NCBI GenBank assembly: GCA_964417965.1
Contig: CAYQJX010000014.1
Span: 50-64,049 of the forward strand
Direction: 5' to 3'
DNA from: an uncultured Elusimicrobiaceae bacterium
Lineage (GTDB): Bacteria > Elusimicrobiota > Elusimicrobia > Elusimicrobiales > UBA9959
Length of the DNA stretch: 64,000 nucleotides
The position numbers were made by a program, and so were the translations under genes. Positions 1 through 64,000 of the stretch are shown here, in pieces. The notes beneath the pieces were generated by a model, which did not search any database, was not told the origin of the DNA, and saw only the letters and a program-made list of their open reading frames with translations. Numbering within the stretch: position 1 is the stretch's first letter; every line of letters begins with the position of its first letter.

Positions 1-43
1 CAGCGGTTTATCCCCTGTTTATCCCCTGGTTGTGCCGGATTGG

Positions 44-667
44 CTATTCTATCGCTATCAGCACTTCGTTGCGGCGCATGAACGGCGGGGTCCACGGCGG
101 GTTATAAAAAGCTGTGACAGGGGCTGAAACCGGCTTCAGCCCGTCGCGTTCCAGGGCGGCCGCCAGCTTTTGCGTCTTGCTCTTTACTGTCGCCGCGGAA
201 CCCCAGCCCGAAAAGCGGAGCACGGCGGCCTTGTAGCCGGGCACCGCGCGCAGCGTAACTTTCTGGCTCGCGGGTTTCGGCAGGTCTTCAAGCTTCATGC
301 CGGCGGGCATGATAAAAGCCATAACTCCGCCGCCGGGGCTTTCCCGCTGCAGCACCGGCGCGGTCATGGCCAGTTTCTGCCCGCCGCCCCCGCCGGATCG
401 CAGCACCGGCGCGGTCATAGCCAGTTTTGAATTGGCTGTGTTGCCGCCGGAAATATAATTGAACAGTTCGCGGAAGCCGCTGTCCCCGGCTGCGTCCGGC
501 ATGGGCGTCTCGGCCAGTATATACGGCGCATACTGCCTTATCTCATAACCGTCTTTCTTGGCGACGACGGAGTATTCGGGCACGGGCACGTTTCTCGTAG
601 GCAGGTAGCCGCTGATGACCCAGGCGCCTAGCAGGACGACCGGTACCAATATAAACGCGGGGCTCAT
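44..667 (-). CDS. SOUL heme-binding family protein with N-terminal membrane anchor
   Basis: 207-aa ORF. Hydrophobic N-terminus followed by YEIRQY, FRELFNYISGGN, AMTAPV and FIMP motifs typical of SOUL/HBP proteins. Confidence 0.7.
   Translation of the reverse strand: MSPAFILVPVVLLGAWVISGYLPTRNVPVPEYSVVAKKDGYEIRQYAPYILAETPMPDAAGDSGFRELFNYISGGNTANSKLAMTAPVLRSGGGGGQKLAMTAPVLQRESPGGGVMAFIMPAGMKLEDLPKPASQKVTLRAVPGYKAAVLRFSGWGSAATVKSKTQKLAAALERDGLKPVSAPVTAFYNPPWTPPFMRRNEVLIAIE
349..427. repeat. In-frame 51-nt tandem duplication inside the SOUL-family gene
   Basis: The 28-mer gcagcaccggcgcggtcatRgccagttt occurs at 349-376 and 400-427. The protein reads KLAMTAPVL...GGGGG...KLAMTAPVL. Confidence 0.8.
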
Positions 668-668
668 A

Positions 669-1250
669 TTAAAGCCCGCCGACGACAGCCCGGACCCGGG
701 CCAGGTAGGCCGCGCGCTTCTCGTCGGTGGAAGAGGGCACCCCGCCGAACCAGGCGTGCTCTTTCACCTTCATCTTGCAGAACCCGAAGATGCCGCCGTC
801 GCTGGTCTTGGCCATGGCGGCCAGCATCAGCGTGAGGCGGTAGAACAAGGTCGGCGCCCCCATAGTGGTGAACAGGCAGACTTCCTTGCCCGCCAGTTTG
901 AATGTCGAGAGGTCCTTAAAGTCGTAGGAATAAGCGAAGCCGTACGAGAAGACCCGGTCGATATAGCCTTTGAGCAGCGCGGGCAGGCCGGCCCACCAGA
1001 CGGGATAGATCACGATGACGCGGTCCGCCTTCAGCAGCAGTTCCTGTTCCGCCCGGATGTCGTCGGAGACGCGGCCGTCCTTGGCGTCCATAAAGTCCCC
1101 CGCTGTTTTGACCGGGCTGAAGTTAAGCGAATAAAGGTCGCGCACTTGCGCCTCCTGGCCTTTTGCTTTCAGGCCGTCCAGCACGGTTTCCAGGATGGCG
1201 TGACAGAAACTTTTGGGGTTGGGGTGGCAGTAAAGAATAAGGTTTTTCAT
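669..1250 (-). CDS. NAD(P)H dehydrogenase (quinone), flavodoxin-like fold family (YwrO/KefG-like)
   Basis: 193-aa ORF with MKNLILYCHPNPKSF N-terminus and a later YPVWW motif typical of Flavodoxin_2 quinone reductases. GAGG Shine-Dalgarno upstream. Confidence 0.7.
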   Translation of the reverse strand: MKNLILYCHPNPKSFCHAILETVLDGLKAKGQEAQVRDLYSLNFSPVKTAGDFMDAKDGRVSDDIRAEQELLLKADRVIVIYPVWWAGLPALLKGYIDRVFSYGFAYSYDFKDLSTFKLAGKEVCLFTTMGAPTLFYRLTLMLAAMAKTSDGGIFGFCKMKVKEHAWFGGVPSSTDEKRAAYLARVRAVVGGL

Positions 1251-1318
1251 AGGATACCTCTATGGCTGATCCGGCAGTGCAACCTGATCATCTAAGCATT
1301 TTCTGAGCGCAGGCGCGG

Positions 1319-2134
1319 TCACGGGGCGGTCAGGTGGCGGACGGCGGCGGAGGCGCAGGCCATGCCGAAGGCGCCGGTCACGAAGCCCGCCGTTCCCAGT
1401 ACCACGCTTTTCTTGGTGCAGCTCTGAAAGTCGTTCTCTCCCTGGGGGCAAAGGCAGCCGGCTTTGCAGTCGGTCAGCGCCACGGATTCGTGCGGCCTGC
1501 GGAACGGTTCCAGGGTGCAGACGGCCTGCACGCCGAAATCTCCCTTTTTGGGGAAGCCGTACTTTTCCCGCAGGATGCCGCGCACCGCCCGCGCCAGCGG
1601 GTCCGCCTCGGTCCTTCCCAGGTCCATCAGGCGCACCTGCGTCGGGTCCAGCCTGCCGCCGGAGCCGGTGGAAACCACCAGCGGCACCTTCTGCTCGCGG
1701 CAGTAGTTGATCAGGAAGCACTTGGAGGTGATGTGGTCTATGGCGTCTATGACGAAATCCGGGCGTTCGGCCATGAGGGAAGCGCAGGTGTCGTGGTTGA
1801 AGTAATTCGCCACGCCGTCTACGCGCGCCTCCGGGTTCACCAGGCGCAGGCGGGCCGCCAGCAGCGTGGCCTTGGGCTGGCCTATGGTCCCGCTCAGCGC
1901 CTGCAGCTGGCGGTTGAAGTTGCGGATGCAGACCGTGTCGAAATCCACCACCGTCACGCGCCCGACGGCCGCGCGCGCTACCGTCTCCGCCGCCCAGGAG
2001 CCCACCCCCCCGCAGCCTATCACCATGACGTGGGCCTTGCGCAGCTTCTCCATGGCTTCCGGGCCTACCAGCCGGGTCATGCGGTCGAAGCGGCGCTCCG
2101 GGTCTTCCATCTGTGAAAAATCGGTATTGTTCAT
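1319..2134 (-). CDS. tcdA: tRNA threonylcarbamoyladenosine dehydratase (ThiF/E1-like)
   Basis: 271 aa. RFDRMTRL, VIGCGGVGSWAAE, FNRQ and DAID motifs are collinear with E. coli TcdA/CsdL. Confidence 0.8.
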   Translation of the reverse strand: MNNTDFSQMEDPERRFDRMTRLVGPEAMEKLRKAHVMVIGCGGVGSWAAETVARAAVGRVTVVDFDTVCIRNFNRQLQALSGTIGQPKATLLAARLRLVNPEARVDGVANYFNHDTCASLMAERPDFVIDAIDHITSKCFLINYCREQKVPLVVSTGSGGRLDPTQVRLMDLGRTEADPLARAVRGILREKYGFPKKGDFGVQAVCTLEPFRRPHESVALTDCKAGCLCPQGENDFQSCTKKSVVLGTAGFVTGAFGMACASAAVRHLTAP

Positions 2135-2803
2135 TTAAAGCTCCATGTCGCGCCCGGAAGTCTCCGCCGAGAACTGCCGCAGGAAAGCTTCCATGAAGCG
2201 GTGGCGGCCGGCGGCGGCGCGCCGGCCTTTGGGCGTGTTCATCAGGCCCTTGAGCAGCAGCAGCTTCTCGTGGAAATGGTTTATGGTCGGGCCGGCCGAG
2301 CCGGAGTAGGCTTTTGCGGACTTGTGCAGTACGGGTTTTACCGCCGGGTCGTAGATGTCCCTGCCCTTGGCCCCGCCGTAGGCGAAAGCGCGGGCTATGC
2401 CGATGGCCCCTATGGCGTCCAGGCGGTCGGCGTCCTGCATGAGGCGGCCTTCCAGGGTGGCTATGCGGTTGCGCACCTTTGCCCCTTTAAAGGACGACTT
2501 GGCTATGATGTCGGCTACCTTCGCCACTGTGGGCGTGTCTACTCCCAGGCTCCGCAGCCAGGCCGCGGCCTTCTTCGGCCCGGCGGCTTCGTCGCCGCCG
2601 TGGAATTTCCAGTCGGCGATGTCGTGCAGCAGGGCCGCCAGCTCCACCACGTACATATCGGCCCCGGAGCCTTTGCCCAGCAGCCTGGCGTTGGCCCACA
2701 CGCGCTCGACGTGCAGCCAGTCGTGCCCGGTGGCCTCGCGGCCCAGGGTCTTGCGCGCGTAGGCGGCGGTCCTGCGGACTATCTCCCGCTGTTCTTTGTT
2801 CAT
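2135..2803 (-). CDS. HD-domain metal-dependent phosphohydrolase
   Basis: Real start is the internal ATG at 2803 (MNKEQREIV), which overlaps the upstream stop as ATGA. H...HD (LLHDIAD) and DADRLDAIG motifs. The upstream part of ORF 2135..3220 is Arg/His-rich junk overlapping the peptidase gene. Confidence 0.75.
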   Translation of the reverse strand: MNKEQREIVRRTAAYARKTLGREATGHDWLHVERVWANARLLGKGSGADMYVVELAALLHDIADWKFHGGDEAAGPKKAAAWLRSLGVDTPTVAKVADIIAKSSFKGAKVRNRIATLEGRLMQDADRLDAIGAIGIARAFAYGGAKGRDIYDPAVKPVLHKSAKAYSGSAGPTINHFHEKLLLLKGLMNTPKGRRAAAGRHRFMEAFLRQFSAETSGRDMEL

Positions 2804-4599
2804 CAGCGGGCGAGGTTGGCGATGGCGGCGTTGACGGCCGCGGCGTAGGCCTTGAACCCCGTCTGCAGGTCGCCGGGCTGCACCGCGTACGGGATGTCCG
2901 GGGTGACGCCGAGGCTCTCTATAGGCTGCCCGTTGGAGCGGATGGCGATGGTCTCGGTCAGGCTGAAGTTGTTCATGCCCAGCAGGCTGTTCTGGTATTT
3001 GTATTTTTTCACCGCGCCGCCGGCGCCGCCGGTGCGGGCGCCGAAGGTGACGGCCTTGCGGTTGTCCTGCATGATGGCCGGGAAGAAGTCGCCGCAGGAG
3101 GCGTCCAGTTCGTTGGTGAGGATCATGATGGGCTTGGTGAAGCGCGGCCCGTAGGCGGGCTGTATCCTGGAGATGCCCATGTGCGGCAGGGGGTCGGTGA
3201 GCTTCTTGCCTTCGCCCCATTGCTTGATCACGGCCTTGTCGAATTCGCGGAAATCGTTAACAAAGCCGAGAGAAACGGGGTAGCCGGCTATGGTTTCGCC
3301 CATCTCCGCTATGGCGTCCGCCTCGGTTTTGATGGCCATGGATTCTCCCAGGTCCGCAACCGCGGCTGACACGTCGGCGGGGGTGAGCGTTATCCGGTGC
3401 CTGGGGACTTCCAGCGGCGTGTCGGTCAGCATGGACGCCAGGGCGTACATGTAGACAACTATGCCGCCGGGGTTGTTGAGCTGGTCTATCACCAGCGCGT
3501 CCGCGCTCCGGGCGAACTCGGAAATTATTTTCGCGAAGTCGCGCGCCAGGGCGTCGGGTTTGTCCACCATGTAGGTGGGGATGCGGATATAGCCGGTATT
3601 TTTTCCGTTGGCCGGGTTGCGGTAGATGTAAGCCCTGAACCCGGAATTAGGCGCCTGCCAGACTTTCTCGCCGAGGTCGGGCAGGTAGCCGTCCCTGTCC
3701 CCCGAGCCGAAGCCGGCGGCCTGCGCGCCGGCGTAAGGCAGCAGGTCGGCGTACATCACCGACATCCAGTCGAAAGGCAGCTGCCGGCCGAGGGACTTTG
3801 AGACGAAAGCCTGGGGCGGGATGAGCTCCGGGCGGTAGGTCCAGTCAAGTTTTACGGGCACGGCCTCTACGGCGCCCGCCGGCTTTATGGAGATGGAGAC
3901 GGGGCCCTGGGGCATGTCGTCGGCGATGGCGCCCGCGCGGACCCGCAGCAGCGAGGCGGCCTGGGCGCGGTCCGCGCCGGGCACGTTGTTCATGCCGGCG
4001 GCAGCCATGTAGTCGGCTATCGCCGTATCCATGTCCTTGCCGTCGAAAGCCGTCACCTCGTCGCCGATCTTGAACGGGAACGCGGCCTCGGGCAGTTTGG
4101 TCCGGTCGATGAAAGTAAGGTAGTACTTGCCGCCGGATTCGGTGATGGCTATGGGCAGCACGGCCACCGCGGTGGAATAAAAGTCGACGGAGACGTGGTA
4201 GTCCTGGGTGGAGGCGAAGAGCCGTTTTACCAGCCTGCGGTATTCGGTCACGCTGATGTTAGGATCGGCGTTCACCGCGTCCCTGGCCTTCTGTATCTCG
4301 GCGTCCAGGCTCCAGCCGTTGAGCTGGCCTTTCCAGCCGGCCGGCGCGTAGCGGGCCTCGAAGAGGTTCTTTATCGAGTCCAGGTCGGAGAGCATCATCT
4401 GCCTGAGCTGAGCCTGGTTTACGCCCGGGTTGTCGGGAACGCCGGCCGCGCGCGCCGCGTTGTCGTAGGCCCTGCCGTAATCTTGCGGCGAGGAGCCGGC
4501 CAGGCCTTCCAGCTCGTCGAGGGAGGAGGCGGAGGCGGAGGGAGCTAAAAGCATGAAGGAGCAAAGGGCGGAGAACAGTCCTTTAACGGGATATATCAT
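2803..4599 (-). CDS. Secreted S41-family serine peptidase (tail-specific / CPAF-like architecture)
   Basis: 598 aa with a signal peptide (LLAPSASASS). IDQLNNPGG and LTNELDASCGDFFP...GARTGGAGG motifs match the S41 catalytic core. A PDZ-like stretch (FKIGDEVTAFDG) lies upstream of it. Confidence 0.65.
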   Translation of the reverse strand: MIYPVKGLFSALCSFMLLAPSASASSLDELEGLAGSSPQDYGRAYDNAARAAGVPDNPGVNQAQLRQMMLSDLDSIKNLFEARYAPAGWKGQLNGWSLDAEIQKARDAVNADPNISVTEYRRLVKRLFASTQDYHVSVDFYSTAVAVLPIAITESGGKYYLTFIDRTKLPEAAFPFKIGDEVTAFDGKDMDTAIADYMAAAGMNNVPGADRAQAASLLRVRAGAIADDMPQGPVSISIKPAGAVEAVPVKLDWTYRPELIPPQAFVSKSLGRQLPFDWMSVMYADLLPYAGAQAAGFGSGDRDGYLPDLGEKVWQAPNSGFRAYIYRNPANGKNTGYIRIPTYMVDKPDALARDFAKIISEFARSADALVIDQLNNPGGIVVYMYALASMLTDTPLEVPRHRITLTPADVSAAVADLGESMAIKTEADAIAEMGETIAGYPVSLGFVNDFREFDKAVIKQWGEGKKLTDPLPHMGISRIQPAYGPRFTKPIMILTNELDASCGDFFPAIMQDNRKAVTFGARTGGAGGAVKKYKYQNSLLGMNNFSLTETIAIRSNGQPIESLGVTPDIPYAVQPGDLQTGFKAYAAAVNAAIANLAR

Positions 4600-4605
4600 A
4601 AATAT

Positions 4606-4611
4606 ATTATA
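4606..4611 (-). promoter_or_regulatory. -10 box TATAAT placed 6 nt before the ATG (leaderless-type start)
   Basis: The sense strand reads TATAAT-ATATTT-ATG(4599). No Shine-Dalgarno is possible in that space. Confidence 0.45.
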
Positions 4612-4663
4612 GCCGCGCGGGAAGCGCGGCGACAGGTACTAAAGGCCCTGCTTTTTATGGGCC

Positions 4664-5698
4664 TTAAGGTCTGGGGCGGCAGCCTTCGGTGTGTTTGATT
4701 ATCTGGTTCATCATGCGCACGGCCTCTACGGGGTATTTGCCCGCGGCGGTCTCGGCCGAGAGCATCACGTAGTCGGTGCCGTCCAGCACGGCGTTGGCCA
4801 CGTCGGAAACTTCGGCCCGGGTGGGGATGGGGTTGCCGGTCATGGTCTCCAGCATCTGCGTGGCGGTGATGACGGGTTTGCCGAGGCGGTTGCACAGGGC
4901 GATAATGCGCTTCTGCAGCATGGGCACTTCCCACAGCGGGAACATCACGCCCATATCCCCCCGCGCCACCATTACGCCGTCGGCGGCCTTAACTATCTCT
5001 TCCAGGTTCTTAACGGCCTCGCGGGCCTCTATCTTGGCTATGATCCTGCAGTTCGGCAGGCGCGGCTTTACCAGCCGGGCCACTGCCAGCACGTCTTCTT
5101 TTGTGCGCACGAAGGACTGGGCTATAAAATCTGGCTTGAGCGTAAGGCCGAAAGCTATGTCCGCCCTGTCCTCGTCAGACAGGAGCGGGAAGTCCAGGCG
5201 GGCCAGGGGAATGTTCACGCCTTTGCGCTCCTTCAGCGTCCCCCCCGCCGTCACCTCGCAGGCCAGCGAGTCGCGCCCCACGCTTTTAACTTCCAGGGCG
5301 ATGTTGCCGTCGTCGATGTAGACGAAGTGGCCTTTCTTTATCACCTTGAGCGAGCCGCGGTAATCGAAAGGGATCTCCCCCGAGCGGCAGGCGCGCCCGG
5401 GCTGCACCAGGGCTACGCGGTCGCGCTTCTTTAACTCCAGCGGCGCGGGCAGCCGGCCTATCCTGATGCGGTTGCCCTTGAGGTCCTGCAGTATGAGTAT
5501 ATGGCGGCGCAGTTTGCGGTTGAGTTCGCGTACCAGGGCCACGCGGGCGGCGTGGCTGGCGTTGTCGCCGTGGGAAAAGTTCAGGCGGACGGCGTCCAGG
5601 CCGGCGGCGTAGAGCCGGCGCAGCAGGGCCGGGGAGGAACTGGCCGGGCCGAGGGTGGCGAGGATCCTGGTCCTGGGGCAGCGGGGCTTTTTTAGCAT
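4664..5698 (-). CDS. pyk: Pyruvate kinase, short form lacking the C-terminal domain
   Basis: [27 protein letters not shown] and [12 protein letters not shown] motifs. ATG at 5698 is preferred over the TTG at 5713. The protein is 344 aa and ends just after the barrel. Confidence 0.85.
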
Positions 5699-5704
5699 GT
5701 GATT

Positions 5705-5710
5705 ATTGTA
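5705..5710 (-). promoter_or_regulatory. -10 box TACAAT placed 6 nt before the pyk ATG
   Basis: The sense strand reads TTTTTG-TACAAT-AATCAC-ATG(5698). Confidence 0.45.
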
Positions 5711-5726
5711 CAAAAACGTAGATATG

Positions 5727-5781
5727 GGAACAGCCGCCTAGACGGGGCCCCTGGGGAGCTCCACGAAAAGACGGCTGTTCC
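5727..5781 (-). other. Intergenic hairpin between tal and pyk (10-bp stem)
   Basis: ggaacagccg (5727-5736) pairs with cggctgttcc (5772-5781). The loop contains the ggggcccc palindrome. Confidence 0.3.
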
Positions 5782-5800
5782 TGCGTTAGAGAGACAGTTT

Positions 5801-7777
5801 TTACAGCGCTTTGCAGCGGCGGCGCTTGGAGATCAGGTACTCGCCGTTGCGCTTGTGCATGCGGGCCACCAGCTGGTGGGTGCCGGGCTGGAAGTTGTTC
5901 CAGTCGAACCACCAGTAGCCGACCGCGTGCCTGCAGGGCTGCCAGGGCTGGTCGTTGACGGAAATGTCCACGCCGGTGCAGTCGCTGGCGCCGATGCGCA
6001 CCGAATACTGCCTGGTGGTGACGCTCTCCAGGTTCTTCGGGTAGTCTACGACCACGTATTCGTTGGTGTCAACGATCTTGGTGGCGGGCTTGGTATTGTT
6101 GGTTTTGTTGTTCTTTTTCACGGCTAACTTAAGCATTTCGCTTTCCTCCGCTTGTGGGGCTTTGCCGGTGACTCCGGCTTTGCCAACCCGGGCTAGCCGC
6201 TCGCCCAGAAGGGCCAGGGACTTGTCCAGGGGGTGTTTCAAATGCAGCCTCAGAACGCGCCTGTTCCGTAAATCCATGGCTTCAAAGTCGCCAATGGCCT
6301 GCGCTGTTTCCAGCTGCCAGAAAATATATTTTTCCCCCGAAGCTACTATATCTTTTTCGGCGCCCGCCGTCAAGATGAGCACCAGGGGCCGGCCGGGGCC
6401 GCGGCGGCGGATCTCGCCGGAGGAACGCAGCGCGCCGGTGCCCCGCGTGAGCGGGCACTTTTTGGCGTTGCCCGGGAGGGCGGCGCGGAAATTCTCCACG
6501 GCTTCGGCTACGCCCGGGGCGTCCGGCAGGCAGGAGACCAGCAGCACCCCGCTGCTGACGGAGCGAGCCAGAGCTTCCTCCGGGGTTCCCGCGCCGGCGG
6601 CGGCTGTCTTAAGCGCGGCGGACAACCAGGCTTCGGCCGCGTCGTCGGCCAGGTCCGGCGGCGCCGGCGGGGGCGCGGGCTTTTCCTTGGGCGCGGCCCG
6701 GCGCGCGGCTTCCATAAGGGCCAGGATGCCGTCGTAGGCGCGGGCGAACTTGGCTATGCCGTCGGCCTCCAGCTCCAGCAGGAGGCGCTTGAAATCCACC
6801 CCGGTTTTGGCCAGGGCGGCGAAATAGGCGCGGGCGGCGGCCGCGCGGTCCGCCAGGGGCTGCTTGTTTATCCGCCCGGCGGCGAAGTAAGCCTCCAGGG
6901 CGTCCTCCGGGGCCGTATTGACGGAGCCCTCCAGCGCCAGCTCCTCCATATAGAGGGATGGGCGGTAGGCCGGGTCCTTCACGCTGGTAGACGCCCAGAG
7001 TATGCGCTGCGGCGGCATGCCGGAAGCCATGAAAGGCGTGGTGTAGAAAAGTTCGCGGTACAGCTCGTAGGCCAGCACCGAGTTGGCTATGCCGGCGCGG
7101 CCGAGCAGTTCTTTCGGCGCCCCCCCCGGCAGGGCCTTCAGGGCGGCGTCCACGGCGGTGTCGATGCGGCTGACGAAGAAGCTGGCCACCGAAGCCACGC
7201 CCTCCAGCGGCAGGCGGTTGCGCGAGCGCCAGCTCAGGGCCCCCGTATAGGCCTGGGTGACCGCGCGGTAGCGCTCGACGGAGAAGATCAGGGTGAAATT
7301 TACGCTGACGCCTTTTTTCAGCAGGGCTTCGCCGGCGCTCAGGCCTTCCGGGGTGGCGGGGACCTTTATCATCAGGTTGCGGCGGCCTATCTTTTCGAAC
7401 AGGCGCAGGCCCTCGGCCTCGGTGGCGGCCGCGTCGCGGGCGAGCCTGGGGGCGACTTCCATGCTGACAAAGCCGTCCAGGCAGCCCGAGGCCTCGTAGA
7501 CGGGCTTGAAGATGTCCGCGGCGCGCTGGATGTCCTCTACCGCCAGGGTTTCAAAGATCTTCTCGGCGCCCGCGCCGGCCGCCGCCAGGGCGCGCAGGGG
7601 GCCGGCGTAGCAGTCCAGGGCCAGCGCTTTCTCGAAGATGGAGGGATTGGAGGTGAGCCCCCTGATGACGCGGAAGTCCTTCAGGCGCGAGATCGTGCCG
7701 TCGAGGACCAGGTCGCGCCGCAGGTTGTCCAGCCAGAGGCTCTGGCGGGTGGCGGCTATGTCGGCGGGGGTCAGCAT
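5801..7777 (-). CDS. tal: Transaldolase with ~290-aa C-terminal extension
   Basis: Start is the ATG at 7777, overlapping the rpiB stop (TAATG). SLWLDNL, GLTSNPSIF, IKVPAT and SFFVSRID motifs. A Pro-rich linker and two extra regions follow in one continuous frame. Confidence 0.8.
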   Translation of the reverse strand: MLTPADIAATRQSLWLDNLRRDLVLDGTISRLKDFRVIRGLTSNPSIFEKALALDCYAGPLRALAAAGAGAEKIFETLAVEDIQRAADIFKPVYEASGCLDGFVSMEVAPRLARDAAATEAEGLRLFEKIGRRNLMIKVPATPEGLSAGEALLKKGVSVNFTLIFSVERYRAVTQAYTGALSWRSRNRLPLEGVASVASFFVSRIDTAVDAALKALPGGAPKELLGRAGIANSVLAYELYRELFYTTPFMASGMPPQRILWASTSVKDPAYRPSLYMEELALEGSVNTAPEDALEAYFAAGRINKQPLADRAAAARAYFAALAKTGVDFKRLLLELEADGIAKFARAYDGILALMEAARRAAPKEKPAPPPAPPDLADDAAEAWLSAALKTAAAGAGTPEEALARSVSSGVLLVSCLPDAPGVAEAVENFRAALPGNAKKCPLTRGTGALRSSGEIRRRGPGRPLVLILTAGAEKDIVASGEKYIFWQLETAQAIGDFEAMDLRNRRVLRLHLKHPLDKSLALLGERLARVGKAGVTGKAPQAEESEMLKLAVKKNNKTNNTKPATKIVDTNEYVVVDYPKNLESVTTRQYSVRIGASDCTGVDISVNDQPWQPCRHAVGYWWFDWNNFQPGTHQLVARMHKRNGEYLISKRRRCKAL

Positions 7778-8226
7778 TAATTCTTTTTTTCCAAGGCGTT
7801 GATCTTGTCCAGGCGGCGTTGGTGGCGCTCCTCTTTGCTGAACTCGGCGGCGAGGAAGGCCTTGGCGATCTCGAAGGCGAGCGCCTGGCCGATGATGCGG
7901 GCGCCGAGGCAGATCACGTTCATGTCGTCGTGCTCCACGCCCTGGTGGGCGGAGTAGGTGTCGTGGCAGAGGCCGGCGCGGATGCCTTTGATCTTGTTGG
8001 CCGCCACGCAGGCGCCTACGCCGGAGCCGCACACCACTATGGCGCGCCGCGCGGCGCCCGAGGTGACCGCCCGGGCGGCCTTCTCGGCGAAATCGGGGTA
8101 GTCCACGGCCCGGTCAGGAGAGTCGGTGCCGAGGTCCGCCACTTCGTGGCCCAGGGTCTGCAGGTGTTTGGCTAGCAAAACTTTCAGGGGGTATCCCGCG
8201 TGGTCGCTGGCGATGGCTACGTTCAT
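7777..8226 (-). CDS. rpiB: Ribose-5-phosphate isomerase B
   Basis: 149 aa. IASDHAGY, VCGSGVG and NVICLGARI motifs. AAGGAAAA Shine-Dalgarno upstream. Confidence 0.9.
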   Translation of the reverse strand: MNVAIASDHAGYPLKVLLAKHLQTLGHEVADLGTDSPDRAVDYPDFAEKAARAVTSGAARRAIVVCGSGVGACVAANKIKGIRAGLCHDTYSAHQGVEHDDMNVICLGARIIGQALAFEIAKAFLAAEFSKEERHQRRLDKINALEKKN

Positions 8227-8244
8227 ATTGTTTTCCTTGCGCCG

Positions 8245-8991
8245 TTAAAGGCGTTCCACTTCGGTCTTCAGGGCCCAGCCCTTTATCCCTTCCTTGGGCA
8301 GGCCGATCTCGTAATAGGTCTCGTCGTCGTAATCCAGGATCTTCACCAGGCGGCCCTCGGGGGCCGAGGCGTAGGTCTTAAAGCTCTCACCCGGCCCGCT
8401 CAGCATGCGCGCCCCCCCCGGCCTGGTGACCACGCCGGCGGCCGTGAAGGTGGAGGACTGCCTGGCGCCCAGCCAGGCCAGCGACAGCAGCAGCAGCGCG
8501 CCCAGCGCCAGCGAGGCCCGGCCCGCCGCCCGCCCCGGCCCGCTGCCGTCGAGCAGGAAGCCGGCGCCGCCGGTGAGGCAGGCCAGCCAGAAGAACAGGA
8601 TGGCGGCCGCCTTCAGCTCGCCGTCGGAGAACAGGTAGTAAAGCAGGTGCAGCGCCTTGGGCGCGCCTTCGGGCACCAGGTTCTGGCCGGTCTGGCGCAG
8701 GGCGAAATCCAGGTTGGCCCTGATGTCGCCCGAGCGCGGGTTGAGCGTGAAGGCCTTGGCGTAGTTGAAGACGGCCGGGCCCATGCGGCCTAGCCTGAAC
8801 TGGGCGTTGCCGGCGTTATACCAGCCCCAGGGGTTGGCCGGCTCTTTTTTTATGACCTTCCGGTAGCCTTCCAGCGCCTCTTCGTAGCGGGCGTTCTTGT
8901 AATGGTCGTTGAACTCGGCCATCTCGCTCAGGTCGTAGGCATAGGCGGCGGCCGGCAGGGCCAGCAGGCAGGCGAGCAGGAGCTTGTTCAT
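8245..8991 (-). CDS. batE: BatE-like TPR + SH3 domain protein
   Basis: Signal peptide, TPR-like N-terminus, two TM helices and a C-terminal SH3-like region (VKILDYDDETYYEI...GWAL). Last gene of the Bat-type operon, with a 4-nt overlap to batD. Confidence 0.6.
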   Translation of the reverse strand: MNKLLLACLLALPAAAYAYDLSEMAEFNDHYKNARYEEALEGYRKVIKKEPANPWGWYNAGNAQFRLGRMGPAVFNYAKAFTLNPRSGDIRANLDFALRQTGQNLVPEGAPKALHLLYYLFSDGELKAAAILFFWLACLTGGAGFLLDGSGPGRAAGRASLALGALLLLSLAWLGARQSSTFTAAGVVTRPGGARMLSGPGESFKTYASAPEGRLVKILDYDDETYYEIGLPKEGIKGWALKTEVERL

Positions 8992-10850
8992 CGGAGTTCC
9001 TTCTCCAGCAGCTCTATGAGCAGGGAATATTTTTTAGCCAGGTCGCGCGCGCCTTCGGCCTCGGCGGCGGCCGGCGAGAAATGGCGCAGCTCCAGGGCGG
9101 ACCAGAGGTCTTTGATCTCCTCCAGCGCGCCGGCGCTGGCGCGCGGGAAGCGGGCCTTTATCAGGTCCGTCGCTTTCCGGATGGTGAGCGCGCTCACCTT
9201 GACGCCGCACTTGTCGGACAGGTAGGCCATGTAGGAGTCGTAAAGGGTGGAGACGGCCTCGTTATGCTTGCCGGCCTTGATCAGGACTTCCGTCTCGTCT
9301 ATGTCCCGGGCGGCCTCGCTGCGGGCCCGGCGGAACCTGAACAGCAGCGGGTTGGCGAGCTTGAAGCGGTTCATCCTGGCCAGCAGGAACGACACGGCCA
9401 GCAGCGCCGCGGGCACGGCGTGCGACCAGTAAGGCAGCGAGTTGACCTGGCCCGCCACGAAGGGCAGGGCGTCCCCGCCCTTGCGCTCGCTGACGTAGCG
9501 GATATCCGAGTCCGACTGGGTGACGGCGGAGCCTCCGGCGTTGGCCGGGGTGAAATTGAGGCTCTTGCCGGCCGGCGCGCCCTTTTCCACTGTCAGCGTA
9601 ACCGCGTCGGTGGCCAGTTCTTTATAGGAGCCGGAGCGCGGGTCGAAGAAAGCGAATTTCACCGGCGGCACGGTCTTGCGGCCCTCGGCGCGCGGCACCA
9701 GGATATAAGTGAAGGTCTTCTTGCCGCTGATCACGTCCCCGTCCTTGCGGATGTCGAGGGAGCTCATGGTGTCGAAGACTTTAAAGTCGGCCAGGTCGGG
9801 CAGCTTGGGGGCGGTGACGGCTTTCAGGTTGCCGCTGCCGGTGATGGTGACGGAAAAATTGACGGCCTCCCCGGTGCGCGCCTCGGACCGGTCGGCCGAG
9901 GCCAGCACCGAGTAGCTGCCTACCGCCCCGCCGAAAGAGGCCGGGGCCCCGGCGGGCAGCGGCTTGATGTCGATGCTGAGGGGCTCGGTGGAAAAATCCC
10001 TGCTCTGGCCCTGCGCCCCGCTCATGGACATGAACTTCTGGAAGAAGTTGGGGTCGAACGGGTCTATCTGGTCGTCGGCCGGCACCTGGGCGATGACGGT
10101 GGCGGACTTGATCTCGGCCGGGCCCGGGGTCAGCGCGAACATGGCCGCCTTGATCTCGCTGTAGGCGTAGCGCACGCCGTTGATGTCGGTCTCGCCGTTG
10201 CGCACCGGCGGCAGGTCCTCGGAGATGAGGTTCTTGAAGGCCGGCGGCACGTACTGCGGGTTGGAGGAGAGCGGCACCGAGGTGTAGAACTTTATGCTGA
10301 CGTTTATCTGCTCGCCGGGGTAGGCCGACTTCCGGTCGGTCTCGGCCTTAATGAAGATGGGCACGCGGTCGGCGCCGCCGGCGGCCTGCCTGCGGGCGGC
10401 CGGGCGCGCGGCCTGCGCCGGGCGCGACGCGGGCTGCGCCGGAGCGGCCTGCGCGGCTTTCGCCTTGGTGACGGTCACCTGGATCTCGGACGTTACGGCC
10501 TTCTCCTTGCCGTTGAAGACGGAGATGGCGGGGATGGTCTGGGCGCCGATAAAGCGCGGGGTCAGGATAAAGGTGAAAGAGACCGAGGTGGTGATCTTGC
10601 CGTTGATGATGGAGATGCTCTGGCTGCGCCCGGAGGAATAGACGTTGAAATTCTGCATGTTCGGCAGCTTCGGTTCGGGGACGTTGGCCGAATCGCCGGA
10701 GACGGTCACGGAGAGGTAAAGGTTGCCGTCTATCTCCACCGTGTTGCGGTCGGTTTCCGCCGTTACGGCCAGGTACGCGGCCGCCGGGGCGGCCAGCAGC
10801 AGCGCCAGCGCCAGGGCGGCTAAAAATTTTGACGGGCGGGAGACTGTCAC
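8988..10850 (-). CDS. batD: BatD-like oxygen-tolerance protein
   Basis: 620 aa with a signal peptide, repeated Ig-like segments, a late TM helix and a helical tail. Position between batB/C and batE fits the known operon order. Confidence 0.65.
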   Translation of the reverse strand: MTVSRPSKFLAALALALLLAAPAAAYLAVTAETDRNTVEIDGNLYLSVTVSGDSANVPEPKLPNMQNFNVYSSGRSQSISIINGKITTSVSFTFILTPRFIGAQTIPAISVFNGKEKAVTSEIQVTVTKAKAAQAAPAQPASRPAQAARPAARRQAAGGADRVPIFIKAETDRKSAYPGEQINVSIKFYTSVPLSSNPQYVPPAFKNLISEDLPPVRNGETDINGVRYAYSEIKAAMFALTPGPAEIKSATVIAQVPADDQIDPFDPNFFQKFMSMSGAQGQSRDFSTEPLSIDIKPLPAGAPASFGGAVGSYSVLASADRSEARTGEAVNFSVTITGSGNLKAVTAPKLPDLADFKVFDTMSSLDIRKDGDVISGKKTFTYILVPRAEGRKTVPPVKFAFFDPRSGSYKELATDAVTLTVEKGAPAGKSLNFTPANAGGSAVTQSDSDIRYVSERKGGDALPFVAGQVNSLPYWSHAVPAALLAVSFLLARMNRFKLANPLLFRFRRARSEAARDIDETEVLIKAGKHNEAVSTLYDSYMAYLSDKCGVKVSALTIRKATDLIKARFPRASAGALEEIKDLWSALELRHFSPAAAEAEGARDLAKKYSLLIELLEKELR

Positions 10851-12598
10851 CAGTCCTCCAGCCGGTTCTCGGTCTGCGGCTTGCCGGGGGCGCGCTGCGC
10901 GGCGTCCTTCTGCTGCGCCGCGGCCTTTTCGCGTTCTTTCATCATTTCCAGTATCTGGCGGCTCTTCTCTTTGGCTTCGTTCTTCTTTCTTTCCTCTTCC
11001 TTCTGCTTGTCCTGCTCTTTCTTCTGGTCCTGCTGCTGCTTGTCCTTGCCTTCGCCGCCGCCTTTATCGTCCTTCTTGGGGTCCTTCTTATCCTGGCCCT
11101 TGTCGTCCTTCTTGTCCTTGTCGTCCTTGCCGCCGCCGCTGCAGGAATTCTTTTTCTTCTGCTCCAGCGCCTTCTGCAGGTTGAACTTGGCGTTCTTGTC
11201 GTCCGGGGCCAGGGCCAGGGACTTGCGGTAGCTGGCTATCGCCCCGGGCAGGTCGCCGGCCTTGAAGGCGGCGTTGCCGCGGTTATAATGCGCTCGCGCC
11301 GCCACTTTGGGCGAGGCCGCGGCCTGCTCGAAGGCTTCGCCGGCCTTGGCGTAATCTTCCAGGCGGTAGTAGGCGTCGCCCTGGTTGAAGGTCAGCCGCT
11401 TGTCGGCGGGGTCCTTCTGCGCCGCGCGGGAGTAATACTCGGAGGCCGAGGGCCAGTCGCCCTTCTTGTAGGCGGAGTTGCCCTTGCGCGCGTCGGAGGA
11501 GGCCCCCCCCGCCGCGGCCGCGGCTCCGGCGGAAAGCAGCAGCGCTCCCGCCAGGGCCCCAACGGCCTTGCCGGCTTTCCGGGAGAACCGTAATTCCAGC
11601 CTGAAGCCCTTCTCCATAAGCAGTAATTCTATCAAAAGGAGGAGCAGGGCCACAGCCAGCGGCCACTGGTAGCGGTTCTTGAAGCTGGAGCGGCCCTTGC
11701 CTTTGCTCCCCTCCAGCTCCAGCGCGCCTACGGCCCCGCGCACCTCCTCGGCGGCCGCGTCGGGCCCCGAGTAGCGCAGGAAGGCCGCCCCGGTCTTGCT
11801 GGCTATCTTGATGAGTGTATTCTCGTCGAGGCGGGTCACCACGGTCTTGCCGGCCCGGTCCTTCTTGTACTCCATGGTGTTGCCGGCGGAATCCGTCATG
11901 GGCACCAGCTCGCCGTCGGGGCTGCCGATGCCGATGGTGAAGATCTTGAGCTTCTGCTCGGCGGCGGTCTTCAGCGCGGTGTCCAGGCCGGCGGAATGGT
12001 CCTCGCCGTCGGTGACCAGCACCATCACCTTCTGCCCGCCGTAGCGCGACAGCATGTTGAGCACGGTGTCTATGGCTATGGAAAAGTCCGTGCCCTGGGA
12101 CGGCAGCATGCCCGGCGTCATGGACGAGGAGAAATAGGTGATGGCCTCCAGGTCGGTGGTGAGCGGGCACTGCACGTAGGCGTCGCCGGCGAAAGCCACC
12201 ACGCCTATGCGGTAGTCGGCGAACTTTTCGGCGATAGCGCCCAGCAGCAGGCGGGCGTTGGCCAGGCGGTTGGGCTTGAAGTCCCGGGCGCCCATGGACA
12301 GCGAGACGTCCACGGCGATGACGATGTTGCCCTTGAGGTCGGTGACGGGAGAAAGCTCCGCGCCCCATTGCGGGCCCGCGGCCGCCAGGGCGGCCAGCCC
12401 GACGGCGGTTATGAAGAGGAGGCCGCGCAGGCGGCGCCTGGCCGCGGGCGTGCCCGAAGCGAGGCGGTCGAAGGACTCGCCGAAAATAAGGCGCGCGGCG
12501 GCCTGGCGCGACTCCTCCGCCTTATAGCGGAACAGCAGCAGCAGCGCGAAGCCGGCGGCCAGCCAGACGAGCGCGAGAGGGTAGCGGAACAGTTCCAT
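10847..12598 (-). CDS. batB: BatB-BatC fusion: membrane vWA-domain protein fused to TPR repeats and a K/D/E/Q-rich tail
   Basis: A vWA MIDAS motif (VDVSLSMG...VTDGEDHS), then a TM helix, then TPR repeats (YKKGDW...YNRGNAAFKAGD), then a ~100-aa charged low-complexity tail. Confidence 0.75.
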   Translation of the reverse strand: MELFRYPLALVWLAAGFALLLLFRYKAEESRQAAARLIFGESFDRLASGTPAARRRLRGLLFITAVGLAALAAAGPQWGAELSPVTDLKGNIVIAVDVSLSMGARDFKPNRLANARLLLGAIAEKFADYRIGVVAFAGDAYVQCPLTTDLEAITYFSSSMTPGMLPSQGTDFSIAIDTVLNMLSRYGGQKVMVLVTDGEDHSAGLDTALKTAAEQKLKIFTIGIGSPDGELVPMTDSAGNTMEYKKDRAGKTVVTRLDENTLIKIASKTGAAFLRYSGPDAAAEEVRGAVGALELEGSKGKGRSSFKNRYQWPLAVALLLLLIELLLMEKGFRLELRFSRKAGKAVGALAGALLLSAGAAAAAGGASSDARKGNSAYKKGDWPSASEYYSRAAQKDPADKRLTFNQGDAYYRLEDYAKAGEAFEQAAASPKVAARAHYNRGNAAFKAGDLPGAIASYRKSLALAPDDKNAKFNLQKALEQKKKNSCSGGGKDDKDKKDDKGQDKKDPKKDDKGGGEGKDKQQQDQKKEQDKQKEEERKKNEAKEKSRQILEMMKEREKAAAQQKDAAQRAPGKPQTENRLEDW

Positions 12599-13584
12599 CA
12601 GGGCACCGTCCTGAAATAGGTCCGCTCCAGCAGGAACAGCAGCGCCAGCAGCAGCAGCGCCGGGACCAGGAAATATTCGTACTTGTCCGAGTAGTCCGTG
12701 TAGCTCTTGGCCTCGAACCTGGTGGTCTCCAGGGCGTTTATCCGGTCGTAGATCTTCTCCAGCTCCTGGTAGTTCTTCGCCCGGTAGAACTCGCCGCCGG
12801 TCAGGGCGGCTATCTCGCGCAGGGTCGGCTCGTCGAGATCCTCTTCTATGTAGACCACCGGCTGGGCCGGGTCGCCGGTAGGCACCTGCGCCTGGCCTTT
12901 GCCCGCCGTGCCGATGGTGTAGACCTTTATGTCGTAGGCGGCGGCGGTCCGGGCCGCCAGGGCCATGTCGGTCACCAGGCCCACGTTGGAGCGGCCGTCG
13001 GTGAGCAGGATGATCACCTTGCTCTTGGCCTTGCTGTCCTTCAAGTGGTTGACCGAGGTGACTATGGCGTCGCCCACGGCCGTGCCGTCGGCGCGCGTCA
13101 TGCCCATGGAGATGGTGTCTATCAGGTCGAAGACCGACTGGTAGTCTAGGGTGAGCGGGCAGGTGAGCATGGCGAGGCCGCCGAAGACGGTGACGCCGAT
13201 GCGGTCGTTCTGGCGCTGCTTGACGAAATCCGTCGCGGCCGACTTGGCGGCGTCCAGGCGGTTATAGGGGGCGAAATCCAGGGCGGCCATGCTCAGCGAG
13301 GTGTCGATGGTCAGCATGATGTCTATGCCTTCCGCCGGCGGCACCTCGCCGCGGCTGGCCTTCTGCGGCCGGGCCAGCGCCAGGATGATCAGGCAGATGG
13401 CCAGCACCCTGCCCCAGAAAGGCAGGTACCGGAAGAGCCTGGAGCGCAGGCTGTCCCTGGGCGGCATGGGGGCGGTGACGCCGGCCGAATGCAGGCGGCG
13501 GTGGCGCTGGTTCCAGGCCAGGCCCGCCAGCACGCCTGCGAGCGGCATCAGCAGCAGGATCCAGGGGTGCTTGAAAAGGTTCAC
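12598..13584 (-). CDS. batA: BatA-like membrane vWA-domain protein
   Basis: 328 aa. Two N-terminal TM helices, vWA motifs (IDTSLSMAA...LTDGRSN) and a C-terminal TM helix. Confidence 0.8.
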   Translation of the reverse strand: MNLFKHPWILLLMPLAGVLAGLAWNQRHRRLHSAGVTAPMPPRDSLRSRLFRYLPFWGRVLAICLIILALARPQKASRGEVPPAEGIDIMLTIDTSLSMAALDFAPYNRLDAAKSAATDFVKQRQNDRIGVTVFGGLAMLTCPLTLDYQSVFDLIDTISMGMTRADGTAVGDAIVTSVNHLKDSKAKSKVIILLTDGRSNVGLVTDMALAARTAAAYDIKVYTIGTAGKGQAQVPTGDPAQPVVYIEEDLDEPTLREIAALTGGEFYRAKNYQELEKIYDRINALETTRFEAKSYTDYSDKYEYFLVPALLLLALLFLLERTYFRTVP

Positions 13585-14531
13585 GGCTTGTACCCCGATT
13601 GGGACTGGGCCGTGGTCACTACCTTATCCACCACGGTCCGGGCGTTCTCGGCGGCGCGCGCGAAGTCCCCGAGCAGCTCCAGCAGGCCGGCCGCGTCGGC
13701 CGCGGCGTCGCCGGGCTGCAGCTTCGCGAACTTCACCAGGTCCGCCTTGTGCAGGAATTCCCGGGCCCGCAGCGTGGTCTTTACGTCCGTCCCGGTCCGC
13801 TTGAGCTCCCGGGTCAGGTCGGCGGTGGTCATGAGCTCGGCGTCTATGGCGAACTCTTCGCGGAGATAGAGGCGCAGCACATAGGTGAAGCCGGTGTAGA
13901 GCTCCCGCATTTTCCCGGCGGCGGCCAGCGGGCAGGCGGCGAGCCTTTCCAGGCGTTCCCTGGCGCGCTGGTAAGGCGTGCGTGGGTCTTTCCAGGCGGC
14001 GTAAGCCGCGGCGGCGGCGCCGGCGGGCCGGAAGCGGCGGTAGAGGAAGACGCCCAGCAGAATGGCCAGCGCGGCGGCCAGGAGCCAGAGCCACGGGATA
14101 TAGCGGAAGGGCGGGTAGATATCCTTTATGTCGCCTTCCGTCTTTTCGAAGATCGGTTTTATATCCACCAGGAACGGCGGACTTTTAGCCTGCAGGGAAG
14201 GCTTGTCCGGAGCGTAAAGTTCCCAGGTCACCGCCGGGAAGGTGCTCTGCCCGAGCGCGAAGGCCTTGGCCGCTATCTCGAAAGTGTCTATCTTCGCCCC
14301 CCCCGCCGCGGCGGAGTTGAGCCGGGAGAAGGAGAGCACCTCGAACTCTTCCCCGCCGGCCGCGGCGGTGTCGGGCCGGATGGAATAATGGGCGGGGTAG
14401 GTGGCCTGCAGGTGCAGCTTGAAAGGCTCGGCCAGCACGACCGCGCCTTTAGGCAGCGTCAGCTTGAAAGAGACCTCCTCCGCGGCGGCGGGGAGCGTCA
14501 GGAGCAGGAGGGCGAGGGCGGCGGTCTTCAT
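13581..14531 (-). CDS. DUF4381-type Bat-operon membrane protein with extra N-terminal secreted Ig-like domain
   Basis: Signal peptide plus a ~150-aa beta-rich domain, one TM helix (WLWLLAAALAILLGVFLY), then a helical tail ending KADLVKFAK as in DUF4381. 4-nt overlaps on both sides. Confidence 0.5.
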   Translation of the reverse strand: MKTAALALLLLTLPAAAEEVSFKLTLPKGAVVLAEPFKLHLQATYPAHYSIRPDTAAAGGEEFEVLSFSRLNSAAAGGAKIDTFEIAAKAFALGQSTFPAVTWELYAPDKPSLQAKSPPFLVDIKPIFEKTEGDIKDIYPPFRYIPWLWLLAAALAILLGVFLYRRFRPAGAAAAAYAAWKDPRTPYQRARERLERLAACPLAAAGKMRELYTGFTYVLRLYLREEFAIDAELMTTADLTRELKRTGTDVKTTLRAREFLHKADLVKFAKLQPGDAAADAAGLLELLGDFARAAENARTVVDKVVTTAQSQSGYKP

Positions 14532-15430
14532 AGCAGCTTGAACCTGCGGCGCTGGCGGAAGAATTTCTCGACCGGCCCGTGCACCGGCAGGGCGGGGTCC
14601 ACGTCTATCCAGTCGGCCCCGGCGGAGCGCAGCACCGCTTCCATCGACGCTCTACGGGCGGAGGCCGCGGCTTCGTACGCGGCGCGGAAGGCCGGGCTGC
14701 CCAGGTCGGCGGTGAAGGCCGGCCCCCCCTCCAGCTGGTCCGTGACCAGCAGGGCCCTGGCCTGCGGCAGCGACCGCTCGAAGCGGTCGGTGATCACTAC
14801 GGGGATCAGGTCGTGGCGGCGGGCGGTGAGGCGCACCTCTTTGGTGTAATCCGGCGAGATGAAATCAGAGATGAGGATGACGATGCCGCTGTGCTTCATG
14901 ACGCTGTTGGCCATACGCAGCGCCATGGCCACGTCGGTGCCGCGGCTTTTGGGCTGGTAGGCCAGCAGTTCGCGGATGATGCGCAGGCTGTGGTTACGCC
15001 CCTTGCGCGGCGGGATGTAAAGTTCGGGCTTGTCGGAGAACAGCAGCAGGCCGCTCTTGTCCGAGTTCTTGAGCGCCGAGAAGGCGAACATGGCGGCCAG
15101 CTCGGCGGCGGCCTCGCTCTTGGGCTTGGCGCCGGAGCCGAAGGCCTGCGAGGCCGAGATGTCGCACATGATCATCAGCGTCAGCTCGCGCTCCTCGATG
15201 AAGCGCTTCACGAAAGGCTTGCCCGCGCGGGCGGTGACATTCCAGTCTATCGAGCGGATGTCGTCGCCGGGCACGTACTCGCGCACTTCCGAAAACTCTA
15301 TGCCGCGCCCCTTGAACACGCTCTGGTACTGGCCGGCGAAAGTTTCGCTGACCAGGCGGCCGGTCTTGATCTCTATCTGCCGGACCTTTTTAAGCAATTC
15401 AGCTGTGTTCATCTTTTTTTTGCCCGTCAT
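14528..15430 (-). CDS. DUF58 family protein (vWA-like, MoxR partner)
   Basis: The REYVPGDDIRSIDW motif and position directly after moxR. The start could instead be the ATG at 15412. Confidence 0.8.
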   Translation of the reverse strand: MTGKKKMNTAELLKKVRQIEIKTGRLVSETFAGQYQSVFKGRGIEFSEVREYVPGDDIRSIDWNVTARAGKPFVKRFIEERELTLMIMCDISASQAFGSGAKPKSEAAAELAAMFAFSALKNSDKSGLLLFSDKPELYIPPRKGRNHSLRIIRELLAYQPKSRGTDVAMALRMANSVMKHSGIVILISDFISPDYTKEVRLTARRHDLIPVVITDRFERSLPQARALLVTDQLEGGPAFTADLGSPAFRAAYEAAASARRASMEAVLRSAGADWIDVDPALPVHGPVEKFFRQRRRFKLL

Positions 15431-15489
15431 GCCGGCGCTAAGCCGGCATCCAGCGCACTGAACTGGATCCCGGCTTTCGCCGGGATGAC
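15426..15489. repeat. Inverted pair of REP-like hairpin units
   Basis: gtcatgccggcgctaagccggcatcca (15426-15452) faces tggatcccggctttcgccgggatgac (15464-15489). The second unit recurs exactly at 62237-62262. Confidence 0.8.
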
Positions 15490-15497
15490 AGAGTGTT

Positions 15498-16487
<990 letters not shown>

Positions 16488-16505
16488 GTGTAGCTCCTTG
16501 GTATC

Positions 16506-16565
16506 GGGGTCAGGTCTTGAATCTTGACATTTTTTCTAAAATGTCAAGATTCAAGACCTGACCCC
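16506..16565. repeat. Perfect 28-bp inverted repeat with a 4-nt loop
   Basis: ggggtcaggtcttgaatcttgacatttt (16506-16533), loop ttct, then the exact reverse complement (16538-16565). Lies between the HEAT gene stop and the moxR start. Confidence 0.9.
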
Positions 16566-16570
16566 AGGGA

Positions 16571-17194
16571 TTACTCGATGCGGAAGAGAGGCTTGTTCTC
16601 CATCTCGCGCAGCTGCTGCTCTTTGTGGGCTTCTATGTCCTGGCGGATGCGGTTGACGGCTTCGAGGGCCTTCAGGCGCACTTCTTCGTCGTAGTCCTCC
16701 ATTGCGCGGTTGAGGGAGGGGATGGCGTCCTTGTTGGAGAAAGTGCCGATGGCCTCTACCGCCTTCAGGCGGGTCTCCCTGTCGTAGTCCTTCAGGGCCT
16801 CGCTGAGGAGGGCCAGGCTGAGCTTGCTCTTGTCCTTGGCCAGCATCTGGATGAGCTGCTGCTTCACGGAGATCTCGGTCTCGTTCTCGAAGAGGTTCTT
16901 GATCACTCCGGGGGCGCTCTCGTCCTGCAGCTGCCAGAGCAGCTCGGCGGAGGCGAAGCGCACCTTCTCGTTGGAGTCCTGCGTCAGCGAGCGCAGGGTC
17001 TTGAGGGTGGCCATGGAGAACTTTATGACGTAGGTCTTTTCCGGCTTCACCGGCAGGCCGGGGTCGGGCAGGGCGATGATCTGGTCCTTCTTGGCCAGCT
17101 GGGCGACCTCTTTCTGTTTCACCTCGGTCCTGTGCTGGTTGACGAGGTAGTAGATGCCGGCGATGAAAATAAGCAGCAGCAGGAACCATTTCAT
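16571..17194 (-). CDS. Membrane-anchored HEAT-repeat protein
   Basis: N-terminal TM helix followed by repeated D..VR..A...L HEAT-like units (EKVRFASAELL, RETRLKAVEAI, EEVRLKALEAV). Confidence 0.55.
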   Translation of the reverse strand: MKWFLLLLIFIAGIYYLVNQHRTEVKQKEVAQLAKKDQIIALPDPGLPVKPEKTYVIKFSMATLKTLRSLTQDSNEKVRFASAELLWQLQDESAPGVIKNLFENETEISVKQQLIQMLAKDKSKLSLALLSEALKDYDRETRLKAVEAIGTFSNKDAIPSLNRAMEDYDEEVRLKALEAVNRIRQDIEAHKEQQLREMENKPLFRIE

Positions 17195-18021
17195 AGTTTT
17201 ATCCTCTTGAAAGAAACCTCAAGCCTGCCGGCCTTTACGGAGGCGGAGGCTATTTCGGGGTCGTTCATCTTGCGCCAGCCCGGGCCGCCGTCGGCCGGTT
17301 CGCTGGAAAAAACGAGGCGGGACTTCTCCCTGCGCCAGGCGATGCGCCCGTATTCCCAGCCCGGGGTGAGCAGGGCGCCCTTGCCCCCTTCCTTCCTGGA
17401 CTGGTAATGGCAGAGCACGGTGAGCGCGCCGGGCGAGGCCAGGAACATGTTGAGGCCGCGGTAGGGCGCGGGGCGGCCGGGGTACTTGCCGCGGCAGGAG
17501 AGCCAGACGGTGCGGATCTCGTCGAGCGCCATCTCCAGGGCCGTCTCCGGGGAGCCGTAGGCGTCGAGCATCTTCATGACCTGCCAGAACAGGACTTCGG
17601 AATCGTTGTCGCCCCTGACCTTGGCGGCGTACTTGCCGAGCAGGCTGCGGATCTCGTCCTTTATGAAAAGCGTGCCGTTGTGGGCGAACAGGCAGCCGCC
17701 CGCCGCGAAGGGCTGGGTGTTGGCGCGGCCCAGCAGGCTCGCCCTGGGCAGGCCCGCCGGGTTGGACGCGTCGCGCAGGTGGCCTATCACCAACCCCGAG
17801 CGCGCCCCCGCCGCGGCCGAAAATTTTTTCTTTTCCAGGCGGGCGGGCCGCGGGCTCTTTCTCACAACGGGCTCGCCGTTAAAAAAGCCTATCCCCCAGC
17901 CGTCGTCCTGGAAACGGCCGGCCGCCGCGTCCGCCTGGGCGAGCAGGCTTTTGGGGCCGCCGCACAGCAGATCGGAGCCGTTTTGCGGCCGGGTTGAAAG
18001 TATGGTTGTCATCCTGCACAT
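17191..18021 (-). CDS. Class II (Ntn) glutamine amidotransferase, YafJ-like
   Basis: Start chosen at MCR (ATG at 18021) so that Cys2 is the Ntn nucleophile. GHLRDAS, NTQPF and HNG motifs. The rest of ORF 17191..18981 is junk. Confidence 0.65.
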   Translation of the reverse strand: MCRMTTILSTRPQNGSDLLCGGPKSLLAQADAAAGRFQDDGWGIGFFNGEPVVRKSPRPARLEKKKFSAAAGARSGLVIGHLRDASNPAGLPRASLLGRANTQPFAAGGCLFAHNGTLFIKDEIRSLLGKYAAKVRGDNDSEVLFWQVMKMLDAYGSPETALEMALDEIRTVWLSCRGKYPGRPAPYRGLNMFLASPGALTVLCHYQSRKEGGKGALLTPGWEYGRIAWRREKSRLVFSSEPADGGPGWRKMNDPEIASASVKAGRLEVSFKRIKL

Positions 18022-18054
18022 ATAAGGCATATTTAAACAATTTTTGGCCGGGTA

Positions 18055-18084
18055 TTCAAATACTTCGCAAAGTTTATATATAAT
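18055..18084 (+). promoter_or_regulatory. Sigma70-type promoter TTCAAA-N18-TATAAT
   Basis: The hexamers sit at 18055-18060 and 18079-18084, 48 nt upstream of the ATG at 18133, which has a GAGGGG Shine-Dalgarno. Confidence 0.45.
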
Positions 18085-18132
18085 GGTTTTACAAGGTTTC
18101 CCCGCGAGTCCGAAAGTAGAGGGGCCGATATT

Positions 18133-19041
18133 ATGGAAAACAACGATTTCGAATTCAAGCCGCTGCCGCAGATCCCGGGCCTGACCGCCCCGCCCGATGC
18201 CGACGCTGCCGACGGGCCGCGCCCGGAAGGCCCCGTGCCGGCGGGCTTCAACGAACGCTTCGTGGCCTACGTGATAGACGCGCTGCCTTTTGTGCTGATG
18301 ATCTACTGGACGCTGAAGCCCGCGGTAAAAGCCGGCCTCGTGGACCCCGCCTCGGGCGGGGAGCTGAAGTGGAAGCTGCTGTGGATAGCCGCGTACGTGA
18401 TTTACGAGACCATCTTCTCCAGCGGCGGGCGGGCCACGCTGGGCAAGTGGCTGATGAACATCCGCGTCCGCGCCGCCGACGGCGGGGACCTGTCCGTGGG
18501 CAAGGCCTTCGTCCGGTCCGTAGCCTATTTCCTCAGCTCCGGCACCCTGAACCTGGGGTATATCCTGGCCCTTTTCACCAACAACAACCGCGCGCTGCAC
18601 GACCTGGTGGCCGGCAGCCGGGTGGTCAGCATAAAGGAGCGGGGCGATGTGGCCTCCGGCCTGGTGCTGGCGGTGTCCTGGGGCCTGATGGCTATTTTCC
18701 TGGGCTCCTGGCTCAATAAGACGGTGCTCCGTATCACCCCTTCCGAAAAAAAGCAGATAGTGATGGCCCACCGCACCATCTCGAAGCTGGCCAAGCTTGA
18801 AGAGATCTACATGCAGCAGGAGGGCCGCTACACCAACGACCTGAGGAAGCTGGCCGACCTGACCGGCAACGTCAACGCCGTGCGCGCCGAGCTTTACAAG
18901 ACGCTGGAGCCTAACACGCTGGCCATCGCCTCCAACGGCCGCAGGTTCCAGATAACGGCCAAGGCGCGCAACTGGCGGCATACCGAGGTGCAGGTGGCCT
19001 CCAAGACGGACGCGCCGCCCCCCCGCGAGCTGATGCCCTGA
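18133..19041 (+). CDS. RDD-family membrane protein with C-terminal pilin-like domain
   Basis: RDD-domain features (FNERFVAYVIDALP...GKWLMNIRV...ALHDLVAGSRV). After the last TM helix comes a segment resembling the type IV pilin helix/globular domain. Confidence 0.65.
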   Translation: MENNDFEFKPLPQIPGLTAPPDADAADGPRPEGPVPAGFNERFVAYVIDALPFVLMIYWTLKPAVKAGLVDPASGGELKWKLLWIAAYVIYETIFSSGGRATLGKWLMNIRVRAADGGDLSVGKAFVRSVAYFLSSGTLNLGYILALFTNNNRALHDLVAGSRVVSIKERGDVASGLVLAVSWGLMAIFLGSWLNKTVLRITPSEKKQIVMAHRTISKLAKLEEIYMQQEGRYTNDLRKLADLTGNVNAVRAELYKTLEPNTLAIASNGRRFQITAKARNWRHTEVQVASKTDAPPPRELMP

Positions 19042-19052
19042 CGCTGCCCGCC

Positions 19053-19090
19053 AAAGAAAAAGCCCCGCCTGCCGCGGGGCTTTTCTTTTT
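19053..19090. terminator. Bidirectional rho-independent terminator
   Basis: agccccgc (19061-19068) pairs with gcggggct (19074-19081). An A-run lies on the left and a T-run on the right. Sits between convergent genes. Confidence 0.7.
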
Positions 19091-19102
19091 ACGCCGGGCC
19101 GG

Positions 19103-19603
19103 TCAGACTCTGTTCTTTTCAGAACCGCTCTGGCAGGTCATGCAGTAGCGCGCCGAGGGCAGGGCCTTGATGCGCTTTTTCTCTATGGCCTTCTTGCAGT
19201 GCTCGCAGAGGCCGTAGGACCCCTTCTCCATCTTGCGCAGGGCCGCGTCTATGTCGCGCAGCATCTTGCGCTCGTTGTCGGAGAGCTCGAAAAGGATCTC
19301 CTTGTCCAGGCTCTGGGTGGCCTGGTCTATGGAGTCGCCGACTTCGGGCTCCAGCATGTCCAGGTTCTTCTTGTCCTCTACGTTCTTGGCCAGGTCCACC
19401 TTCATCTCGTTGAGCGAGGCGGAGATCTCCGCCAGCTCCTGCTTTGACAGGGGGCCGCCCGGCTGCAGCTTCTCCGGCGCGGCTTTCTTTACCGGGGCGA
19501 GCTTGACCGCGGTTTTTTTGGCCGGGGTTTTCTTAGCCGGGGCTTTTTTAGCGGCGGGCTTTTTGGGAGAGGACTTGGGGGCTGCCTTCTTTGTTTTTTT
19601 CAT
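19103..19603 (-). CDS. DksA/TraR-family C4 zinc-finger protein with Lys/Ala/Pro-rich N-terminal tail
   Basis: C-terminal CEHC...CMTC zinc finger and a coiled-coil with an acidic tip. The first ~45 aa are AKKP/AKKT repeats. AGGAG Shine-Dalgarno upstream. Confidence 0.75.
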   Translation of the reverse strand: MKKTKKAAPKSSPKKPAAKKAPAKKTPAKKTAVKLAPVKKAAPEKLQPGGPLSKQELAEISASLNEMKVDLAKNVEDKKNLDMLEPEVGDSIDQATQSLDKEILFELSDNERKMLRDIDAALRKMEKGSYGLCEHCKKAIEKKRIKALPSARYCMTCQSGSEKNRV

Positions 19604-19612
19604 TTTAAACTC

Positions 19613-20584
19613 CTAATGCTGCGAAGTGCTGAAAAACATCGGGCGCGCCTCGGTGATCACGGCGCGCGAGGCCTTTATCCTGTCGCGGTAGTACTTCGGC
19701 AGGCAGAAGGCCCCGGTTATGGTCTCCCCGTCGGAATAGACAAGCCGGCGCTTCAGCCTGGCGGCCGCCGCCCTGTCCAGCGCCGCCGCCGAGAGCCGCT
19801 GCGGCGCCAGGCGGGTGTCGTCGGTGCAGTACAGGAAGGTCCACGGCATGTCGTACGAGGGGATGAAAGCGGTATAGCTGCCCACGCAGCGGAACGCCCT
19901 GGCCAGCGTGTTGACCAGCGCGGGGTGCAGGTCGAACTGCAGCGGCGTGCCGGGGCCGGCCTGCACGGTGAATACGGCGCCGGGGGCCAGCACGCGCTTG
20001 AGGCGGCGGTAGAATTCCAGGGTGTAGAGCTGCACCGCCGGGCCGCCCTCTATGGGGCTGGGCAGGTCGGAATAGACCAGGTCGAATTTAAGAGAGGTGC
20101 GCTCCACGTATTTCTTCGCGTCCTGGGCCAGCAGGCGCAGGCGCGGGTCGGCAAATGCGCCCTTGTGCCAGGACCCGAGGTGCTTTTTAGCGAAGCGCAG
20201 GATGTTGTAGTCGATGTCGGCCATCACGACGCGCTCCATGCCGCGGTCGTTGAGGAGCTCCCTGGCGGTGGCGCCTTCCCCCCCGCCGAGGATCAGCGCG
20301 TTCCTGGGGGCGCGGTGGGCCAGCAGGGCGGGGGCCACCAGGGATTCGTGGTAGAAGGCCTCGTCGTACTGGCTGGACTGGGTCTCGCCGTCTATTACCA
20401 GCACTTTGCCGAAAGTATGGGTCTGTATCAGCGCGGCTTCCTGGAAGGCCGTGGCCGAGGTCTCCAGCACCTTCTCCGAGCGGTGGGCGTGCAGCTCCCC
20501 GGGCGTGAAGAACTCCACGAACCAGTCTCCCCCCGGCAGCACGCTGCGCGAGTTCTTTATCCAGTCGAAGACGGGCTTTTTCAT
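19613..20584 (-). CDS. speE: Spermidine synthase-like polyamine aminopropyltransferase
   Basis: LVIDGETQSS, ILGGGEGATAREL and a D..DLP motif. 4-nt overlap with the AdoMet decarboxylase gene. Confidence 0.8.
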   Translation of the reverse strand: MKKPVFDWIKNSRSVLPGGDWFVEFFTPGELHAHRSEKVLETSATAFQEAALIQTHTFGKVLVIDGETQSSQYDEAFYHESLVAPALLAHRAPRNALILGGGEGATARELLNDRGMERVVMADIDYNILRFAKKHLGSWHKGAFADPRLRLLAQDAKKYVERTSLKFDLVYSDLPSPIEGGPAVQLYTLEFYRRLKRVLAPGAVFTVQAGPGTPLQFDLHPALVNTLARAFRCVGSYTAFIPSYDMPWTFLYCTDDTRLAPQRLSAAALDRAAAARLKRRLVYSDGETITGAFCLPKYYRDRIKASRAVITEARPMFFSTSQH

Positions 20585-20934
20585 TTGGGCAGCAGCCCCC
20601 GCTCCATCTTCATCACGCTGAAATGCGTCGCCTTGAAAAGCTTTTTAACGGCCTTGAAGGCCTCCCACGGCCGGGTCTTGTCCCCGCAGGTGTAGAGGTC
20701 CACCGAGGCGTAGCGGTGCTCGGGCCAGGTGTGGATGGCGAAATGCGATTCGGCTATCACCACCACCCCCGAAACCCCATGGGGCTTGAAGAGGTGGAAG
20801 ATGGAGTCGATGATGGTGGCGTCGGCGGCGCGCGCGGCCTTGAGCATGGCGTCCTGCACGCCGGAGACCGACGAGAGGGTTTTGGAACTGCAGCCGTAAA
20901 GCTCCAGTATTAAGTGTTGTCCGAGCGCTTTCAT
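20581..20934 (-). CDS. speH: S-adenosylmethionine decarboxylase proenzyme (small, SpeH type)
   Basis: The MKALGQHLILELYGC N-terminus and AESHFAIHTWPE self-cleavage motif. ATG at 20934 is preferred over 20955 because a promoter-like box abuts 20955. Confidence 0.8.
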   Translation of the reverse strand: MKALGQHLILELYGCSSKTLSSVSGVQDAMLKAARAADATIIDSIFHLFKPHGVSGVVVIAESHFAIHTWPEHRYASVDLYTCGDKTRPWEAFKAVKKLFKATHFSVMKMERGLLPK

Positions 20935-20955
20935 TGTGTTTTTCCGATTTATCAA

Positions 20956-20982
20956 TTTATATTATTTACCCCCCCCTGTCAA
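20956..20982 (-). promoter_or_regulatory. Candidate promoter TTGACA-N15-TATAAA upstream of speH
   Basis: The sense strand reads cggTTGACAggggggggtaaataaTATAAAttg. The spacer is shorter than optimal. Confidence 0.3.
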
Positions 20983-21018
20983 CCGCGTAAAAACAGGGGG
21001 TCGGCCCTCCCGGCGCCT

Positions 21019-21056
21019 GAAAAAGAAAGAGCCGGGCTCGAGACCCGGCTCTTTCT
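21019..21056 (-). terminator. Rho-independent terminator after the PorV-like gene
   Basis: 13-bp stem: agaaagagccggg (21024-21036) pairs with cccggctctttct (21044-21056). A T-run follows on the minus strand. Confidence 0.7.
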
Positions 21057-21071
21057 TCGGGCTGGCGGGAC

Positions 21072-22112
21072 CTACTTGAAGGAGATGCCCTTCATCTTGG
21101 TGAAGATCGTGCGGTCCCTGCGCTGGAAGATCGGGCTGCGGAAAGGGAAGTCGAACGTCAGCGAGATGCGGTGCGTGGTGCCCAGTTCGCCCATCGGCAC
21201 AAAAGCGTAGTCCAGGCTGAAGAAGTGCAGCGTCGCGCCCAGGCCCATGGAGAAGCCCGTCAGGCCGTCGCGCATCTGCTGCGCGTTCAGGCCGCCGCGC
21301 ACGCACAGGCGGGTGAGCTCGTTGGGGGCGGTGGCCAGCTCCGCGCCGAACAGCACGTTAGGCCGGTTGCTCTTGGGGAACACCACGTCGGCCGCCACCA
21401 GCATGTTCCGGAAAGGGTTTATCGCGCCGCCGAGCTTGAGGGTCAGCGGCAGCGGGTTGGACTCCTCGGCGTACTTCAGGCCGCCGCCCATATTGGTGGC
21501 CGTGACGGCCAGGCGGTAGGGGATGTCGCCGAAGTTGTAGGTCATGATGCCGATGTCGCCGGCGTAGGCCTTGGCCGACTCCACGATGGTGGACCGGATG
21601 TACTTGGCGGAGACGCCGATGGACACGTCTATGTCCTTGTCCGAGAACTCCAGCACGGCCTTGCTGTAGGAGAGCGTAAAGACCTGGTCGCGCGGGGTGA
21701 AGGCGCCCAGGGTGTTGCCAGAGACGTCGGTGCGGTCTATGGAGCCGATATCCGTCATCAGGATGGAGGCGGCCAGCACCGAGTCGTAATTCAGGCGGTG
21801 CGCGTAGGCGGCGTACTGGTAGCTGATGTCCTCCACGTACTGCGCGCGCATGAACACGGCTGAAAGCTTGGGGATCTGCACCAGGCCGGCGGGGTTCCAG
21901 TAGATGGCGGAGGCCTCTTCCGCGACGGCGGAATAGGCGCCGCCCATGGCCGCGGCGCGCGCGCCGACGGGCAGGTTAAGGAAGTCGGCCGTGGTGGTGC
22001 CGGCCGCCGTCTTGGCGAAATACCGGGGGTCGTCCACCGCCCGGGCGGGCAGGGCCGCGGCCAGCAGCAGGGCCGAAGTCAGAGCGAGATGTATGGCGGT
22101 GTGGTTCTTCAT
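21072..22112 (-). CDS. PorV/PorQ-like outer-membrane beta-barrel protein
   Basis: Signal peptide, then FLNLPVGARAAAMGGAYSAVAEEASAIYWNPAGL, which resembles the conserved N-terminal PorV motif. Alternating beta-strand pattern and a C-terminal aromatic residue (ISFK). Starts 2 nt after the giant gene stop. Confidence 0.5.
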   Translation of the reverse strand: MKNHTAIHLALTSALLLAAALPARAVDDPRYFAKTAAGTTTADFLNLPVGARAAAMGGAYSAVAEEASAIYWNPAGLVQIPKLSAVFMRAQYVEDISYQYAAYAHRLNYDSVLAASILMTDIGSIDRTDVSGNTLGAFTPRDQVFTLSYSKAVLEFSDKDIDVSIGVSAKYIRSTIVESAKAYAGDIGIMTYNFGDIPYRLAVTATNMGGGLKYAEESNPLPLTLKLGGAINPFRNMLVAADVVFPKSNRPNVLFGAELATAPNELTRLCVRGGLNAQQMRDGLTGFSMGLGATLHFFSLDYAFVPMGELGTTHRISLTFDFPFRSPIFQRRDRTIFTKMKGISFK

Positions 22113-22113
22113 A

Positions 22114-25100
22114 TCATCTCTCCACCGCCAGCTTCAACACTTTCTTGCCTGCGCTGGAATCTATGACCGCCAGGTAAATGCCGCTGGCGACGAGCTCGCC
22201 CGACTTGTTTACGCCCTTCCAGATGATGATGCCGGTGGTGCCGGCCGTGCCGTCCCAGACCTTCTCGCCGGAGAGGGTGTAGATGCGCACCTTGGCCAGG
22301 GCCGGGATGTTGGCGATGGTTACAAAGCCGTTGCCCCTGTTGGTGTAGAAGGGGTTTGGATACACCAGCACGTCGGCCAGGCTGGTGGAGGCGTTGCGGA
22401 TGATGAGCTGGAAGAGGCTGAAGTGGTTGAGCGTGGCGGTGATGGAGCGCGGGCCCGTATCGATGGTGGTCTCGAGCGGCAGGCACTGCCCGGACACCGG
22501 GTTGTAGCGGGCCATCACCATGCGGGTGCGGTTGTTGGCTATGGCCGCGGCCGATTCCGCGGCGTTATAGTAGAGCGTCAGGTTCACGGGGGTCTGCGGC
22601 TGCGCGCCGTCCTGCGAGTAGATGGAGACCGCTATTGGGTTGGCCCCCACCAGGTACGAGCAGGGATTGAGGTTGGAAGAAGAGATGGCTATGGCCGTGG
22701 CCGACGGGAAGGCGCCGGCCGGGATGTACATGGACACGGCCCTGCCGTCGGGCAGGGTACCGGAGATGGTGGTGGCTACCGTGGGATCGCTGGTGCCGCC
22801 GACCGAGCCGGACGGGGCGCTCTGGGGGCCGGCCAGGGTGAAGGCCGCGGGCACGGCCTGTATGCGGGCCGTCACCTTGCCGTCGCCGTTGCGCGCGGCC
22901 ACGTCGAAGTAGTAGGTGGTGCCGGTCAGCAGGCCGGTAAGCTGCACGTAATTCTGCGTGTAGAGGGCCGCGAACGGCACATAGGTGGTGACGGAGAGCG
23001 TGAAGTTCTCGGTAGTGCCGCGCACCTCGTAGATGGTGGTGGAGGAGTTGTCGGCCGTCTCCCAGCCCAGGGTAACGCCGGACATGGTGGTGGCCACCGG
23101 GACCACCGCCAGCGGGGCGCGGGCCAGCGTGTACTTGGAGCCGAGGTTCAGCGGGGTGCCTTCGGCGCCGGCGCCGTTAAGGGCGGTGATCTGCACGAAA
23201 TAGCGCTCGTTGGGCAGCAGCCCCGAGAAATTCATCGAGTCGCCGGTGGTAGTGAAAGAGGAGTACGCCACAAAGCCGCTGTGCGTGGACAGCAGCAGTT
23301 TGTAGTTGGTCCCATCCGGGTTGCCGTTGGTTATCCAGTAGGCGGTAAAACTGCCGGTACTGACGTTGGTGAATACGTTGGGGGTGGCCGGCAGCGGCTG
23401 CACCGTAAGTGAATAGATGGAGCGGGAAACGGCCACCGGGCCCCTTACCGTGCCCAGCCCGGTGAGGTCCTTGGCCGCGTTTACGGTTACGGTGTGGCTG
23501 GTGTTGGCCAGCAGCCCCTGCTGCATGTAGTAATTGTAGGTGGTACTGCCGACATACACCACGTTCTGCGTGCCGCCGGTCACGTCGAAAACCTCGTAGT
23601 AGATGCCGGAGCCGTCCACCTGGTCCCAGGACCAGCTGATGGCGGAGCTGCTGACGGCCGTGCCGGTGAGGTTGGTCACGCCGCCCACCGTCACGGTGGA
23701 GGTGGCGTTGCTGTTGAACGGCGTCTCTATGCCGGCGCCGTTGCGCGCCCTGACGCGGAAGAAGTAGAGCTGGTTGGCCGAGAGCTGGTAGATGGTGGTG
23801 AAGGTGCTGGTGTAGTTAACGCTGAAAGGCACCGGCGTGGAGATGGCCAGCGGGTCCGCGAAGTTGTCCGGGGACATGGACAGCTCGTAGGTGGTGGCCG
23901 GGGTGTTGTCGTTGGGCTCCCAGGACAGGGAAACCCGCTCGAAACTGGCCGAGGTGACGGTAAGGGTGCTGGGCGTGGCCGCGAGGGTATAATAGGTGGC
24001 CGACCGGGTGAGCGGTCCGTAGCCGCCCAGATTATAGGCCGAGATCATGATGGAGGCCTGGGTGTTGGGCCTCAGGCTGGTCTGAGTGAACTCAGCCGGG
24101 GAGACGAAGGCGACGGTGGTGATGAAGATGCTGCTGCTGGCCGAGTACACGGAGTAGCCCAATGCGCCGGTTATGTCCACGTTGCTCCAGCTCCAGGTTA
24201 TGGAACTGGTGCCGAGGATGTTCGCCGCGGGCACCGTGGTGGTGCCGGTGGGGCGCGGCACGGTTACCTGCACCGTGTGGCCGGGCGAGAACTGGCCGTT
24301 GGCGGCCACGCGCACGTGGTACCAGCCGTGGGGCAGGGCGCCTATTTCCGAAGGCGCGGTGATGGTGATGGAGGAAAGCGTGCTTTCCCAGGTGCCGGTG
24401 CTGTAGATGCCGCCGTAATGCTGGTAGATGCGGGTGGAGAGGTCAACCATGAAGCCGCTGGCGTTGTCTATCTGCTGCATGTAGACCCGGGGATTGGAAT
24501 GCGAGGAGTTCATGGGGCCGGCGCTGCCGCCGGAGGCCTCGCTGATGCCGTGGAAATTTGTAGTGTCGCTCTGCAGCGTCAGTTTGTCCCCCCGGTCGAA
24601 GAACACCGTGCCGGTGGAGACGGCGGGGTTGCGCCTGGTCTCCGCCTCAAGGCCTTCAGCGTCGGGCGAGTAGGAGAAATAGGCCAGGTCGGTGGTGTCG
24701 AGGTACTTGGAGCCGTCCCAGCCGCCTATGTTTATGATGTAGTTGTCCCGCGTGATCAGGGAGGTGTGGTGGCTGCGGGCTTCGGTGCCGCCCTGGTCCG
24801 TGAAGCTCATGAAATCGGGGTCGAAACTTTCGGAGCGGCTCTGGGCGCCGCCGGCGGTTTCGCCGCCGGTGACCATTACCTTGCCGTTAGGCAGCAGCAC
24901 GGCCCTGTGGCTGGCGCGGTTGTAGGTGAGCAGTATCGGAGCGGCCGCGGCGGTCTGCGTATAGGTCCAGGAGGCGCCGTTGTAGATCTCGCCTGTGAGC
25001 TGGGCTACCTCGTTGTTGGAGCCGCCTATGGCCAGCACGCGCCCGTCCTTGAGCAGGGTGGCGGAGTGGCTGTAGCGGGCGGTGTTCAGATTGGGGCCGG

Positions 25101-27927
25101 CCGCAAAAGACCTGCCCGTGTAACTGTAGACCTCGCTCTCGCGCACGGCGCCGTAGCCGTTAACGCCGCCCGTCATCAGCACGTTGCCGTTCTTGAGCAG
25201 GGTGGCCGTATGCTGGGCCCGCGGTTCGGTCATCCTGTAAGGGGCGGTGTTCCAGTTGGGGTGGCGCTCCCAATAGGAGGTGGAAGTTATAAATACTTCG
25301 GTGGTGGCGGAGAAGGTGCTCTGCGTGGCGCCGCCGGCCACCAGCACGTTGCCGTCGGGCATAAGGGTGGCGGTGTGGTACTGGCGCGTCTCGTACATGG
25401 GCGTGGTCAGCACCCAGCTCCTGGAAGCAGGATAATAGATCTCGGCCGTGTTGACGGCCGAGCTGGACGGGGTGACGCCGCCGGCCACCAGCACGTTGCC
25501 GTTGGGCAGCAGGGTGGCGGTGTGGCGGGTCCTGGCGAAATTCATGCTGGCGGCGGGGGTCCAGGTCCGGGTTTCGGGGTCCATCAGCTCGCAGGTGGCC
25601 AGCGGCCTGACGCCGTCGGAGCCGCCGCAGGTGAGGATCCGGCCGTCGAACAGCATGGTGCTGGTATGGAAGGCGCGCTTGGAACTCAGCTTGCCGCCTT
25701 TGGCCCAGTCGGTGCTGCCGTCGCCGGTGCCCTTGTAGACAGGGATAAAGATGGTGCCGACGTCGGTGGCGGAGAAGGTCCTGGTGAGGCAGGGGGCGGA
25801 CGGGATGTCGGGGTCCAGCACGCCGTCTTCGCAGTTGCGGCCGCCGATTATAACGCTGTCGGCGGCGGGGGTGAGGAGCGCCGTATGGTTGTAGACCGGT
25901 GTGGCGAGGGTGGGAGAGACGTCGATATTGTTGAGGGGCTTCCAGGTATTGGCGTTGGGGGTAAAGCCCAGCGCGCTGGAGAAGATCATTTCCCGGACTA
26001 CCGCGTCCGCACGGCTGAAATTTATAGCGGGCTGGGAAGCGCCGGTGAAAATCTGGTTGGCGGTATAGGTAAGCCGCAGGGTGACGCTCAACAGGCCGGT
26101 GTTAAGGGGGAGGTTGGCGCCATTAGCCTGGATCGTAACCGTTTCGCTGAGGTTGCTTATCTCTCCGGTAATGCTGGGAATGGCCACCGAGACCTGGAAA
26201 ACGCAGGTGGAATCGCCGCAGGCGCCGGTCGGGTTGTCCACTGAAATGGCGACGTTCCCGGCCCCGGCTATGGTGATGCCGTAGTTGCCCGCGGGGTCGG
26301 TTATGGTGCCGCTCAGTATGTCGGCCGTGCCCCTGATGCCGCGGTAGATCTTGGGCAGGGTGAGGGCTATGGTGCCGGTTAAAGACCCGGTAATGTCCTG
26401 GGGAGAGTTAGGGGTTATGGAAGTTGTCGGGTTTACCGCGATGAAGGTCAGTCCCCAGGCCGAGACTGTAAGGGCCGGGTTGGAACTGCCGTCCGAGCTC
26501 AGATTGGCCGGTTCGAAAACAGCGGTGCCGGTAGGGGCCGTCAGTCTGACTATACTGTCGAAATCTCCGGGCGCATGCTTGTCGTCTATCAGCGTGCCAA
26601 CGGGGTAGCCGTCCAGCGTGGCCGTGCTGTGGTTGGGCAGGAAGATATTGACGTTCTCTATGGCGATGGCCGGCTCTACCAGCGGTTCCGTAGTTCGGGC
26701 AAAATAGGCGTCGGCGTCTACCAGGCGGCCGGAAACGTCCCTGGCGAACTTGAACTCCAGCGGGAACCTGATGTTGGAATTGACGGGGTCCAGGTCCGCG
26801 GTGCCGGGGGTGGCGGAAGGAACGGTGACGATGACTACGGCCGGGTCGTCGTCCAGGTTGGGGCTGGCCTCGAATACCGTGCGCACTATGCCGCCGTAGC
26901 CGCCGTGCATGCCCCAGCCGCCGTCGGGCAGCAGCAGGGAGGAGTGTTTGTGCACCCGGTAGGGGGCCGTGCCAAAGGTGTTTTCGCCGAGCACCATGCG
27001 GCCGCCGTTCTGGTCAAAGAGCTCGGCGCCGTCCAGGTAGCCGTGGCTGCCCATGTCCTGATGGTTCCGGTCGTAGCCCCAGGCTTCCTCATCGGCGGGG
27101 GTCCAGCATTCCTCCCCCTCGTCGTTGACGCATTTGTAGGTGTTGGTGGAATTGTAGCCGCCGGCTATCATGATGATGCCGTTGTTGAGCACCGTGGCGG
27201 AATGGTCTATCCTGCCCTGCAGCAGGGCGTCCTTGGGGGACCAGGAAGAGAGCAGCACGTCGTACATCTCGTTCATCGGCTCGTAGATCCAGGCGGTGTT
27301 GGCCGCGTTGCGGCGGCGGCCGCCGGTGACGAAGACGTTGCCGGACCTGAGCAGCAGGGCGGAATGGCCCATGCGCGCGCTCACCATGGAGACGGCGTCG
27401 GCCACGGTATTGTTGACCGGGTCAAAAAGATCGCAGGTCTCGGTGATCGTTTCGGGGTTGGCGACGCTGGTCTGGCCGCCGCAGAGCAGCACTTTGCCGT
27501 TGTTGTTGCCCTTGGACAGCAGGGTGGCGGTATGTCCCCCCCTGGCCGGGGAAAGGACAGGCATGCCTGCATTGGTGCAGGTCCTGGCTATCGGGTTGCA
27601 GACCTCGATGCTGGTAAGCGGGGTGCCGGCGTTGAAGCCGCCGGCTATCAGTATGCGGCCGTCGGACATCAGCGTGGCGGTATGGGAGGACCTGGCCTGG
27701 GCCAGCGTGCCGGCCCAGTTGTCGACGGTGTTGGTCACCATGTTGTACATCTGGGCGCTGTTGGTGGGCGTATTGCCGACGCCGGTAACGCCGCCTGTTA
27801 TCAGTATATTCCCGTCGGGCAGCAGGGTTGTTGCGTGGCTGTGACGCCCCAGCATAACGGCGCCGGCGTCAGGCAATAAAACTGCCAACGCCAGCAGGGA
27901 TAAGGAAAGGACTTTTCTAAAATTCAT
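22114..27927 (-). CDS. Giant secreted Kelch-repeat / fibronectin-III surface protein with T9SS-type C-terminal domain
   Basis: 1937 aa from the ATG at 27927 (a TTG at 27951 is also possible). Signal peptide, ~14 Kelch-like units (R..HTATLLP(D/N)G.VL..GG) in two blocks, about six FN3-like modules, and a terminal ~85 aa (VYPNPF...VRIYTLSGEKV...SGIYLAV...KLAVER) resembling a Por secretion tail. Confidence 0.85.
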   Translation of the reverse strand: MNFRKVLSLSLLALAVLLPDAGAVMLGRHSHATTLLPDGNILITGGVTGVGNTPTNSAQMYNMVTNTVDNWAGTLAQARSSHTATLMSDGRILIAGGFNAGTPLTSIEVCNPIARTCTNAGMPVLSPARGGHTATLLSKGNNNGKVLLCGGQTSVANPETITETCDLFDPVNNTVADAVSMVSARMGHSALLLRSGNVFVTGGRRRNAANTAWIYEPMNEMYDVLLSSWSPKDALLQGRIDHSATVLNNGIIMIAGGYNSTNTYKCVNDEGEECWTPADEEAWGYDRNHQDMGSHGYLDGAELFDQNGGRMVLGENTFGTAPYRVHKHSSLLLPDGGWGMHGGYGGIVRTVFEASPNLDDDPAVVIVTVPSATPGTADLDPVNSNIRFPLEFKFARDVSGRLVDADAYFARTTEPLVEPAIAIENVNIFLPNHSTATLDGYPVGTLIDDKHAPGDFDSIVRLTAPTGTAVFEPANLSSDGSSNPALTVSAWGLTFIAVNPTTSITPNSPQDITGSLTGTIALTLPKIYRGIRGTADILSGTITDPAGNYGITIAGAGNVAISVDNPTGACGDSTCVFQVSVAIPSITGEISNLSETVTIQANGANLPLNTGLLSVTLRLTYTANQIFTGASQPAINFSRADAVVREMIFSSALGFTPNANTWKPLNNIDVSPTLATPVYNHTALLTPAADSVIIGGRNCEDGVLDPDIPSAPCLTRTFSATDVGTIFIPVYKGTGDGSTDWAKGGKLSSKRAFHTSTMLFDGRILTCGGSDGVRPLATCELMDPETRTWTPAASMNFARTRHTATLLPNGNVLVAGGVTPSSSAVNTAEIYYPASRSWVLTTPMYETRQYHTATLMPDGNVLVAGGATQSTFSATTEVFITSTSYWERHPNWNTAPYRMTEPRAQHTATLLKNGNVLMTGGVNGYGAVRESEVYSYTGRSFAAGPNLNTARYSHSATLLKDGRVLAIGGSNNEVAQLTGEIYNGASWTYTQTAAAAPILLTYNRASHRAVLLPNGKVMVTGGETAGGAQSRSESFDPDFMSFTDQGGTEARSHHTSLITRDNYIINIGGWDGSKYLDTTDLAYFSYSPDAEGLEAETRRNPAVSTGTVFFDRGDKLTLQSDTTNFHGISEASGGSAGPMNSSHSNPRVYMQQIDNASGFMVDLSTRIYQHYGGIYSTGTWESTLSSITITAPSEIGALPHGWYHVRVAANGQFSPGHTVQVTVPRPTGTTTVPAANILGTSSITWSWSNVDITGALGYSVYSASSSIFITTVAFVSPAEFTQTSLRPNTQASIMISAYNLGGYGPLTRSATYYTLAATPSTLTVTSASFERVSLSWEPNDNTPATTYELSMSPDNFADPLAISTPVPFSVNYTSTFTTIYQLSANQLYFFRVRARNGAGIETPFNSNATSTVTVGGVTNLTGTAVSSSAISWSWDQVDGSGIYYEVFDVTGGTQNVVYVGSTTYNYYMQQGLLANTSHTVTVNAAKDLTGLGTVRGPVAVSRSIYSLTVQPLPATPNVFTNVSTGSFTAYWITNGNPDGTNYKLLLSTHSGFVAYSSFTTTGDSMNFSGLLPNERYFVQITALNGAGAEGTPLNLGSKYTLARAPLAVVPVATTMSGVTLGWETADNSSTTIYEVRGTTENFTLSVTTYVPFAALYTQNYVQLTGLLTGTTYYFDVAARNGDGKVTARIQAVPAAFTLAGPQSAPSGSVGGTSDPTVATTISGTLPDGRAVSMYIPAGAFPSATAIAISSSNLNPCSYLVGANPIAVSIYSQDGAQPQTPVNLTLYYNAAESAAAIANNRTRMVMARYNPVSGQCLPLETTIDTGPRSITATLNHFSLFQLIIRNASTSLADVLVYPNPFYTNRGNGFVTIANIPALAKVRIYTLSGEKVWDGTAGTTGIIIWKGVNKSGELVASGIYLAVIDSSAGKKVLKLAVER

Positions 27928-27991
27928 AATCGCCCGGGTATAGTCTACCAAACGCCTGTTACAGGATTGTTAACAAAAGTTTAAGTGTTAC

Positions 27992-28483
27992 CTAGTTTAC
28001 ATCCACCAGCGAGTCGCCGGTAGGGGCTTTGGGCTTGCCGGGGGCCAACTTCTTGTTGCCGTCCACCGTGAAGTGGTAGGGATAGGTGCCGGGCAGGATA
28101 TAGATCTCGGCCTTCCAGACCCCGTTCTTCTTGGCCATCTTGACGTTCTTCCAGGAGGTGAAGCTGCCGGCTATGGAGACCGACTTGGCCTTGGCGTCCT
28201 TGTATTCGAAAACGGTCTTTAAGGCGTGCGCCTTTTCGGCGGCAGGGGTCTGGGCGGGGTTCTGGTCCGCGGCCTTCTCTTCGGAGACCTTGGCCTCTTC
28301 TTTGGCCGCGGGGGTTGTCTCTTCCTCGTCCTCCTGCGAGACGGGCAGGGGCACGGGGCGCACTTCTATGGTGTCGCCGGAGAAGTGCAGCGAGACGCGT
28401 TCGTAAATGGCGTAGCCGGCGTAGGACATTACGGCCAGGCAGACTACCGCCGCCGCCGCCCAGAAAGTCTTGGATTTTGTCAT
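27992..28483 (-). CDS. Membrane-anchored protein with CBM48/AMPK-beta-like glycogen-binding domain
   Basis: N-terminal TM helix, an acidic linker, then VFEYKDAKAKSVSIAGSFTSW...WKAEIYILPGTYPYHFTVDG, matching the E-set/CBM48 pattern. Confidence 0.55.
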   Translation of the reverse strand: MTKSKTFWAAAAVVCLAVMSYAGYAIYERVSLHFSGDTIEVRPVPLPVSQEDEEETTPAAKEEAKVSEEKAADQNPAQTPAAEKAHALKTVFEYKDAKAKSVSIAGSFTSWKNVKMAKKNGVWKAEIYILPGTYPYHFTVDGNKKLAPGKPKAPTGDSLVDVN

Positions 28484-28522
28484 GTTTTAATGAAAGGTGT
28501 GTCGATACTATTCTTGATCTAA

Positions 28523-28700
28523 AGCGGGTGAAATGAAATTCCCATCACCCAAATACTAACCCAGTAAATTCTGAGCGGGTGACATGCGAGCGTCAGCGAG
28601 CTCTCCCCATAAGGAATATTCCCATCACCCAAGTCTAAATCAGAGCGGGTGACAGCGAGCGTCAGCGAGCTTCCCCTATAAGGAACTATTCCCATCACCA
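28523..28700. repeat. Tandem array of three tRNA-3'-end-derived units (50- and 70-bp periods)
   Basis: Units start at 28523, 28573 and 28643. Each begins (g)agcgggtga and ends attcccatcacc(c). Both ends match the acceptor/T-arm of the adjacent tRNA-Gly, in direct and inverted sense respectively. Confidence 0.75.
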
Positions 28701-28763
28701 CAAAGTTTAGAACGTTGCTAAAAACCTACATCAGTAACAAACACTACAACCGATACTAAAATT

Positions 28764-28837
28764 TGGAGCGGGTGATGGGAATCGAACCCACGTCTAATGC
28801 TTGGGAAGCACTCGTTCTACCATTGAACTACACCCGC
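28764..28837 (-). tRNA. tRNA-Gly (anticodon CCC), CCA encoded
   Basis: The 74-nt minus-strand sequence GCGGGTG-TA-GTTC-AATGGTA-GAAC-G-AGTGC-TTCCCAA-GCATT-AGAC-GTGGG-TTCGATT-CCCAT-CACCCGC-T-CCA folds as a cloverleaf. Confidence 0.9.
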
Positions 28838-28879
28838 GTTAAAACTACGCCCCGCTCTTAATAAGAATAATACTCGTAA

Positions 28880-28908
28880 ATTCTACTTAAAAGAGTATAA
28901 GAATTCAA
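28880..28908 (-). promoter_or_regulatory. Sigma70-type promoter TTGAAT-N17-TAGAAT for tRNA-Gly
   Basis: The hexamers sit at 28908-28903 and 28885-28880 on the minus strand, ~40 nt upstream of the mature tRNA 5' end. Confidence 0.55.
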
Positions 28909-28913
28909 TAATA

Positions 28914-29471
28914 TTATTGTTTCTTTATAAGGTTCAGGAATTCCTGCCGCACTTTGCTGTCGCTCTGGAAGACGCCCAGCATGGAACTGGTGGTGGCGAA
29001 GGAGGTTTCGTTCTTCACCCCCCGCATGCTGACGCAGAGGTGCTCGGCCTCCATTACCACCCCCACCCCGCGCGGCTTGAGCACCTTGTAGAGCATGCCG
29101 GCTATCTCCCCGGTCAGGCGCTCCTGCACCTGCAGGCGGCGGGCGAAAGCTTCCACCAGGCGGGGTATCTTGGAGAGGCCCACTATGCGCCCGTTGGGGA
29201 TATAGGCCACGTGGGCCCTGCCGAAAAAGGGCAGCATGTGGTGCTCGCACAGCGAGTAGAACGCTATGTCCTTTACTATCACCATCTCCTTGTAGTCGGC
29301 CTTGAAGAAGGCGCCGTTGAAAACCTTGGTCATGTCGGCGTTATAGCCGGAGGTGATCTCGCGCAGGGCCCGCGCCACGCGCTGCGGGGTTTTTATCAAA
29401 CCTTCGCGCGCCGGGTTTTCGCCCAGGGCTTCAAGGATCTGCCGGGTGGCCGCTTCAAGGGGGTCTTTCAT
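28914..29471 (-). CDS. folE: GTP cyclohydrolase I
   Basis: 185 aa. REGL..TP.RV, SLCEHHMLPF and GLSK..R motifs. Confidence 0.9.
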   Translation of the reverse strand: MKDPLEAATRQILEALGENPAREGLIKTPQRVARALREITSGYNADMTKVFNGAFFKADYKEMVIVKDIAFYSLCEHHMLPFFGRAHVAYIPNGRIVGLSKIPRLVEAFARRLQVQERLTGEIAGMLYKVLKPRGVGVVMEAEHLCVSMRGVKNETSFATTSSMLGVFQSDSKVRQEFLNLIKKQ

Positions 29472-29478
29472 GGTTATA

Positions 29479-29484
29479 ATTTTA
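29479..29484 (-). promoter_or_regulatory. -10 box TAAAAT placed 7 nt before the folE ATG
   Basis: The sense strand reads TATTG-TAAAAT-TATAACC-ATG(29471). No Shine-Dalgarno. Confidence 0.35.
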
Positions 29485-29552
29485 CAATACTTGCGGACGC
29501 CAAAAAAATCCCCTGCGGGCGCGGGGGATCCGGCGGCGCTCGGCCGGCCTTT

Positions 29553-30170
29553 TTACTTGGAGGCGATGTAGAGCCACTTGCTGGTGGCGTTGAGGCTGCG
29601 GGAGGCGGCGCCCAGGCCCTTAAGCTCGGCGGCGAGGGCGTCCATGGCTTCCTGCTCCGCCACTATCTGGGTGATCTTTTTGCCGCGGACTTTCTTGCCG
29701 CCCTTCCTGGAGGCGACGGCGTCGCGCATGGCCGCTTTCTTGTTCCTGGCCGCCAGCCCGGCTACCAGCCCGTTGACCTGGCCCACCTTGCGGTTGACCT
29801 TGCGGCTGTAGCTCATGATGGTGTTGGTATAGGCGGAAAGCTCCGAGCCGGCCTCTATGGAGGAGAACTCGGCCTTGTTGAGGGCGGAGATGTGGCGGAG
29901 GTTGCCGGCGATGGACTTCAGGCTGACGCGCAGGGCGGAGAGGTCCTCCACCGTCAACTTGCCGTTGGCCGTGTCGAGGGTTTCCACGGCTTCGTCGAGG
30001 TATTCGTCCTGGCGGACCAGCTTAAAAAGGATGTCCTTGAATTCTTTGACTTTGGGATTTTCTACCTTCACTCCGGAGTCGGCCGGGGTTTTAACGTCGG
30101 CGGCGGCGAAAGCGAGGCCCAGCCCCGCGAAGAGTACCAGCCCGGCCGTAAGCGCAAATTTGTTCTTCAT
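29553..30170 (-). CDS. Secreted hypothetical protein (helical)
   Basis: Internal ATG at 30170 with a GGAGGA Shine-Dalgarno. Signal peptide MKNKFALTAGLVLFAGLGLAFAAA. No recognisable motif. Confidence 0.5.
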   Translation of the reverse strand: MKNKFALTAGLVLFAGLGLAFAAADVKTPADSGVKVENPKVKEFKDILFKLVRQDEYLDEAVETLDTANGKLTVEDLSALRVSLKSIAGNLRHISALNKAEFSSIEAGSELSAYTNTIMSYSRKVNRKVGQVNGLVAGLAARNKKAAMRDAVASRKGGKKVRGKKITQIVAEQEAMDALAAELKGLGAASRSLNATSKWLYIASK

Positions 30171-30253
30171 GTTTTTCCTCCACTTGCCTGTAATATAGTC
30201 TAGCTTTTGGAGGAGGTCACGGCACGGGCCTATGGAACCATATATTAAAGATA

Positions 30254-30279
30254 AAAGGCCCACCTTACAGTAGGCCTTT
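30254..30279 (-). terminator. Possible terminator after cca
   Basis: aaaggcc (30254-30260) pairs with ggccttt (30273-30279). TTTTATCTTT follows on the minus strand. Confidence 0.35.
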
Positions 30280-30337
30280 CGGGTAATTAGGCTACAGGAG
30301 CAGCGGGGCCGTGTTTTGCGTTCCGGTCCCACTGCGA

Positions 30338-31816
30338 CTACTTCATGCCCTTCAGGGCTTTAAGGGCCTGGTCGCGGGTCTTCACCTTGCCTTCGAACTG
30401 CAGCAGCTGCACCTTCTCCAGCAGTTCCCCTATGCGGGGCCCCTCGGTCAGCTTCAGGATCTTTATCACGTCGTTGCCGTCCACCAGCCTGGCGGCGCGC
30501 AGCTTGAGGTTCTTCCGGATGTACACCGAGAGCAGCCCGTTGAGCACCTGCATGTAGCGCAGGGTCTTCTTGGGAGAATTGTAGGGCAGGCCCGGCTTCA
30601 GCGGGGCCGGCGCTTCGTGCAGGCGCTTGCGGAACTTTTTAAGCTGTTCGGCCGAGACGTAGCTGGCGTGGTCCGCCCAGGACAGCACCAGCAGCGGCAC
30701 CGTGTATTCGCCCATGCTGCGGAAGAAGCGGAACATCGCCCTGTCGGAGATGACGTCGTTGGCGGCCAGGTTGCCGGGGCGCAGGTGCGTGCCTATTATG
30801 GCGGTGACCAGGCGGATCTCGTCGCGCGCAAAGCGCAGGTCCCCCATCACCTTCTCGGTCATCACGGCGCCGAATTCCTCGTGGCCGAAGAAGCGCAGGC
30901 GTCCTTTGACCATGGCGGCCTTGGGCGGCTTGGCGATATCGTGAAGGAGGGCGGCCAGCTTGAACAGGCGCGGGGCGGGGATCAGCCCGGCTACTTTCTT
31001 GTGGTCCCGCAGGTAGGCGGCCTGGTTGGCGAAAAGATGGTCCATGCGCTCCACCACGCGCAGGGTATGGGTGAGCACGCCGCCTTTGCCGTAATAGCCC
31101 ACGGCGCAGGTCTCCTGGGCGGCCAGGTCCGGGAACACGGCGCAAAGCAGGCCGGCCTTGTGCATGAGCGCCAGCCAGAGGTGGGACTCGCGGCTTTCCA
31201 GCAGGCGCATCAGCTCTTCCCGCACGCGCTCCCTGGCGGGCTTGGCGATGAGCGGAGCGTGTTTCTTTATGGCCCTGAGCACGGGCGCGGGAATGGCGAA
31301 GTCCAGCCCGGAGGCTATGCGGAAGGCGCGCATCAGGCGCACCGGGTCTTCGGTGAAGATATCGGGGGCTACCGGCTTTATCTTTTTTGCGGCCAGGTCT
31401 TTGAGCCCGCCGAACGGGTCGGTTATGGCGGCGCGCGCGGGTTTAAAAGTGTAGGCGCCGTCGCGGCCAGCCTTAAAGGTGTGGCCCCGCTCCAGGCGCA
31501 GGGCCATGGCGTTTATGGTGAAGTCGCGGCGCGCCAGGTCCGAGGCCAGCGTGCCGCCCACGAAGGGCATGAGGTCCACCTGCAGGCCGGCCTGGCGGCG
31601 CGGGCTGAGGCGGTACACCTGGTTCTCCTCGTCTAGCGGGAAGCAGGCGGCGTCCAGGGCGCGGGCCAGCGCGCGCACCCGGGAGGCGAAGTCGGCCGAC
31701 GGCGGCACGGCCAGGTCTATGTCTTTGAAAGGGCGCTTCAGGACGGCGTCGCGCAGGGCCCCGCCCACAAGCCAGGCTTCGGGGAAAACGCGTAGTATCT
31801 TTTGTGTCAGTTCCAT
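30338..31816 (-). CDS. cca: CCA-adding tRNA nucleotidyltransferase / poly(A) polymerase family with HD domain
   Basis: GGALRD..L....DIDL head-domain motif followed by an HD domain (LLHDIAKP). Confidence 0.8.
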   Translation of the reverse strand: MELTQKILRVFPEAWLVGGALRDAVLKRPFKDIDLAVPPSADFASRVRALARALDAACFPLDEENQVYRLSPRRQAGLQVDLMPFVGGTLASDLARRDFTINAMALRLERGHTFKAGRDGAYTFKPARAAITDPFGGLKDLAAKKIKPVAPDIFTEDPVRLMRAFRIASGLDFAIPAPVLRAIKKHAPLIAKPARERVREELMRLLESRESHLWLALMHKAGLLCAVFPDLAAQETCAVGYYGKGGVLTHTLRVVERMDHLFANQAAYLRDHKKVAGLIPAPRLFKLAALLHDIAKPPKAAMVKGRLRFFGHEEFGAVMTEKVMGDLRFARDEIRLVTAIIGTHLRPGNLAANDVISDRAMFRFFRSMGEYTVPLLVLSWADHASYVSAEQLKKFRKRLHEAPAPLKPGLPYNSPKKTLRYMQVLNGLLSVYIRKNLKLRAARLVDGNDVIKILKLTEGPRIGELLEKVQLLQFEGKVKTRDQALKALKGMK

Positions 31817-31846
31817 CGCTGCCTTACCGGTTGCTGCTCCCCCGCG

Positions 31847-33454
31847 TCAGTGGGCCGAGGGCGCGGGCTTATGCGCGGCGCCGGCGGCGGCGGCCCGCTT
31901 CTCGAGTTCTTTTTTAAGCAGCTCGCGCTTGAGCACTTTCTGCAGGGCGTTCTTGGGCAGGGCGGAGACTATCTCCACCTCGCGCGGGCGCTTGTAGGCG
32001 TCGAAATTTTCTTTTATGAACTTCATGATCTCGGCCTTCTCCAGCTGCACGTCGGGCCGGGCCACGCAGAAACATTTCATGGTCTCGTTGCCGGAGCCGT
32101 CGGGAATGCCGATGACGGCGTTCTCGAGGACCTTGGGGTGCGTGCAGATGGTGTGCTCGATCTGGGCCGGGAACACCTTGAGTCCCTTCACGATGACCAT
32201 GTCCTTCTTGCGGTCGCGGATGAACAGGAAGCCGTCGGTGTCGAGCACGCCGATGTCGCCGGTCTTGAGCCAGCCGTCGTCGGTAAACAGCTCGCGGGTG
32301 GCGGTCTCGTTGGCGTGGTAGCCGCGGGTGATGTTGGGGCCCATCACGCAGATCTCGCCTTCCTCGCCGTGCTTGAGGTTGTTGCCCTGCTCGTCCACGA
32401 TCCGGATCTTCACGCCGGGGATGGCCTTGCCCACCGAGCCGTGCCTGCGGGACTTGGGCGGGACTATGGTGACCACGGGGCTGGTTTCGGTGAGGCCGTA
32501 GCCCTCCAGGATGTGCAGCGCGAAGGACTTGTGGAAATGGTCCGTGATGGTGCGGTTGAGCGGGGCGGCGCCGGACAGGCACAGGCGCACCTTGCGCAGG
32601 CTCCAGAACTTCAGGAAGAACTTCTTGAGGCCGCGGGCTTCCTTGGCCAGCACGCCGTAGATCTGCGGCACGGCTATCATGATGGTGACGCCCTCGCGGC
32701 CCATGGCCTGCAGCCAGGGCTTGGGCGGGGTGATGCTCTTAACTATGAGCGTCTTGGAGCCGAGCAGGATAGGGGTGATCACGTTGCCGGTCCAGGAGAA
32801 AGTGTGGAACATGGGCAGCAGCGCCATGAACACGTCTTTTTTTGTGGGCTCCAGGGTGGCGATGGCCGACTTGGAGTTCTCTATCATGTTGTGGTGCGTC
32901 AGCAGCACGCCCTTGGGGTGGCCGGTGGTGCCGGAGGTGTAGAGGATGGTGGCCAGGTCGTGCTCGTCGGCGGCGGCCTTCTGGGTCTGCGGGTGGTAAT
33001 GGGCGTGCTTGAGGTATTGCCAGAAGTCGGTGACGCCGTCGAGGCCGCAGAAGTCGGCGGAGAGTATGAATTTGAGGGCCGGCAGGTTCTTGCGGATGGA
33101 GGTGTAGTTCTTGGCGAATTCCTTTTCGGTGATCACGCCCTTGCAGGCCGAGTTCTCCAGGATATAGGAGATCTCCTCGCCTTTGGAGACCAGGTAGTTG
33201 ATCGGTACGGCCACCGCGCCTATCTTGGCCATGGCGAAATAGGAGATGACGAATTCCGTGGAGTTGCGCAGCACTATGGCCGCGCGGTCGCCCTTGCGCA
33301 GGCCCAGCTGCCAGAACATGTCGGCGGCGCGGTCCACGGAGAACAGGACCTCGTGCCAGGACATCCTCTTGTCCCCGGTCACATAAGCCGTCTCTTCCGG
33401 GCTCCTTTCTGCCGTTTTGGCCAGGCATGAGTACAGGTCTTTGGGTTGGGTCAT
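31847..33454 (-). CDS. Long-chain fatty-acid--CoA ligase-like AMP-binding enzyme
   Basis: 535 aa. LYTSGTTGHPKGV, GYGLTE, TGDIG and VKGLKV motifs. Confidence 0.85.
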   Translation of the reverse strand: MTQPKDLYSCLAKTAERSPEETAYVTGDKRMSWHEVLFSVDRAADMFWQLGLRKGDRAAIVLRNSTEFVISYFAMAKIGAVAVPINYLVSKGEEISYILENSACKGVITEKEFAKNYTSIRKNLPALKFILSADFCGLDGVTDFWQYLKHAHYHPQTQKAAADEHDLATILYTSGTTGHPKGVLLTHHNMIENSKSAIATLEPTKKDVFMALLPMFHTFSWTGNVITPILLGSKTLIVKSITPPKPWLQAMGREGVTIMIAVPQIYGVLAKEARGLKKFFLKFWSLRKVRLCLSGAAPLNRTITDHFHKSFALHILEGYGLTETSPVVTIVPPKSRRHGSVGKAIPGVKIRIVDEQGNNLKHGEEGEICVMGPNITRGYHANETATRELFTDDGWLKTGDIGVLDTDGFLFIRDRKKDMVIVKGLKVFPAQIEHTICTHPKVLENAVIGIPDGSGNETMKCFCVARPDVQLEKAEIMKFIKENFDAYKRPREVEIVSALPKNALQKVLKRELLKKELEKRAAAAGAAHKPAPSAH

Positions 33455-33460
33455 GGCTAA

Positions 33461-33466
33461 ATTGTA
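33461..33466 (-). promoter_or_regulatory. -10 box TACAAT placed 6 nt before the ATG
   Basis: The sense strand reads TATC-TACAAT-TTAGCC-ATG(33454). Confidence 0.45.
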
Positions 33467-33526
33467 GATAATAAATAGCGTTTATTAAAGACCTTGTAAC
33501 CAAAATAACGCGGCCTGCTGGCGTGA

Positions 33527-33665
33527 CAAGGGTGCCGGATAAGCAAAACCGTCGTTGAGCCCGCCGCTTGCATAAGCGCGGCGGGCGAATACCGAGCGAG
33601 GGCACGGTGTGCCCGCGTGGAGCGGAGCGACACTTTCTTGCGTGTTTTGCGTTCCGGCACCCTTG
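33527..33665. repeat. Structured ~140-nt intergenic element, copy A
   Basis: Outer stem caagggtgccgga / tccggcacccttg. Inner gcttgcataagc hairpin inside a gcccgcc/ggcgggc stem. Contains the gggcacggtgtgccc hairpin. Collinear with 59173-59309. Confidence 0.7.
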
Positions 33666-33686
33666 GCGCGCCGGCATACTCAGGGG

Positions 33687-35177
33687 TTATTCTCTTCCGG
33701 CTTCGTGTACCTGGATGTAGCGTTTGGCCAGGAGCAGGCCGATAGGGGTTACCAGGGCCATGCCCCCCACCCACACCCAGATCATCTGGGAGTTGCGCGC
33801 GCCTTCGGCCGGGCAGTAGGCCGCCAGCAGGAAGCCCGAGAGCGGCCCCACCAGGAACTTGGCGAAGAAATACGGCAGCATGGACAGGGCCATGTAGGAG
33901 CCTTCCTGGCCCTTGGGCGCTATCGCGGCCGGATACTCGTAGAGCCGCGGCGAGTAGAAAGCCTCGCCGATGGAATAGATGAACACCGTCAGCACTATGG
34001 CCGGGAACAGCGGGTTGAGCGGCTTGGAGACTATGTCCAGGTTCAGCCACCAGGCGATGAGAGAGCCGAAGGGCCCGTCCGCCAGCGGCTGGAACATAAC
34101 CGGGTTCACGGCCATCAGGAACACCGAGAGCGCCGCGATGGTAGTGCCTATGATCACAGACTTGTAGGCGGTGAACTTCTGCGTCAGCGCGCCCACGATA
34201 GGCGCCAGGATGATGACGACGACGGCGTTGAGCGTGCCGAAGAGCTGGCCTATGGGCGCGCCCTCGCCCAGCTCGCGGATGCCGAACTTGGGGAAGGTGT
34301 AGTAGAAGTGGTAGAGGATGAACTTCACGAACACCACGAAGCCGAAGAAGGCCAGGAAGCGGTAGAACGCCGGCTGCTGCCAAAGCGAGCTGAAGATGCG
34401 CCACCAGTCAGCCATCGCGTCGCGGCTGGAGAGCAGAAAGGCGTTCCCGAAGGACTCGCCCTGGTACTTGACGACGGCCGGGGTGATCTTCACGCCCTCG
34501 TCGGTGGCCTCCACGCCCTCGCGCATGGCGAACCAGGTCAGGATGAGGTTGGGCAGCGTGCACAGCATGCCCAGCAGGATGATGGTCTGGTAGGTGCTGA
34601 TCTGGATGCCGAGGTAGGGCACGGTGAAGTGGCCGTATTCGCCCAGGCCGCCGCGCACCTTGTCCACCACGTAGCCGGCTATCGCGAAGCCTACGTTCAT
34701 CATGGAGTAATAGACGGAGAAGGCGATGGAGCGCTGCTTGGTGGTGGTAAAGCGCCTGACCGCGGCCACCATGACGGGCGTCTGCAGCGCCTCGCCCAGG
34801 GCCAGCGGGAACAGGCCGAACGGCACCGCTATGTACTGGATGGCGAAGAAGGCCATCACAAAGCGCGCCAGCGCGGCCAGGCCGAAGCCCACCAGCAGCG
34901 AGCGGCGGATGCCGACGGCGTCCACGAGCGAGCCGACCATCACGGTGAAGGTGGTAAGGATGATGGACCAGCTGGCTATCACGAAGCCGGCGCTCTTGTC
35001 GCCGAACTTCAGGTCCGAGGAGAGCCACAGCACCAGCACCGAGTTCACCAGGCTGTAGGCCAGGATGGTCATGATCTTCGTGCCGAAGATTATCCACAGT
35101 TCCCTCACGGCGCCCTTGAGCACCATGAACCTGCCTATAAAGGTCTCTTCTTTCACAGCGGTCGTTGCGTCGGTCAT
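33687..35177 (-). CDS. MFS-type transporter
   Basis: 496 aa with ~12-14 hydrophobic segments. G..VD..G.RR loop motif between TM2 and TM3. GGAGAA Shine-Dalgarno upstream. Confidence 0.65.
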   Translation of the reverse strand: MTDATTAVKEETFIGRFMVLKGAVRELWIIFGTKIMTILAYSLVNSVLVLWLSSDLKFGDKSAGFVIASWSIILTTFTVMVGSLVDAVGIRRSLLVGFGLAALARFVMAFFAIQYIAVPFGLFPLALGEALQTPVMVAAVRRFTTTKQRSIAFSVYYSMMNVGFAIAGYVVDKVRGGLGEYGHFTVPYLGIQISTYQTIILLGMLCTLPNLILTWFAMREGVEATDEGVKITPAVVKYQGESFGNAFLLSSRDAMADWWRIFSSLWQQPAFYRFLAFFGFVVFVKFILYHFYYTFPKFGIRELGEGAPIGQLFGTLNAVVVIILAPIVGALTQKFTAYKSVIIGTTIAALSVFLMAVNPVMFQPLADGPFGSLIAWWLNLDIVSKPLNPLFPAIVLTVFIYSIGEAFYSPRLYEYPAAIAPKGQEGSYMALSMLPYFFAKFLVGPLSGFLLAAYCPAEGARNSQMIWVWVGGMALVTPIGLLLAKRYIQVHEAGRE

Positions 35178-36199
35178 TTTTTCTCCGTTGTCGCGGTCAG
35201 CGCCTCGCCCGGCTTAACGCCGTCGCGCATTTTTTTGTAAAGCTCGTCGAACTGCGGGGCCAGCTTCAGGAAGGCGGCCATCACCACCGGGTCGAAATGG
35301 GCCGGCTTCATCCTGTCGTCGCCCTCGGTGATTATCTTGAAGGCCCCGCCGTGGTCGTAGTTGGGCTTGTACACGCGCGAGTTGCGCAGCGCGTCGTAGC
35401 AGTCGCAGATGGCGGTGATGCGGGCCTCCAGGGGGATCTCCTCCCCCTTCAGGCCCCTGGGATAGCCGGTGCCGTCCCAGCGCTCGTGGTGGCACAGGGC
35501 GATGCGCCGGCCGAACTGCAGGTGGGGATGGTCGCCGATGATCATGGCGCCGAAAGTGGTGTGCTGCTTCATCTCCTCCATTTCCTCGGGCGTGAGGCGG
35601 CCGGCCTTCTTGAGGATGTGGCTGGGGATGTGCACCTTGCCCACGTCGTGCAGCGTGGCCTGGGAGCGGATGGTCTCCACGAACTTCTCGGATTGGTTCA
35701 GCTCGCGCGAGACCAGCCCGGCGTATTCGGCCACGCGCAGGATATGGTTGCCGGTGTCTATGTCGTTGGCCTCGGCCGCGCGCGCCAGCGCCAGGATGAG
35801 GTAGTCGAAAGCCCCCTCGAATTCGGCCGTGCGCAGCATGTTGCCGATGCGCAGCAGCAGCTCGGCCTGGTCGTAGGGCTTTGAAAGGAATTCCTCGGCG
35901 CCGGACTCCATGCCCTTCATCTTGTTCTCCTTGTTGTCCATGGAGGTGATCATGATGACCGGGATATGGGTGAGCTGGGGGTCGGCTTTCAGCTGTTTGC
36001 AGAGCTCGTGGCCGTTCATGACCGGCATGTTGATGTCGAGCAGCACCAGGTCCACGGGCTTGGCCGCCAGCACCGCCAGCGCCTCTTTGCCGTTAAGGGC
36101 CGTAAGGGTCTCGTAGCCGTGCGGCTTGAGCAGCGCCTCGAGCAGGTCCAGGTTAAAGTCCTCGTCGTCGACGGCTAGGATGCGGTAGGCGCGTTTCAT
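35174..36199 (-). CDS. Response regulator with HD-GYP (c-di-GMP phosphodiesterase) output domain
   Basis: Internal ATG at 36199. Receiver domain (ILAVDDE...DLVLLDINMP...K). HD-GYP motifs (LHDVGK, HHERWDGTGYP). Confidence 0.85.
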   Translation of the reverse strand: MKRAYRILAVDDEDFNLDLLEALLKPHGYETLTALNGKEALAVLAAKPVDLVLLDINMPVMNGHELCKQLKADPQLTHIPVIMITSMDNKENKMKGMESGAEEFLSKPYDQAELLLRIGNMLRTAEFEGAFDYLILALARAAEANDIDTGNHILRVAEYAGLVSRELNQSEKFVETIRSQATLHDVGKVHIPSHILKKAGRLTPEEMEEMKQHTTFGAMIIGDHPHLQFGRRIALCHHERWDGTGYPRGLKGEEIPLEARITAICDCYDALRNSRVYKPNYDHGGAFKIITEGDDRMKPAHFDPVVMAAFLKLAPQFDELYKKMRDGVKPGEALTATTEKK

Positions 36200-36210
36200 C
36201 AGTATCGATT

Positions 36211-37629
36211 TTATCTTACTTTCTTCAGGATTACCAGCGCCGCGGCGGCCAGCGTGAAAAGAAAAGAGAAGGGCGCCAGCAGCCAGCCGTAGCGGGTATA
36301 GGCGGTTCCCCCGGAGGCAAGCCGGGCCTGCGCTACCAGGGCGCCCTCGGCGCCGTTGGCGAGGGCAGCCCGCTCGCGGCCCAGGCCGTCTATCACCTGC
36401 GACCTGCCGGAGGAGGCGGCGCGGATTATCCACAGGCCGGTCTCTACCGCGCGCGCGGCCGTCATGTCGGAGTGCTGCGTATGCTGCAGGGCGCTCCATT
36501 CCATGGGGTCGAGGGTCGGGGTTATGATTATTTCGGCGCCGGCCTCCGCCATGAGCCTGCTGCCGTTCTCGAAAGCCAGGTCGTAGCAGATCTGCGGGCC
36601 GAGCAGCCCCAGCGGCGTGCGCACCGGCCGGGGCGAGCGGTTCTTGGGCAGGCCCCACTCCACGAACTGCACCGGGTGCATCTTCTGGTAGGTCCCTATG
36701 ACCCGTTTATCGCGCCCGAGGTGCAGCGTGTAGTTGGCGCGCTCCACGCCCCGCGCCCTGTAGGCGGGCACGCAGACGCCGACCACGGCTTCGGCCTTGG
36801 AGCCGCCGAGCCGCGAGGCGATGTAGGCCTCGTAGTTCTTTTCATCCGCGCGCGGCGGGTACACCGCGCATTCCGGCCAGACCAGCAGGTCCGCTCCGGC
36901 GGCTTCGGTCGAGAGGCTCAACCGGGCCATTTTGTTTATATCGGAGCGTTCGGCCTGCAGCAGCGCCGCCGTGAAGGGCCGCCCGGCGTCGGCCGGATAA
37001 TTCTTCAGCCTGTGTTCCCCCCAGGCCCAGGCGGCCGCCACGGCGGCCAGGGCGAGGGCCGCGGGCAGGCGGGAGCGGCGCCTCAGCGCCAGCGCCAGGG
37101 CCGCGTTGACGGCCACGATAAAAGCGGAGAGCCCGTAGACGCCCCAGACGCTGAGCGTCTGGTACAGCCCGGGGACGGTGACCTGGCTGTAGCCCAGCAC
37201 CAGCCAGGGGCATTCCAGCCACCAGAGTTCGGAGCGGAAATATTCCAGACCGGCCCAGCAGAGGCCGGCGGCGGCGGCCACGGCCAGCGCGCGCCTGTAG
37301 TCCAGGCCGCCGCGTTCGGCGAGGCCCCAGAGCCCGCGCAGCAGGGCCGCGTGCAGCGCCACCCAGAACGCGAAGATCGCCCAGAAGACCAGGGCCGGGA
37401 AATTAACCACGTTGGGCATCCAGGAGAGGGAGAGGGAGTAGAAGAGCAGGCCGGCCAGGCCGCCCAGCCACGCCGCGCGCCGCGCCGAGGGCGCGGCCGC
37501 CGCGGCGCAGAACAGCGGGACCAGCGCCACCCAGGCGGCCCAGCCCAGCGACAGCGGGGCGAAGCAGGCGGCCAGCAACAGTCCGGAGAGTGCGGCCAGC
37601 GCCGGGCCGGCCAGTTTTTCCCTGTTCAT
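36211..37629 (-). CDS. lnt: Apolipoprotein N-acyltransferase
   Basis: Internal ATG at 37629, overlapping the upstream stop as ATGA. Multi-TM N-terminal half, then a CN-hydrolase domain (LLVWPE...ICYD). Confidence 0.8.
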   Translation of the reverse strand: MNREKLAGPALAALSGLLLAACFAPLSLGWAAWVALVPLFCAAAAAPSARRAAWLGGLAGLLFYSLSLSWMPNVVNFPALVFWAIFAFWVALHAALLRGLWGLAERGGLDYRRALAVAAAAGLCWAGLEYFRSELWWLECPWLVLGYSQVTVPGLYQTLSVWGVYGLSAFIVAVNAALALALRRRSRLPAALALAAVAAAWAWGEHRLKNYPADAGRPFTAALLQAERSDINKMARLSLSTEAAGADLLVWPECAVYPPRADEKNYEAYIASRLGGSKAEAVVGVCVPAYRARGVERANYTLHLGRDKRVIGTYQKMHPVQFVEWGLPKNRSPRPVRTPLGLLGPQICYDLAFENGSRLMAEAGAEIIITPTLDPMEWSALQHTQHSDMTAARAVETGLWIIRAASSGRSQVIDGLGRERAALANGAEGALVAQARLASGGTAYTRYGWLLAPFSFLFTLAAAALVILKKVR

Positions 37630-38210
37630 CAGGCGGCTTTCTTCCGGCAGGTGTAGAGCATGTGGGCGTCGGAGAGGGGCGCGGCGGCCGGTTCGGTGAA
37701 GCCGGCTTTCTTGAGCAGCACCTGCATCTCGTCCTCGGAGAGGCGTTCCTTGAGCGGCGGGCCCTTGGGCGTTTCTTTCTTCGCCCATTCTATGACCGAC
37801 AGCCGGGTGCCGGGTTTTATGGCGGCGGCCACGGCGGCCAGGAAGGCCTTCTTGTCCTCCACCTCGTGCAGCACGTCGGAGAGCAGCACCAGGGAATAGT
37901 CGGCCTCGGGGATATTGAGCTTTGCGTGGGTGGCCTGCGCGGTCTGGATGTTGAACAGGCCGGTGGCGGCGCTCATGGAGCGCAGGTCCGCCAGCATGAC
38001 GCCGGAGAGGTCCACGGCGTAGACCATGCCCTTGGGGCCGGTCATCTTTGAGGCGGGCACCGCGAAGTAGCCCATGCCGCAGCCTATGTCGAGGATGATG
38101 TCGCCGGGCTTTATGCCGGCTTTCACCAGGGTCTCCTCCGGCGGCATTTCGGCGCGGCGCTCGGGGTTGTCCAGCTTATGCCTTTCGGCGGGGTCGAAGA
38201 TATGGGTCAT
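37629..38210 (-). CDS. Class I SAM-dependent methyltransferase
   Basis: The ILDIGCGMGYF motif I and downstream motifs. 193 aa. Confidence 0.75.
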   Translation of the reverse strand: MTHIFDPAERHKLDNPERRAEMPPEETLVKAGIKPGDIILDIGCGMGYFAVPASKMTGPKGMVYAVDLSGVMLADLRSMSAATGLFNIQTAQATHAKLNIPEADYSLVLLSDVLHEVEDKKAFLAAVAAAIKPGTRLSVIEWAKKETPKGPPLKERLSEDEMQVLLKKAGFTEPAAAPLSDAHMLYTCRKKAA

Positions 38211-38232
38211 AGGTTTGTCCGGCTGCGTTCCT

Positions 38233-39402
38233 CTAATTCTTTATGTTCCCCAGCCGGGTCCAGCCTTCGAGCACTTTGAGGGTGAGCCGGGCGCAGGCGA
38301 AGAAATCTTTGAGGTCCAGGTATTCGTGGGTGGTGTGCACGTCGCGCATGCCGGTGGAGAGCACCGGGGCTTTTATGCCGTGGCCGTACATGATGTTGCT
38401 GTCGGTGCCGCCGCCGGAGGCGGACGGGATCATCTTGAGGCCTTCTTCCTTCATGGCGGCGGCGATGAGCGGCAGCACGGGGTTGGCTTTGTCTATGCGG
38501 AGGTTGGGGAACTTCTGTTCCACCAAAAATTCGTAGCGGGGCGTTATCAGTTTTCCCCCGTCCCGCACCTTTATTTTTTTAACGGCCTTCTTCAGGCAGT
38601 CCTCCATGTGGCGGGTCTGCTTCTTTAATTTGGCGGGGTCGTGGGAGCGGGCTTCGCCGGAGAGTTCCACCAGGGGCGGTACGATATTGATGGCGTTGCC
38701 GCCGGAGATGAAGCCGATGTTGGCCGTGGTCTCCTTGTCTATGCGGCCGAGCTTCATGGCGGCGATGGCGCTCGATACCACCTTGATGGCGGAGATGCCT
38801 TTTTCGGGCGCGACGCCGGAGTGGGCGGCGGCGCCGTAGACCTTGATGTCCATCTTGTCGGCGGCCGGGGCGCTGGTGATGACGTGCGCGAGGGACTGTT
38901 CGTTGTCGAAGATGAGGCCGTAGCGGGAGCGGAGGGCGGCGTAGTCGAGGTACTTGGCGCCCATCAGGGCCATTTCTTCGCTGATGGTGAAGACGGCTTC
39001 TATGGGCGGGCGGGGCACCTTGTTCTCGTCGAGGGTCTTGATGACCTCCACTATGATGGCGATGCCGGCCTTGCAGTCGGCGCCGAGCACGGTGGTGCCG
39101 TCGGAGGTGATGCGGTCCTTTGTGACCACGGGGCGGACGTTGGCGGCGGGGCCGACGGTGTCCATGTGGGCCGAGAGGAGGAAGGGGGCGGCGGGGGCGG
39201 TGCCGGGGAAGCGGGCTACCAGGTTGCCGGTCTCGCCGCCTATCTTGCGGCCGGCGTCGTCGATGGTGACCTCGGCGCCCATGAATTTGAGGAGGATGGA
39301 GAGGCGGCGCGCGATGGCGCCTTCCTTGCCGGAGAGCGACGTGATCCTGGCCAGGTCGCAGAACAGCTGTACCATCCGTTTTTCGTTGATAGCGGGGGTC
39401 AT
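38233..39402 (-). CDS. M20-family metallopeptidase (PepT-like)
   Basis: Start at the ATG at 39402 (MTPAINEKRMVQLF). SAHMDTV, GADCKAG and EE motifs. The longer ORF start would run into the divergent gene. Confidence 0.7.
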   Translation of the reverse strand: MTPAINEKRMVQLFCDLARITSLSGKEGAIARRLSILLKFMGAEVTIDDAGRKIGGETGNLVARFPGTAPAAPFLLSAHMDTVGPAANVRPVVTKDRITSDGTTVLGADCKAGIAIIVEVIKTLDENKVPRPPIEAVFTISEEMALMGAKYLDYAALRSRYGLIFDNEQSLAHVITSAPAADKMDIKVYGAAAHSGVAPEKGISAIKVVSSAIAAMKLGRIDKETTANIGFISGGNAINIVPPLVELSGEARSHDPAKLKKQTRHMEDCLKKAVKKIKVRDGGKLITPRYEFLVEQKFPNLRIDKANPVLPLIAAAMKEEGLKMIPSASGGGTDSNIMYGHGIKAPVLSTGMRDVHTTHEYLDLKDFFACARLTLKVLEGWTRLGNIKN

Positions 39403-39459
39403 AGGACTATTATTTAATTTTTGACCGCGCGTTGACAATGAATATTTAAGGCAAAGTGA

Positions 39460-39465
39460 TATAAT
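39460..39465 (+). promoter_or_regulatory. -10 box TATAAT placed 6 nt before the ATG
   Basis: Reads TATAAT-TGGGGC-ATG(39472). The TTGACA at 39432 is 22 nt upstream, which is a poor spacer. Confidence 0.45.
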
Positions 39466-39471
39466 TGGGGC

Positions 39472-40197
39472 ATGACTTTTAGAAAAAACCACTTATTGAT
39501 CCTCTTCGCGGCGCTGGCGCTGAGCGGCGGCGCCTGTTCTTCTACCCGCACCCAGATCGCGCTGAAGAAGGCGCACCTGGTAGAGCACAAGGTCTATTAC
39601 GTGCCGGCGGACCAGTTCAAGACCGCGCAGTTCGCCCCTCCCCCCGCTAAGGACTCGCGCGAGCAGGAGGCCGACATCGCCGCGATCATGGCCTGGCAGA
39701 ACAAGCGTACCGAGGCGGACTGCGAGAAGGCCAGGTTCACCGCCAAGGCGGAGATAGATTTTTTGTGGGGCAAGGCCAGCCCGTTCCCGGAGCCGGCGCC
39801 CGAAGAGTTCAATAAGTTCGTGGAGCGCCTCGCCCTGGACCTGGAGGAGGCCGTGACCAACATGAAGAAGCGCTGGGAGCGCCCCCGCCCGTTCAAGGCC
39901 TATCCCGGCCAGGCCGAGCCCTGCATAAAGAAGAGCAGCGGCTTCTCCTATCCCAGCGGCCACTCTTCTTTCTCCCGGGTGTTCGCCAATGTGATGTCCG
40001 ACATCGTGCCGGAGCGCCGGGAAGAATTCCTGGGCAGGGCCGACGAGATAGCCATGGACCGGGTGATAGGCGGCGTGCATTTCCCCACGGACATCGCCGC
40101 CGGCAAGGTCTTCGGCGACCTGTACCACGCCGAACTGCTCAAGTCCGAAGCTTACCGCGCCGACGTGGAGCGGATGAAGGCCCTGCTGCTCAAGTAG
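39472..40197 (+). CDS. PAP2-family (class A acid phosphatase-like) lipoprotein
   Basis: Signal peptide with a Cys (LSGGAC). K......RP (KKRWERPRP), PSGH and R....H...D (DRVIGGVHFPTD) motifs. Confidence 0.8.
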   Translation: MTFRKNHLLILFAALALSGGACSSTRTQIALKKAHLVEHKVYYVPADQFKTAQFAPPPAKDSREQEADIAAIMAWQNKRTEADCEKARFTAKAEIDFLWGKASPFPEPAPEEFNKFVERLALDLEEAVTNMKKRWERPRPFKAYPGQAEPCIKKSSGFSYPSGHSSFSRVFANVMSDIVPERREEFLGRADEIAMDRVIGGVHFPTDIAAGKVFGDLYHAELLKSEAYRADVERMKALLLK

Positions 40198-40213
40198 GCC
40201 GGGCCGAATAAAC

Positions 40214-40246
40214 AAAAAAACCGGAGGATGTCCTCCGGTTTTTTTA
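40214..40246. terminator. Bidirectional rho-independent terminator
   Basis: An A7 run, then the ccggagg-atgt-cctccgg hairpin, then a T7 run. Sits between convergent genes. Confidence 0.8.
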
Positions 40247-40261
40247 TCGCCCGGTTCCGGG

Positions 40262-42295
40262 CTAGCCTTTACGGCCCCTGCCGCGTCCGCGGCCCCTGCC
40301 CCTCCCCCCGCCGCCCTTGTCCTGGCCTTTTTTCCAGGGCGAGACTTTCCAGCGGTCCGCGCCCCCGGGCTGCTGCCCGCCGCTCCCGCGGGGCTGCGCC
40401 TGCTGCTGCGGGCGGCCTTCCAGCGAGAGGTCTATCTTGCCGGTAGTGCTGTCGATGGAGGCGATCATCACCTTCACCTTGGTGCCGGGCTTGAGGCCGT
40501 TGACGCGCAGCAGCCCTTCGGCGCCGGTGTCCCCGACCATCACAAAAGCCCCGCTCTCGATCACGGAGGTGACCGAGCCTTCCATCACCGTGCCGACCAG
40601 GTCCTTCATCAGTTCGGCGCGCATGATGTCCACTGACTTGTGCTCGGCGTCGGAGGCGGCGCGTTCGCGCTCGGAGCAGTGCACGCCGGCCTTCTCCAGG
40701 GACTGCGCCCCGTAGTTCTCTTTCCTGTTTTCCAGCAGGGCCTTTATCGCCCGGTGCGTCATCAGGTCGGGGTAGCGGCGTATCGGCGAGGTGAAGTGCG
40801 AGTAGAAGCGCGTGGCGATGCCGAAATGGCCCTGCGACACCGGCGAGTACACCGCCTGGCGCATGCTGCGCACCATCAGCGAGTTTATCAGGTTGGCCAG
40901 CGGGTGGCCTTCGGCCTGGCGCAGTATGTCCTGCAGGCCTTTCTGCACGTTGGCGCCGTGGATGTGCCCGGCGGACAGCCCGAGCGAGCCCAGCGCCGTC
41001 GCCAGCGTCTTGAGCTTGAGTGGGTCGGGCGAGTCGTGCCGGCGGTGCAGGAACTGGCGCTTGGCGTTGTTGAGCTCGGTGGCTACCGCCTCGTTGGCGA
41101 GCAGCATGAACTCCTCTATCAGCCGGTGGGCCTTCAGGCGCGGGCGCAGCGAAACGCCCAGCGGCCGGCCGTGCGGGTCCGCGTTGATCTTGTATTCGGG
41201 CAGGTTGAAGTCCAGCGCCCCGCGGGCTACGCGCCTGCGGTAGAGGAGGTCGGTGAGTTCGCTCATGCGCGCTACGGCCTCGCCCACGGCCTTCTGCACA
41301 TCCGGCACTTTATTGCCTTCGAGCATGGCCTGGATCTCCTCGTAGGTGAAGCGCCGCCAGGAGCGGATCACGGTGGAGGCCAGGCGCCGCTTTACCACGT
41401 TGCCGGCCTTGTCCAGGTCCATGAAGACGGACATGGTCAGGCGCTCCTGGCGCGGCACCAGGCTGCAGAGGTTGTCGGAGAGGGCCGGGGGCAGCATGGG
41501 GACCACCCGGTCGGGCAGGTAGACGCTGGTGGCCCTGGCGTAGGCTTCTTTGTCCAGGGCGGTGCCGGTCTTGACGTAATGCGCCACGTCGGCGATATGC
41601 ACGCCCAGGCGCAGCATGCCGCCGGGCAGCGGCTCCAGGGAGACCGCGTCGTCGAAGTCCTTGGCGTCCGCGCCGTCTATGGTGCAGACGGGCAGGTCGA
41701 AGAGCTCCTCGCGGCCCTTCCAGGCGGCCGGGTCGAGGCGGATGCCGTAGGCCTCGGCCTGGGCCATGACCTCTTTCGGAAAAACTTCGTTGATGCCGCG
41801 GGCGCGCAGGATGGAATCTATGCGGGCGCTGACGTCGGCGGGGTTGCCGAGGATCTCGGTGACGATCCCGGAGGCGGGCTCGCCGTTCTCGGGCCAGCGC
41901 TTGACTTCCAGCACGGCGAAGACGCCTTCGGCCGGGGTTATCCCGGGCGCGAAGCCGGACACCAGGGCCGGCGGCGCCGACCCCTTCTCGGGGAACAGGG
42001 CCCAGGCCGTCCTGACGCCCCTGAGCACGCCTACCATGGTGGTATGGGCGCGCTTGATGACTTTTACTATCTCTCCGGCGAGCCGCCCGGTCTTTTCGGG
42101 GCGCACCTTCGCCTGTACCCTGTCGCCGTCCATGGCCATGTCCAGGCCGCGGCCGCGCAGGAACGCGTCGCCAATGCCTTCCGTTTCCGAGAGCAGGAAG
42201 GCGAAAGTGCCGTGGTGCTGTATTACGCCCTCTACCAGGGCTTCGTGGCCGCCGGAGGCGGCGCGCTTTTCTTGTTTTTTCCAATGTCGTTTCAT
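40262..42295 (-). CDS. rnr: Ribonuclease R
   Basis: 677 aa. RNB catalytic motifs (IDGADAKDFDDAV, YLPDRVVPMLP), a C-terminal S1 domain and a GRG-repeat basic tail. Confidence 0.9.
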   Translation of the reverse strand: MKRHWKKQEKRAASGGHEALVEGVIQHHGTFAFLLSETEGIGDAFLRGRGLDMAMDGDRVQAKVRPEKTGRLAGEIVKVIKRAHTTMVGVLRGVRTAWALFPEKGSAPPALVSGFAPGITPAEGVFAVLEVKRWPENGEPASGIVTEILGNPADVSARIDSILRARGINEVFPKEVMAQAEAYGIRLDPAAWKGREELFDLPVCTIDGADAKDFDDAVSLEPLPGGMLRLGVHIADVAHYVKTGTALDKEAYARATSVYLPDRVVPMLPPALSDNLCSLVPRQERLTMSVFMDLDKAGNVVKRRLASTVIRSWRRFTYEEIQAMLEGNKVPDVQKAVGEAVARMSELTDLLYRRRVARGALDFNLPEYKINADPHGRPLGVSLRPRLKAHRLIEEFMLLANEAVATELNNAKRQFLHRRHDSPDPLKLKTLATALGSLGLSAGHIHGANVQKGLQDILRQAEGHPLANLINSLMVRSMRQAVYSPVSQGHFGIATRFYSHFTSPIRRYPDLMTHRAIKALLENRKENYGAQSLEKAGVHCSERERAASDAEHKSVDIMRAELMKDLVGTVMEGSVTSVIESGAFVMVGDTGAEGLLRVNGLKPGTKVKVMIASIDSTTGKIDLSLEGRPQQQAQPRGSGGQQPGGADRWKVSPWKKGQDKGGGGRGRGRGRGRGRKG

Positions 42296-42305
42296 TTTTT
42301 TCCTT

Positions 42306-43034
42306 TTATCTTAAAACTTCGGTGCCGTTCAGTTTCAGGCTTTTCAGGCGCATGTGCGCGCCCTGCGGGTCGCCCCCGGAGAACCCGCCGATGAAGAGCT
42401 TCTGCGACGGGGCCGAGGCGGCGCTCCCGGCGTCCAGCCGGAAGACGGGGACGAAGGTCTTGCGGTTCAGGGCGTACGAGACCGAGAAGAAATTGCCGTC
42501 GCGCTCGAAGCGCAGGACCTTCAGGTCTTTCGGCAGGGCGAAGGGCCGCGCGCCGGGCAGGCAGAAAACCAGCAGGCTGTCGTCGGCGGGCCGGGGCCCG
42601 TTCTGGCGCTGGGCTATGATCTTCAGCGTGGCCGAGGCGCTGCCTATGGAGGGCCTGGCGGCGTCGCCGCCCACCCAGATGCCGTAGGAGAAGCGCTTCA
42701 TCGCGCCCGGGGGGAGCTTGAAATCCGCTTCCAGGTCGGCCCGCCACTTGGCCCCGGTTATCTCCCGGGAGATGATCAGGCCGGGCGCGTAGCCGTCGGA
42801 CGGCTCGTCGCGGGTGTCGTCCTGGCCGGCGGCCAGGCGGTAATACAGCCCGTCGTTGGCGGCTTCGTTGGAGCCGTGGGTGTCGTTCCAGCCGGTCCAG
42901 CTTTCCCAGTCGTCCACGGCGTAGGCGCCCTTCTTGAACATCGCGGGGTTTATGCACCCCGCGGCCAGGACTGCCGCCAGGAGCGGCGCCAGGAGAAACA
43001 GTTTGTTGTCGCGCATAATTTTTTTGTCCGTCAT
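42306..43034 (-). CDS. Lipoprotein with probable concanavalin/LamG-like jelly-roll domain
   Basis: LAAGC lipobox and beta-rich sequence. The start is uncertain (ATG at 43034 or 43016). Confidence 0.45.
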   Translation of the reverse strand: MTDKKIMRDNKLFLLAPLLAAVLAAGCINPAMFKKGAYAVDDWESWTGWNDTHGSNEAANDGLYYRLAAGQDDTRDEPSDGYAPGLIISREITGAKWRADLEADFKLPPGAMKRFSYGIWVGGDAARPSIGSASATLKIIAQRQNGPRPADDSLLVFCLPGARPFALPKDLKVLRFERDGNFFSVSYALNRKTFVPVFRLDAGSAASAPSQKLFIGGFSGGDPQGAHMRLKSLKLNGTEVLR

Positions 43035-43061
43035 GAGGGGGTAAGGGGACTTGAGCGGCGC

Positions 43062-43502
43062 CTACTTCCTGCTGTCGAGCCAGATGGTCACGGGGCCGTC
43101 GTTGAGGATCTCCACTTCCATGTCCGCTCCGAACACGCCGGTCTTTACGGGCAGGCCCAGGCCGAGCAGCGCCTGGACGAAAATATTGTAGAGCCGGTCG
43201 GCTTCCGCCGGCGCCGCCGCGTCCGTGAAATCCGGCCTGCGCCCTTTTGACGCGTCGCCGTAGAGGGTGAACTGGGAGACTACCAGCACTTCCCCCTTCA
43301 CGTCCAGCAGGGAGCGGTCGAATTTGCCGGCTTCGTTGGGGAAGATCCTGAGGTTGGCCGTCTTCTCGGCCAGCAGGCCGGCGTCGGCTTCGGTATCGCC
43401 TTTGCCCACCCCCAGCAGCACCACCAGGCCCCGCCCGACGGTGTTGTGGACGCTCCCCGTTCGCACGCCCCCGCGTTTAACGCGCTGTATAAGAACACGC
43501 AT
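43062..43502 (-). CDS. dtd: D-aminoacyl-tRNA deacylase
   Basis: 146 aa. MRVLIQRV N-terminus, SQFTLYGD and a GPVT motif. Confidence 0.9.
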
Positions 43503-43508
43503 GCTCTA

Positions 43509-43514
43509 ATTATA
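43509..43514 (-). promoter_or_regulatory. -10 box TATAAT placed 6 nt before the dtd ATG
   Basis: The sense strand reads ATAATT-TATAAT-TAGAGC-ATG(43502). Confidence 0.45.
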
Positions 43515-43545
43515 AATTATTTATCCCCCTGCCGCTATCGCCGCT

Positions 43546-43574
43546 TGAATTAGCGCGGAGCCGGTTGTATAATA
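43546..43574 (+). promoter_or_regulatory. Sigma70-type promoter TTGAAT-N17-TATAAT
   Basis: The hexamers sit at 43546-43551 and 43569-43574, with TG immediately upstream of the -10. 42 nt upstream of the ATG at 43617, which has a GGAAGGA Shine-Dalgarno. Confidence 0.55.
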
Positions 43575-43616
43575 GGAGTGTTGGGCGCGGGCCTGTCCCG
43601 CGGAAGGAAAAAGCTT

Positions 43617-43850
43617 ATGGTAACCGGACTTGTGCTAGTTAAACTGATGCCTGGCAAGGAGAAGCAGACCCTCTCCAAGCTGAAGGGCCTTAAGAGCGTG
43701 GTTCACATGTCGGCCGTTTTCGGCCGCTGGGACCTCGTGCTGGATATGGAGACGGACGACCTTCCCACCCTTTCCAATATCGTGGTGCAGGAAATACGCT
43801 GCATACCGGGCGTGCTCACCACCGAGACCCTGGTCACTACTTCCCTCTGA
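43617..43850 (+). CDS. Stand-alone Lrp/AsnC-type ligand-binding (RAM) domain protein
   Basis: 77 aa from the internal ATG. The pattern V.V........L..L......V......G.WD..L......D......V...I..I.GV..T.T is present. Confidence 0.55.
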   Translation: MVTGLVLVKLMPGKEKQTLSKLKGLKSVVHMSAVFGRWDLVLDMETDDLPTLSNIVVQEIRCIPGVLTTETLVTTSL

Positions 43851-43853
43851 CGC

Positions 43854-44366
43854 ATGCGCCGGCTGACGGCCCTGCTGCTGCTGGCCCTCTCCGTCCCCGC
43901 CGCCGCCCAGATGTACCTGGGGGCGGAGGTCGGGCCGGACGCTTTTTTGCGGGGTGAGGAGGCCAAACCCGACACGTCTGGGGAGGACGCTTTCGCCTGG
44001 GCCCTGGGCACGGAAGTGAGCACGGCCACGCTCTACTCCGTTTTTGAATCCACCGAGCCCGAGCGGGAAATGTTCAAATACCTGCGGCGCGGGATCTACC
44101 GGCAGGAGCTGGCCGCGCTGCTGCTGCTCTCCGAAAGTTCGTCCGTCCCGGTCTCCAAATTGGCCGCCGAACTGCCCAAGGCCGGAGGTTTTTCCGGGCT
44201 GGCTAAAAAGCACAAGGCCGACGCCGTGGCCCTGTTCGCCGCCGCGGGCAGGCTTAAGGCCGCCGCCGACCTGCGCCTCCCGCTTTTCCTGGCGGTCTCC
44301 ACTTCAACTTTCTCGGTCCCGGTTTCTACCGCCGCGGCTCCGGCGCTGCCCGATGAAAAGAAATAG
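43854..44366 (+). CDS. Secreted hypothetical protein
   Basis: Signal peptide LLLALSVPAAAQ, then Ala-rich sequence. Coding status is supported mainly by operon position. Confidence 0.4.
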   Translation: MRRLTALLLLALSVPAAAQMYLGAEVGPDAFLRGEEAKPDTSGEDAFAWALGTEVSTATLYSVFESTEPEREMFKYLRRGIYRQELAALLLLSESSSVPVSKLAAELPKAGGFSGLAKKHKADAVALFAAAGRLKAAADLRLPLFLAVSTSTFSVPVSTAAAPALPDEKK

Positions 44367-44820
44367 CCTCCTCCTCGCCGCCGTCCTGTGCTGCCTCGGT
44401 TCGGCCGCCGCCGCGCTGCGGGTGCCGGCCGGCGCCGCCTCCGCCGAGCTCACGCTGCCGGATGGCTACAAGGTGGCCGCGGAACTCGCGCTCACTCCTG
44501 ATGAGCAGGCGAAAGGCCTGATGTTCAGGGAAACCCTTCCCCCCGGCCGCGGCATGCTTTTTGTTTTCGGCGACTACGCCCCCAGGTCTTTCTGGATGAA
44601 GAATACTTTTGTGGACCTGGATATGGTGTTCCTGGACGACAGGCTGAAGGTGGTGAAGGTCTTTCACCGCGTGCCCCGGTCCCGGGCCGGCCAGCCCGAC
44701 TCCGAAGTGGCCCGGGCCACCGCCTCCGCCGCCTTGGTACTGGAACTGCCCGCCGGAGCCGCCAGGGCCCACGGCGTAAAACCCGGCGCCAGGCTGAAAA
44801 TAATTTTCCCCAAAAAATAA
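44353..44820 (+). CDS. DUF192 family protein
   Basis: Internal ATG at 44353 and a signal peptide. GLMFR....GMLFVF....FWMKNT..DLD..F motif. Confidence 0.65.
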   Translation: MKRNSLLLAAVLCCLGSAAAALRVPAGAASAELTLPDGYKVAAELALTPDEQAKGLMFRETLPPGRGMLFVFGDYAPRSFWMKNTFVDLDMVFLDDRLKVVKVFHRVPRSRAGQPDSEVARATASAALVLELPAGAARAHGVKPGARLKIIFPKK

Positions 44821-44842
44821 GGCCGGCCCCGAAGGGCCGGCC
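44811..44842 (-). terminator. Rho-independent terminator for the 564-aa gene
   Basis: The ggccggccc-cgaa-gggccggcc hairpin is followed on the minus strand by TTATTTTTT. Confidence 0.6.
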
Positions 44843-44863
44843 CTTTACGCTGCTCCCGCGGGT

Positions 44864-46558
44864 CTAGCGGAAGTAGTAGTAATGCTGCACGCGCTCAAGC
44901 CCGGCGAGCGGGAAGGGCGCGCAGCTCTTGCCCGACACCGGTACCGTCAGCACCAGCTGGTGCTGGTTATAGTATTCGTCGTAGTCCGCGAGCACCCTGA
45001 GCTCCCCTTTCGGCAGGGCTTCCACCGGCCTCTCCAGCACCAGCGGCGGGAACTTGGGCCTGGAGTGCAGCAGCTTGGCGCCGCTGGTCAGGTTCACCGA
45101 ATGGTACTGGCCGTACCCCGAGGCGCAGAAGCTGCGGTTGGTGGCGGAGTTGGGCACGAAATTAACCGTGACGGCGCAGGACTGGTGCGGGGCCAGCGAC
45201 TGCCCGGTGCAGCCGTCCGACACGACCTTGAAGACGCCCGGCAGGCGGGAGGTGTCCAGCTTTATCCTGTGCCAGGTCTCGCCGCCGGTATTGTAGACCC
45301 GCAGCACCTCGGCCATGTTGTAGCCCTCGGGCACCAGGTCGAAATCCAGCCTGTTGGAGTAGCCGGCGGAGCCGTTCCAGTTGTGCTGCCACCACCAGGT
45401 GAGGTAGGAGTATTTGGACTCGCCCTTCAGCTCCACGTAGGTCTGGTAGTCCATCGCCCCGTCGTCGTTGGAGCCTATGGAGAGGCCGCTGTAGTACTCC
45501 TTGGCCGCCTTCGGCGAGAAGCGCACGCTGAACGTGCAGCTCTTGCCCGGCGCCAGCCTGGCGGAGGTGCACTTGTCCTGTTCCAGGTAGAACGGCGTCT
45601 CGTCGTCCATGTTCTCTATCCTGCCCAGCCGCAGCTCGGCGTCGCCGATGTTCATGATGATGACCAGGCGGGCGCCTGTTTCGTAGTTGTACATCTTGCC
45701 GAAGTCCAGCGAGCGGGGCCAGATGAAAGCGACCGGCATGGGGTCGCGTTTTGTCTTTTCCTCCCGCGGGCCGCCGCCGGTGGTGGAGGCCTCTTCCGGG
45801 CTCTGCGCGTTCTGGGCGGCCGACTGGCCGCCGCCGTGGGAGCCGTAGTCGCCGGAGCTGAGGTCGCGGCCGCTCCCCTGCCCGCCGGAGGAGGAAAAAG
45901 AAGAATCTTCGGAGCCCGACTCGCTGCCCTGGCCCAACCGGCCCTGCGGCCCGGAGCCCTGCCGCCCGCTCCGGGAGAGGCCCGCGCCGGAGAACCCGGA
46001 GGAGAAGGCGCTCTTTTTTCCGCCCGAAGCGGCTCCGCTCCCCGCAGCCTGCAGGCGCGGGGCCTGCTGCCCGGCGACGCGCAGCGTCCCGGCCCCGGCC
46101 GACTGGCCGCCGGTCCCGTTGCCGGACCGGGGGTTGTAAACGTTGCCGCCCTGCTGCTGCGCTTCCTGCGCCTGAGCCGCGGCCGCCAGCGCTTCCGGGT
46201 CGTACTTGACCTCCGCGCGGGCCTGCCGCATGAATTCCCGCAGCTCCGCCTTGCTCATCTGTTTTCGCGGTTTTACGGGCGCCTCTTTGACGGCGTCGGT
46301 TTCTTTGGAGTAGCCTTGGTTGACCTTGCGGAACAGCTCTATGGAGGAGCCTGACTGCTGCTCGGTGCGCGCCAGCGGGGAGGAGCCGGGGGCGTATTTG
46401 GGGCCGGAGTCGAATTTAAAGTCGGGAGTGGCGCCGGCGGGAGAGGTCGAATCCCCGGAGCCGCCCGCGAAATAACCTATCCCTACGGCCAGCGCGGCGG
46501 TAAGCACCACCGCGGGCGCGGCCGCGGCCTTCCAGTTAATCACATACCTGCCGTTCAT
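44864..46558 (-). CDS. Membrane-anchored protein with long G/S/Q-rich disordered region and two Ig-like (choice-of-anchor-D/ASH-type) domains
   Basis: 564 aa with a GGAGGA Shine-Dalgarno and an N-terminal TM helix. ~200-aa low-complexity region. Two modules carry C...L.PG.SC...V.F.P signatures (CTSARLAPGKSCTFSVRFSP; CTGQSLAPHQSCAVTVNFVP). Confidence 0.55.
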   Translation of the reverse strand: MNGRYVINWKAAAAPAVVLTAALAVGIGYFAGGSGDSTSPAGATPDFKFDSGPKYAPGSSPLARTEQQSGSSIELFRKVNQGYSKETDAVKEAPVKPRKQMSKAELREFMRQARAEVKYDPEALAAAAQAQEAQQQGGNVYNPRSGNGTGGQSAGAGTLRVAGQQAPRLQAAGSGAASGGKKSAFSSGFSGAGLSRSGRQGSGPQGRLGQGSESGSEDSSFSSSGGQGSGRDLSSGDYGSHGGGQSAAQNAQSPEEASTTGGGPREEKTKRDPMPVAFIWPRSLDFGKMYNYETGARLVIIMNIGDAELRLGRIENMDDETPFYLEQDKCTSARLAPGKSCTFSVRFSPKAAKEYYSGLSIGSNDDGAMDYQTYVELKGESKYSYLTWWWQHNWNGSAGYSNRLDFDLVPEGYNMAEVLRVYNTGGETWHRIKLDTSRLPGVFKVVSDGCTGQSLAPHQSCAVTVNFVPNSATNRSFCASGYGQYHSVNLTSGAKLLHSRPKFPPLVLERPVEALPKGELRVLADYDEYYNQHQLVLTVPVSGKSCAPFPLAGLERVQHYYYFR

Positions 46559-46675
46559 AAATCCTCCGTCCCCGCCCCGGACCCTATGAAGTTAGTATAC
46601 ACCACGCCCGGCCGGTTTTCAAGGTTTAAAAGTAACCTTTGTCTCTTTTTATTTTTATTGTAGAATAATAAGCCA

Positions 46676-47008
46676 ATGGGCATCTGGGACAACGCCTTCA
46701 AAATTCCGGAACCTCCGGAACCGACTCCGGAAGAAAAACGGCTTTTGGAGATCCTTGCAGGAAAAGTCCGCAAGCGCAGTATGGGAGATGTGGCCGCTTT
46801 CATGGTGGAGAGCACCCGGCCCCTGCACGAGCTCGGAGCCCAGAGCTTAATTTTTATAGAACCGGCGCTGGCGGCCTTCTTCGGCAAAGAGGAGACCGCC
46901 AAGTACCGGGCCATACTGGAAAACAGTAAGGCTGTTACATACCTGGTCAACAAGCTTAGCGAAGAAACCGCGAAAAAGGAAGACCCCAATGTCAAAAAAA
47001 GACCTTGA
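46676..47008 (+). CDS. Small helical hypothetical protein, first gene of the nine-gene operon
   Basis: 110 aa. TAGAAT lies 9 nt upstream of the ATG. Overlaps the next gene by 20 nt. Confidence 0.45.
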   Translation: MGIWDNAFKIPEPPEPTPEEKRLLEILAGKVRKRSMGDVAAFMVESTRPLHELGAQSLIFIEPALAAFFGKEETAKYRAILENSKAVTYLVNKLSEETAKKEDPNVKKRP

Positions 47009-48782
47009 AGTTATCATAGCCACCGACTGCGGCAGCACCACCACCAAGGCCGTGCTGATAGAAAAGAAAGGCGACACCTACCGCCAGACTTTCCGGGGCG
47101 AGGCTCCGACCACCGTGGAAGCTCCCTTTGAGGACGTGACGAAAGGCGTGCTTAACTCGATAACCGAGGTAGAAGAACTCTCCGGCCGCAAGATCCTGGA
47201 CGGCGAGAAGATCATAACGCCCAATAGCGGCAACATCGGCGCGGATATCTACGTGTCCACCTCCTCGGCCGGCGGCGGCCTGCAGATGATGGTGGCCGGC
47301 GCCGTGAAGGCCATGACCGGAGAATCCGCCCAGCGCTGCGCGCTCGGCGCGGGCGCCATAGTGATGGACGTGCTGGCCTCCAACGACGGCCGCGCGGACC
47401 ACGAGAAGATCGAGCGCATCCGCCAGCTGCGCCCCGACATGATGCTGCTTTCCGGCGGCACCGACGGCGGGACCGTGACCCATGTGGTGGAGCTCGCCCA
47501 GTTCCTGAAAGCCGCGGACCCGAAGCCCCGCCTGGGCGCTTCCTACAAGCTGCCGGTCATCTACGCCGGCAACAACATGGCCCATGAGAAGATCAAAGAG
47601 ATCCTCGGCGACCGCACCGCGCTGATCATTACCGAGAACCTGCGCCCGACCCTGGAGCGCGAGAACCTGATGCCCGCGCGCCACAAGATCCACGATATTT
47701 TCCTTGAGCACGTGATGCAGCAGGCTCCCGGCTACCCGCGCCTGATGAAGATGGTGGGTGCGCCCATCATGCCCACCCCCGCGGCCGTGGGCACCATGAC
47801 CGAGAAGTTCGCCAAGGCCAACGGTTTTAACGTGCTGGCCGTGGACATCGGCGGTGCCACCACCGACGTCTTCTCCGTGTTCAGCGGGGTGTTCAACCGC
47901 ACCGTCAGCGCCAACCTGGGCATGAGCTACTCCATCTCCAACGTGATGGCCGAGGCGGGCCTGGCCAACATCCTGCGGTGGCTGCCGTTCGACATAGACG
48001 AGCAGGACCTGCGCAACCGCCTCAAGAACAAGATGATCCGCCCCACCACTATCCCGCAGACGGTGGAGGACCTGCAGATAGAGCATGCTGTATCCCGCGA
48101 GGCGCTGCGCCTGGCTTTCGACCAGCACAAGGCGCTGGCCGTCGGCCTGAAGGGCGTGCAGCAGGAGCGCTCCATCTCCGACGCTTTCGACCAGACCGCC
48201 TCCGGCCAGAGCCTCATCAACGTGATGAAGCTCGACTATGTGATCGGCTCCGGCGGCATCCTGGCGCATTCCCCCCGCCGCACCCAGTCGATGATGATGA
48301 TGATAGACGCCTACCAGCCCGAAGGCATCACCCGCATGGCCGTGGACAGCATCTTCATGATGCCGCACCTGGGCGTGCTGGCCCAGATCAGCGAGAAGGC
48401 CGCGCTGGACGTGTTCTACCACGACTGCCTAGTGCGCATGGGCACCTGCCTCGCGCCCAAGGGCCTGGCCAAGGACGGCCAGCTGATCATGGAGTGGGAA
48501 GTCACCGGCTCCGACGGCAAGAAACAGGCCGGGCAGCTGCGCTTCGGCGACATCCTGCATGTGCCTTTTGATTCCCCGAAAGCCAGGCTCGTGGCCAAAC
48601 CCGTAAAGGGCTTTGACATGGGCGCCGGTTCCGGCAGCAGGGTGGAGGCGGAGATAGAGGGCGGCGTGGTGGGCCTGGTGCTCGACGGCCGCGGCCGGCC
48701 CTTCAATATCTCCAAGGAACCCGCCAAGCGCCGCGATAACCTTAACAAGTGGTACAAGTCCATGGGGATGTACCCGGTGTAA
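46989..48782 (+). CDS. GlmL/MutL-like ASKHA-fold ATPase
   Basis: 597 aa with an AAGGAAGA Shine-Dalgarno. ATDCGSTTTK phosphate-1 motif, a second VDIGGATTDV motif and SGGTDGG. Collinear with the glutamate-mutase accessory protein family, but no mutase genes are nearby. Confidence 0.65.
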   Translation: MSKKDLEVIIATDCGSTTTKAVLIEKKGDTYRQTFRGEAPTTVEAPFEDVTKGVLNSITEVEELSGRKILDGEKIITPNSGNIGADIYVSTSSAGGGLQMMVAGAVKAMTGESAQRCALGAGAIVMDVLASNDGRADHEKIERIRQLRPDMMLLSGGTDGGTVTHVVELAQFLKAADPKPRLGASYKLPVIYAGNNMAHEKIKEILGDRTALIITENLRPTLERENLMPARHKIHDIFLEHVMQQAPGYPRLMKMVGAPIMPTPAAVGTMTEKFAKANGFNVLAVDIGGATTDVFSVFSGVFNRTVSANLGMSYSISNVMAEAGLANILRWLPFDIDEQDLRNRLKNKMIRPTTIPQTVEDLQIEHAVSREALRLAFDQHKALAVGLKGVQQERSISDAFDQTASGQSLINVMKLDYVIGSGGILAHSPRRTQSMMMMIDAYQPEGITRMAVDSIFMMPHLGVLAQISEKAALDVFYHDCLVRMGTCLAPKGLAKDGQLIMEWEVTGSDGKKQAGQLRFGDILHVPFDSPKARLVAKPVKGFDMGAGSGSRVEAEIEGGVVGLVLDGRGRPFNISKEPAKRRDNLNKWYKSMGMYPV

Positions 48783-48816
48783 CGCGACAGATCTTACGAA
48801 AACTGGAGAAAACAAT

Positions 48817-49941
48817 ATGGCTCACGCATATACCCCCGGACTTAAAGTAATGCCCTGCACGCTGTTCAGGAAGAAGCGCCTGCTGCCGATCCCCGGCAAA
48901 GTGCTGGTGGCCGAAGGCAAGCAGGTGGAAGCTACCGACATAGTGGCCCAGACCGAACTGCCCGGCAAGGTGTTCCCGATCAATATAGCCAACCGCATGT
49001 CGGTCGCCCCGGAAGAGATAAAGGACCTGCTGCTGAAAAAAGAGGGCGATACGGTCAGGAAGGGCGAGATCATCGCCGAGAACAAGCCTTTCATCAAGTG
49101 GTTCAAAACTACCCTGGAATCGCCGATAGACGGGACGGTGGACTCTGTCTCCCACCTTACCGGCCAGATCATGCTGCGCGAGCCTCCGAAGGTGCTGCCG
49201 CTGCCGGCCTACATTAAAGGCAGGGTGGTGGAGGTGACCCCCGAGTTCGGCGTGACCATAGAGTCCGAAGGCACGTTCATCCAGGGCATCTTCGGCATCG
49301 GCGGCGAGACCAACGGCGAGATCCACATGGCCGCGAAGAGCCCCGACGAAGAGCTTACCCCGGAATCCATTAACGAAGCCTGCCGCGGCAAGATCGTGAT
49401 CGGCGGCAAGCACGCGGGGATCACCGCCATCAAGCGCGGCGTAGAGATGGGCGTGAAAGCCATCGTGGTGGGCGGCATTCACGACCGCGACCTGCGCCAG
49501 CTGCTGGGCTACGACATAGGCGTGGCCGTGACCGGCACCGAGAAGATAGGGCTGACCGTGATCGTTACCGAGGGCTTCGGCATGATCCCGATGGCCGAGT
49601 ACACCTTTAAACTGCTGGCCTCCCGCAACGGCGAGAAAGCTTCCGTCTCCGGCGCCACGCAGATCCGCGCCGGCGTGATGCGGCCCGAGATCATCGTACC
49701 CGGCTTCCCCAAGAACGTCACCGAGTGCAAGAAGGACCAGGGCCGCGGCTGGATAGAACCCGGCGACCCCATCCGCATCATCCGCGAGCCGCACTTCGGC
49801 GTGATCGGCACGGTGAAGTCCCTGCCCCCGGAGCTGACCGTGATCGGCAGCGAATCCCACGCCCGCGTGCTGGAAGTTACCCTTGACGGCGGGGAAGTGA
49901 TAGTAATCCCCCGCGCCAACATCGAAGTTTTGGAGAAGTAG
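48817..49941 (+). CDS. Conserved hypothetical protein (N-terminal barrel-sandwich hybrid, central Rossmann-like region, C-terminal KOW-like region)
   Basis: 374 aa with a GGAGAA Shine-Dalgarno. The domain guesses come from sequence patterns only (GDTVRKGEIIAE; VVGGIHDRDL; TVIVTEGFG). Confidence 0.5.
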   Translation: MAHAYTPGLKVMPCTLFRKKRLLPIPGKVLVAEGKQVEATDIVAQTELPGKVFPINIANRMSVAPEEIKDLLLKKEGDTVRKGEIIAENKPFIKWFKTTLESPIDGTVDSVSHLTGQIMLREPPKVLPLPAYIKGRVVEVTPEFGVTIESEGTFIQGIFGIGGETNGEIHMAAKSPDEELTPESINEACRGKIVIGGKHAGITAIKRGVEMGVKAIVVGGIHDRDLRQLLGYDIGVAVTGTEKIGLTVIVTEGFGMIPMAEYTFKLLASRNGEKASVSGATQIRAGVMRPEIIVPGFPKNVTECKKDQGRGWIEPGDPIRIIREPHFGVIGTVKSLPPELTVIGSESHARVLEVTLDGGEVIVIPRANIEVLEK

Positions 49942-49962
49942 GCAGCGCGGCCGGCGGCCGTT

Positions 49963-50010
49963 TATCGGTAACCAGCCGGGAGCTTTAAGCCCCTGAACTG
50001 GTTACCGATA
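49963..50010 (+). other. Intra-operon hairpin (13-bp stem, 22-nt loop)
   Basis: tatcggtaaccag (49963-49975) pairs with ctggttaccgata (49998-50010). No T-run follows. Confidence 0.4.
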
Positions 50011-50039
50011 ACTATTCCCGGGCCGCCCCCCGGCAACTT

Positions 50040-52271
50040 ATGGCTAAAAAAGCACAGCAAAAAAAGACGCCTCCCGCCGCGGCCGCGGTGACCCCCAGGC
50101 TGCCTGCCATGGCCGTGACCGCCCTGATCGCGGCGTGGCTGCTCGTCGTGCTGGTAAATTACACGGCCCAGAATGGCTTTTTTACGCTGTCCCCTTTCGC
50201 CCCCCCGCTCTGGCTGACCAACCTGGGCCGGGCCGGCCACCTGTTCATGTACGCGCCGCAGCTGCTGCTGCTGGCCCTGTTCTCGGCCTCCGCGCTGCTG
50301 CTCGGCGGGACCCTGCTGCGGGCGGTCGCCGGGCCGGAGAATAAAGACATCGGCGGCCTGGACTGGCTGCTGTTCTCGCTGGGCCTCGGCTTCGGCGCGC
50401 TTTCGCTGCTGACCCTGGGCCTGGGTTTTGCCGGCCAGCTCAACCGGCCCGCCCTCCTCGCCGTCCTGGGCGCCGCCTGCGTGCCCGGGGCCGTTTGGTT
50501 CAGGGCGGATTTCAGCGGGCGGCTGGCCGGGCTGCTGGCCGAAGTCAGGTCCGTCCGGTTCTCCGGCTTCGACCTGGTGCTGTTGTTCCTGCTGGCGCTG
50601 TACGGCGCCTCGGCGCTGGTCTGGACCCTGGCGCCGGAGATCTTCTTTGACTCCCTGGTCTACCACCTCGCCGTGCCGTCATCCTACCTGCAGGAGGGCC
50701 GCGTTCTCGCCGAGCCCCACAACCTCAATTCCGCCTTCCCGCTGCTGATGCAGATGCTTTACGCGGCCGGCCTGCTGCTTTCCGACGACGTGCTGCCCAA
50801 GCTGATGCATTTCTCCACGGGGCTGTTCCTGCTGGGCACGCTGTTCGCCATGGGCCGGCGCTGGTTTTCGGTTACCGCCGGGCTGCTCGCCTGCGTCATC
50901 TTCCTGGGCATGCCGATGTCGCTTATCAACATGTGCAGCACCGGCGTGGAGATAGGTTCGGCCTGGTTCACCGCGCTGGCCGTCTACGCCCTGCTCCTTT
51001 TTTCCGCCAGGGAGGGCGGCCCCGGGCCCGTTTTCGACAGGACCCTGCTGCTGGCCGGGATCTTCGCGGGCCTCGCCTGCGGCACCAAGTACCCGGCCCT
51101 GTTCACCGTCATTGCCGGCGGCGCGGTGGTCCTCTACCGGCGCCCGGACATGGACTCGCCCCGCGACTACGGCCTGGCCCTCAAGCGGGCGCTGGTCTTC
51201 GGAGGGGCGGCCGCGCTTGTCTTTCTGCCGTGGCCGCTGAAGAACCTGGTCTTCCACGGCAACCCGCTGTACCCGTTCTTCGGCAAGTTGCTGGGCGGGC
51301 AGCTGGTGGACCCGGTGAAGTGGGCTATCTTCAACTCTGACTGTTTCTCGCGCGACCTGGGCGCCGCCTTCCGCACGGTCAGCGACTTTTTCCGGTTCGT
51401 GTTCCACCCCTGGTACATTACTATGTCCGGGATGGGCAACGCCGATTTCGTCGGACCGTTCCTCCTGATCTGCCTGCCGCTGCTGCTGCTGTACCGGCTG
51501 CAGAAGCCGGTGCTGCGCCACCTGGCGCTGTACCTGGCCGTGATGTGGTGCCTGTGGGCGCTGTCCACCACCATGCCCCGCTACTTCCTCCCCTCCCTGT
51601 CCCTGCTGAGCCTGCTGCTGGCCGCGGTGATAACGGAGTCGGGCAGCGCCGTCCTGAAATGGACCCTGCAGGGCGCGCTGGTGGTTTTCTCCCTCTACAG
51701 CGCGCAGTGGATCAGCGAGCTGACAAAATCCCAGGAGGGCTGGCGGGTGGTCTTCGGGCTGCAGTCCAGGGCGGAGTACCTGAGCGCCGCCCATTCGGCG
51801 TATCCCATGCCCTACTACCCGGCCATGGAATATATAAATTCCTCGCTGCCTCCGGACAGCCGGGTGCTGTTCGCCGGGGACAGCCGGAGCTTTTTCTGCG
51901 AGCGCAAGTCGGTCGGGGTTTCCGTGCACGACGTGCACCCGCTGGTGCTCTTCGCCCGCGCCTCCTCCACCCCGGAGGAAATGCAGGCGCGGGTAGCCGC
52001 CGCCGGGATAACCCACCTTTTCCTCAACCTGGGCGAGGCGGTGCGCCTGGATAAGAGCTACCACCTGTTCCAGTGGGACGAGAAAAGCCTCGGCGTCTTT
52101 AACGCCTGGTGGGCCCGTTACGCCGAGCAGCTCTGGAGCGACATGCGCAACAGCCCGTCGGATTACCGCCTGCTGTTCGTCTACAGGCTGACCCCCGGGG
52201 GCAGGCCCGCCTCGGCGCCGCAGCCCCACAATTACATTTACGACCTTTACCTGAAGGGTCTGGAAAAATAG
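50040..52271 (+). CDS. GT-C fold membrane glycosyltransferase (ArnT/PMT-like) with C-terminal soluble domain
   Basis: 743 aa with ~13 TM segments. An early periplasmic-loop acidic motif (EIFFDSLVYH). ~200-aa C-terminal non-membrane domain. The start is uncertain because there is no Shine-Dalgarno. Confidence 0.6.
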   Translation: MAKKAQQKKTPPAAAAVTPRLPAMAVTALIAAWLLVVLVNYTAQNGFFTLSPFAPPLWLTNLGRAGHLFMYAPQLLLLALFSASALLLGGTLLRAVAGPENKDIGGLDWLLFSLGLGFGALSLLTLGLGFAGQLNRPALLAVLGAACVPGAVWFRADFSGRLAGLLAEVRSVRFSGFDLVLLFLLALYGASALVWTLAPEIFFDSLVYHLAVPSSYLQEGRVLAEPHNLNSAFPLLMQMLYAAGLLLSDDVLPKLMHFSTGLFLLGTLFAMGRRWFSVTAGLLACVIFLGMPMSLINMCSTGVEIGSAWFTALAVYALLLFSAREGGPGPVFDRTLLLAGIFAGLACGTKYPALFTVIAGGAVVLYRRPDMDSPRDYGLALKRALVFGGAAALVFLPWPLKNLVFHGNPLYPFFGKLLGGQLVDPVKWAIFNSDCFSRDLGAAFRTVSDFFRFVFHPWYITMSGMGNADFVGPFLLICLPLLLLYRLQKPVLRHLALYLAVMWCLWALSTTMPRYFLPSLSLLSLLLAAVITESGSAVLKWTLQGALVVFSLYSAQWISELTKSQEGWRVVFGLQSRAEYLSAAHSAYPMPYYPAMEYINSSLPPDSRVLFAGDSRSFFCERKSVGVSVHDVHPLVLFARASSTPEEMQARVAAAGITHLFLNLGEAVRLDKSYHLFQWDEKSLGVFNAWWARYAEQLWSDMRNSPSDYRLLFVYRLTPGGRPASAPQPHNYIYDLYLKGLEK

Positions 52272-52286
52272 CGGGAGGATAAGCCA

Positions 52287-53456
52287 GTGAGCGAAAAACT
52301 TTCGATAGTCATACCGGCGTACAACGAGCAGGCTTCCATCGCCGGCATAGTCGGGCGCTGCCTCGCCGCCGGGGCGCCGATCTGCGCGGCCACCGGCCTG
52401 ACAGGAGTGGAAGTGCTGGTCGTGGACGACGGCTCGCGCGATAAGACCGGCGAGATCGCCGCCGCTATCCCGGGCGCCAGGCTGATAACCCACCCGCAGA
52501 ACAAGGGCTACGGCCAGGCCCTGATGACGGGGTTCGCCGCCGCGACGGGCGACTACCTCAGCTTCCTCGACGCCGACGGGACCTGCGACCCGCTGGCTTT
52601 CATAGAACTTTACAAGGCCCTTAAGCGGGAGAACGCCGACATGGCCGTGGGCAACCGCCTGCACGCCGGCTCGCAGATGCCGCGGGTGCGGTATATAGGC
52701 AACCGCCTCTACGGCTGGCTGATCTCGCTGCTTTCCGGCGTGCACGTGGAGGACACGGCCAGCGGCATGCGCCTCTTTTCCGCCCGGCTGCTGCCGCGCC
52801 TGGCCCCGCTGCCGAGCGGCCTGCACTTTACCCCCGCCATGACCGCCCGCATGGCCTGCATGGGCGCGCGCATAACGGAAACCCCCATCCCTTACGCCGA
52901 GCGGGAGGGCAGGTCCAAGCTGAGCGTGGTGAGGGACGGGCTCAGGTTCCTGCGCGTCATCCTGGGCATCATCTTCGCCTATTTCCCGCTGCGCATCTTC
53001 GGCCCCATAGGCCTGGTCTTCCTGGTCACCGCGCTGGCCTATTCCATCGGCCCCGTTTCCTTTTACCTGCGCAACCGCTACCTGCACGAGGACGTGATCT
53101 ACCGGCTGATCACCATCTCCACGCTGTGCGTCTGCGGCCTTACGGCGCTGATCTTCGGGCTGATAGGCCAGAGGGTGTCCAATGTTTCGGTGCGCCGCGT
53201 CCGCGGCGCCCTGGAAGCCGGCTGGCTGCGGGGCGGCTCCCTGCTGGCCGGGGCGCTGCTCGGCGCCGCCGGGGTGGCCCTTAATTCCTGGACGATCCTG
53301 GAGTACCTCTCGAGCGGGCGCATAACCATCCACTGGGTCTACGTGCTGACCGGGGGCCTGCTGGTCATCCTGGGCACGCTGCTGCTCTGCGCCGGCATCA
53401 TGATGGCGATACTGGACCACCTGCCCGACTCCGGCGCCCCCAGCCGTTCGCTTTAG
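52287..53456 (+). CDS. GT2 polyprenyl-phosphate glycosyltransferase-like enzyme with C-terminal TM helices
   Basis: GTG start with a GGGAGGA Shine-Dalgarno. IVIPAYNE, VVDDGSRD, NKGYG and a DAD motif. Four C-terminal TM helices as in ArnC/GtrB/DPM1-like enzymes. Confidence 0.8.
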   Translation: MSEKLSIVIPAYNEQASIAGIVGRCLAAGAPICAATGLTGVEVLVVDDGSRDKTGEIAAAIPGARLITHPQNKGYGQALMTGFAAATGDYLSFLDADGTCDPLAFIELYKALKRENADMAVGNRLHAGSQMPRVRYIGNRLYGWLISLLSGVHVEDTASGMRLFSARLLPRLAPLPSGLHFTPAMTARMACMGARITETPIPYAEREGRSKLSVVRDGLRFLRVILGIIFAYFPLRIFGPIGLVFLVTALAYSIGPVSFYLRNRYLHEDVIYRLITISTLCVCGLTALIFGLIGQRVSNVSVRRVRGALEAGWLRGGSLLAGALLGAAGVALNSWTILEYLSSGRITIHWVYVLTGGLLVILGTLLLCAGIMMAILDHLPDSGAPSRSL

Positions 53457-53504
53457 TGTTTTCCCTTGCCTGAAAAATCCATAAAGTGTATATTATTAAC
53501 AGTT

Positions 53505-54758
53505 ATGTTAAAAACACGACTCAACCTTGCTGTGTTATCTGTTTTCCTTGCGGCTTCCGTTGTTTCAGCCGCGACTCCCGCCTCCCAGAAAAATGCCCCG
53601 ACCGCCCCGGACCTGTCCGGCTTCGCGGCCAAGGACATGCCCTATGACAAGGGCGAGGCGGTTCTCCTTACCTGGCCCTCCGGGCCCGCCGACGTGCCAG
53701 GCGCCGTCTACCAGGTCTACGCGGCCTCCGGTAAAGACTGGGTCAAGGTGGAAGAGTTCCCGGCCGAAACGAAGCTGGCCGCCGACGTCGAGCTGCCCTT
53801 CTGGGCGTGGGACCGCCACGCCGCGCTGCACGTGGTGCAGCTGGACCTGCCCGGCTTCTTCAATGATTTCAAGATAGGCAACGAGTACCGGTTCAAGGTA
53901 AAGTACGTCAACGGCAAGGTGACGGCGGAAAGCGCCGAACTCCCGGCCGCGCCCAAGCCTAACCTCTTCAACCTGGCCCGGCTCAACAACCTGCTGCTGC
54001 TCATCGTGACGACCATCGTCTTCTTCTGGACCGTGTCGCACGCCAAGCGCAAGGGCGGGCTGTTCATCCGCCGCATCGCCGGCCTCGACGCCATAGACGA
54101 AGCCGTCGGCCGCGCCACCGAAATGGGCCGCCCGATCTTCTACTCCACCGGCATCGGCGGCATGAGCGGCGTGCCCACCATCGCCTCTACCTCTATCCTG
54201 GCCGAGGTCGCCAAAAAAGTCGCCGCGCACGACACCCAGCTCAAGGTGCCGCACTTCGACCCCATCGTGATGACCGTCTCCAAGGAGATAGTCAAGCAGG
54301 CCTACGCCGAGGTGAATCGCCTGGACTCCTACCGCGACGACATCAACTTCTTCGTCAGCCAGGACCAGTTCTCCTACGCCGCCTCCGTGGACGGCATGAT
54401 CCACCGCGAGAAGCCGGCCGCCTGCTTCTTCATCGGCCACTTCATGGCCGAGTCGCTGCTGCTGGCCGAGGTCGGCGCCACTACCGGCGCCATCCAGATC
54501 GCCGGCACCGAGCAGGAATCGCAGCTGCCGTTCTTCTTCACCTCCTGCGACTACACGCTCATCGGCGAGGAACTCTACGCCGCCGGCGCGTACCTGTCCA
54601 AGGAGCCCATGCTGCAGAGCACGCTCAAGGTGCAGGACTTCGGCAAGGCCTTCGTGATGTTCTCCATAGTCGCGGGGTCGGCGCTGCTGCTGGCCGGCAC
54701 CTGGTTCAAGATGGACACGCTGGTCACGGTGGTAAAGCACCTCTTCAAGGCCTATTGA
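53505..54758 (+). CDS. Uncharacterised bitopic/polytopic membrane protein (module gene 1)
   Basis: ATG at 53505 is preferred over the TTG at 53466. Signal peptide, a ~130-aa beta-rich exported domain, one TM helix, a ~230-aa soluble domain and a C-terminal TM helix. Confidence 0.55.
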   Translation: MLKTRLNLAVLSVFLAASVVSAATPASQKNAPTAPDLSGFAAKDMPYDKGEAVLLTWPSGPADVPGAVYQVYAASGKDWVKVEEFPAETKLAADVELPFWAWDRHAALHVVQLDLPGFFNDFKIGNEYRFKVKYVNGKVTAESAELPAAPKPNLFNLARLNNLLLLIVTTIVFFWTVSHAKRKGGLFIRRIAGLDAIDEAVGRATEMGRPIFYSTGIGGMSGVPTIASTSILAEVAKKVAAHDTQLKVPHFDPIVMTVSKEIVKQAYAEVNRLDSYRDDINFFVSQDQFSYAASVDGMIHREKPAACFFIGHFMAESLLLAEVGATTGAIQIAGTEQESQLPFFFTSCDYTLIGEELYAAGAYLSKEPMLQSTLKVQDFGKAFVMFSIVAGSALLLAGTWFKMDTLVTVVKHLFKAY

Positions 54759-54759
54759 T

Positions 54760-55431
54760 ATGACATTGATAAAAAAACACATACCGCTGGCTATCTGCTT
54801 CATCGTCGGCCTCCTGACGCTGAGCTCCTATTATGTCCCTACACAGGCCTCTGAAAAATATGTGGAGACCATGAATAAGTGGGAGAACATCGTGGCCGGC
54901 TTCGCGTTCCTGCTGGGCCTGTTCAGCCTGTTCTTCTCGCATACCCGCAAGATCACCCGCAAGGTGGACGGCTGGGGCTACAGCCTGTTCGTCTTTGTGG
55001 GCTTCCTCGCGATGGTCGTCCCGGCCATCGTGAGCAACGGCAAGCAGATGGTCGGCGCCGACCTGACCGGTCTGGGCTGGGGCTACCGCTTCCTGTTCAA
55101 TGCCCTCTCCGGCACGATGTTCTCGGTGCTGGCATTCTACATCGTCTCCACGGCGTACCGCGCGTTCCGCATCAAGTCGCTGCAGGCCGGCGTGCTGTTC
55201 GCGGCGGCGCTGGTGCTGATGCTCGCCAAGGTGCCGCTCGGCCAGATGATCTGGGAAAGCCTGTTCGGCTGGACCGGGGTCTGGGATATCGCCCAGATCG
55301 GCCAGTGGCTCATGGACGTCCCGGCGGTGGCCGGCAAGCGCGGCATCATGATGGGCCTCGCGATAGGCGGCATCGTGACGGCGCTGAAGATCATCTTCGG
55401 CATCGAGCGCCAGTACATGGGTAAGGACTGA
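54760..55431 (+). CDS. Uncharacterised polytopic membrane protein (module gene 2)
   Basis: 223 aa with ~6 TM segments. Starts 1 nt after the upstream stop. Confidence 0.55.
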   Translation: MTLIKKHIPLAICFIVGLLTLSSYYVPTQASEKYVETMNKWENIVAGFAFLLGLFSLFFSHTRKITRKVDGWGYSLFVFVGFLAMVVPAIVSNGKQMVGADLTGLGWGYRFLFNALSGTMFSVLAFYIVSTAYRAFRIKSLQAGVLFAAALVLMLAKVPLGQMIWESLFGWTGVWDIAQIGQWLMDVPAVAGKRGIMMGLAIGGIVTALKIIFGIERQYMGKD

Positions 55432-55434
55432 ACC

Positions 55435-56262
55435 ATGAAAAACATTATCGAAAAGATCCTGAAAATTGACAGGCGCCTGATCTTCCTGGCGCTGACGATC
55501 CTGCTGGTGTTCCCGATCGTCAGGCCGCTGGGCCTGCCGAACAAGAACATCGGCAACGAAGTGAAGGCCCTCTACGAGAAGATCGAGAGTCTGCCCGCCG
55601 GCTCCTTCCTCCTGCTGTCGCTGGATTACGACCCGGCGACCCGCCCCGAGCTGCACCCGCAGGCGGTGGCGGTTATCAAGCACGCCTTCCGCAAGGACCT
55701 GCGCGTCATGATCCTGACGCTGAACGCCGGCGCTACCGGCCTCATCGACGAGATCGGCGAGCGCATCCCCAAGGATATCGCCCCGTCCAAGAAGTACGGG
55801 ACCGACTACGTGATCCTGCCCTACCAGCCCAACCCGGTGGCCGTGATGACGCAGCTCGGCATGGACATGTACCAGATCTACGACAAGGACCGGGACGGCG
55901 CCCTGCTCAGGGAGATGCCGGTCATGAAAGGCATCCGCAACGTCAAGGATATGCAGCTCGGCATGTGCATCACCGGCACGGCCATGCTGGACTACTGGGT
56001 CGCCTACACGGGCGACAAGTTCAAGATGCCCTTTGCCGGCGGCACCACCGCAGTCAGCCAGATAGGTTATGCGCCTTACCTGCAGACCGGCCAGCTGAAG
56101 GGCCTGATGGGCGGCATGAAGGGCGCGGCCGACTACGAGCTGCTGATAGGCGCCAAGGAAAAGGGCACGGCCGGACTGGACGCGCTCAGCCTCGCCCACA
56201 TCATGGTGATAGGCCTGATCGTGGTGGCCAACATCATGATGTTCTGGCTCAAGTACCTGTAA
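55435..56262 (+). CDS. Uncharacterised membrane-anchored protein (module gene 3)
   Basis: 275 aa with N- and C-terminal TM helices flanking a soluble alpha/beta-looking domain. AAGGA Shine-Dalgarno upstream. Confidence 0.55.
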   Translation: MKNIIEKILKIDRRLIFLALTILLVFPIVRPLGLPNKNIGNEVKALYEKIESLPAGSFLLLSLDYDPATRPELHPQAVAVIKHAFRKDLRVMILTLNAGATGLIDEIGERIPKDIAPSKKYGTDYVILPYQPNPVAVMTQLGMDMYQIYDKDRDGALLREMPVMKGIRNVKDMQLGMCITGTAMLDYWVAYTGDKFKMPFAGGTTAVSQIGYAPYLQTGQLKGLMGGMKGAADYELLIGAKEKGTAGLDALSLAHIMVIGLIVVANIMMFWLKYL

Positions 56263-56275
56263 TTTAGGAGAAATT

Positions 56276-57013
56276 ATGTCAGAAACAATGTTCATCTTCG
56301 GCGGGTGGGTGGCGGCGGGCCTGACCATCTTCCTGTTCAGCTTCCTCTACAAGGATAACCCGTTCTTCAAAGCGGCGGAGCACCTGTACCTCGGCGCGGG
56401 CATGGGCTGGGTGTTCCAGACCGTGCTCTTCCAGACCTGGATTCCCAAGGTCTGGGAGCCGCTGACCAAGAGCGGCGACTGGACGGTGCTGGTCCCGACC
56501 GTGCTCGGCCTGACGCTGGTGACGCAGTTCTTCCCCAAGATCTCGTGGATGTCGCGCTACGGCTTCACCTTCATCATGGGCTATGGTTCAGGCCTGGTGA
56601 TCCCGCTGACGATCTCCACCGACCTGCTCAAGCAGATCGGCGGCACGATGGCGCCCTTCATGGTCTCCGAGGTCACGCGCGGCAACATCTGGTCGCTGGT
56701 CAACGGCGGCATCATCGCGGTGGGCTTTATCTGCGTGCTGTTCTACTTCTTCTTCTCGGTAGAGCACAAGGGCGCCATAAAGAAGGCCTCGAATATCGGC
56801 ATCTACTTCCTGATGCTCTACTTCGGGGCGGCCTTCGGCAATACCGTCATGGGCCGCTTCTCGCTGCTCTACGGGCGTTTCGACGACCTGTACAAGTATT
56901 CGTCGCCCAAGTACTTCTACGCCACGCACATCATCCTGGGCGTAATGGTGCTCTACTTCATAGTGGACCACTTCCGCACGCGCAAGCCCGCGGTAGAGGA
57001 AGAAGCCGCTTAA
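56276..57013 (+). CDS. Uncharacterised polytopic membrane protein (module gene 4)
   Basis: 245 aa with ~7 TM segments. AGGAG Shine-Dalgarno upstream. Confidence 0.55.
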   Translation: MSETMFIFGGWVAAGLTIFLFSFLYKDNPFFKAAEHLYLGAGMGWVFQTVLFQTWIPKVWEPLTKSGDWTVLVPTVLGLTLVTQFFPKISWMSRYGFTFIMGYGSGLVIPLTISTDLLKQIGGTMAPFMVSEVTRGNIWSLVNGGIIAVGFICVLFYFFFSVEHKGAIKKASNIGIYFLMLYFGAAFGNTVMGRFSLLYGRFDDLYKYSSPKYFYATHIILGVMVLYFIVDHFRTRKPAVEEEAA

Positions 57014-57030
57014 GGCCGAAAGGCAAAAAG

Positions 57031-57063
57031 AAAGGCGGGCCGGTTATCCGGCCCGCCTTTTTT
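57031..57063. terminator. Bidirectional rho-independent terminator ending the nine-gene operon
   Basis: The aggcgggccgg-ttat-ccggcccgcct hairpin with an A-rich left flank and a T6 right flank. Confidence 0.8.
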
Positions 57064-57082
57064 GCGCCCCGCCGGCGGCTTT

Positions 57083-57940
57083 TTACTTTATTATCTCTAT
57101 CTTGGCTTTGGCCCTGAGCTCGGCGGCGAGTTCGGGCAGCTTCTGGGTTACCGCCTGGTTGAGCATGGCGGCCTTTATTTCCTCTTTTACCGCGGCGAAG
57201 TCCGCTTCCTTGCCGGGCCGGCGCTCTTCGGAGCGGAAGATGCTGTAGCCGTTGCCGGTGGTCAGGGGCTTGGTGAACTGGCCGGGCTGCAGGGCGAAGA
57301 TCTCCTTCTCTATCTCCGGGACCAGCATGCCTTTGGCGATGAACCCCAGGCTGCCGTTGTTCTTCTTGAGGTTGGCGTCGGAGGATTTCAGCGAGGACAG
57401 CTTGGCGAAGTCGGCGCCCACCGAGGTCAGCAGGTCGTAGGCGTCGTCGGCCTCGGCCTTGGTGTTAACGAAGATCTGGCTGAGCTTTACGGATTCCGGC
57501 GAGCCCAGGCGCTCTTTGTTCTTGTCGAAGAAGGCCCTGGCGTCCTCGTCGGTGACGGCCAGGCGGCCGGCGGTTATGACCGCGGACCGGATGAGCATCT
57601 GGCGGCGGATCAGGTCGCGCAGTTCTCCTTTAGACCAGCCTACGGACTTCAGGTTCTTCTCGAACTGGGCCTTGTCGGGGTAGTTGGCCTCCAGGCTGGT
57701 CAGCCGGGCGTCCACCTGCTTGGGGTCCGCTTTCAGGCCGAGGCGGGCGGCCTCTTCGAGCAGGAGCTTCTCGTCGATAAGCTCGGAAAGGCCCTGCGCG
57801 CTGTACTGCCACCACAGCTTCTTGGTGAGTTCCTCGGGCGCTATTTTAGTCCCGTTGACTACCGCTACGTTCTTTTCGGCCGCGTACAGGCCGGTGCCCA
57901 GCAGGGCCACGGCGGCGGCGGCTAATATGGTTCTTTTCAT
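57083..57940 (-). CDS. SurA/PrsA-like parvulin peptidyl-prolyl isomerase
   Basis: Signal peptide, a chaperone-like N-terminal domain, and a parvulin core (SQIFV...GSLGFI......FAL..G....P..T..GYSIF). Confidence 0.8.
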   Translation of the reverse strand: MKRTILAAAAVALLGTGLYAAEKNVAVVNGTKIAPEELTKKLWWQYSAQGLSELIDEKLLLEEAARLGLKADPKQVDARLTSLEANYPDKAQFEKNLKSVGWSKGELRDLIRRQMLIRSAVITAGRLAVTDEDARAFFDKNKERLGSPESVKLSQIFVNTKAEADDAYDLLTSVGADFAKLSSLKSSDANLKKNNGSLGFIAKGMLVPEIEKEIFALQPGQFTKPLTTGNGYSIFRSEERRPGKEADFAAVKEEIKAAMLNQAVTQKLPELAAELRAKAKIEIIK

Positions 57941-57953
57941 TTTTTTACCTCCG

Positions 57954-59033
57954 TTATTTCTTTACTAAAACTGTCTGCGTCGGGTAAGCCAGCTCGGCCC
58001 CGGCGGCGTGCAGGCCTTCCAGGACGCCCAGCAGGGTCTTCTCGTGGGCGGCCATATAGGCGTTGTAGTCCGGCTCGGTGAGGTAGTACACGGTCTCGAA
58101 TTCCAGCGCGTAGTCGCCGCAGTTGAAAAGGTTGCAGCGGTCGAACTCGGCCTTGGGCACGCCCTGTACCGCCTTTTTCATGAGCGCCGGTATCTTTTTT
58201 AGTATCTCCGGGCTGGTGCCGTAGACGATGCCGGTCTTGAAGACGACGCGGCGCTTGGTGAGGTCCTTGTAGTTGCGGATGCGCGAGCCCAGCAGGTTGG
58301 AATTGGAGACTACCACCATCTCGCCGGAGATGCTGCGGATGCGGGTGGACTTCAGGCCCACGTGCTCTATGGTGCCGGAGACGGCGTCGGAGACTATGAA
58401 GTCGCCTATGGCGAACGGTTTGTCGAGCAGGATGACGAAGAAGTTGAACAGGTCGCCGAGGATGGCCTGCGCGGCGAGGGCCACGGCGACGCCGCCGATG
58501 CCGAGGCCGGTGAGGACGGCGGAGATGTTGACGCCCAGGTTGTCGAGCACGAACAGGACGGCGGCGACCCAGACGAGGGTGCGCAGGATGACCTGGGTGC
58601 TCTTGACCACGGAGTTCTTGGCCTGGCCGTCGAGCTCGCGGCCGGCGGCGACCTTGTTGATCCAGTAGGTGAGCAGGTCCTGGGCGATGGTGATGGCGCG
58701 GTAGGTGAAGACCACCAGTAGGAGGACCTTGAAGGCTTTGTCGAAGGCCGCGCCGCGCTGCAGGTAGCGGGTGGCCACGAAGAGGGCGACGAGCTGGTAC
58801 TCGAACCAGCGGAACTTCTCTATGAGGGCGATGACGAGGTCGTCGAGGTCCGTCTCCGTCTTAAGGGCCAGGGCCTTGAGCCGGTTGATGCCGATGTTCT
58901 TTACGATATAGAGCAGAGCGAGCGCGGCGCAGAACGCCGCCAGCGCCAGCCCGTAGCCGGTGGGCGTATTCCCCAGTATAAGCGTAGTGTCAGCCCAGTT
59001 GGAAAAAGCCCCGCTATTAAAAGCTATGTTCAT
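57954..59033 (-). CDS. MscS-family mechanosensitive channel
   Basis: 359 aa with N-terminal TM helices. The pore-helix/beta-domain signature GIGGVAVALAAQ...PF.IGD.I...G.V...G...T.IR. Confidence 0.85.
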   Translation of the reverse strand: MNIAFNSGAFSNWADTTLILGNTPTGYGLALAAFCAALALLYIVKNIGINRLKALALKTETDLDDLVIALIEKFRWFEYQLVALFVATRYLQRGAAFDKAFKVLLLVVFTYRAITIAQDLLTYWINKVAAGRELDGQAKNSVVKSTQVILRTLVWVAAVLFVLDNLGVNISAVLTGLGIGGVAVALAAQAILGDLFNFFVILLDKPFAIGDFIVSDAVSGTIEHVGLKSTRIRSISGEMVVVSNSNLLGSRIRNYKDLTKRRVVFKTGIVYGTSPEILKKIPALMKKAVQGVPKAEFDRCNLFNCGDYALEFETVYYLTEPDYNAYMAAHEKTLLGVLEGLHAAGAELAYPTQTVLVKK

Positions 59034-59039
59034 CCCCTA

Positions 59040-59045
59040 ATTATA
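59040..59045 (-). promoter_or_regulatory. -10 box TATAAT placed 6 nt before the ATG
   Basis: The sense strand reads TTTTT-TATAAT-TAGGGG-ATG(59033). Confidence 0.45.
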
Positions 59046-59172
59046 AAAAATTAGCGCCTCCTAATGAAACCTCAATATCGACGGGTGCCGGGCCGGGGCA
59101 GGTTCCCCGCTCCTGGCTGACCGCAGGAAAACCGTTGCGCGGTTTTCAACGTCTATGTAGTTAGTGTGACAT

Positions 59173-59309
59173 GCGGCCTGGCAAGGGTATGGGTTCGGCG
59201 GGCCCTCCCGGAGCCCCGAGCTTGCGTAAGCGCGAGGGGCGAGGGAGGAGGGGCGGGCACGGTGTGTCCCGACCCCGTGCCCGACGGGCCCATACCCTTG
59301 CCAGGCCGC
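59173..59309. repeat. Structured ~140-nt intergenic element, copy B
   Basis: Perfect 21-bp outer stem: gcggcctggcaagggtatggg (59173-59193) pairs with cccatacccttgccaggccgc (59289-59309). Inner gcttgcgtaagc hairpin and gggcacggtgtg motif lie in the same order as copy A. Confidence 0.75.
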
Positions 59310-59323
59310 GGAGCGGGTATAAA

Positions 59324-59353
59324 CAAAAAAGCCGGCTTGGGGGCCGGCTTCTT
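59324..59353 (-). terminator. Rho-independent terminator after the pilin-like cassette
   Basis: The agccggc/gccggct hairpin is followed on the minus strand by T6. Confidence 0.65.
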
Positions 59354-59371
59354 TGTGGCAGGGGTTACTGG

Positions 59372-59407
59372 TTACTTGTAGTGGCGGCGGAGTTTGGCTT
59401 TGTCCAC
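59372..59407 (-). pseudogene. Orphan 3' fragment of the nuoI-like gene
   Basis: Encodes VDKAKLRRHYK-stop. This matches the last 10 of the 11 codons at the end of the intact gene at 60875 (TDKAKLRRHYK-stop). Confidence 0.75.
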
Positions 59408-59433
59408 CTGGGCGGGCCGCAAATTCTTTGCCT

Positions 59434-60300
59434 CTACCCGGGGAGGACCGTCACGGAATCGAACTCCGCTCTGGTGCTGTCCCACGTTCGCAGTCCGGCG
59501 CTGCCGGAGGTGAAGGTGGAATCAGTGAGGGTCAGCATTTTCACTCCGTCCACGTAGATGGTCTGCGCGCTGCCGGATACGGTTATCTGTATCTGGTGCT
59601 GGGTATTGTAAATAGGGAATCCGGCCGGGATCTTTGTGACCGCGATCGGGGAACTTTCGGTCCCGTTCACCACCTTTCTTACGAGGAAAGCCCCGCCGCT
59701 GCCCCAGCCTGGGTCGTACTGGAAACAATAGCCGCTGATGGCGCTTTTGCCGTCGGCCCGGTAATACACGCCATAACCGCTGCCGGTGGTTAAATTGGCG
59801 TTAAGAGATATCGAGTAATCTGTCCATGTGTCGTCTCCGAAAGAAAGGCGAGACTCCATGGAGGCTAAGCTTTGAAGGATACCGCCTGCCGTTACCCATT
59901 TTCCTGAAAGGACTTTAAGCATGCTCATGGAACTGAAATCCGAACTAAAGAGCGGGGTGGGGCCGCTGGGGTTGGAGAAAGGCCAGTAGTGGACGCTGCA
60001 GCCGACGATAGCCGCGGAGGTGGAAACCCAGACGTAAGTGCCGCCCGCCGTACAATAAGGGCTCCTGTCTATGTATTTGCTGTCTTTGAGCTCTTCAATG
60101 GAGGCGGCGGGGGTGTTGTTGTGTTCTATGCGGTAGCGCATTTCAGCGCTCTGTATCTCCTGGCGGTTGGCGTCGCATTGCGCTGTTTTTGATTTGGCTA
60201 TGGCAGTGCGTATTCTTGGGATGGCGGAAGTGGCAAGGATGGAAGCTATCGCTACCGTTACCATAAGCTCCATGAGCATGAAAGCCGGCCTGCGGTTCAT
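59434..60300 (-). CDS. Prepilin-type N-terminal domain protein fused to a LamG/DUF1080-like lectin domain
   Basis: The N-terminus MNRRPA-FMLMELMVTVAIASILA is a class III signal with Glu at +5. The C-terminal ~170 aa have a jelly-roll pattern (GKW...W.DY......GYGVYYRA...GYCFQYDPG). Confidence 0.7.
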   Translation of the reverse strand: MNRRPAFMLMELMVTVAIASILATSAIPRIRTAIAKSKTAQCDANRQEIQSAEMRYRIEHNNTPAASIEELKDSKYIDRSPYCTAGGTYVWVSTSAAIVGCSVHYWPFSNPSGPTPLFSSDFSSMSMLKVLSGKWVTAGGILQSLASMESRLSFGDDTWTDYSISLNANLTTGSGYGVYYRADGKSAISGYCFQYDPGWGSGGAFLVRKVVNGTESSPIAVTKIPAGFPIYNTQHQIQITVSGSAQTIYVDGVKMLTLTDSTFTSGSAGLRTWDSTRAEFDSVTVLPG

Positions 60301-60749
60301 TTGTCCCTCCTTGCTGCCACGCCTTTGTCCGGGGAGAAATAAAGCGCGGTTAAGCCGTGCTTTTCAGGAGAAGGACACTGAATCGTCTGTCCTTCTGCTT
60401 TGTAGGGGAGGCCGGAAACCGGGCAGGCCCCGGCCTTTCCCGAGGCCCCCGCCGCCTTCCAGAGGGCCGCTATACATTTTTCCGTGCCGCCGTCGGTGTC
60501 GTAAACGCCGAAACGCACCTGTCTCTCCGGCTGGAGGGCGCTCTTCAGTTCGGGAAAGGCGGAGTAAACGGATACTGCGGCTGCGGCTATTATGGCCAGC
60601 TGGGCTGTCAGTACCAGACGCGGGTGCCGTTTTAAAAACGGGACCCGGGCCACAGGGAGGGCCGCGGGCGGCTTCGCCGCCTGCTCCTTTGCCTGTGTCT
60701 CCAGGAATTCCCGGAGTTCATCCATGGGTTCTTTGTCTTTCTCGTCCAT
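60297..60749 (-). CDS. Small membrane-anchored hypothetical protein with four Cys
   Basis: 150 aa with a GGGAGGG Shine-Dalgarno and one TM helix. 4-nt overlap (ATGA) with the pilin-like gene. Confidence 0.45.
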   Translation of the reverse strand: MDEKDKEPMDELREFLETQAKEQAAKPPAALPVARVPFLKRHPRLVLTAQLAIIAAAAVSVYSAFPELKSALQPERQVRFGVYDTDGGTEKCIAALWKAAGASGKAGACPVSGLPYKAEGQTIQCPSPEKHGLTALYFSPDKGVAARRDK

Positions 60750-60824
60750 AAATATGCGGTCCCTCCCGCGCCCGGCGCCAGGCTACATTCTAATATATTC
60801 CCCCCCGGTTCGGGAGAGCTGCCG

Positions 60825-60860
60825 CAAAAAAGCCGGCTTGGGGGCCGGCTTTTTTGTTTG
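60825..60860 (-). terminator. Rho-independent terminator after the hydrogenase operon
   Basis: The same hairpin as at 59324, flanked by an A6 run and T6GTTT. Confidence 0.65.
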
Positions 60861-60916
60861 GTTTGGAATTCCGCTTATTTGTAGTGGCGGCGGAGTTTGG
60901 CTTTGTCGGTCTGGGC
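60825..60916. repeat. Direct repeat, copy 2 (native terminator and 3' end of the 4Fe-4S gene)
   Basis: See copy 1. The two copies start 1501 bp apart. Confidence 0.85.
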
Positions 60917-61276
60917 CAGTTCGTAGTCCTGGGTCATGATCAGGGCCTTCTTGGGGCAGATCTCTACGCACTGGGCGCAGTACACGCAGTGGTCGAGCTT
61001 CATGATGCAGTCGAACTTCTTCTTGGCCGCCACGGCGGGCTGGCCTTCCACCTGGGCCGGCGCCGGCGGCTGGTGCTCGTCGAGCGGTATCTCTATGGCC
61101 TTCGACGGGCAGACGCGCACGCACATCTGGCAGCCTATGCACTTCGACGAGTCGAAGTCTATGCGGCCGCGGAAATTAGGGAAGATGTGGGCCTTTTCAA
61201 AAGGATAGGCGATCGTGGCCGGCTTCTTGAAAAGGTGCTTTATAACTTCGCTGAAGACTCTTGCGGGTTTTTTCAT
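60875..61276 (-). CDS. 2x[4Fe-4S] ferredoxin subunit (NuoI/EchF/HycF-like)
   Basis: Two CxxCxxCxxxCP motifs (CIGCQMCVRVCP; CVYCAQCVEICP) separated by a Pro/Ala-rich insert. Confidence 0.8.
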   Translation of the reverse strand: MKKPARVFSEVIKHLFKKPATIAYPFEKAHIFPNFRGRIDFDSSKCIGCQMCVRVCPSKAIEIPLDEHQPPAPAQVEGQPAVAAKKKFDCIMKLDHCVYCAQCVEICPKKALIMTQDYELAQTDKAKLRRHYK

Positions 61277-61280
61277 GGAG

Positions 61281-62222
61281 TTATCCTAATTTGTATTTGA
61301 GGAAGATGTCGAAGACCAGCTGGGCCATGGCCACCGGGGCCAGGTATTTCCAGCAGAAATTGATCATCTGCTCTATGCGGATACGGGCCATCAGCACCTT
61401 CAGCAGCGCCAGCAGGAAGGTGATGAACAGCGTCTTGGCCAGGAACAGGGCTATGGCCGCGGGGCCCGTCAGGCCCAGCGCACCGCCGAGGAACACCGCG
61501 TTAAGCAGCGCCGCCCCGACCACCATCTCCATATCCACGGCCAGCAGGAAGAAGTCCAGCAGGCGGCCGGAATACTCGGTGAACTGCCCGCCCACGATCT
61601 CGTTCTTGGCGTGCGGGATGTCGAAAGGCATGCGCTCGAGTTTCCCCTGCAGCGCTATCAGCGCCGCCAGGAAGCCCAGCAGCTGCGCCGGGATCAGCAC
61701 CGGGTGCGCCGCGTAGAAAGCGGAGATCTCGGTGATGTTCCAGGTGCCGGCCAGTATCGCCGGGCCGATCAGGGAGAGCATCAGCGGCACCTCGTAGGCG
61801 AACAACTGCGTCAGCACGCGCATGGCGCCCACGGTGGAATACGGGCTCGAAGAGCTCCAGCCGGCCAGGAAGAAGGTCACCGTCGGGATGGTCAGCAGGT
61901 AGATCACGGCTATCAGGTCGCCCTGGAAGCCGTACACGGCCGTGCCCCAGACCGGGATCGAAAGCAGCGCCGTAATTATGGCCGCCATCGCGAAGAAAGG
62001 CAGCACGCGGAACATCCGCGTATTCGCCTCGTCCGGCACGATAACTTCCTTGGCCAGCAGCTTTATGAAGTCGGCGTAGCCCTGGAACCACGGGGGGCCC
62101 ATGCGGTTCTGCATCACCGCGCAGAGCTTCCGGTCCACCCACTGGAGGAACAGGCCGTACACGGCCAGGAACAGGAAGCCCGGGAAGATCAAGAGGTAAG
62201 CGAGGGGTGTTATTAATTCCAT
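61281..62222 (-). CDS. Membrane subunit (NuoH/EchB/HycD-like)
   Basis: 313 aa with 8 TM segments. RK..A..Q.R.GP motif (DRKLCAVMQNRMGP). EY..G and PFD...E-type motifs. Confidence 0.85.
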   Translation of the reverse strand: MELITPLAYLLIFPGFLFLAVYGLFLQWVDRKLCAVMQNRMGPPWFQGYADFIKLLAKEVIVPDEANTRMFRVLPFFAMAAIITALLSIPVWGTAVYGFQGDLIAVIYLLTIPTVTFFLAGWSSSSPYSTVGAMRVLTQLFAYEVPLMLSLIGPAILAGTWNITEISAFYAAHPVLIPAQLLGFLAALIALQGKLERMPFDIPHAKNEIVGGQFTEYSGRLLDFFLLAVDMEMVVGAALLNAVFLGGALGLTGPAAIALFLAKTLFITFLLALLKVLMARIRIEQMINFCWKYLAPVAMAQLVFDIFLKYKLG

Positions 62223-62236
62223 TTGTTATCCTTATC

Positions 62237-62262
62237 TGGATCCCGGCTTTCGCCGGGATGAC
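62237..62262. repeat. REP-like hairpin unit inside the hydrogenase operon
   Basis: tggatcccggctttcgccgggatgac is identical to 15464-15489. It fills most of the 41-nt gap between two subunit genes. Confidence 0.8.
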
Positions 62263-62263
62263 G

Positions 62264-63457
62264 TTAAAGCCTGGTGAAATCGACGCCGCGGCGCTTGTAC
62301 TGCTCTATGCTCAGCTTGCGCAGGTCTTCCCAGCTGTACACCTCGGTCTTGCCCTTTTTGGGGTTCCAGACCGCGGCGCGGTCCGTGCAGGACATGCACG
62401 GGTCTATGGCCGCTATCACCAGCGGCACGTCGGCCAGCCAGCCGCCTTCCAGCATGTACTGCACGCTCTGCAGGTTGGCCAGGGTTGGGGCGCGCACCTT
62501 CAGGCGCTCGGGCTTGTCGGTGCCGTTGGACTTAAGGTAATGGATGTCTTCGCCGCGGGGCGCCTCGTAATGGTTGACGCACTCGCCGGGGGCGATGCGC
62601 ATGTTCACCTTCACGGCGATCGGGCCTTCGGGCAGGTCGTTAAGCACCTGCTTGATCATCTTGTAGGACTCTACCAGCTCCAGCGCGCGCACGACCAGGC
62701 GGCCGAACACGTCGTTGGTGTTGTGCGTGATGAGCTTGAAGTCGAGCTCGTTGTAGATCAGGTAGGGCTCGTCCTTGCGCACGTCGCGGGCCAGGCCGGA
62801 GGCGCGGGCGGTGGGCCCCACGGCGCCGCGCTCTATGGCCACGTCCAGCGGCAGCTTGCCCACGTTGGCGGTCCGGGCGGCCACGGTGGGCTCCTCGAGG
62901 GCCAGCTTGATGTAATAGTTGGTGCGCTCGATGAGGTAGTTGATGCGCTGCACCACGCCGGCTTTCTGCTCCGGGGTGATGTCGCGGCGCACGCCGCCTA
63001 TGGTGTTGATGGAATAGTGCACGCGGTTGCCAGAGAGCATCTCCAGGCAGTCCAGCACCTGCTCGCGGTCGCGCCAGGTGTACATGAACAGCGTTTCGAA
63101 GCCCATCTCGTAGCCGGCCACGCCCAGCCACAGCAGGTGGCTGTGCACGCGCTCCAGCTCGGCGAAGAGCGTGCGGATGGCAAGGGCCCGCTTGGGGGTC
63201 TCGCACTTGGCCAGCTCTTCCACGTTGGTGATGTAGGTGGTGGTGTGGGAGTGGGAGCAGATGCCGCAGACGCGCTCGATGAGGTAGAGGTTCTGGAGGT
63301 AGGTGCGGCCTTCGGCGGCCTTCTCCATGCCGCGGTGGTTATAGCCGAGGTTCACGGTGGCGCCGGAGATCTGCTCGCCTTCGAGCACGAGCATGAAGTT
63401 CTCGGGCTCCTTCAGGGCGGGGTGCTGGGGGCCCAGCGGGATGGTTATCTTGGACAT
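62264..63457 (-). CDS. Group 4 [NiFe]-hydrogenase large subunit (EchE/HycE/NuoD-like)
   Basis: 397 aa. Retains both metal-ligand motifs: RVCGICSHSH (Cys64/Cys67) and DPCMSCTDR (Cys354/Cys357). 37 residues follow the second motif. Confidence 0.8.
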   Translation of the reverse strand: MSKITIPLGPQHPALKEPENFMLVLEGEQISGATVNLGYNHRGMEKAAEGRTYLQNLYLIERVCGICSHSHTTTYITNVEELAKCETPKRALAIRTLFAELERVHSHLLWLGVAGYEMGFETLFMYTWRDREQVLDCLEMLSGNRVHYSINTIGGVRRDITPEQKAGVVQRINYLIERTNYYIKLALEEPTVAARTANVGKLPLDVAIERGAVGPTARASGLARDVRKDEPYLIYNELDFKLITHNTNDVFGRLVVRALELVESYKMIKQVLNDLPEGPIAVKVNMRIAPGECVNHYEAPRGEDIHYLKSNGTDKPERLKVRAPTLANLQSVQYMLEGGWLADVPLVIAAIDPCMSCTDRAAVWNPKKGKTEVYSWEDLRKLSIEQYKRRGVDFTRL

Positions 63458-63458
63458 G

Positions 63459-63953
63459 TTATTTGGCCTCCGTCTTGGGGAAAAGCGGGTTCTTGGCGAG
63501 GTACTCCTCCGTCTTCCAGTCCTTGCGGAGCGGGTACTGGTCGGTCGGGAACTCCTCGTCCAGGGGGTAGCGGCGGCCGGGCGGCAGGCCCTGCACCTTT
63601 ATGCCCAGCATGTCTTCGAGCTCGCGCTCGTAGGACAGGGCGCCGGGAAAGGTCTTCAGGATGGACGGGATGGACGGGTTGGCGCGCGGGGTCTTCACCT
63701 TCACGGTGACGATGAGCTTGGTGTCGGTGGCGTGGTAGTAGGCCCCGAGGTTCTCCCCCTCGTCGAAACCGGTCACGGTGGCGAGGTGGTCGAAGCTGTT
63801 GGCCTTCAGCCAGGCCATCAGCTCGGGCAGCTTCTCCGTGGTGACGTCCAGCCACACGCGGTTCTTGCGCTGCACCAGGGCGTTGGAGACGGCCCCGCCG
63901 AACTTGGCCTCTATGTCGGCCTTGATCTTTTCTTCTCTGGGAAAATCGCTCAT
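63459..63953 (-). CDS. NuoC/EchD-like 30-kDa-type subunit
   Basis: 164 aa. ERE..DM.GI motif (YERELEDMLGIKV) and P.RKD. Confidence 0.8.
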   Translation of the reverse strand: MSDFPREEKIKADIEAKFGGAVSNALVQRKNRVWLDVTTEKLPELMAWLKANSFDHLATVTGFDEGENLGAYYHATDTKLIVTVKVKTPRANPSIPSILKTFPGALSYERELEDMLGIKVQGLPPGRRYPLDEEFPTDQYPLRKDWKTEEYLAKNPLFPKTEAK

Positions 63954-63967
63954 GGTAGGCTCCTTGA

Positions 63968-64000
63968 TTATTTCGAAGCGGCTTCGACGCTCTGGATCAT
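63968..64000 (-). CDS. 3' end of the upstream gene (probably a NuoB-like small subunit), truncated by the window edge
   Basis: The minus strand reads ...MIQSVEAASK-stop in the operon position expected for the small subunit. Only 10 codons are visible. Confidence 0.3.
   Translation of the reverse strand: MIQSVEAASK

Follow-up and report, generated by a model that had tools for sequence, protein, structure and literature searches.

The question raised by this locus is how the end of a hydrogenase gene, together with its terminator, came to stand on both sides of two genes that are unrelated to it. The window, that is, the whole stretch of 64,000 nucleotides analysed from an uncultured Elusimicrobiaceae bacterium, had been read in the original prediction as carrying a two-gene cassette, left when a circular or duplicated segment entered the hydrogenase operon by recombination at its 3' end and terminator. 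The features on which the argument depends are the following, from the upstream to the downstream side of the operon end:

60875..61276, minus strand: nuoI-like 2x[4Fe-4S] subunit (Pfam Fer4_7, 3.5e-14), last gene of an operon assigned to group 4 [NiFe] hydrogenases (Mbh/Mrp-type)
60825..60916 (92 nt), minus strand: native repeat copy, with coding part 60875-60916, spacer A 60856-60874, terminator hairpin and U-tract 60825-60855
60750..60824, minus strand: leader, a promoter-like region brought in by the module; AT-rich box (GAATATATTAGAATG) at ~60786-60799, read from the sequence
60297..60749, minus strand: 150-aa single-pass membrane protein with a C...CPxS...CPxPxxHGL motif, upstream partner of the pilin-lectin gene
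59434..60300, minus strand: 288-aa prepilin-like protein with a CBM66/concanavalin-like beta-sandwich domain (profile matches, AF2 model, Foldseek)
59414..59433 (20 nt), minus strand: non-homologous joint linking the stop of the 288-aa gene to the orphan nuoI fragment (8 natural gene ends aligned)
59324..59413 (90 nt), minus strand: lower repeat copy, with orphan nuoI 3' fragment 59372-59413, spacer B 59355-59371, hairpin 59324-59354
59324..60824 (1501 bp), minus strand: inserted segment relative to the empty site (blastn against the relative L004), one of several permutations
59173..59309, minus strand: long hairpin marking the resident downstream flank (inverted repeat, 91.9% identical to L004 8465-8636)
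57954..59033, minus strand: MscS-family channel gene (Pfam MS_channel_2nd, 9e-17), ancestral downstream neighbour of nuoI

The nuoI-like protein also matched NuoI/HycF-like models of NCBIfam, all below cutoff. In the translation of the 397-aa hydrogenase large subunit (62264-63457), the Ni-Fe ligand motifs CGIC...DPCMSC were found within ERVCGICSHSH and IDPCMSCTDR, and the protein matched NiFeSe_Hases and Complex1_49kDa of Pfam. Judged by these ligand motifs and by the neighbouring subunit genes, the operon belongs to the group 4 membrane-bound [NiFe] hydrogenases.

As had been described, the gene end, made up of the final 13 codons with their stop, a spacer and a terminator hairpin, was present twice in direct orientation, at 60825-60916 and 59324-59413, with perfectly identical blocks of 27 and 29 nt around a diverged spacer. 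Read on the coding strand, the native copy (60916 to 60825) consists of 42 coding nt including the stop (AQTDKAKLRRHYK and stop), the 19-nt spacer A and a 31-nt terminator, and the lower copy (59413 to 59324) of 42 coding nt including the stop (AQVDKAKLRRHYK and stop), the 17-nt spacer B (CCAGTAACCCCTGCCAC) and a 31-nt terminator. The copies start 1501 bp apart when measured at the terminator end and 1503 bp apart at the gene end, because the spacer holds a 2-nt indel. The identical blocks lie at 59376-59404 and 60879-60907 (29 nt) and at 59324-59350 and 60825-60851 (27 nt). Neither block has a third occurrence in the 64 kb, even with up to 3 mismatches allowed, 100 shuffles gave no match, and a looser regular expression for the hairpin also detected no further copy in the window. 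The copies differed at 4 of 42 coding positions, three of which fall within a single codon, at about 9-10 of 19 plus the 2-nt indel in the spacer and at 1 of 31 in the terminator, an uneven distribution that was significant (Fisher p = 5e-4). Both terminators form a perfect G+C stem followed by a U-tract (U6), with folding energies of -22.2 kcal/mol for the native and -22.5 kcal/mol for the lower copy, and neither shows attC-type core sites or bulges. At the other end of the lower copy, the homology of the orphan to nuoI starts abruptly at GCCCAG (59413), the preceding 20 nt being unrelated to nuoI in an alignment with 8 natural gene ends.

The copies bracket two translationally coupled genes on the minus strand, for proteins of 150 and 288 aa, which overlap by 4 nt (ATGA), as originally reported. 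The G+C content of the insert was 0.535-0.59, compared with 0.60-0.66 in its flanks. The earlier remark that such a repeat is not the target-site duplication of a transposase held: it is 90 nt long and inexact, and a search of the insert for the hallmarks of a transposon or insertion sequence (a transposase, terminal inverted repeats, an exact duplication of 2-14 bp) detected no transposase and no terminal inverted repeats besides the hairpins.

As the sequence derives from a metagenome, and both alleles of the gene end are known from related strains in similar environments (Rifle data sets), the assembler could have made a chimera by fusing two co-occurring strains at the repeat. Against this, two assemblies made with different software span both copies at 100% identity, one of them being the Logan assembly of run SRR8863431 (L002, 2660 nt), which matches window positions 61911-59252 throughout. 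Moreover, such a chimera is barely credible because the exact blocks are below 31 nt, with 29 nt at most and shorter than the k-mers, and because the joint between the pilin gene and the orphan has no common sequence upstream.

The empty site whose existence had been anticipated was found in the closest relative, L004 (GWB2_63_22), which is 95.9% identical at the nucleotide level over the 3.2 kb from nuoD to nuoI. In this genome, nuoI is followed by one terminator, the same long hairpin and the MscS gene, without insert. The close strains L093 and L094 are also devoid of the cassette, MscS lying a few hundred bases past a single terminator, and L093 holds a diverged version of the long hairpin. 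By blastn, window positions 64000-60825 correspond to L004 5281-8450 and positions 59413-59139 to L004 8361-8636, so this relative is collinear with the window on either side of the 1501-bp insert and, by comparison with it, 0 nt were deleted and 90 nt duplicated. For the window itself, the empty site would read nuoI, spacer A, terminator and then TTTATACCCGC. The limits given for the insert are one permutation of several, since the crossover could lie anywhere inside either identical block.

A wider comparison gave the same picture. In 27 of 27 related species, nuoI ends in LRRHYK and a stop codon, followed by a variable spacer of 17-25 nt, and in 23 of the 27 the next element is a GAAGCCGGC-loop-GCCGGCTTC hairpin. 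A second nuoI gene end was found in none of the 27 loci by self-blast and a six-frame regular expression for RHYK and stop; a second hairpin of this type was present in L021 only, as the ordinary terminator of a 727-aa gene. The MscS gene is the neighbour of nuoI in most relatives, with an interval that varies from ~65 bp to 7 kb among species and is very variable in content, and the long hairpin (fold z = -7.96) occupies the same position, after the single nuoI terminator, in other relatives. A scan of the window with Rfam at the gathering threshold returned one tRNA and nothing else. The divergence of MscS from that of L004 (75% aa identity) was considered as a possible recombination tract continuous with the cassette and rejected, as the tract starts ~680 nt downstream and is specific to L004, the window and L093 being ~96-97% identical there.

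These comparisons also bear on the opposite polarity, in which an ancestral cassette would have been excised in the relatives through recombination of its flanking repeats. A precise deletion between 90-bp direct repeats is indeed feasible and would leave a single copy as in L004, but the cassette is absent at this site from all 27 related species and from the close strains, the gene pair sits elsewhere in other genomes, one MAG combines the pair with an empty nuoI-MscS site, and the terminator loop of L004 (TAAAC) is not derivable from either copy in the window. Loss of an ancestral cassette is thus very improbable.

The origin of the second copy was sought in its alleles. The native coding part is identical to that of L004 (42/42), whereas the orphan coding part matches L004 at 38/42 and is identical (42/42) to the intact nuoI of L092, a Rifle sister strain; its distinguishing alleles are a GTG Val codon, also present in L010 and L026, and an AAG Lys codon. 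Of the 19 positions of spacer A, 14 agree with the L004 spacer, and spacer B resembles that of a third strain, L098, at ~13 of 17 positions when aligned by eye. On these sequence matches, the repeat copies are different natural alleles of the nuoI gene end and not copies of each other, which indicates that the duplication arose by recombination between strains. The terminators are the exception, as both share the loop CCCCAA, found in none of the relatives, and a TTTTTT 3' arm that is found elsewhere only in L092 and L093, where the loop is CCAAA. Thus, either donor and recipient were identical in this part, or a later gene conversion homogenised the copies.

The common loop and U-tract variant could also point to a recent common ancestry of the two terminators, as expected if the gene end had been duplicated in situ on insertion of the module, for instance by fill-in of a long staggered break or by replication template switching at the hairpin, with subsequent drift or gene conversion of the spacer. 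This explanation is improbable. The differences are strongly clustered, three adjacent substitutions recreate a natural GTG Val codon, the orphan equals the L092 allele at every position and spacer B resembles that of L098; random drift would not converge on natural alleles, whereas recombination with DNA of another strain predicts copies that are allelic.

Therefore, the repeats are best explained as the scar of one recombinational insertion, and the likeliest route, which we hold with middling confidence, is a Campbell-type integration in which a circularised fragment of ~1.5 kb entered by a single crossover within an identical block. After the lineage had split from its closest sampled relative, it would have received ~1.5 kb of DNA from a sister strain, comprising the two-gene pilin-like module with its own leader and, from the donor nuoI, the last 40 nt with the spacer and terminator that follow them. 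The ends of this linear fragment, one at nuoI codon 120 and the other 20 nt beyond the stop of the pilin gene, would have joined to form a circle, and the closing joint would be the non-homologous junction 59413/59414. The predicted circle junction reads spacer B, terminator and CGGCAGCTCTCC..., with ...TTTGCGGCCC/GCCCAGGTG intact. One RecA-type crossover, in either of the blocks that are identical in donor and recipient (27 nt in the terminator, 29 nt in the coding part), would then integrate the circle and duplicate the homologous segment, so that the insert becomes flanked by one copy per allele. As a result, nuoI would stay intact, the module would gain a terminator, and the downstream hairpin and MscS would be left untouched.

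In agreement with a Campbell scar, the flanking duplication is single-copy at the empty site (L004, L093 and the 27 species) and its copies are alleles. The original proposal of a circular or duplicated segment is supported to this extent, the insertion itself being evident from the empty site and the allelic copies, whereas the circle and the position of the crossover are what we infer from them. The likeness to known Campbell-type integrations lies in the direct duplication of the homologous segment, the reciprocal donor and recipient copies, the intact target gene and the lack of a dedicated recombinase. It counts against this route that ~90 nt of homology, with exact runs of 29 nt at most, is close to the minimum that RecA-dependent crossover requires. 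A precedent is provided by Escherichia coli, in which linearised, partly degraded and re-circularised molecules were integrated by single crossover, duplicating 109-950 bp of the locus (PMC3240628). The present case differs from these in its homology of ~90 nt with exact runs of 27-29 nt, and in that it concerns a natural event in an uncultivated bacterium whose circle and donor are reconstructed. Also counting against it, the expected donor arrangement (nuoI, terminator and gene pair, without orphan) was found in none of the sampled genomes, the nearest homologue of the 288-aa protein is only 69% identical, and the loop and 3' arm common to both terminators call for one of the two added assumptions given above.

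An unlikely alternative is homology-facilitated illegitimate recombination of a linear fragment, in which incoming DNA anchored in the operon had its free right end joined illegitimately in codon 120 of the recipient nuoI. The incoming molecule would have carried the hydrogenase operon through nuoI (T allele), spacer A, the terminator, the module and 20 nt, and the recipient gene end, of the V allele, would have been left as the orphan; the illegitimate join would lie ~90 nt upstream of the place where the anchor homology ends. Such an event gives exactly the observed order and accounts for the non-homologous joint 59413/59414, for the continuity of the orphan with resident downstream DNA and for the copies being two alleles. 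It has moreover been proposed as the origin of the orphaned 3'-end strings in T6SS, Rhs and CDI loci (PMC5361080). However, although one homologous and one illegitimate junction were found, there was no deletion of recipient DNA near the anchor by comparison with L004, whereas in the reported events recipient DNA was deleted and not duplicated, the classical form of the process having given deletions in E. coli (PMC3240628). In addition, L004-like DNA flanks the insert on both sides, which is simpler if the foreign part is the 1.5 kb only. The resemblance to the T6SS, Rhs and CDI loci consists of a displaced, non-functional gene end downstream of new genes and of the pairing of a homologous with an illegitimate junction, and there too the ends are alleles from different strains within one genome and not a duplication (PMC5361080). 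Those loci, by contrast, form arrays through repeated displacement under diversifying selection, whereas here a single event left an orphan of only 13 codons, and the genes gained have no relation to the target.

The two inserted genes correspond to the earlier descriptions of a Cys-containing membrane protein and of a prepilin-like N-terminus fused to a lectin-fold domain, now supported by profiles, the AF2 model, Foldseek and alignment. The 150-aa protein had no match in Pfam or NCBIfam, and a word-indexed search returned only the protein itself; its homologues were reached through synteny alone, as the gene that immediately precedes the pilin-like one in L084, L085, L088, L089 and L090. In the family alignment, C92, C109, C125 and H131 are invariant. 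The N-terminus of the 288-aa protein, MNRRPA/FMLMELMVTVAIASILA, carries F and E at +1 and +5 and Ala at -1; in a type IV pilin, a short basic leader ends in Gly (-1) and is followed by Phe (+1), Glu (+5) and a hydrophobic helix of ~20 residues. Its N_methyl and ComGC/PilA/GspG matches were below cutoff, with 16 bits for PF07963 (cutoff 21.2) and 31 bits for ComGC NF040999 (cutoff 75), as was that to PF06439 (DUF1080; 1.6e-5, 25.4 bits, cutoff 26.8). The AF2 model consists of a helix (5-59) and a beta-sandwich (118-287) with pLDDT ~90, and the top Foldseek match was CBM66 4b1m (E = 5e-13, TM-target 0.83, rmsd 1.9 A over 162 columns). On this model, the C-terminal domain has a CBM66 or concanavalin-like lectin fold, and sugar binding is putative. 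The closest homologue is 69% identical, and PF07963 is combined with PF06439 in many database homologues. With the prepilin-type DUF1080/CBM66-like proteins the 288-aa protein shares a hydrophobic helix like a class III signal, Glu at +5 and the C-terminal beta-sandwich, but it differs in having Ala instead of Gly at -1 and in being always paired with the small membrane partner with the Cys/His motif.

The pair is a conserved module of the Elusimicrobia, found in at least 4 other genomic contexts, where it is accompanied by no nuoI fragment and no flanking repeats. It adjoins genes for a CoA-transferase and lysine fermentation in L084 and L086, a radical-SAM gene in L088 and L089 and a T2SS-ATPase response regulator in L090, and has yet another context in L085; in L084-L087 it ends in its own, different terminator. 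The MAG that carries both the pair and an unoccupied nuoI-MscS site is JBFXJL, in which they lie on contigs 1 and 5, respectively. A tblastx comparison of the context contigs with the window gave little besides noise. The leader region (60750..60824) is a candidate promoter, as the homologous pairs of L084 and L085 are preceded, at a distance of 45-55 nt, by TATAAT boxes comparable to its AT-rich box. A sigma-70 scan made no call for this box.

The presence of the module in at least 5 different contexts across the phylum, the variable nuoI-MscS interval and the two near-identical hairpins that bound the insert in direct orientation could be taken as the marks of a mobile cassette that uses the terminator hairpin as a site for a recombinase encoded elsewhere. 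This is highly improbable, as the 64 kb contain just two such hairpins, the inserts of other species at the nuoI-MscS site lack duplicated gene ends, the module elsewhere lacks flanking repeats and in L084-L087 has a different terminator, and the duplication reaches 60 nt past the hairpin into coding sequence; nor were attC features found in the hairpin, or relatives of the insert among the viral contigs scanned. No tyrosine or serine recombinase gene is present in the 1501-bp insert, which encodes only the 150-aa and 288-aa proteins. Integrative elements at gene 3' ends likewise produce direct repeats of the 3' end, an intact gene and an orphan at the far end of the insert; here, in contrast, there is no integrase, the insert is of 1.5 kb only, and the repeats are allelic, with a diverged middle and no identical core. 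Integron gene cassettes are similar in being small units of one or two genes bounded by hairpin-forming sequences, but the present hairpin is an ordinary intrinsic terminator, there is neither an array nor an attC imperfect repeat with its core sites, the unit brings a leader and promoter-like box of its own, the repeat reaches into coding sequence, and the two proteins of the insert hold no recombinase domain.

Ongoing mobility of the segment is not supported, because there is no recombinase in the insert, no other cassette bounded by this hairpin in the window, no different cassette between duplicated gene ends in any relative and no empty-site variant of the same strain in the public assemblies queried. 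Population heterogeneity had been named earlier as a sign of mobility, and look-ups of the exact NuoI, 288-aa and MscS proteins in public assemblies gave contigs of the same arrangement only. It is a speculative and very doubtful reading that the GAAGCCGGC-loop-GCCGGCTTC terminator hairpin of nuoI is a preferred entry point for small promoter-bearing modules in the Elusimicrobia, where circularised fragments could be captured, for instance, through breaks induced by the hairpin or through template switching. If that were true, the highly variable nuoI-MscS interval would serve as a cassette slot that needs no recombinase, and the window would be its first example caught in the act.

The answer to the initial question is that a two-gene pilin-like module was inserted after the hydrogenase operon in one lineage of the Elusimicrobia, leaving an ordinary one-off scar and not a new mobile element; neither a new kind of element nor a new mechanism is revealed. 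The locus offers a natural case, in an uncultivated phylum, of a small gene module that moved between strains without mobile-element machinery, and since the allele of the donor and that of the recipient both survive in the repeats, the course of the event can be retraced with nearly single-base precision. The comparison further delimits a conserved but uncharacterised gene pair of the Elusimicrobia, a lectin-tipped pilin-like protein with a Cys/His membrane partner, the genomic address of which differs between lineages.

All genes of the repeat region are carried on the minus strand, and the locus is arranged as follows (window positions):

60875-61276, minus strand: nuoI-like gene, with the C-terminal end ...AQTDKAKLRRHYK and stop
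60825-60916, minus strand: native repeat copy; after the nuoI stop, a 19-nt spacer and the hairpin AAAAAAGCCGGC-CCCCAA-GCCGGCTTTTTTG
60297-60749, minus strand: 150-aa gene, between the repeat copies
59434-60300, minus strand: 288-aa gene, between the repeat copies
59324-59413, minus strand: lower (orphan) copy, 1.5 kb downstream; 13 codons and stop (AQVDKAKLRRHYK), a 17-nt spacer and AAAGAAGCCGGC-CCCCAA-GCCGGCTTTTTTG
59173-59309, minus strand: long hairpin element of 137 nt, with the nuoI terminator on one side and the MscS promoter region on the other

As the original prediction had stated, the gene end and terminator were found twice in direct orientation, bracketing exactly two genes coupled by an ATGA overlap. 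The copies share exact blocks of 29 and 27 nt; each block used as a query gave only two matches within the 64 kb, with up to three mismatches allowed, and no match in shuffled sequence (0/100 shuffles). Both hairpins fold at about -22 kcal/mol with U6 directly after each, and are strong, intrinsic-terminator-like structures. An independent Logan assembly (run SRR8863431) was 100% identical over window 61911-59252, spanning both copies, and therefore an assembly artefact is an unlikely source of the structure. The window sequence is also contained in a 126-kb ENA contig (ERZ27284381:k139_675306).

Both Ni-Fe ligand motifs, CGIC and DPCMSC, are present in the large subunit encoded in the upstream operon, whose gene is flanked on either side by those of Mrp-like and Nuo-like subunits; judged by sequence, the operon truly encodes a group 4 [NiFe] hydrogenase, with the nuoI-like ferredoxin subunit as last gene. 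A scan of species-representative genomes recovered 28 Elusimicrobia loci with the same operon, 27 of them distinct from the window lineage. In all 27 relatives nuoI ended in ...RHYK, or in closely similar residues, and stop; the spacer after the stop varied (17-25 nt) and led, in 23/27, into a hairpin GAAGCCGGC-loop-GCCGGCTTC. Far from being common to all relatives, the arrangement with a second nuoI gene end was found in 0/27.

The empty site was present in the closest relative, Elusimicrobia bacterium GWB2_63_22 (locus L004; 95.9% nucleotide identity over 3.2 kb, NuoI 98% at the amino acid level), with the order nuoI, single terminator, 137-nt long hairpin element, MscS. Window 64000-60825 corresponds to L004 5281-8450, so that the match runs to the native terminator, and it restarts at the lower copy (59413-59139, L004 8361-8636); therefore, the insert is exactly 1501 bp. 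Both flanks of the insert were L004-like in a sliding three-way comparison. MscS also lies a few hundred bases past nuoI in close strains sampled at Rifle, from sediment and groundwater (L093, L094, L098). Between species, nuoI and MscS were about 65 bp to about 7 kb apart, with a mixture of unrelated genes inside, and no duplicated gene end was found bracketing these other inserts. The interval (L004-L031) is a variable region whose gene content differs by lineage: a 386-aa protein (MNFxFLSPHFPPNYR...) recurs directly upstream of MscS in several lineages, a 727-aa protein occurs in L013, L021 and L022, and MscS is missing from the nuoI neighbourhood in several species.

Differences between the two copies were unevenly distributed (Fisher p = 5e-4), with 4/42 coding positions (three in one codon), about half of the spacer positions plus a 2-nt indel, and 1/31 terminator positions. 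The native coding part was identical to L004 (42/42; spacer 14/19), and the orphan coding part differed from L004 at four positions and was identical to the end of the intact nuoI of the Rifle sister strain P0132/L092 (...AQVDKAKLRRHYK, 42/42). The orphan shares its GTG Val codon with L010 and L026 and its AAAGAAG stem arm with L092 and L093, and its spacer is similar to the one in L098 (about 13/17 by eye). An in-place duplicate followed by random drift was disfavoured, because drift would not recreate natural alleles; from this comparison, the copies must derive from two different strains' versions of one locus. Two features common to both window terminators point the other way: the CCCCAA loop, found in no relative (nearest CCAAA, in L092 and L093), and the TTTTTT 3' arm, which occurs elsewhere only in L092/L093. 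Either donor and recipient would have been the same in this part, as needed for a homologous crossover, or the hairpins may have been homogenised later.

The locus is quite probably the scar of a single recombination between strains, made without dedicated machinery. For the route, we give about an even chance to a Campbell-type integration, in which one crossover between the chromosome and a circle with a homologous segment would produce exactly the observed architecture, the insert lying between direct duplicates that are reciprocal donor/recipient versions; the window insert likewise lies between two such versions of one segment. The circle would be a contiguous donor piece that starts with the last 40 nt of nuoI and runs through the spacer, the terminator and the leader to the 150-aa gene, then the 288-aa gene and a final 20 nt, with the pair already behind the nuoI terminator in the donor, and would have closed at a non-homologous joint, today 59413/59414. 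The crossover could have fallen in either exact block, and natural haplotypes fit both positions: in L098, ACC (Thr) occurs together with AAG-TAA and a spacer like the orphan's, and in L010, GTG (Val) occurs together with AAA-TAA. Single-crossover integration has been obtained in E. coli from molecules that had been linearised, partly degraded and then re-circularised, with 109-950 bp of target duplicated (PMC3240628). Homology-facilitated illegitimate recombination (HFIR) with the illegitimate joint upstream of the anchor end would yield the same product, and has been invoked for orphaned 3' ends at T6SS, Rhs and CDI loci (PMC5361080), to which the orphan nuoI end is comparable; however, true HFIR in E. 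coli was rarer than single-crossover integration and deleted recipient DNA (PMC3240628), and we consider this main rival unlikely, with the remaining explanations well below both. The proposal that a circular or duplicated segment had recombined into the hydrogenase 3' end agrees with the 1501-bp insert relative to L004 and with the two-allele copies; the original prediction was correct in observation and interpretation.

Readings as a mobile element were rejected. The duplication, 90 nt and inexact, is too long for a target-site duplication, as anticipated, and transposase is absent, against a transposon footprint; the insert encodes only the 150-aa and 288-aa proteins, against an integrase-borne element. 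Against an integron cassette, the hairpin is an ordinary terminator, the repeat reaches 60 nt into coding sequence, and an array is absent; other cassettes bounded by the same hairpin, suggested as a further search, did not appear in the 64-kb window, which holds only the two copies. Phage association was discarded after a viral-contig scan found no relatives. In exact-match searches with NuoI, MscS and the 288-aa protein, every contig returned had the same arrangement, so that present-day mobility was not indicated.

Homologues of the 288-aa protein at 45-69% identity occur in other Elusimicrobia. The 150-aa-type gene lay directly upstream of the pilin-like gene in 5/7 retrieved contexts (L084, L085, L088-L090), always so where fully assembled and mostly with a 4-nt overlap; the L086 and L087 contigs hold only its 3' end. 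At least four other genomic contexts were found: between a 298-aa gene and CoA-transferase/lysine-fermentation genes (L084, L086), adjoining a radical-SAM gene (L088, L089), adjoining a T2SS-ATPase response regulator (L090), and a separate one (L085). In L084-L087 the pair is followed by a different terminator of its own (AAAAATCCGGC...GCCGGATTTTT), the following gene in L088 and L089 begins about 20 nt past the stop of the pair, and no nuoI fragment was found at these loci. In the metagenome-assembled genome JBFXJL the pair lies on contig 1 (L084), and the nuoI-MscS interval, on contig 5 (L024), is unoccupied. These several contexts, and the JBFXJL pair lying away from the unoccupied site, indicate that the pair existed as a module before this insertion, at sites that differ from lineage to lineage. 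Its G+C in the window is lower than in the flanks, and about 75 nt of upstream DNA came along, with an AT-rich TAGAAT box resembling the TATAAT boxes upstream of homologous pairs; this putative promoter was not called in a sigma-70 scan.

The 288-aa protein, proposed as a prepilin-lectin fusion, does have a prepilin-like N-terminus (MNRRPA|FMLME..., Glu at +5), with N_methyl, ComGC, PilA and GspG matches each below cutoff, and a C-terminal domain weakly matching PF06439. Its AlphaFold model combines a long helix at the N-terminus with a confidently modelled beta-sandwich, for which the best superposition was with CBM66, a fructan-binding module (4b1m, E = 5e-13, TM-target 0.83), ahead of other lectins. 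The predicted cleavage site has Ala at -1 (canonical Gly), and the RRPAF motif is also present in the closest homologues. The 150-aa protein, described as a Cys-containing membrane protein, has a single membrane helix and an invariant C...CPxS...CPxPxxHGL motif; it gave no family match, a word-indexed search found no relatives, and it defines an unannotated family (window 60297-60749; L084:5489-5944; L085:1223-1678; L089:517-975; L088:42-500; L090:3040-3494). Members have an acidic N-terminus and invariant Cys92, Cys109, Cys125 and His131, and the Cys/His positions could be a putative metal-binding site.

Downstream, the long hairpin has 31-nt outer arms, 90% complementary, and keeps its position in many Elusimicrobia relatives (L004:8465-8636; L030:8486-8597; L025:8502-8648; L093:about 2385-2560). 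It folds as RNA at -105.5 kcal/mol (z = -7.96), and the RNAalifold consensus of seven sequences has 22 pairs, of which 11 show compensatory double changes, with GCGCTTACGCAAGC conserved at the centre. It had no Rfam match, the sole gathering-level match in the window being a tRNA gene unrelated to the cassette (28767-28837, minus strand, 72 bits), and may act either as RNA, as a small RNA or leader, or as a REP/MITE-like palindrome at the DNA level. Within the MscS gene (57954-59033), a tract of about 750 nt (window about 58000-58750) was 61-79% identical to L004 (about 9300-10050) and about 96-97% identical to the more distant L093, with window-L004 identity back to 93-95% on either side; it is apparently a separate recombination mosaic, in L004, not contiguous with the cassette. 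A conserved GGGGGAAATxTTTTATAATTA box lies only about 5-10 nt before the MscS start (window 57954-59040, L009, L014, L019, L026), and this -10-like TATAAT almost at the ATG points to a 5' leader that is very short or missing.

After the insertion, nuoI would keep an intact end and its own terminator, and the conserved long hairpin and MscS promoter-proximal region would be unaltered; transcription of the inserted pair probably starts in the leader that came with it and ends at the orphan hairpin. The locus is a well-resolved but ordinary recombination scar, a fresh example of a type of event already known.
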